This document shows positions 1 through 8,077 of a stretch of DNA of 8,077 nt, in pieces. This stretch comes from a virus (taxonomy: Duplodnaviria > Heunggongvirae > Uroviricota > Caudoviricetes). A model generated the notes under the pieces. The model was not told the origin of the DNA. It worked only from the letters and a program-made list of their open reading frames with translations, and searched no databases. The stretch lies in IMG/VR virus record IMGVR_UViG_3300011952_000023, positions 1 to 8,077 of that record. One strand, 5' to 3'. Each line of letters begins with the position of its first letter. The first letter of the stretch is position 1. The position numbers were made by a program, and so were the translations under genes.

Positions 1-259
1 CAACGAGGACGCATAACTTTGACACATGCAAAACCATGCACCTGATACATGCATAGTTATTACTTTGTAAAAACATAAAAAAAGGAAATCCCATGAACAA
101 AAATCAAACTATTAATAAAAATTTTTATATCTCTTAGAACAAAAGATTCTGCTTGAACAAAGTAAACTTCTGAGGTAGATCTTTATCGTTTAGCAATATA
201 ATTCATGTTAAACAGCTTAAATATTTATACAATATCATTGGCAATGATGAGGTTTTAAA

Positions 260-1106
260 ATGGAACTTAAATTAAAGAATATAACCAGCTATAAGAAAGA
301 TAGCTTCNNNNNNNNNNGGACTACAAAGAATGCGAATGTCCTTTCATAGATACTTTTCGCCTATTGGTTTATAATACCAAGTTTGTTGAGGATAATTTTT
401 ATAATGCAAAAGAGCAAAAAGGAGTATTCACTTTAAGTAAGGAAAATGCTGACATTGAAAAAGAATTATTGGAAAAAGAAGCTATAAGACAAGACCTACT
501 TACAAAATACCAAGATAAAAAAAACGTTATTGAGCGTTTAATTAAAGATAAAAACAATAAAGAAAATGAATATATTGATTTAATATGGAATAAAGCAGAA
601 CCTTTTAGATCATCTGACTTAAAGATCTTGATGAAAGGTCAGTTAGGAAGCAAGAGATCATTTTATGAGCAAGTTAAAAAAGCCCCTCAAACCACTGACG
701 TTAATATCGAGTCACTTGCTCAAGAATATAGTATTCTTTTAAAGAACAAAGATAAATTCACTGCATCAATTACACCTTTAGAAAAATATATCATTTCAGA
801 AAAAGATAAAGAATCTTTATCCACTCCGATTATAGACTCAAGTAATAGCTATTTGTCAGAAACAATTAAACAACTTCAAAACCTTGACTGGGTGAAAAAA
901 GGGAAGGAATTATATTTAAATGGCACATGTTGCCCATTCTGCCAAGAAGACACTATTAAAGACAAATTTTTAGAAGCAATAGAATCTATCTTTGATGATA
1001 GCTACTCCAAGAAAGTTGACCAAATACGCATTATCAGATCGTCTTATGAATCCGCTACCATAGATAATTTAAAAAAAATAAAACAAGAGATTTCATCTTG
1101 TGAATT
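260..1106 (+). CDS. 5' part of a large AAA_13/RloC-like SMC/ABC-type ATPase (N-terminal strand, coiled coil, CxxC zinc-hook-like motif); interrupted by assembly gaps
   Basis: ATG at 260 with GAGG at 250-253 upstream. The first 16 codons (MELKLKNITSYKKDSF) look like the N-terminal strand of SMC/ABC ATPases. After the N run at 308-317, frame 1 is open from 319 to 1106; the track ORF 364-1131 starts at an internal TTG and its stop lies beyond the second gap, so both ends are artefacts. The sequence is K/E/N-rich as in a coiled coil. CCPFC is at 928-942. No Walker A is visible and it is presumably inside the first gap. Very AT-rich. Confidence 0.6.
308..317. other. Assembly gap (10 N) inside the cargo ATPase gene
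   Basis: Run of n; true length unknown. The reading frame differs on the two sides (frame 2 before, frame 1 after). Confidence 0.95.
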
Positions 1107-1116
1107 NNNNNNNNNN
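1107..1116. other. Assembly gap (10 N) inside the cargo ATPase gene
   Basis: Run of n; frame 1 before, frame 3 after. The apparent stop at 1129-1131 is in the wrong frame relative to the downstream open frame. Confidence 0.95.
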
Positions 1117-2375
1117 CATCATCTCATATAGCGTTATTAGAGGAAATAGCAAACAAAAACTTAAAATTGATGTTAGATAAAATTAATAACCCATCTATAT
1201 CTATTATTTTGGAATCCAATAGCGACCTTGAAGCAAAGGTAGTTGATAATATAACAGAGTACAACAATAGAATTAAAGAAATAAATATTAAAGTCAAACA
1301 ATTTAAGGATAGTGAAAAGTCTATACGTTACAAAATATGGGGAGCAATAAGAGAATTATGCAACGCTGAGTTTGAAGCTTTCTCAAAATATGAGAATGAC
1401 TATAAAATCATTTATGAACAATATCAACTTGAATTAAATGCCATAAAAGAACAAGGAAATAACAATAACAAAAAGATCAAAGAGCTACGCGATCAAATAT
1501 CTAATATTGACGCAACCATAGATTCTATAAATCAACGTCTAAAATTATTAGGAATTTATGGTTTTAGCATAAAAAAACACACTGAGAGCAATGATAAATA
1601 CATCATATCACGTTCTGAAAACACAACAGATAAAGATGTATACAGATCTCTTAGCGAGGGTGAAAAAACTTTAATTACCTTTCTCTACTTTCTAGAATGC
1701 TGTAAAGGTAAGACAGATAAGAATGATACGGATATGCGAGATGTATTTATCGTTATTGATGATCCAATATCCAGCCTCTCTCAAAATTATGTGTACGATA
1801 TTGCCTCAATAATTCACCATGAAATAATCAACAATAACAAAGCAGTAAAGAAAACATTAATACTCACACATAATCTTTATTTCTTTCATGAACTTATCAA
1901 ATTAGCTCCTAGAAGCAAAGAAGATAGAACATTCAAGCGTGATTATTATCTTGGACGAGTAACAAAAAATGAATATAGCATAATTACAGAAATAGAGAAA
2001 AAGAGCATTCAGAATGAATACCAGTCCCTATGGCAAGTATTAAAAGATGCGAAGGATGGAAGGGTAAATAAAGTTATAATACCTAACATCATGAGAAATA
2101 TACTGGAATACTACTTCGCATTTGTTCATAGAACGGATGCATTACAGACAGAGTTAAATAAACTTGCTAGCGATGATAAGAATAATGATTTTAGAGCATT
2201 TTATAGATACATTAATAGAGGTTCCCATTCAGATGCAGTTAATATCACAGACATGGGAGATATATCTCCAGAGAAATATATGGAGCAACTAAAAACCATT
2301 TTTCGTATGACTGGCGATGAAAAACATTATTTGAAAATGATGGACGAAGAGGAAGAGGAAACCGTTACCGCTTAG
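1117..2375 (+). CDS. 3' part of the same ATPase gene: ABC signature, Walker B, H-loop, then a putative HEPN-like/anticodon-nuclease-like C-terminal domain
   Basis: Frame 3 is open from the gap edge at 1117 to TAG at 2373-2375; the track ORF 1167-2375 begins at a TTG, so continuation across the gap is the simplest reading. Motifs seen: LSEGEK (1650-1667), DVFIVIDDP (Walker B/D-loop), LILTHN (H-loop-like). Downstream are RNILE (2091-2108) and RYINRGSH (2205-2228). Acidic tail DEEEEETVTA. Confidence 0.6.
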
Positions 2376-2622
2376 GCCGCATATCATCGGGTTGGGTAAG
2401 AACGACGGTGTTCACACACCGTCTCCCACTTACCGAAACGATAGCGATTGTACTGACGTACTTTCACTAACTTTAACATGAGATTATCTCCATGCCAGCA
2501 CTATTGTTGCCAATAGCAGCCTTTACACCCTTTGTATAAAGCTAATACCAAGAGCAATGCAAGGATACCCCAAGCGGTAACTGGCGTGGATTCTAGAGCA
2601 GCCTAACTAAAAAATCAAAGCA

Positions 2623-4864
2623 TTAATTAAATCCCGGCCACTCATCATTTACCGGATACCTGAAGTTTACCCCCTCATAATTTACGGTTGCCCCACGCGC
2701 CAGCGCCTCAAGCTCCCATCGCTGAGGCCTGATACCGTTATAACCAAGGTCAACGCGGATACGGGTAATTTGCATTCGTTCCGACCGGGTCAGTCTGGCC
2801 GATGGTGCAATTTCATGTGGTTTTAACGGGCTTCCGTTTCTTTGCTGACGATTTGGCATTCTCAGCCCGTGTTTTAATGCGCCCCTGAGCGCCCTCACGA
2901 CCTTCATCAACCAGGTTAAGCACTGCTGCGGCGTGCTCAGAAGGTGTGGGAGCCGGTAACGAAGTATCACCGCCGGTGAGCTTTCCACAGTTATTGACAG
3001 GACTCCGAGGCGCGGCGATGCCGCTTTTTAAAGTCAAAGGCTCAACGACCGGCACTTTCGGCACAATGCGCCAGTCCGTCGTTCTGGTGATATGAATATG
3101 ACGCGCGCCGAGATGCGGTGCGTAAATGCCGACCACTCTCTCGACCTCTTCCTCGTACTCGTTAACGTCATCCGACGGGCTACGGGCGACTCTGACAGTC
3201 TGGCAATCACGCGGAACATTTGCCCCACCCTGCGCGCTGATATACAACGCAAAATCACCACTGTCTGCGGCGGCGCGAGCAGCCTCGACGCGTTCGTCAA
3301 ACTCATCAGCAATACTGACGCCGCGAGGCAATTTGCGTAGTTCACGGTAAGCCCCCATTGTCGGCAGGCCAACCGTTTTAAATTGCGGGATACGCCACGT
3401 TGACGCCCATGCGGTAACAGCCGCTGCAGTGTCTTTCAGCGGCCTGCCGGTATCGTTATCGAGCTGACCATCCAGTGCATAGCCGTCGATGTTTTTTGAA
3501 ATGTATTTCGCGATATATCCCGCAGCACCGCCCCGGTTAAGGTGTTTTGCCTGAAAACGGCTCCGCGCAGCTCCTCTTTCGTCGCCATCCTCTTTGAGCG
3601 CGTAGCGACGCATGATTTCAATAATCTGGTTACGCTGGCGTGGATTACAAAAAAGCATCATATGCCAGTGCGGCGTTCCGTCGTGGTGTGGCTCGACGAC
3701 ACGCAAACCGTAGACCTGTAAATCATTATCCTTGAATGCCGTGCGCATCAGGCTCCAGATACGGCAGAGATAACGCTGCGCATCCTTTGGATTAAATGCC
3801 TCATCGTTCCAGCCGTGATTAAGCTGGACGGTTTTACTTTCGCCTTTTCCGACCTGACGTGTCGGGTGATACTTTGACGGCGTGGTCAGCGTGATAAACA
3901 TCCCCACATCACCCTCTGCGGCGGCGTAACGCTCAATTCCGGCAATGGTGTTCATCAGCTCCATCCGGCGAATTTCAGGATTAGAAATACTGCCCATCAC
4001 CTTACTGATAAGGTCGATGCGCTCGCCGGTTTCCCTGTTTTCAAGGTCACACGATTTAAGAAATTCCAGATTTGCCTGGCGGCGTGCACGCACATCACGA
4101 ATGGCATGTTTACTGGCATAAGGAGAACGGTCTTTATTGACCTCCCCGACAGCAATCAGTAACGCCTCATGCCAGCGCATACGCTGGCCTTTAAGCTGAT
4201 GAGTCCACCACTCATCGTTAAACAGGCGGGCAATGGCAGAATATGCCTGCCTCGTGGTCATCTGTCCTTTACGGTATTTTTTCCAGTAGAGCGGGGAAAT
4301 ATTGAAAGCACGTGCAGCGCCAGCAACATGACCATACAGGTGAGCCTGCGCCTCATCCGTAAACAGCGATTCTTTTTCGCCATGCGCATCCACCCAGGCA
4401 TCGCAGAGTTCCTCATACATCATGAAAAGCTGCGATGAGATACGGGCGGCAAACTTTTTCAGCTCCTTGTCATTCATTCCAGGCAGGCGCGCATAGTGGT
4501 CACGCTCTGCCAGAAACAGCAACGACGCGTCGGTGTTCATTTCATGGCGCTGATTCACACGTTCAATGCGCGGCCATAAACGACGCTGAAAAGTGGATGT
4601 GAGGAAATAAAACCCGTGCACCGGGCTTTTATTGCGCCGGATGTAGTCATAGCGTGAAGTAAACAGCGAACGCAAAAAGTAAGGCAGGCGGTTAATCGTA
4701 GATAAAACACCTTGCACCTGACGCATCTCGTCACGTGTAAGGGGTCTTTCGCGCCCGACAGCCTCGCGTGGCGCGTTCCATGCATAAGCACCGGTAAACG
4801 TCTTACCGGTGCCTGCAGCAAATGCTGACGGAGGGACAAAACGCCCGGAGGCTTTAACGGCCAT
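2623..4864 (-). CDS. A: Replication initiation endonuclease (P2 gene A-like rolling-circle initiator); apparent frameshift near the 3' end (possible pseudogene or sequencing error)
   Basis: Main frame runs 2813-4864. The likely start is ATG at 4864 (MAVKASGRF...); the track start at 4906 is a TTG. It contains an HUH-like motif (TPHWHMML) and paired tyrosines (GYIAKYISK) typical of rolling-circle Rep proteins. The protein-like C-terminus (VVRALRGALKHG...RIRVDLGYNGIRPQRWELEALARGATVNYEG...) is in a different frame (track ORF 2623-2988). Joined length is about 760 aa, as I recall for P2 gpA. Confidence 0.85.
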
Positions 4865-5129
4865 ATGAGCCAAAAGCCTCTGAACAACGCTTGCTGAGTT
4901 GCTCAACCTGCGCGTTTAAATCAGCAAAAGACTTTGCGCTTCCGGTCAGAATATCGTGATGCATCAGGCCGGAAACGAGCTGGCTTAATTTCGGGTAATA
5001 ACCAACCACCGCCAGCCACTCCTGACCGGCGTTTTTACCGCTTTCCGCTCTCTTTTTCTCATGGAGAATAAACTGAAAGCTGTCACTGGTAACGACATAA
5101 CGTTCGCCAATTTCTATACGAATGCTCAT
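4854..5129 (-). CDS. P2 orf83-like early protein (function unknown)
   Basis: ATG at 5129 with GGAG 6 nt upstream. Position immediately upstream of A, with an 11-bp overlap onto the A start. 91 aa. Confidence 0.7.
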   Translation of the reverse strand: MSIRIEIGERYVVTSDSFQFILHEKKRAESGKNAGQEWLAVVGYYPKLSQLVSGLMHHDILTGSAKSFADLNAQVEQLSKRCSEAFGSYGR

Positions 5130-5350
5130 GCCATTCTCCGGTAATGTTTGTTTTTTGCTTCAAAGACTGACTGACAGGAAACACAACGCGTGGCTGACGG
5201 ATAAGCCGCACGACGGGCAGCAGGTATTGGCGCGTCACACTCTTCGCAAACCAGCGCAGAAGCACCGCAATGTTTTACCCTTGCCGCGTTAATCTGGCGC
5301 TCCAGTAATTCAGCCTGTTGTTCCTGAATAAAATCCACGTTGTCCGGCAT
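5126..5350 (-). CDS. TraR/DksA-family C4 zinc-finger protein (P2 orf82-like)
   Basis: ATG at 5350 with AGGAG 7 nt upstream. CEEC...(17 aa)...CVSC four-cysteine motif. Stop overlaps the orf83-like start by 4 bp. Confidence 0.8.
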   Translation of the reverse strand: MPDNVDFIQEQQAELLERQINAARVKHCGASALVCEECDAPIPAARRAAYPSATRCVSCQSVFEAKNKHYRRMA

Positions 5351-5652
5351 TACCAGCTCCTTTTGTCGTTCAGCTTCTTAAATTCATCAGCGCAATAGCT
5401 GGCGATTTCTGTCGTTAATTTCGTCAGTTCATCCACGGAGGAGATTTGCTTATGAAATACAGCGCGTTTAACAAGTAAATTGACCACATCAGACAGGAGG
5501 TTTAATTCGTTCTGATAAATCGCGATAACAGATTCAGTTATTTCGCGTTTTTCTTTATCAAGACCAAGTTGAATAAGAGACAAATCGCCATTTTTCATAA
5601 CGGCGATTTTTAAGGCGTTATTCAGTAATACAACTGAACGAGAACAGGACAT
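5350..5652 (-). CDS. P2 orf81-like early protein (function unknown)
   Basis: Likely start is ATG at 5652; the track start at 5655 is a TTG. TGATG stop/start overlap with the upstream gene. 100 aa. Confidence 0.7.
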   Translation of the reverse strand: MSCSRSVVLLNNALKIAVMKNGDLSLIQLGLDKEKREITESVIAIYQNELNLLSDVVNLLVKRAVFHKQISSVDELTKLTTEIASYCADEFKKLNDKRSW

Positions 5653-5876
5653 CAAAGCACCTCCCCGCGAGACAATCCGATATTGTGAAATTTTTCCGAC
5701 TCCTGACTGAGCAGCTCGACTATCTCTACGCGGGATAACTCCGCCTTTGTGATGTGGCGAATCATGGCGTCAAGATGAGAAGAAAAGCGCGTCGCTGCGT
5801 CGGCCTGTGCTTCGGTTCTGGCCTGTTGCAGCAGTAATGCGTATTTACCGCACTGATTTTCAGAAACTGTATGCAT
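5652..5876 (-). CDS. P2 orf80-like early protein (function unknown)
   Basis: Track ORF 5652-5909 starts at a TTG. ATG at 5876 (MHTVSENQ...) has GGAG 6 nt upstream and is the likely start. 74 aa. Confidence 0.65.
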
Positions 5877-5939
5877 GACTTTCTCCAGGCAAAAAGAAGC
5901 CCCGCACAATTAAGTGCGTTAAAAACTCTGGTTAATTAC

Positions 5940-6440
5940 TTAATGCAGATATTGCTCTGGTTTTACCGACGTCAGAATTGTCGGTGCATACTCAAACAGA
6001 CTGAATAATTCACGTAATGCACGGAATAAAGCATCACGCCAGTAACATGACTCTTCATTAATTCGCCAGTATGGCTGGTTGAATTCTTTTTCAGTCAATC
6101 CGGCATGCATAAATAAAGTACGACGCTGACTGACTGTTAAAAAACTAATATATGCATACTCACTTGCGCCAACCTGACGGCGTTTTGAGAATGCACCACG
6201 CAATTCATCAATTGCACAAACCAGCCGTTCACGTTCGACGTCGTTCATTTCTTCAAAACGCATCGTTGCGTGACGCTGTTTTAACTGCGCATGAAAGCAA
6301 ACCGTTAACCGTTCGCGCTCCATCATCTGATTATAATAATCACATGTATCCTGCCAGCGAGGGACGGCAAGATGCTTACCAATTATCCGACGCATAGTTG
6401 CTGGCTGTTTTTCAACGAGATTAAGCGTCATCACTGTCAT
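5940..6440 (-). CDS. B: Phage replication protein B (P2 gpB-like, helicase-loading helper)
   Basis: ATG at 6440 with GGAGGG 8-9 nt upstream. 166 aa, the same length as P2 B and closely resembling it from memory (...GKHLAVPRWQDTCDYYNQMMERERL...). Confidence 0.85.
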   Translation of the reverse strand: MTVMTLNLVEKQPATMRRIIGKHLAVPRWQDTCDYYNQMMERERLTVCFHAQLKQRHATMRFEEMNDVERERLVCAIDELRGAFSKRRQVGASEYAYISFLTVSQRRTLFMHAGLTEKEFNQPYWRINEESCYWRDALFRALRELFSLFEYAPTILTSVKPEQYLH

Positions 6441-6607
6441 TTCCAGACCCTCCGGCTTTTCAGAAAGGTCAGAGCCTTCTTTAACGGACTCTGTTTTTTG
6501 GTGCGGATAATGATTCCCTTGCGTCCCTTCCCGTGGGTGATGGTGAAGTCAATCGCCCTAGGGCTTTCGTTACGCAATAACTGAGCAATACAACGCGGCT
6601 CATTCAT
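6437..6607 (-). CDS. Small basic early protein (P2 orf78-like position)
   Basis: Track ORF 6437-6634 overlaps cox by 25 bp and has no SD. The internal ATG at 6607 (MNEPRC...) has GGGG upstream and leaves only a few bp between the cox stop and this start. Stop overlaps the B start (ATGA). Confidence 0.5.
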   Translation of the reverse strand: MNEPRCIAQLLRNESPRAIDFTITHGKGRKGIIIRTKKQSPLKKALTFLKSRRVWK

Positions 6608-6609
6608 AA

Positions 6610-6897
6610 TCACAACCCCATCCACAAAAGCCATGCATCACGCTGTTCAACCGGTCGGTTATAAAACGCCTCACGTACAGCGCGATTAAACTCAGGAATG
6701 AAAACCCATTTTTCACCGGCACGAGCCTTCGGTTTGCAAGGATCACGTAATTCAAGAATTGGTAATTTATTTGCCTTCACCATTTCACTGACGGCTGTCT
6801 TTGGCTTCCCTAATAAATCAGCAAATTTATCCACATGAACCGCATCCAGCGGATACTGAATCACATAATTTTCAGCGTCCATATATGGTACCCTCAT
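6610..6897 (-). CDS. cox: Cox-like excisionase / early-operon regulator
   Basis: First gene of the minus-strand operon, facing the repressor gene. About 90 aa with an N-terminal HTH-like region and a C-terminal ...RDAWLLWMGL resembling P2 Cox (...DGWLMWLGL) as recalled. Alternative start at ATG 6882 with GAGG upstream. Confidence 0.8.
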   Translation of the reverse strand: MRVPYMDAENYVIQYPLDAVHVDKFADLLGKPKTAVSEMVKANKLPILELRDPCKPKARAGEKWVFIPEFNRAVREAFYNRPVEQRDAWLLWMGL

Positions 6898-7018
6898 AGG
6901 ATCCAGCCCTTTCTAAACCACTCAAAACCGTTTAGACGCTGGTTTATTCTCAAATCAATGGAACCTATATAGGTTCCAGTTTTGAGGGAATTTAGTCCCT
7001 ATATAGGCACCATGTCAA
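6898..7018. promoter_or_regulatory. Immunity switch region between cox and C, with operator-like repeats and a candidate early promoter
   Basis: Perfect 18-bp palindrome GGAACCTATATAGGTTCC at 6960-6977. The core CCTATATAGG repeats directly at 6998-7007. A perfect TTGACA on the minus strand at 7018-7013 (candidate Pe -35) abuts the C start codon, with a weak -10 candidate around 6989-6994. Confidence 0.6.
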
Positions 7019-7312
7019 ATGAAATTAAGCGAAAAGATTAAGGCCTTGCGTGAGGCTGAAGGGCTAAGCCAATCAAAATTCTGTGAAATCATAGAGTTAC
7101 CACTAAGTACACTTAAAAAATATGAAGGAGGAAACTTTGAACCCGGTGGCACAGCTTTGCTAAAAATCACTATGCATCCCACATTCCAAAAATATGCTCT
7201 ATGGCTTATGACAGATAAAACCGCGCCGGACGCAGGACAAATCGCACCGGCTCTCGCGCACATTGGGCCAGAGTCAACAGAGTCCAACCACTCCGCGAAA
7301 AGGATTGGCTAA
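7019..7312 (+). CDS. C: P2 C-type immunity repressor
   Basis: 97 aa. N-terminal HTH-like segment and the C-terminal ...GQIAPALAHIG... match my recollection of P2 C (...GQIAPALAHFG...). Lies directly upstream of int on the same strand, as in P2. Confidence 0.85.
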   Translation: MKLSEKIKALREAEGLSQSKFCEIIELPLSTLKKYEGGNFEPGGTALLKITMHPTFQKYALWLMTDKTAPDAGQIAPALAHIGPESTESNHSAKRIG

Positions 7313-7381
7313 CTCTATATAAAGATTACATTTTCACCATTTGCTACCAAGATGGTGAATACAGCGCCGGAGGGCTTTCTT

Positions 7382-8077
7382 ATGGCAATTAAGAAGCTCG
7401 ATGATGGTCGCTATGAAGTGGACATTAGACCTCGCGGTCGCGATGGAAAACGCATCCGCAGGAAATTCGAAAGAAAAGCTGAAGCACTAGCATTTGAGCG
7501 ATACACAATCGCCAATGCCAGTCAGAAAGAATGGGGAGGCCAGCGAGCAGACCGCCGAACTTTGACAGAATTGCTCGACATCTGGTGGAAATATCACGGG
7601 CAAAACCACGAGCATGGAACAAAAGAGTTTAATCATCTGCTCNNNNNNNNNNTGATGGATTATCGTTCTATGCGACTACGTGATGGCATCAGTGCCGCAA
7701 CGATAAACCGTGACATGTACCGATTATCCGGCATGTTCACAAAATTAATTCAATTGGATGAATTTTCCGGGCAACACCCAATTCACGGACTGCCGCCACT
7801 GGCGGAGGCCAACCCTGAAATGACGTTCCTGGAAAAAGCAGAAATCGAAAAACTGTTAAATGTTTTGGCTGGTGATGACTTACTTGTCGCGCTTTTATGT
7901 CTGAGCACTGGAGGAAGATGGACGGAAGTTGCCACGCTAAAACCAGCACAGATTACAAGTTGTAGGGTTACCTTCCTGAAAACCAAAAACGGTAAAAAGC
8001 GAACGGTGCCGATTTCTGAGGAACTGGAGAAAAAAGTTAAAGAGGAGGCCAGCGCCAAATTGTTCAAGGTCGATTAT
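7382..8077 (+). CDS. int: Tyrosine integrase (P2 Int-like), 5' part; interrupted by a gap at 7642-7651 and truncated by the window edge
   Basis: ATG at 7382 with GGAGGG 8 nt upstream. N-terminus MAIKKLDDGRYEVDIRPRGRDGKRIRRKF is the P2-type Int N-terminus as I recall it. After the gap, an open frame carries ...LCLSTGGRWTEVATLK... (box I arginine region). No stop before 8077. Confidence 0.85.
   Translation, partial: MAIKKLDDGRYEVDIRPRGRDGKRIRRKFERKAEALAFERYTIANASQKEWGGQRADRRTLTELLDIWWKYHGQNHEHGTKEFNHLLXXXXMDYRSMRLRDGISAATINRDMYRLSGMFTKLIQLDEFSGQHPIHGLPPLAEANPEMTFLEKAEIEKLLNVLAGDDLLVALLCLSTGGRWTEVATLKPAQITSCRVTFLKTKNGKKRTVPISEELEKKVKEEASAKLFKVDY
7642..7651. other. Assembly gap (10 N) inside int
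   Basis: Run of n; the frame changes across it. Confidence 0.95.

Follow-up and report, generated by a model that had tools for sequence, protein, structure and literature searches.

The first 2622 nt of the window, the 8077-nt stretch of DNA analysed here, probably make up nearly all of the variable cassette at the cos-proximal hotspot between genes Q and A (the old/tin position) of a P2-like prophage. Our overall explanation, to which we assign a probability of about 0.7, is that this cassette combines an RloC-like abortive-infection nuclease with a small gene whose RNA folds back on itself. The hotspot and its RloC-like cargo are textbook-level knowledge for P2-like phages, and this part of the result therefore only confirms the original prediction for the locus. 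What is new is that a 'single-gene' candidate (PADLOC PDC-S06, system 5 of Rousset et al.) is accompanied by an unannotated gene across three bacterial orders. The segment and its right border contain the following elements:

1–259, + strand: non-coding 5′ stretch of the cargo segment, preceding the RloC-like gene
about 20–80, + strand: motif common to the P2 old/tin promoter region, from alignment with P2 sequence just upstream of the old–tin transcript starts
209–238, + strand: putative sigma-70-like site from a promoter scan
260–2375, + strand: RloC-like gene (AAA_13; PADLOC PDC-S06), one gene with two N runs inside
2623–4906, − strand: P2-type replication gene A, the right border of the hotspot (Pfam Phage_GPA, E = 1.3e-123)

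The original prediction placed an abrupt switch in composition near position 2376 and described the low-GC gene as convergent with gene A, and both statements are correct. The GC content is 0.301 over 1–2375, 0.449 over 2376–2622 and 0.487 over the phage backbone (2623–8077). Measured in 300-nt windows, it stays at 0.26–0.32 until about 2250 and reaches 0.50 by 2551–2850, and at third codon positions it is 0.26–0.28 in the cargo gene versus 0.546 in gene A. The cargo gene ends at 2375 on the + strand and gene A ends at 2623 on the − strand. P2 and 56 further phages of its family become similar to the window at the DNA level from 2623–2630, that is, at the stop codon of gene A, and the right boundary at 2622 is therefore exact. 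Two aspects of the segment had been missed: the low-GC region is one single gene, and the interval 2376–2622 is not an empty spacer, having its own GC content (0.45) and, on the other strand, a small gene that is conserved. A scan of 1–2800 for terminators found none. Compared with three relatives, gene A of the window has a 26-nt deletion after 2903 that causes a frameshift near its C-terminus, and its ORFs are split in the window (2813–4906 and 2623–2988).

The left side of the hotspot is defined by relatives. Intact prophages with a 98–99% identical cargo segment (e.g. CFSAN051542 and L002) carry, in this order, terminase P, portal Q, cos, the RloC-like gene and gene A; the gap-free counterpart of window positions 1–2622 in CFSAN051542 is NZ_CP020835 3115864–3118589. 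In these near-identical prophages the P2 cos sequence is located 73–91 nt before the first base of the window, and no further cargo is found to the left of the window. The similarity common to all P2-like prophages stops 32 nt before that first base, which marks the start of the variable region. The cos/Q side of the hotspot is thus seen in the cargo-identical prophages and in IMG/VR contigs, and the A side in the window. A left flank of host chromosome would speak against the hotspot assignment; in the near-identical prophages this flank is phage, and on the window's own contig it is probably phage as well, judging from 20 near-identical genomes. The old/tin position is likewise borne out, as P2 carries old, tin and orf91 there in the same convergent orientation. 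The same layout is present in prophages of Enterobacter, Yersinia and Serratia.

The cargo at this position is interchangeable. The backbone from A to int is present in 1737 of 5426 complete Escherichia coli genomes, the cargo family in 94 of the 5426 and the allele found in the window in 20. Backbones that are 95–98.5% identical hold other cargo (ASCH plus hypotheticals, DUF3850 plus hypotheticals, or cdtABC). The P2-like hotspot and its defence content were described by Rousset et al. (2022; PMC9122126), and because the same authors catalogue an RloC-like gene as system 5 of this hotspot (Table S5B: 'AAA_13', 420 occurrences, note 'RloC-like'), cargo of this type is already known. The cargo swaps among near-identical prophages, together with that published description of the locus, support the proposal of a hotspot for interchangeable anti-phage genes. 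Family membership and genomic context suggest a defence role for the AT-rich cargo in particular. It is highly improbable that the gene is ordinary backbone or a non-defence accessory and that the GC contrast is devoid of functional meaning. The hotspot does house plasmid-partition genes and cdt toxins (PMC9122126), and cdtABC is among the cargo of the relatives described above, but a gene found in only 94 genomes against 1737 that carry the backbone, with other cargo at the same locus, is not backbone, and this distribution largely refutes that part of the idea. An abortive-infection nuclease is indicated instead by the motifs of the family, by PADLOC's candidate model and by the published designation 'RloC-like'.

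The large gene is the dominant element of the cassette, and its product is predicted to consist of a Rad50-type ABC head, a coiled coil bearing a zinc hook, and an anticodon-nuclease domain of the PrrC/RloC type. The following positions within the gene are relevant to this assignment:

308–317, no strand: run of 10 N standing for about 97 nt; hides the Walker A motif GHNGCGKST
931–942, + strand: codons of the CPFC (CxxC) zinc hook, residues 254–257; invariant among 25 homologues down to 26% identity
1107–1116, no strand: run of 10 N standing for about 27 nt, in the coiled-coil region; shifts the reading frame of the window
1650–1766, + strand: ABC signature LSEGE (1650–1664) to Walker B/D-loop DDP (1758–1766); invariant columns
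2094–2228, + strand: codons of the predicted anticodon-nuclease triad, R647 (2094–2096), E651 (2106–2108) and S690–H691 (2223–2228); invariant

Relatives are 104 nt longer in total than the window across this gene, and in genomes that are 98% identical the full-length ORF encodes 739 residues. Two fragments of the protein from the window match Pfam AAA_13 (E = 6.6e-25 and 1.7e-64), PADLOC PDC-S06 is matched with E = 2.5e-68 and 2.2e-155, and the protein also matches PHROG 2801. The motifs GxNGxGKST, LSEGE, DDPxSSL and TH (the switch His) are all invariant in the homologue alignment, with the ABC columns at L499, S500, E501, G502 and E503 and at D535, D536 and P537; Walker A, which lies under an N run in the window, was read from a relative that is 98% identical. 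RloC has been defined by a CxxC zinc hook and the motif Arg-X3-Glu-X36-52-His, often with Ser preceding His (PMC2610378), and the triad spacing R647-x3-E651-x39-S690-H691 fits this published motif. The enzyme activity that defines RloC is removal of the wobble nucleotide of tRNA, under regulation by zinc, DNA and ATP. Searches of NCBIfam and of PDB sequences with the large protein gave no informative match.

An AlphaFold2 model of the protein (pLDDT 79.6) contains long helices at residues 90–141 and 276–446. In the PDB, the folds closest to it are those of Rad50/SMC heads with coiled coils, and Lamassu LmuB and retron/Septu PtuA-type ATPases also rank among the best matches. These folds would suit a Rad50/SbcC-like or OLD-like protein that acts on DNA, in defence or repair, and is no tRNA nuclease. 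Such a function would also agree with the presence of P2 old, an ATPase-nuclease acting on DNA, at the same locus, and the PDB holds no PrrC/RloC nuclease-domain structure with which the C-terminal region could be compared. We nevertheless consider a DNA-acting protein improbable. The C-terminal 120 residues contain the invariant Arg-x3-Glu…Ser-His residues that are essential for tRNA cleavage by RloC, and the PADLOC PrrC profile (E = 1.5e-13) aligns across the C-terminal half and through this nuclease-type domain. In the two window fragments AAA_13 is the only Pfam model to pass its curated cut-off, with no TOPRIM, Mre11 or HNH domain and hence no ATPase–TOPRIM fusion of the OLD family.

Among characterized systems, the RloC enzymes of Geobacillus kaustophilus and Acinetobacter baylyi (Davidov & Kaufmann 2008; Klaiman et al. 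2012, 2014) are similar to the window protein in their ABC motifs, the coiled-coil insert with its CxxC zinc hook, the C-terminal triad and the lack of a linked restriction-modification locus. However, proteins annotated as RloC are only about 26–28% identical to the window protein, which at 739 residues is somewhat shorter than G. kaustophilus RloC (triad His at residue 737), and the window gene differs in being prophage-borne with a small gene beside it. A homologue at 28% identity carries the JGI name 'wobble nucleotide-excising tRNase'. Curated models assign the window protein to the PADLOC candidate PDC-S06 rather than to RloC or PrrC (the PrrC match is weaker), and NCBIfam assigns nothing; a related E. 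coli AAA-ATPase was predicted to be antiphage via PADLOC (PDC-S06) in a 2025 preprint. PrrC shares the design of an ABC ATPase with a C-terminal nuclease and a catalytic triad. It differs in lacking the coiled-coil/zinc-hook insert and in residing within a type Ic hsd locus that silences it, whereas the window gene has portal Q, cos and gene A as neighbours and no hsd locus.

System 5 of Rousset et al. (PMC9122126) is the closest counterpart by position, consisting of a single large AAA_13 gene convergent with A at the same locus between cos/portal Q and A. Its representative is 48% identical to the window protein (400 residues shown in the table, E = 6e-125). The window gene differs as a divergent allele, found in the 20 E. 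coli genomes noted above, and the system is listed as a single gene, with the neighbouring small gene and its RNA unmentioned. There is no sign in that study that the RloC-like system was assayed. The likeness to P2 old/tin lies in position, orientation and the logic of lysogenic conversion and phage exclusion, and the cargo also follows a similar short promoter-region motif near cos. The proteins, in contrast, are unrelated: old encodes an ATPase-TOPRIM nuclease acting on DNA, and tin blocks T-even phages.

The mechanism that we propose for the large protein is modelled on the characterized RloC enzymes of G. kaustophilus and A. baylyi and adopts their published activation model (PMC3458546, PMC3874168). 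In a lysogen, the RloC-like protein would be present at a low level and inactive. Its Rad50-like part and ATPase may sense DNA ends or breaks, for example those produced when an infecting phage degrades host DNA. DNA-end sensing would then switch on the nuclease, which would cut tRNA anticodon loops, and the resulting halt in translation would abort the infection and protect both the lysogen population and the resident prophage. The tRNA cleavage, its trigger and the defence phenotype are thus those expected by analogy with the characterized enzymes.

The interval between the RloC-like gene and gene A contains a compact gene on the − strand with these predicted elements:

2590–2618, − strand: predicted sigma-70-like promoter of the small gene, TTGATT, 17-nt spacer, TAGAAT (promoter scan)
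2364–2581, − strand: predicted structured transcript of ~218 nt (covariation and single-sequence fold)
2581–2569 with 2376–2364, − strand: closing stem P1, joining the 5′ end of the RNA to its 3′ end; covariation in 7 of 8 pairs
2541–2534 with 2528–2521, − strand: hairpin H1, covarying
2517–2511 with 2506–2500, − strand: hairpin H2, covarying
2494–2477, − strand: hairpin in which the Shine-Dalgarno sequence pairs with the start codon (predicted fold)
2384–2479, − strand: unannotated, conserved 31-codon ORF, convergent with the RloC-like gene; peptide MLKLVKVRQYNRYRFGKWETVCEHRRSYPTR

The 31-codon ORF is preceded by a Shine-Dalgarno sequence, GGAG, 8 nt upstream of its start, and its variation by codon position (entropies of 0.59, 0.52 and 1.44 bits) is a coding signature. 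The encoded peptide is basic, with 9 Arg/Lys among its 31 residues, and has no hydrophobic stretch. It matches PHROG 21154, a family of unknown function (E = 4e-9); Pfam and NCBIfam searches with the peptide gave no match, and the ORF carries no annotation in RefSeq. Among 1.84 billion proteins searched, matches were confined to 14 short proteins, and no case of the peptide fused to a larger domain was seen. Literature searches found nothing on the peptide sequence and no description of a small gene with a structured RNA beside RloC-like genes. The promoter arrangement TTGAYY…TAGAAT/TAAAAT is found at the same place in divergent loci, and sequence conservation starts about 8 nt downstream of the −10 element. 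A second, hydrophobic ORF considered in the leader of the small RNA (ending in TAWGILALLLVLALYKGCKGCYWQQ and a stop) was rejected, as a start codon is lacking and the frame is interrupted in loci L007 and L011, where the nucleotides are still conserved.

The RNA structure is supported by covariation. Over 32 sequences, the 21 predicted pairs are 94.3% paired, versus 34–57% when the partners are slid, and 18 of the 21 show compensatory changes; none of 500 shuffles attains the observed value. The single-sequence fold has an energy of −87.1 kcal/mol (z = −6.2). On its 3′ side, P1 overlaps the end of the RloC-like gene, covering the stop codon and the four codons before it. Rfam contains no family that matches the window (the best hit, RT-6, is at chance level, E = 0.6) or six related loci. 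A locked ribosome-binding site of this kind would suit a toxin better than an abundant antitoxin.

The small gene is linked to RloC-like genes over a wide range. Its ORF is conserved beside them in 44 of 93 loci (E = 1e-13 to 1e-24), spanning Enterobacterales, Vibrio and Pseudomonas. The linkage holds from 100% to about 32% identity of the RloC-like protein in these three orders, and the nucleotide identity of the small ORF falls across bins of decreasing RloC-like identity (0.94, 0.81 and 0.62), so that divergence of one gene accompanies that of the other. The small gene is missing next to about half of the more distant RloC-like genes, and where both genes are present their relative orientation varies. 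We also considered the conserved spacer as a generic recombination anchor for P2 cargo; in all five loci inspected, drawn from the 94 E. coli genomes in which it is present, it adjoins an RloC-like gene, and this candidate was rejected.

Plasmids and other temperate phages also carry the peptide and closing stem where there is no RloC-like gene. They are found on 4-kb E. coli ColE1-type plasmids beside a PDC-M12 (AbiL/AriA-like) pair, on Acinetobacter OXA-72 plasmids between a PD-T4-6-like kinase and a DUF3800 gene, and on plasmids of Xanthomonas, Croceicoccus and Synechocystis. In IMG/VR, 12 of 38 small-gene loci lack an RloC-like gene, with CI/LexA-like repressors, ImmA/IrrE plus HTH, SRAP or integrase genes as neighbours in loci L130, L133, L134, L137, L141 and L142. 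Because of these occurrences, the small gene may be an independent module. In that event a selfish or defensive unit, such as a hok-style type I toxin–antitoxin or an abortive-infection locus, would be hitch-hiking in the cassette while the RloC-like protein acts alone, as published RloC enzymes do. In hok-type toxin mRNAs the 5′ end characteristically pairs with the 3′ end and the ribosome-binding site is sequestered, as in the small-gene RNA, and the short ORF, compact RNA and presence on plasmids and prophages add to the likeness to hok/sok, as the variable orientation does to the idea of independence.

We consider such a module plausible but lean against it. The peptide is strongly basic rather than the hydrophobic membrane peptide of hok-type systems, and there is no sequence or Rfam relationship to hok/sok. 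No antisense RNA was found, and the promoter scan gave no antisense promoter-like site opposite the small gene within 2376–2622; in enteric bacteria, a transcript of the RloC-like gene that ran past its end would itself be antisense to the small gene. The linkage and joint divergence described above also argue against independence, as does the P1 stem of enteric bacteria, where the terminal codons of the RloC-like gene supply its 3′ strand.

For a small gene that belongs with the nuclease, our best guess, held with low confidence, is that the fold-back mRNA encodes a translationally locked regulator or partner of the RloC-like protein. The peptide might act as an activator, as a silencer, or as a back-up toxin freed upon RNA processing. 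A broader and rather doubtful variant is that the 31-codon peptide is an unrecognized partner of abortive-infection effectors in general, including RloC-like anticodon nucleases, AbiL/PARIS-like ATPase pairs and defence kinases. The locked RNA would then be opened on infection, either by 3′ processing or by loss of pairing as the infecting phage stops host transcription or damages RNA or DNA, and the released peptide would switch on or replace the effector. The T4 peptide Stp triggers PrrC, and the small peptide would be a host-encoded counterpart of Stp.

If the peptide or its RNA does regulate the nuclease, the arrangement bears on the question of what holds a lethal tRNase inactive when no restriction system is linked to it, and clones that omit the 250 nt downstream of the large gene may misjudge the system. 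If the small gene is independent, it belongs to a new family of small genes, carried by prophages and plasmids, that combine a hok-like RNA architecture with a non-membrane peptide.

The AT-rich segment at the left end of the window (1–2622) has a sharp right-hand boundary. GC content is 0.301 over positions 1–2375, 0.449 over 2376–2622 and 0.487 over 2623–8077; a sliding-window profile agrees with these averages and places an abrupt switch near 2376. Third-position GC is 0.26–0.28 in the low-GC gene versus 0.546 in gene A, the minus-strand ORF ending at 2623 that encodes the P2 replication protein (Pfam Phage_GPA, E 1.3e-123). Because the low-GC plus-strand ORF ends at 2375 and gene A at 2623, the two genes converge. 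In a BLAST comparison of the window with 50,697 phage records, DNA similarity to P2, L-413C, pro147 and 50-odd other P2-family phages begins at 2623–2630, the stop codon of A. Base composition, ORF layout and the onset of phage similarity together confirm the original prediction, in coordinates and description, of a foreign AT-rich segment whose gene converges on the 3′ end of A. That prediction had missed the breaks made by runs of N; the low-GC region is a single gene starting from the ATG at 260.

308–317: exactly 10 N, breaking the RloC-like gene
1107–1116: exactly 10 N, breaking the RloC-like gene
7643–7652: exactly 10 N

Relatives are 104 nt longer than the window across this gene and carry an intact 739-codon ORF, indicating that the first two runs stand in for ∼97 and ∼27 nt instead of 10 each and shift the reading frame in the window. 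The Walker A motif is hidden beneath the first run. All three runs have the look of scaffold gaps or intentional masking, not of real sequence. Gene A also differs from that of three relatives, by a 26-nt deletion at 2903/2904 that shifts the frame ∼95 codons before the end and results in overlapping minus-strand ORFs (2813..4906 and 2623..2988), reflecting either a replication-defective prophage or an assembly error.

The same segment is found at 98–99% identity in 20 complete E. coli genomes. In the intact prophage of CFSAN051542, capsid genes, terminase P and portal Q are followed by a 519-nt gap and an AAA family ATPase gene (739 aa), and then by the oppositely directed gene A, the early genes, cox, C, int and host pflA. 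The P2 cohesive-end sequence (GTGCTTTCCCCGCCTCGCC and ∼30 more conserved bases) lies 73–91 nt left of window position 1 in the relatives. Similarity common to P2-like prophages with any cargo stops 32 nt left of position 1, and the window therefore begins just inside the variable region. The left flank, as read in these near-identical prophages, thus contains phage sequence (Q and cos) rather than host chromosome, with no additional cargo between cos and the RloC-like gene. In P2 the corresponding stretch, in the same orientation, runs cosR–old–tin–orf91–A, and the locus matches the Q–A hotspot reported in Rousset et al. 2022 (PMC9122126).

The window's A-to-int backbone occurs in 1737 of 5426 E. 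coli genomes; the cargo family is found in 94 and the window's allele in 20. Backbones that are 95–98.5% identical carry other genes at the cargo site: ASCH with hypothetical genes (two loci, L097 and L100), DUF3850 with hypothetical genes (L098) or cdtABC (L099). The AT-rich gene is consequently not conserved backbone. The cargo family also occupies the Q–A interval of Enterobacter phage ENT4, Yersinia ruckeri, Serratia fonticola, a decayed Serratia marcescens prophage and 23 IMG/VR contigs. These same-locus comparisons support the proposal of interchangeable cargo at the old/tin site, for which we infer a defence role. At window positions ∼20–80, a motif of limited length (ATGCAAAACCATGCACC ... 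TGTAAAAA) resembles the part of P2 that lies immediately upstream of the mapped old–tin transcript starts, and it recurs in other RloC-like alleles (28–30 nt at 83–86%). This motif may act as a shared promoter or operator for whichever cargo adjoins cos. The closest cargo match comes from a prophage of E. coli ETEC1701 that is heavily rearranged: one segment is inverted, int contains an IS3 element, and the A, portal, lysozyme and tail genes are truncated. Its cargo gene and small gene are nevertheless intact.

Both fragments of the cargo gene match Pfam AAA_13 (E 6.6e-25 and 1.7e-64) and the PADLOC candidate single-gene system PDC-S06 (E 2.5e-68 and 2.2e-155), and the C-terminal half gives a weaker PADLOC match to PrrC (E 1.5e-13). 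The PHROGs family, phrog_2801, is listed as function unknown. Among 25 aligned homologues, with identities as low as 26%, the invariant motifs are GxNGxGKST (Walker A), C254-P-F-C257, LSEGE (ABC signature), D535-D-P (Walker B/D-loop) and T571-H572 (switch histidine), and the invariant residues near the C-terminus are N644, M646, R647, I649, E651 and S690-H691. RloC was defined by Davidov and Kaufmann (PMC2610378) as combining the ABC motifs of PrrC, a coiled-coil insert with a CX2C zinc hook, and Arg-X3-Glu-X36-52-His, often with Ser preceding the His, in which each residue is essential for tRNA cleavage. The window protein fits this last motif as R647-x3-E651-x39-S690-H691. In its AlphaFold2 model (pLDDT 79.6), long helices accompany a split nucleotide-binding head, and the C-terminal domain is helical. 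Among solved structures the model most resembles Rad50 and SMC heads and, after these, the ATPases of retron IA, Lamassu and Septu. Neither PrrC nor RloC has a solved structure for comparison.

By analogy with the published RloC mechanism (PMC3458546, PMC3874168), the Rad50-like portion, with its DNA-dependent ATPase, would respond to DNA ends or breaks by activating a nuclease that would cut tRNA anticodon loops, stopping translation. This cargo type is already catalogued, and the RloC-like part is thus known: system 5 of the P2 hotspot in Rousset et al. (PMC9122126) is ‘AAA_13’, with 420 occurrences and the note ‘RloC-like’, and its sequence is 48% identical to the window protein over 400 residues. 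We found no sign that system 5 was tested in that study. In the E. coli type strain ATCC 11775 (locus positions 1–4500), the RloC-like gene is split by an IS21-family element (ISEc12), and the small gene and its RNA downstream are still intact.

The apparent spacer between the RloC-like gene and A (2376–2622) is itself a gene, missing from the annotation of the records inspected. The 205 nt past the RloC-like stop codon (2376–2582) are 83–90% identical where the RloC-like proteins are only 46–70% identical, and part of this region is recognisable even in Vibrio. The layout is as follows.

2618–2590, minus strand: promoter-like site TTGATT-17-TAGAAT, from a sequence scan
∼100 nt between the promoter-like site and GGAG, minus strand: leader
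2581–2569 (5′ strand) and 2376–2364 (3′ strand), minus strand: closing stem P1, predicted
2541–2534 (5′ strand) and 2528–2521 (3′ strand), minus strand: hairpin H1, predicted
2517–2511 (5′ strand) and 2506–2500 (3′ strand), minus strand: hairpin H2, predicted
2494–2477, minus strand: whole Shine-Dalgarno/AUG hairpin, predicted
GGAG, then ATG at 2479, minus strand: start of the 31-codon ORF MLKLVKVRQYNRYRFGKWETVCEHRRSYPTR

Variation in the ORF is concentrated at third codon positions (entropy 0.59, 0.52 and 1.44 bits at positions 1, 2 and 3), and 52% of codons differing between sequence pairs are synonymous. A profile built from nine peptides and run on six-frame translations of 93 collected loci detects the ORF in 44, at a distance of at most a few hundred bases from the RloC-like gene (E 1e-13 to 1e-24; 13/13 close relatives and 31/80 distant loci), with no other match below E 0.3. 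These loci span Enterobacterales, Vibrionales, Pseudomonas, Pseudoalteromonas and others. Enteric bacteria and vibrios have the two genes convergent; Pseudomonas loci have the ORF 250–300 nt downstream on the same strand. In a single locus of the set it is upstream. Two loci, on a contig labelled Ureibacillus MAG and in Vagococcus, have both genes nearly identical to Pantoea and Kluyvera loci, which suggests contamination or mis-binning rather than transfer into Firmicutes.

RNAalifold, applied to an alignment of 32 distinct sequences, joins the first transcript bases with bases just past the stop codon in the closing stem and adds the two leader hairpins. In this alignment, 94.3% of cells are paired, versus 34–57% when partners are slid by 1–3 columns; 18 of 21 pairs show compensatory changes, and 0 of 500 shuffles reach the observed covariation. 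The window's own fold (−87.1 kcal/mol, z = −6.2) has these helices and also the hairpin in which Shine-Dalgarno sequence and start codon pair. The final codons of the RloC-like gene, ...GTT ACC GCT TAG, are the reverse complement of the P1 3′ strand, which is probably why enteric RloC-like homologues all end in VTA.

The peptide belongs to phrog_21154 (function unknown) and has no Pfam or NCBIfam family; the RNA has no Rfam match in the window or six related loci, and RefSeq annotates nothing at the site in the records inspected. A search of 1.84 billion proteins returned 14 short relatives and no fusion to a larger protein. A literature search on the peptide found nothing, and we found no description of the small structured-RNA gene. 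Like hok-type toxin mRNAs, its RNA is predicted to have end-to-end pairing and a locked ribosome-binding site; however, the peptide is basic, and no antisense RNA was found, a scan of the opposite strand over 2376–2622 giving no promoter-like site.

We read the small gene, with low confidence, as a translationally locked regulator or partner of the RloC-like protein; the rival reading is an independent module. Functional partnership is favored by linkage that persists over deep divergence, and small-ORF identity drops with RloC-like identity (bin values 0.94, 0.81 and 0.62; Spearman rho 0.25, p 1e-10). Occurrences lacking the RloC-like gene argue against an exclusive partnership. The peptide, with its closing stem, lies beside a PDC-M12 pair (AbiL/AriA-like ATPase plus partner) on ColE1-type E. 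coli plasmids of about 4 kb (L094 and L096, 4.0–4.4 kb), and on Acinetobacter OXA-72 plasmids it is flanked by a PD-T4-6-like kinase and a DUF3800 gene. Without the RloC-like gene it is also present on plasmids of Xanthomonas, Croceicoccus and Synechocystis and at 12 of 38 IMG/VR loci. On the A. pittii OXA-72 plasmid (L095), the homologue at 6684–6782 has its own closing stem. The plasmid neighbours in L094–L096 are unrelated candidate defence genes. Of the 12 IMG/VR loci, those examined (L130, L133, L134, L137, L141 and L142) place the small gene in the lysogeny region of temperate phages unrelated to P2, next to CI/LexA-like repressors, ImmA/IrrE and HTH pairs, SRAP (SOS-response peptidase) or integrase, a neighbourhood whose DNA-damage theme echoes RloC activation by DNA breaks.

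Follow-up and report, generated by a model that had tools for sequence, protein, structure and literature searches.

A putative RloC-type anticodon nuclease as the single cargo of a P2-like prophage defence slot

Phage P2 carries old and tin in the slot between its portal gene gpQ and its replication gene gpA. In the stretch of viral DNA analysed here (8,077 nucleotides; the window), the gene next to gpA is a long, AT-rich reading frame interrupted by runs of N. This raises the questions of whether the frame represents one intact gene, to which family its product belongs and how such a protein might act in a slot that, in P2-like prophages, has been described as a defence hotspot flanked by gpA and gpQ and lying next to cos (Rousset et al. 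2022).

One gene behind two sequence gaps

The window contains three runs of N (308–317, 1107–1116 and 7643–7652), the first two of which are 10-N placeholders that split the frame into coding pieces at 260–307, 318–1106 and 1117–2375. Each piece is open and each lies in its own frame, so the 10-N runs cannot equal exactly 10 bases. An ungapped Escherichia coli copy encoding 739 amino acids (NZ_CP122938, locus L001, 12260–14479) aligns to all three pieces with zero indels, placing them at nucleotides 1–48, 147–935 and 962–2220 of its coding sequence. The first-pass annotation had read 260–2375 across the gaps as one gene of at least about 700 codons, and the ungapped copies, which are 99% identical to the window's gene, bear this out.

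260–2375, plus strand: rloC-type gene, 739 codons with the gaps filled; AT-rich cargo, 30% GC against 49% in the prophage backbone
249–252, plus strand: Shine–Dalgarno-like GAGG read from the sequence, 7 nt upstream of the ATG at 260; putative function
308–317: gap 1, a 10-N placeholder hiding 98 nt by the ungapped copy, residues 17–49, including the Walker A motif GHNGCGKST with K36
1107–1116: gap 2, a 10-N placeholder hiding 26 nt by the ungapped copy, residues 312–321, inside a helical insert

The hidden 98 and 26 nt, each minus 10, equal 1 modulo 3 and thereby reproduce the observed frame steps. Residues 1–16, 50–311 and 322–739 are visible in the window, giving 696 codons, all open. Across these 2,096 visible nucleotides, 20 positions differ from the references, corresponding to 13 synonymous and 7 non-synonymous codons with no stop; we count this ratio as sequence evidence of selection, which supports the RloC reading developed below. 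With 124 nt of the window's own copy hidden, its Walker A motif is presumably that of the 99%-identical copies, in which the region reads GHNGCGKSTIS.

Family assignment and domain layout

Profile searches gave two matches along the whole length of the 739-residue protein. Pfam AAA_13 (PF13166) matched with 344 bits against a cutoff of 36 (3e-102), aligning residues 16–716 to profile positions 9–712 of 713, and the PADLOC model PDLC04886 for PDC-S06 matched with 838 bits (E = 1.6e-252), aligning residues 2–732 to positions 4–725 of 727. The PADLOC model for PrrC, with 372 positions, matched residues 454–734 only (4e-14). NCBIfam gave no meaningful match, and a sequence search of the PDB chains returned nothing related, so that no solved structure of RloC or PrrC was found by sequence. 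An AlphaFold2 model (pLDDT 82) had as its best solved-structure matches Rad50 (9e-7), SMC heads, LmuB, retron ATPases and AriA. These profile and fold matches agree with the initial description of the protein as an RloC/PrrC-like ATPase of the AAA_13 type, and the family that they point to is a named and catalogued one.

The motifs expected of such a protein were located as follows.

931–942, plus strand: CPFC (C254–C257), putative zinc hook, inside a non-helical stretch of 15 residues roughly midway along the helical insert of about 370 residues
1650–1664, plus strand: ABC signature LSEGE (L499–E503); LSEGEK spans 1650–1667
1740–1763, plus strand: Walker B, DVFIVIDD (D535/D536), and after it the D-loop P537–S540; DVFIVIDDP spans 1740–1766
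1869–1871, plus strand: H-loop (switch) histidine H572 in LTHN, placed by alignments
1992–2372, plus strand: all-helical C-terminal domain, residues 613–739, putative HEPN-type anticodon nuclease
2094–2108, plus strand: RNILE with R647 and E651, counterparts of R692/E696 in GkaRloC and R320/E324 in PrrC
2205–2228, plus strand: RYINRGSH, with H691 inside an R-x6-H HEPN-like motif, counterpart of H737 in GkaRloC and H356 in PrrC

Alignments of 30 and 59 homologues, with identities down to 23–26%, show that these are not chance matches, because the key residues form invariant columns: in the set of 59, Walker A, CPFC, LSEGE, DDP, H572, N644/R647/E651 and S690/H691 are all invariant. Within the putative hook (CCPFC, C253–C257), C254, F256 and C257 do not vary among the homologues. 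All catalytic and nucleotide-binding residues visible in the window's copy are intact.

Secondary structure further shows an ATPase head split by the insert (approximately residues 90–464), with long helices at 90–141 and 403–447 and the CPFC loop at 249–263. By this secondary structure, an antiparallel coiled coil would carry CPFC at its tip. The head is followed by a helical domain of about 125 residues that carries the invariant R-x3-E...H triad of the PrrC/RloC anticodon nucleases; a HEPN fold has been ascribed to the RloC nuclease domain (Anantharaman et al. 2013) and is putative for the present protein. The annotated elements, namely an SMC/ABC ATPase head with LSEGEK, DVFIVIDDP and an H-loop, a coiled coil bearing a CxxC hook, and a C-terminal part unlike an ATPase with R-x3-E and R-x6-H motifs, were thus each recovered in place and in conserved form.

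Features expected of an RloC are the Lys of Walker A, the ABC signature, the Asp of Walker B and the switch His, a CxxC insert that splits the head and a C-terminal Arg-x3-Glu...His triad. All of these are present here, the Walker A Lys as seen in the 99%-identical copies; the length of 739 residues falls inside the published RloC size range of 658–897. Judged by its sequence, the protein is an orthologue of RloC as the family's founders defined it. A biochemically studied member of the family (Davidov & Kaufmann 2008; Klaiman et al. 2012), GkaRloC of Geobacillus kaustophilus (804 residues), has been mutated at K44, C291, D572, R692, E696 and H737. These six residues correspond by order and spacing to K36, C254, D535, R647, E651 and H691, with spacings of 247, 281, 120, 4 and 45 residues in GkaRloC against 218, 281, 112, 4 and 44 here, the last two both counted from the Arg. 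The R-to-H interval of 44 compares with 45 in GkaRloC and 36 in PrrC. The 65 residues by which the protein is shorter than GkaRloC are missing mostly between Walker A and the hook.

Closer relatives place the protein within known territory. An E. coli APEC O1 protein of 738 residues (WP_000423308) shares 65% identity over 739 residues, is colinear with one 1-residue gap and occupies the same position in a P2-like prophage, with the portal gene on one side and gpA on the other. By length, strain and flanking genes, we equate it with entry 51 of the founding orthologue table (YP_852004 from APEC O1; Davidov & Kaufmann 2008, Supplementary Table 1), for which the flanking genes are given as 'phage replication initiation, capsid'. 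The two proteins share their domain order, but the present one is a separate allele, about 35% diverged. In the P2-hotspot survey of Rousset et al. (2022), System #5, with 420 occurrences, is annotated as 'RloC-like'; over its N-terminal 399 residues, our protein diverges by about 52% from the representative of System #5, and its allele, WP_021520307, appears in the P2-hotspot list of that study (Table S5A). The first-pass annotation's remark that the protein could not be assigned to a named family, and may be an uncharacterised variant, therefore needs amending, 'uncharacterised' being apt in the experimental sense alone: it is an orthologue of RloC with its allele listed under 'RloC-like', and the family, the slot and the allele's presence in the slot are all already known from published work.

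The prophage slot and the proposed mode of action

In intact P2-like prophage copies, the interval from gpQ to gpA holds the rloC-type gene and no other gene. In the window, gpA lies directly to the right; the portal gene on the left is seen in the intact copies. One of these, locus L002, contains between the portal gene and the cargo a single exact match to the 19-mer that we take to be P2 cos. The earlier view of the gene as stand-alone cargo is therefore fitting, with the addition that its place is the old/tin hotspot of P2. No restriction–modification (R–M) gene occurs in the window or the prophage copies, and no hsd gene in the window or at loci L001–L003 and L084. Across 73 loci from other species, no partner gene is conserved, which is consistent with a self-contained switch. 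In a scan that took one genome per species, G. kaustophilus and Acinetobacter baylyi were absent from the best 80 loci.

2623–4906, minus strand: gpA, P2-type replication endonuclease, bordering the hotspot on the right; in the window it carries a frameshift near 2893
2404–2423: perfect 8-bp hairpin GACGGTGT-TCAC-ACACCGTC between the convergent rloC-type gene and gpA, from folding; no T run; putative terminator

The gpA frameshift is due to a 26-nt deletion and means that the prophage element may be decaying. A promoter and terminator scan of window positions 1–2900 gave counts equal to the shuffled expectation, so we claim no promoter; the hairpin was not among the terminators picked up. Rfam had no match in the whole window.

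We consider it likely, by analogy with the characterized family member, that this RloC orthologue is the single cargo of the prophage's defence slot and acts as a GkaRloC-like anticodon nuclease. In a lysogen, the protein would be present as a silent dimer in which the zinc-hook joint keeps the nuclease off, as in GkaRloC. DNA generated by an infecting phage, and DNA ends above all, would release this lock in concert with the head's hydrolysis of ATP, and the freed C-terminal nuclease would then cut tRNA anticodon loops and excise the wobble nucleotide. Such a lesion would be hard for phage tRNA-repair enzymes to reverse, so that translation would stop and the infection abort, and the lysogen population, hence the prophage, would be protected. 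Wobble-nucleotide excision, activation by DNA and ATP, and derepression by zinc-hook mutation have been demonstrated for GkaRloC only, and the RloC authors note that, in the natural Acinetobacter host, double-strand breaks were not enough by themselves to activate RloC. Genome surveys count RloC as a defence system, though recent ones list it as 'not tested', and in the literature we found no direct demonstration of any RloC blocking a phage, nor any experiment or direct anti-phage test on this protein, its close relatives or any enterobacterial RloC. RloC, AAA_13 and PrrC are unmentioned in the functional screen of Vassallo et al. (2022), as are RloC, PrrC and PDC-S in a 2026 paper on P2/P4 hotspots.

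Three other explanations bear on this reading. The protein might belong to the same family and be wired differently, as a HEPN RNase with a trigger or target unlike that of GkaRloC: a host type I restriction enzyme could restrain it in trans (compare PrrC and EcoprrI), or it could respond to a specific phage protein or to P2/P4 cos ends, or cut a different tRNA set or mRNA. For APEC O1, the founding table carries the remark 'encodes type I EcoK like', and its authors allow R–M control in trans; some 10–15% of relatives in other species adjoin type I R–M genes (among them Methylase_S, HSDR_N and EcoEI_R_C); identity to the relatives that one source names 'wobble nucleotide-excising tRNase' is about 26–28%; and P2 Old, from the same slot, has a reported trigger of its own (see below). 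We nevertheless regard different wiring as unlikely, given that all six GkaRloC key residues are conserved in order and with similar spacing, that the window and prophage copies are free of R–M genes and that Walker A does not end in the Arg characteristic of PrrC.

It is very unlikely that the window's copy is dead or silent cargo, broken in its hidden sequence, or kept from transcription by silencing within a decaying prophage, and without effect on the host. The open visible codons with their mostly synonymous changes, the intact catalytic and nucleotide-binding residues and the frames flanking each gap, which are those expected of an intact gene, all argue against decay; on the other side are the 124 hidden nucleotides, the damaged neighbouring gpA, the absence of any promoter-like site above chance upstream and the annotation of two coding sequences or partial cover in several E. 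coli genomes (for example H15, H59, H72, H76 and the type strain, H137). The low GC content also bears on silencing, as a 2026 preprint reports that H-NS silences AT-rich immunity loci. A role as a Rad50/SbcC-like repair or recombination ATPase that serves the phage and has no RNase activity seems barely credible. It would fit the Rad50 and SMC structural matches and the name 'DNA repair ATPase' that one source gives to a homologue (P0006), but Rad50 has nothing that corresponds to the C-terminal domain with its invariant PrrC/RloC triad, no Mre11/SbcD-type nuclease partner is encoded in the locus, and the slot is a variable accessory hotspot outside the conserved P2 replication and recombination gene set.

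The preferred reading, a GkaRloC-like anticodon nuclease, adds little as a discovery; in practice it is of value for testing. Whether RloC blocks phages, and what its physiological trigger is, could hardly be settled more easily than with a single-gene E. coli RloC on a P2-like prophage. It is also conceivable, if quite unlikely, that the prophage-borne enterobacterial clade (the APEC O1 type, PDC-S06) forms a functionally distinct RloC branch with a trigger specific to P2-type phage life. Candidate triggers include DNA ends, whether those of incoming competitors that are cos-packaged or replicate by rolling circle or those of the P4 satellite, and the tRNA target set or the regulation could differ from those of the Geobacillus enzyme. 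Should this hold, an E. coli P2 lysogen would be the first tractable natural system for the anti-phage role and trigger of RloC.

Comparison with known systems

The closest catalogue entry is PDC-S06, a single-gene PADLOC system whose model the protein matches over its full length, in keeping with a slot that holds no partner gene. PDC-S06 is a computational candidate label, mentioned in the literature that we found only within inventories, and it appears to be PADLOC's name for the RloC-type clade and not a separate biological entity. Among characterized enzymes, EcoPrrC likewise consists of an ABC ATPase fused to a C-terminal nuclease of this kind, in which Arg, Glu and His form a triad, and tRNA cleavage with abortive infection is the output expected here by analogy. 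PrrC, however, is about half the size and without a coiled-coil/zinc-hook insert. Its gene always resides in a type Ic hsd locus, by which PrrC is kept silent; the enzyme makes a nick in the anticodon loop and does not excise the wobble base; and it carries a PrrC box and, as described by Klaiman et al. (2012), a Walker A motif ending in Arg. The window's protein shows none of these PrrC-specific features, and assignment to PrrC was rejected on the absence of hsd context, the presence of the insert of about 370 residues and the GHNGCGKSTIS Walker A region.

Rad50/SbcC proteins have in common with the window's protein an ABC head interrupted by a long helical stretch that bears a CxxC hook. The insert here is much shorter than that of Rad50, and the extra 125-residue C-terminal RNase-type domain, together with the missing nuclease partner, led us to reject this assignment as well. 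ATPases of the Old, PARIS and Septu types were also rejected, as their PADLOC models gave weak N-terminal P-loop matches only. [quoted passage not shown] Its effector is a TOPRIM domain as opposed to the putatively HEPN-type PrrC/RloC domain, it has no zinc-hook insert, and beyond the weak P-loop matches no sequence match to models of the Old family was reported. The locus would allow Old and RloC to be compared as unrelated ATPase–nuclease effectors that share one prophage slot.

The defence slot of a P2-like prophage

The window corresponds to the early part of a P2-like prophage; its genes are listed here by position and strand.

260–2375, + strand: cargo gene, rloC type
2623/2813–4906, − strand: large replication endonuclease gpA
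− strand: several small early genes
6610–6897, − strand: Cox-like gene
7019–7312, + strand, right side of the window: C-type helix-turn-helix repressor
from 7382, + strand, right side of the window: integrase

GC content falls from about 49% to about 30% left of gpA, and the resulting AT-rich block contains the cargo gene. The 19-nt cohesive-end (cos) sequence of P2 has a single exact match in the LD93-1 prophage (8911–8929 of L002) and none in shuffled sequence. The portal gene and the cargo gene flank this match, which is about 72–90 nt left of window base 1, and the cargo therefore directly adjoins cos. In the intact prophages of Escherichia coli LD93-1, APEC E18006 and APEC O1, no gene other than the cargo gene separates gpQ (portal) from gpA. 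This is the locus that was defined as the P2 defence hotspot; in P2 itself, old and tin occupy it (Rousset et al. 2022). Within the window, the slot holds no second open reading frame of at least 40 amino acids (aa). Among the genes closest to 73 relatives in other species there is no conserved partner, only sporadic type I restriction–modification (R-M) parts (Methylase_S 6, HSDR_N 3, EcoEI_R_C 3) and other defence genes. The protein is therefore genetically stand-alone, as the first-pass annotation had proposed.

Several features of the surrounding prophage are recorded here. Similarity to the LD93-1 prophage ends at window position 6607 (region compared, 6608–8077), so the Cox/C-repressor/integrase module differs between two prophages that share a cargo allele, and one RloC allele thus accompanies more than one kind of immunity and integration module. 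Compared with the ETEC1701, LD93-1, APEC E18006 and APEC O1 prophages, gpA in the window lacks a clean 26-nt block at about 2893–2906; its frame ends at 2813 (ORF 2813–4906, 697 aa), and the conserved last 95 or so residues lie in another frame that runs to 2623 (ORF 2623–2988). This may mean a defective replication gene, or it may stem from misassembly. The cargo gene and gpA converge, and in the interval that separates them a perfect 8-bp hairpin (GACGGTGT-TCAC-ACACCGTC, 2404–2423), with 4 nt in its loop and no T run, may act as a bidirectional transcription stop.

Integrity and distribution of the cargo gene

The window contains three runs of exactly 10 N (308–317, 1107–1116 and 7643–7652), and the coding sequence at 260–2375 consists of three open pieces, each in a different frame, so the N runs are placeholders and not 10 real bases. 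An uninterrupted copy in ETEC1701 (L001, 12260–14479; 2,220 nt, 739 codons), annotated as an ‘AAA family ATPase’, aligns with the three pieces at nt 1–48, 147–935 and 962–2220 without a single indel, which puts 98 nt inside gap 1 and 26 nt inside gap 2. Both lengths exceed 10 by 1 modulo 3, which is the frame step observed at each gap. This gap-free E. coli copy confirms the initial reading of 260–2375 as one gene, as judged from the visible bases, with 124 nt hidden. Gap 1 spans residues 17–49, as read from the ETEC1701 comparison, and covers Walker A (GHNGCGKST), which is why the signature motif and Walker B had been listed from the sequence but no P-loop. Relative to two reference copies, the 2,096 visible bases carry 20 differences (13 synonymous and 7 non-synonymous codon changes, no stop), a pattern consistent with selective constraint. 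The third N run lies within the integrase gene, where the frame is the same on either side, unlike at the cargo-gene gaps. The ETEC1701 prophage that carries the best-matching allele (L001, 1250–16328) is rearranged: about 8 kb separates the two partial pieces of gpA, an IS3 element interrupts the integrase, and truncations affect several structural genes; its cargo gene is still intact.

Of the 5,426 complete E. coli genomes searched, 20 have the allele (at least 95% identity to window 1–2700) and 113 (2.1%) have some detectable relative, chromosomal in every case; the APEC O1 allele occurs in 44 genomes. Relatives also occur on 254 plasmids (below 60% identity) and in at least 436 species representatives from most bacterial phyla (30–42% identity). 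Among the E. coli genome matches H15/H59, H72/H111, H76/H121, H110, H136 and H137/H138, several have two ‘AAA family ATPase’ coding sequences annotated in place of the cargo gene; in others, including the type strain ATCC 11775, it is covered to 86% only, in two places. This suggests that the gene has been recurrently inactivated.

Orthology to RloC

Profile searches agree with the RloC/PrrC-like, AAA_13-type ATPase proposed at first pass: Pfam AAA_13 matches residues 16–716 (344 bits; cutoff 36), and the PADLOC model of PrrC, a related anticodon nuclease of type I R-M loci, matches residues 454–734 (4e-14). PADLOC also matches the protein over its full length to PDC-S06, a candidate single-gene system (E = 1.6e-252), an NCBIfam profile search gave no match, and a sequence search of solved structures returned none related to this protein. 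Among 5.8 billion proteins we found 88 relatives, most of 720–765 aa, whose identities grade continuously from 99% down to about 26%. The source of one of them, P0072, gives its name as ‘wobble nucleotide-excising tRNase’, and distant phage-borne Streptococcus relatives are annotated as ‘translation-disabling ACNase’.

The founding RloC paper defines the family by ABC ATPase motifs, a coiled-coil/CxxC insert that splits the head, a PrrC-type catalytic triad (R692/E696/H737 in the biochemically studied Geobacillus kaustophilus RloC, GkaRloC; R320/E324/H356 in PrrC) and a length of 658–897 aa, and all four are found in this protein. The six experimentally mutated GkaRloC residues have counterparts here in the same order and at near-identical spacing.

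Mutated GkaRloC residues and their counterparts (feature; GkaRloC; this protein)
Walker A Lys; K44; K36
Hook Cys; C291; C254
Walker B Asp; D572; D535
Triad Arg; R692; R647
Triad Glu; E696; E651
Triad His; H737; H691
Spacing, Lys to Cys; 247; 218
Spacing, Cys to Asp; 281; 281
Spacing, Asp to Arg; 120; 112
Spacing, Arg to Glu; 4; 4
Spacing, Arg to His; 45; 44

Residues invariant in alignments of both 30 and 59 members
Walker A; G30, N32, G33, G35, K36, T38
CPFC; C254, F256, C257
ABC signature; L499-S-E-G-E503
Walker B/D-loop; D535, D536, P537
Switch histidine; H572
C-terminal domain; N644, R647, E651, S690, H691, H724

An AlphaFold2 model (mean pLDDT 82) places the ABC-type head at about residues 1–80 and 465–615. 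A helical insert some 370 residues long splits the head, which is followed by an all-helical C-terminal domain. The longest insert helices span 90–141 and 403–447, and CPFC sits in a 15-residue loop (249–263) about midway. Among solved structures, the model is most similar to Rad50 (9e-7) and to SMC heads together with their coiled coils, in line with the first-pass reading, and next to the defence ATPases LmuB, retron-associated ATPases and AriA.

Two further motifs were observed. ‘HYxxMM’ near the C terminus (window 2325–2339, H724–M728) lies outside the published Arg/Glu/His triad; H724 is invariant, and Y725 (30-member alignment) and M728 (both alignments) are near-invariant, in a family reaching down to about 23% identity. 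Cys54 is kept in most close relatives within ‘YxxCxC’, right after the Walker A helix (C54-E-C56, window 475–483), and in this allele the C56-P-F that follows C54 resembles the CPFC hook motif.

The family had also been catalogued at this locus. Entry 51 of the founding orthologue table is E. coli APEC O1 YP_852004 (738 aa; flanks ‘Phage replication initiation, Capsid’), and the 738-aa AAA ATPase that occupies exactly this context in APEC O1 is 65% identical to this protein across all 739 residues, the alignment having only one gap, of one residue. In 2012, ‘E. coli APECO1 RloC’ was the founding lab's RloC exemplar. A prophage-borne ABC-HEPN group, whose prototype APECO1_4465 may be the same gene, was proposed to exclude other phages independently of R-M systems (Anantharaman et al. 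2013). AAA_13 is System #5 of the P2 hotspot (420 occurrences; ‘RloC-like’), with a representative that shares 48% identity, in colinear alignment, across the 399 residues listed for it; Table S5A of the same study holds both the APEC O1 protein and WP_021520307, the accession annotated for this allele in LD93-1 (Rousset et al. 2022). The protein is thus an orthologue of RloC in a described hotspot, its allele already tabulated, and not the unassigned variant that the first-pass annotation had allowed for.

Proposed activity and its alternatives

The architecture, the conservation of every known key RloC residue and the gene's placement on its own in a prophage defence slot are observed. By analogy with GkaRloC, a dimer would be kept inactive through its zinc-hook joint until DNA, above all linear molecules with ends, and ATP hydrolysis in the head jointly switched on the nuclease. 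The nuclease would then excise the wobble nucleotide of tRNAs, a lesion that phage tRNA-repair enzymes are expected to handle poorly, so that translation would halt and infection abort. In a P2 lysogen, this would guard the host population, and hence the prophage, against competing phages.

Two other identities were rejected: PrrC, which lacks a large helical insert such as the one present here, also on account of the missing hsd context and Walker A arginine, and Rad50/SbcC on account of the absent nuclease partner and the extra C-terminal domain. We found no published test of any RloC against phages, and one recent survey enters RloC as ‘not tested’; the RloC authors reported that double-strand breaks alone failed to activate it in Acinetobacter, its natural host. 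This leaves, as the main rival, a protein of the same family with another trigger or target.

The family, hotspot and allele are already named and catalogued; for the proposed anti-phage role and trigger of RloC, the E. coli prophage version would be a convenient test system. In the same slot, Old and Tin have been shown to protect the lysogen against competing phages, and a 2026 preprint reports that Old itself acts as an abortive tRNase; if so, the P2 slot would hold two unrelated ATPase–nuclease effectors with similar expected output.

What the first reader, a model, noticed from the sequence alone, without database searches (positions are those of the whole stretch)
2091..2375. C-terminal domain with R-x3-E and R-x6-H motifs: possible HEPN-like RNase / anticodon-nuclease module
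After the H-loop the protein continues with ...IMRNILEYYFAFVHR... and ...FYRYINRGSHSD.... The R(2094-2096)...E(2106-2108) pair and R(2205-2207)-x6-H(2226-2228) resemble the Arg/Glu/His catalytic arrangement described for the PrrC/RloC anticodon-nuclease domain and the R-x4-6-H HEPN motif. If correct, the ATPase is a regulator and this is the toxic effector.
Basis: inference. Interest (0 to 1): 0.6.

Follow-up and report, generated by a model that had tools for sequence, protein, structure and literature searches.

The report
Prophage RloC-like anticodon nuclease domain

Summary
On their own they are not beyond chance (both appear in about 9% of shuffles). However, they are invariant across more than 100 relatives at 27-58% identity.

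A profile-profile comparison aligns them residue for residue with PrrC's experimentally essential nuclease residues:
- R647-N648-x2-E651 corresponds to PrrC R320-N321-x2-E324.
- R684-x2-N687-x2-S690-H691 corresponds to PrrC R349-x2-N352-x2-S355-H356.

The gene (260-2375, + strand, 739 aa when intact) is a Rad50-like ABC ATPase. It has a coiled-coil insert with an invariant CxxC, and this about 140-aa C-terminal domain. That meets every sequence criterion Davidov and Kaufmann used to define RloC.

It is a lone AT-rich gene in the gpQ-gpA defence hotspot of a P2-like prophage.

Rousset et al. 2022 already list this gene type as hotspot system #5, "RloC-like", with 420 occurrences, and a near-identical protein is in their table. 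IMG names it "wobble nucleotide-excising tRNase". PADLOC calls it candidate PDC-S06.

Verdict: observation confirmed, interpretation supported, novelty low. No experiment on this clade was found.

The parts
260..2375 (+). Whole gene: RloC-like ABC ATPase plus C-terminal nuclease. It is 739 aa in intact copies. In the window it is broken by N runs at 308-317 and 1107-1116. Readable pieces are 260-307 (residues 1-16), 319-1104 (residues 50-311) and 1119-2372 (residues 322-739).
   Evidence: Pfam AAA_13 1e-63 and PADLOC PDC-S06 3.7e-152. Intact 739-aa orthologues at 98% DNA identity in E. coli chromosomes. Mapping of the fragments onto the intact protein. GC is 28-31% against 50-56% in the phage backbone.
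931..942 (+). C254-P-F-C257, a CxxC 'zinc-hook' motif inside the coiled-coil insert of the ATPase.
1650..1667 (+). ABC signature motif L499-S-E-G-E-K504.
   Evidence: S500, E501 and E503 are 108/108. It corresponds to PrrC LSKGE173 (PMC3025547).
1743..1781 (+). Walker B and D-loop: V-F-I-V-I-D535-D536-P-I-S-S-L-S542.
   Evidence: D535, D536, P537, S540 and S542 are 108/108. It corresponds to PrrC YVFIDD216 and SSLD222.
1866..1871 (+). H-loop T571-H572.
   Evidence: H572 is 108/108. It corresponds to PrrC TTH251.
1950..2372 (+). C-terminal nuclease (PrrC/RloC-type HEPN) domain, residues 599-739: a beta-hairpin, then six helices. It contains the finding (2091-2375).
   Evidence: AlphaFold model pLDDT 86.9. 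A profile search of 1.84 billion proteins gave 1092 clusters with E <= 1e-3; in every listed full-length protein (714-791 aa) the domain is at the extreme C-terminus. hhalign against PrrC C-domains gives 90.6% probability.
2013..2033 (+). N620-E-Y622-Q-S-L-W626, a conserved first-helix motif of the domain.
   Evidence: N620 107/108, Y622 107/108, W626 108/108. The global hhalign places Y622 opposite PrrC Y294 and Q623 opposite the essential PrrC H295, with low confidence.
2094..2108 (+). R647-N648-I-L-E651, corresponding to PrrC R320-N321-x-x-E324 (first half of the catalytic set).
   Evidence: R647 108/108 and E651 105/108. N648 105/119. hhalign pairing. The PrrC residues are essential by mutagenesis.
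2205..2228 (+). R684-Y-I-N687-R-G-S690-H691, corresponding to PrrC R349-x-x-N352-x-x-S355-H356. This is the HEPN R-x6-H motif.
   Evidence: R684 107/108, S690 103/108, H691 108/108. N687 98/117. hhalign pairing. PrrC R349, N352 and H356 are essential.
2325..2327 (+). H724, a family-specific invariant histidine in the last helix with no PrrC counterpart.
   Evidence: 107/108. PrrC has a variable residue at the aligned position.
2392..2437 (.). Nested inverted repeat (hairpin) 17 nt after the stop codon, between the convergent nuclease gene and gpA. Probably a terminator.
   Evidence: Arms 2392-2400/2429-2437 and 2404-2411/2416-2423. No T-run follows, so the consensus terminator scan did not call it.
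2813..4906 (-). P2-type replication gene A (gpA), the right-hand flank of the defence hotspot. Its C-terminal end is frameshifted in this window.
   Evidence: Pfam Phage_GPA 1.3e-123. A 26-bp deletion between 2899 and 2900 relative to the intact 755-aa gpA of L002.

Best explanation
Positions 2091-2375 are the catalytic core of a PrrC/RloC-type (HEPN-superfamily) anticodon-nuclease domain. This domain forms the last about 140 residues of a single-polypeptide, RloC-like abortive-infection protein encoded by a P2-like prophage.

The N-terminal about 600 residues are a Rad50-like ABC ATPase head. The head is split by an insert of about 380 residues made of long helices, which carries an invariant CxxC.

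By homology with RloC and PrrC, the likely mechanism is as follows:
1. The nuclease is kept silent in the lysogen.
2. A signal from a superinfecting phage is sensed by the ATPase/coiled-coil module. For RloC this signal is DNA ends or DNA damage.
3. ATP hydrolysis switches the nuclease on.
4. R647/N648/E651 and R684/N687/H691 catalyse metal-independent cleavage in a tRNA anticodon loop. This stops translation and aborts the infection.

Shown here: domain homology, residue-for-residue correspondence with mutationally essential PrrC residues, strict conservation, the architecture and the genomic setting.

Inferred: RNase activity, the tRNA substrate, the trigger and the anti-phage phenotype.
For: - Conservation: R647, E651, R684 and H691 are invariant or nearly so in 120 homologues and in 108 full-length representatives.
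- PrrC homology: the PADLOC PrrC profile gives E 2.2e-13 through the C-terminus. Of 34 C-domain-only sequences, 4 still hit the PrrC profile, best E 8.9e-5. hhalign of the C-domain profile against 95 PrrC C-domains harvested from genomes gives probability 90.6%, E 1.3e-6, with exact pairing of the catalytic residues.
- My PrrC alignment reproduces the published numbering and the published essential residues H295, H315, R320, N321, E324, R349, N352 and H356.
- RloC definition met: R-x3-E-x39-SH, 739 aa, CxxC in a helical insert.
- A Campylobacter jejuni homologue (39% identity over the 402-aa fragment) lies immediately upstream of hsdR, i.e. it is a restriction-linked 'rlo' gene.
- Setting: a lone gene between portal gpQ and gpA of a P2-like prophage. 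The same position is seen in 22 IMG/VR contigs. This is the documented P2 defence hotspot (PMC9122126).
- Prior annotation: 'RloC-like', system #5 of that hotspot. IMG calls it 'wobble nucleotide-excising tRNase'.
Against: - No experiment on this clade was found. PADLOC lists it only as a candidate (PDC-S06), and it is not among the systems Rousset et al. report as validated.
- The predicted catalytic loop around H691 has low model confidence.
- Two histidines essential in PrrC have no counterpart. H315 has none, and H295 aligns, with low confidence, to Q623. Active-site details or substrate may therefore differ.
- The experimentally characterised Geobacillus RloC could not be obtained for direct alignment.
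- In the window itself the Walker A region is masked by N, so the intactness of this particular copy cannot be verified.
Confidence: 0.8

Rival explanations
1. The domain is a PrrC/RloC-type HEPN RNase, but its substrate or cut site is not the classical tRNA-Lys anticodon. It might cut other tRNAs, or mRNA or rRNA, because part of the PrrC active-site and recognition apparatus is replaced.
For: PrrC H315 has no counterpart, and H295 aligns (with low confidence) to Q623. The PrrC LARP anticodon-recognition motif is absent. The family has its own invariant residues: H724, N620, Y622, W626 and N696. HEPN RNases include mRNases such as RnlA and LsoA (PMC3710099).
Against: Both characterised relatives that share the same catalytic set and ABC fusion (PrrC, RloC) are anticodon nucleases. 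RloC also lacks H315 and the LARP motif, yet it cuts tRNA.
Confidence: 0.12
2. The C-terminal domain is a non-catalytic regulatory, oligomerisation or nucleic-acid-binding module of an SMC/Rad50-like ATPase. The conserved R/E/H residues would then be structural or ligand-binding.
For: Pfam folds the domain into the 'AAA_13' ATPase model. No solved nuclease structure matches it specifically. Some HEPN domains are non-catalytic (PMC3710099).
Against: Non-catalytic HEPN domains typically lack the R-x4-6-H motif; here it is invariant. Every residue shared with PrrC is one whose mutation abolishes PrrC toxicity, and the equivalent R/E/H triad is required for RloC nuclease activity.
Confidence: 0.05
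3. The motifs are a chance resemblance, and the stretch is just the tail of an ATPase.
For: Both motifs together occur in 8.8% of shuffles of the domain.
Against: They are invariant across relatives at 27-58% identity, and a profile-profile alignment places them on the PrrC catalytic residues.
Confidence: 0.01

Closest known systems
RloC (wobble-nucleotide-excising anticodon nuclease; Davidov & Kaufmann 2008; COG4694; founders are the Campylobacter jejuni rlo genes and Geobacillus kaustophilus RloC)
   Same: - Size in the same range: 739 aa against 658-897.
- PrrC-like ABC motifs.
- A long helical insert with a conserved CxxC, and a Rad50-like head.
- C-terminal R-x3-E-x39-(S)H, inside the defining x36-52 range.
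- Stand-alone gene without a linked restriction system.
- 39% identity (C-terminal 402 aa) to a C. jejuni hsdR-adjacent homologue.

   Different: - Carried by a P2-like prophage in the gpQ-gpA hotspot.
- An additional conserved Cys (C54) and a family-specific invariant H724.
- Direct alignment with the biochemically studied Geobacillus protein was not possible.
- No activity data exist for this clade.
PrrC (tRNA-Lys anticodon nuclease of the EcoprrI locus)
   Same: Same ABC motifs: LSxGE, (V/I)DDPxSSL(S/D) and the TH H-loop. The nuclease-domain motifs R-N-x2-E...F and R-x2-N-x2-S-H also match, aligned by hhalign at 90.6% probability.
   Different: - PrrC is 341-416 aa, with no coiled-coil/CxxC insert.
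- PrrC is embedded in a type Ic hsd locus that silences it.
- PrrC has a full PrrC box, the LARP motif and the essential H295 and H315, none of which are conserved here.
- The E-to-H spacing is 31 residues in PrrC against 39 here.
P2 hotspot system #5 'AAA_13 / RloC-like' (Rousset et al. 2022, Table S5B), equivalent to PADLOC candidate PDC-S06
   Same: This is the same gene type. A near-identical protein, WP_021520307 (99% identical to the readable window pieces, from a locus about 98% identical in DNA), is listed in their Table S5A as a one-gene 'AAA_13' arrangement. The representative sequence of system #5 is an obvious homologue. The best PADLOC hit is PDC-S06, E 3.7e-152.
   Different: Nothing of substance. 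That work gives only the label 'RloC-like', with no residue-level analysis and no reported phenotype.
ABC-HEPN family 'PrrC/RloC/APECO1_4465' of Anantharaman et al. 2013
   Same: An ABC ATPase fused to a C-terminal PrrC/RloC-type HEPN domain. The APECO1_4465 group is described as frequent in integrated prophages.
   Different: Identity with the APECO1_4465 group specifically was not tested. The protein could not be located in the APEC O1 record.
P2 Old (ABC ATPase + TOPRIM), the resident of the same locus in phage P2
   Same: Same hotspot. [quoted passage not shown] A 2026 preprint reports Old as an abortive tRNase.
   Different: The effector fold differs (TOPRIM against HEPN-type). There is no sequence relationship beyond the ABC core.

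Membership tests
RloC | C-terminal Arg-x3-Glu-x36-52-His motif, with Ser often preceding His | tested here: met
   R647-x3-E651-x39-S690-H691. All are invariant or nearly invariant. The definition is from PMC2610378.
RloC | ABC ATPase domain split by a largely helical insert carrying a conserved CX2C (zinc hook); Rad50-like | tested here: met
RloC | Size about twice that of PrrC (658-897 aa) | tested here: met
   739 aa in intact copies. Relatives are 714-791 aa.
RloC | Sequence relationship to the founder rlo genes of Campylobacter hsd loci or to Geobacillus RloC | tested here: met
   A C. jejuni homologue (P0088, 39% identity, 96% coverage) lies directly upstream of hsdR. IMG assigns COG4694 names to many relatives and to this exact protein cluster. 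Geobacillus RloC itself was not available.
RloC | Anticodon-nuclease activity that excises the wobble nucleotide; DNA-dependent ATPase switch | not testable with these tools
   This needs biochemistry.
PrrC | Compact 341-416 aa protein without a coiled-coil insert | tested here: not met
   739 aa with an insert of about 380 aa.
PrrC | Embedded in a type Ic restriction-modification (hsd) locus | tested here: not met
   Lone gene between gpQ and gpA of a P2-like prophage.
PrrC | PrrC box (YYNAFxEDLFYWDND) and the essential H295/H315 of the nuclease domain | tested here: not met
   Only a partial resemblance, VYNTKFVEDNFY, without WDND. H295 and H315 are 95/95 in PrrC but have no conserved His counterpart here.
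PrrC | Catalytic R320/N321/E324 and R349/N352/H356 | tested here: met
   Paired by hhalign with R647/N648/E651 and R684/N687/H691.
HEPN superfamily | Conserved R-x4-6-H motif | tested here: met
   R684-x6-H691, conserved 107/108 and 108/108.
HEPN superfamily | All-alpha up-down helical bundle fold similar to solved HEPN domains | tested here: inconclusive
HEPN superfamily | Homology to a family already assigned to HEPN | tested here: met
   Homologous to the PrrC nuclease domain, which Anantharaman et al. 2013 place in HEPN.
PADLOC PDC-S06 | Match to the PDC-S06 profile | tested here: met
   E 3.7e-152 for residues 2-395 of the fragment against profile positions 341-725 of 727. E 9.8e-65 for the N-terminal piece.

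The most novel reading that the evidence does not exclude
The P2-hotspot clade may be a functionally distinct branch of RloC rather than a plain orthologue. It has its own invariant H724, a Gln where PrrC and RloC keep an essential His (H295), and a third conserved cysteine (C54) that could make the CxxC an intramolecular zinc site rather than a Rad50-type intermolecular hook. It occupies the slot of P2 Old. It could therefore cut a different RNA target, or respond to a different trigger than Geobacillus RloC, for example phage replication intermediates or RecBCD inhibition, as reported for Old.
Probability: 0.2. Interest if true: 0.45.

Novelty: already known. Interest (0 to 1): 0.2.

Why it matters
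The result explains what a common 'AAA family ATPase' in P2-like prophages of E. coli, Salmonella and Klebsiella most likely does. It is a self-contained tRNA-cutting abortive-infection device with which the prophage protects its host against competing phages.

The practical value is modest:
- It gives a residue-level map (R647, N648, E651, R684, N687, H691, H724; C254/C257) for mutagenesis of a candidate system (PDC-S06) that is abundant but still experimentally untested.
- It shows that the Pfam 'AAA_13' label hides a nuclease domain.

It does not open a new question. The family, its HEPN assignment and its presence in the P2 hotspot are already published.

Tried and rejected
- APECO1_4465: I tried to locate it (the prophage ABC-HEPN prototype of Anantharaman 2013) in the APEC O1 chromosome by guessing its position from the gi number. 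The two 50-kb stretches I read (820-919 kb) contained no such gene. The accession is not in the stored parts of the Rousset tables. Membership in that named group is therefore untested.
- A second word-indexed homologue search with the C-domain alone returned only 24 close fragments and added nothing.
- No PDB chain is similar by sequence (best E 0.05, irrelevant).
- Foldseek against PDB gave no hit with E < 1. The afdb50 library was not available.
- I scanned the collected proteins for Geobacillus RloC numbering (R692/E696/H737) and found none.
- No dedicated HEPN Pfam family matches the domain.
- No tRNA genes are in the window.
- The promoter and terminator consensus scans were at background level.
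- I considered and rejected membership in PrrC proper: size, insert, locus and PrrC-specific motifs all fail.

Full report
**What is in the window.** The finding lies at the 3' end of a + strand gene that starts at ATG 260 and stops at TAG 2373-2375.

In the window the gene is interrupted by two runs of ten N (308-317 and 1107-1116). These stand for longer stretches. E. coli chromosomes hold an intact 2220-nt gene about 98% identical in DNA, encoding a 739-aa protein annotated 'AAA family ATPase' (WP_063085493, WP_021520307).

The readable window pieces map as follows, with 98-100% identity:

| Window coordinates | Protein residues |
|---|---|
| 260-307 | 1-16 |
| 319-1104 | 50-311 |
| 1119-2372 | 322-739 |

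The masked parts include the Walker A motif (G30-T38). From 1119 onward, residue n lies at 1119 + 3(n-322).

The gene has 28-31% G+C, against 50-56% for the rest of the window. The rest of the window is a P2-like prophage: replication gene A at 2813-4906 on the minus strand (Pfam Phage_GPA, 1.3e-123), then P2-type early genes, cox and the repressor. In intact relatives the gene sits alone between the portal gene Q and gene A.

**Checking the observation.** The codons are exactly as stated: Arg 2094-2096, Glu 2106-2108, Arg 2205-2207, His 2226-2228.

Short motifs like these are cheap. In 20,000 shuffles of the 141-residue C-terminal domain, both motifs appear together in 8.8%. The motifs alone prove nothing.

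Conservation does.
- In the 120 best homologues (down to about 33% identity), R647 and E651 are 119/119, and R684 and H691 are 117/117. S690, N696, F656 and H724 are invariant or nearly so.
- In 108 full-length representatives of 50%-identity clusters (27-58% identical to this protein), R647 and H691 are 108/108, R684 107/108 and E651 105/108.

A profile of the C-terminal domain alone, searched against 1.84 billion cluster representatives, found 1092 clusters (E <= 1e-3). In every full-length protein listed, the domain is the extreme C-terminus of a 714-791-aa protein.

The domain begins before the finding's start. It runs from about nt 1950 (a beta-hairpin), with a helical core from about 2007.

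**Is it the PrrC/RloC nuclease domain?** The 402-aa fragment matches the PADLOC PrrC profile (E 2.2e-13) right through its C-terminus.

For a residue-level test I harvested PrrC genes from public genomes using a back-translated PrrC-box pattern. I extracted 95 complete PrrC proteins and aligned them. A Salmonella PrrC in this set carries the published landmark motifs at a constant offset of 4. The alignment recovers exactly the residues reported as essential in E. coli PrrC: H295, H315, R320, N321, E324, R349, N352 and H356 (PMC3025547).

A profile-profile comparison (hhalign) of the C-domain alignment with the PrrC C-domain alignment gives probability 90.6% and E 1.3e-6 over 94 columns. It pairs the following residues:

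| This protein | PrrC |
|---|---|
| R647 | R320 |
| N648 | N321 |
| E651 | E324 |
| F656 | F329 |
| R684 | R349 |
| N687 | N352 |
| S690 | S355 |
| H691 | H356 |

Four of the 34 C-domain-only sequences also hit the PADLOC PrrC profile on their own.

**Which family?** Davidov and Kaufmann defined RloC as the PrrC homologues with these features (PMC2610378):
- 658-897 aa in length;
- an ABC ATPase split by a helical insert with a conserved CX2C 'zinc hook';
- a C-terminal Arg-x3-Glu-x36-52-His, often with Ser before His.

This protein meets all of them.
- It has 739 residues.
- Its motif is R647-x3-E651-x39-S690-H691.
- C254-P-F-C257 (nt 931-942) is invariant in 108/108 relatives.
- A confident AlphaFold model of a 58%-identical full-length relative (pLDDT 88.9) shows long helices from 91 to 464, with the CxxC in a loop.

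A Campylobacter jejuni homologue, 39% identical over the 402-aa fragment, lies immediately upstream of hsdR. It is therefore one of the 'restriction-linked ORFs' that gave RloC its name. IMG labels many relatives, and this exact protein cluster, 'wobble nucleotide-excising tRNase'.

Membership in PrrC proper fails. The size is wrong, there is an insert, there is no hsd linkage, there is no full PrrC box, and there are no counterparts of H295 and H315.

**Structure.** The domain model is confident (pLDDT 86.9). It consists of a hairpin followed by six helices. R647 and E651 lie on one helix, R684 lies at the end of another, and H691 lies in the following loop, which has low confidence.

This is what one expects if no PrrC or RloC nuclease structure has been solved. 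The fold test is inconclusive rather than negative.

**Setting and prior knowledge.** The gpQ-gpA interval of P2-like phages is a documented defence hotspot. Phage P2 itself carries old and tin there (PMC9122126).

Its representative sequence is a clear homologue. Table S5A lists WP_021520307, the near-identical orthologue found here, as a one-gene arrangement. It is not among the systems reported there as validated.

PADLOC carries the family as the untested candidate PDC-S06. The 2013 HEPN survey already described prophage-borne ABC-HEPN proteins of the PrrC/RloC type.

In IMG/VR, 41 viral contigs encode relatives. In 22 of them gpA lies immediately downstream, convergently. Their C-domain identity ranges from 62 to 100%, while in 16 of the 22 gpA stays 96-99% identical (68-77% or only partly aligned in the other six). 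That is the allelic turnover typical of a hotspot.

Other relatives sit beside methyltransferase or IS elements, in what look like defence islands.

**Mechanism proposed.** By homology with RloC and PrrC, the ATPase/coiled-coil module keeps the nuclease silent. In Geobacillus RloC the switch is a DNA-dependent ATPase coupled to the zinc hook. After a phage-derived signal it switches the nuclease on. The nuclease then cuts tRNA anticodon loops by metal-independent transesterification and aborts the infection.

The homology, the catalytic-residue correspondence, the architecture and the location are shown here. Activity, substrate, trigger and phenotype are inferred.

This protein departs from PrrC in several ways:
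- There is no H315.
- Q623 sits where PrrC has H295 (a low-confidence part of the alignment).
- H724 is invariant and family-specific.
- A third cysteine, C54, is conserved.

These differences leave room for a different target or regulation. That is the most novel reading the data allow.

**Verdict.** However, the gene type, its HEPN/RloC assignment and its residence in the P2 hotspot are already in the literature and in databases. Interest is low. What remains open is experimental: nobody appears to have tested this clade.

Noticed in passing
window 308-317 and 1107-1116: Two runs of ten N replace about 98 nt and about 30 nt of the gene. They hide residues 17-49 (including Walker A, GHNGCGKST) and residues 312-321. 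The intactness of this particular copy therefore cannot be checked, and ORF callers split the gene into three pieces.
   Followed up: yes
window 2899/2900, within gpA (2813-4906, minus strand): A 26-bp deletion relative to the intact 755-aa gpA of an E. coli prophage about 97% identical in DNA (L002). It shifts the frame of roughly the last 90 codons, leaving a separate ORF at 2623-2988. Either the prophage has a damaged replication gene or this is an assembly error.
   Followed up: partly
window 2392-2437: A nested inverted repeat (arms 2392-2400/2429-2437 around a perfect 8-bp stem 2404-2411/2416-2423), 17 nt after the stop codon, between the convergent nuclease gene and gpA. It is probably a terminator, but no T-run follows.
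   Followed up: partly
window 331-333 (C54), with 931-942 (C254-P-F-C257): A third cysteine in the N-terminal ATPase lobe is conserved in 103/108 relatives, alongside the invariant CxxC. Whether it joins the CxxC in an intramolecular zinc site is unknown, because model coordinates could not be inspected.
   Followed up: no
window 2325-2327 (H724) and 2022-2024 (Q623): H724 is invariant in this family but has no PrrC counterpart. Q623 aligns, with low confidence, to the essential PrrC H295, and PrrC H315 has no equivalent. The active site is therefore probably not identical to PrrC's.
   Followed up: partly
window 1950-2372: The Pfam model AAA_13 (PF13166), positions about 598-712 of 713, covers this nuclease domain. 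Databases therefore name the whole protein an 'AAA domain' ATPase, and the nuclease goes unannotated.
   Followed up: yes
L129-L150 (IMG/VR P2-like contigs): At the same gpQ-gpA site, alleles of this gene differ strongly (C-domain 62-100% identical), while in 16 of the 22 contigs the flanking gpA stays 96-99% identical (68-77% or only partly aligned in the other six). This looks like cassette exchange at the hotspot.
   Followed up: partly
window 367-402 (V66-Y-N-T-K-F-V-E-D-N-F-Y): This conserved segment of the N-terminal lobe resembles the first two-thirds of the 'PrrC box' (YYNAFYEDLFYWDND), with a one-residue offset, and lacks the WDND end.
   Followed up: no
Enterobacter phage ENT4, PV844615.1 3158-4297 (hit H16): An isolated, unannotated 31-kb phage genome carries a 76%-identical copy of the 3' part of this gene. 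The gene family therefore also travels on viable P2-like phages outside E. coli.
   Followed up: no
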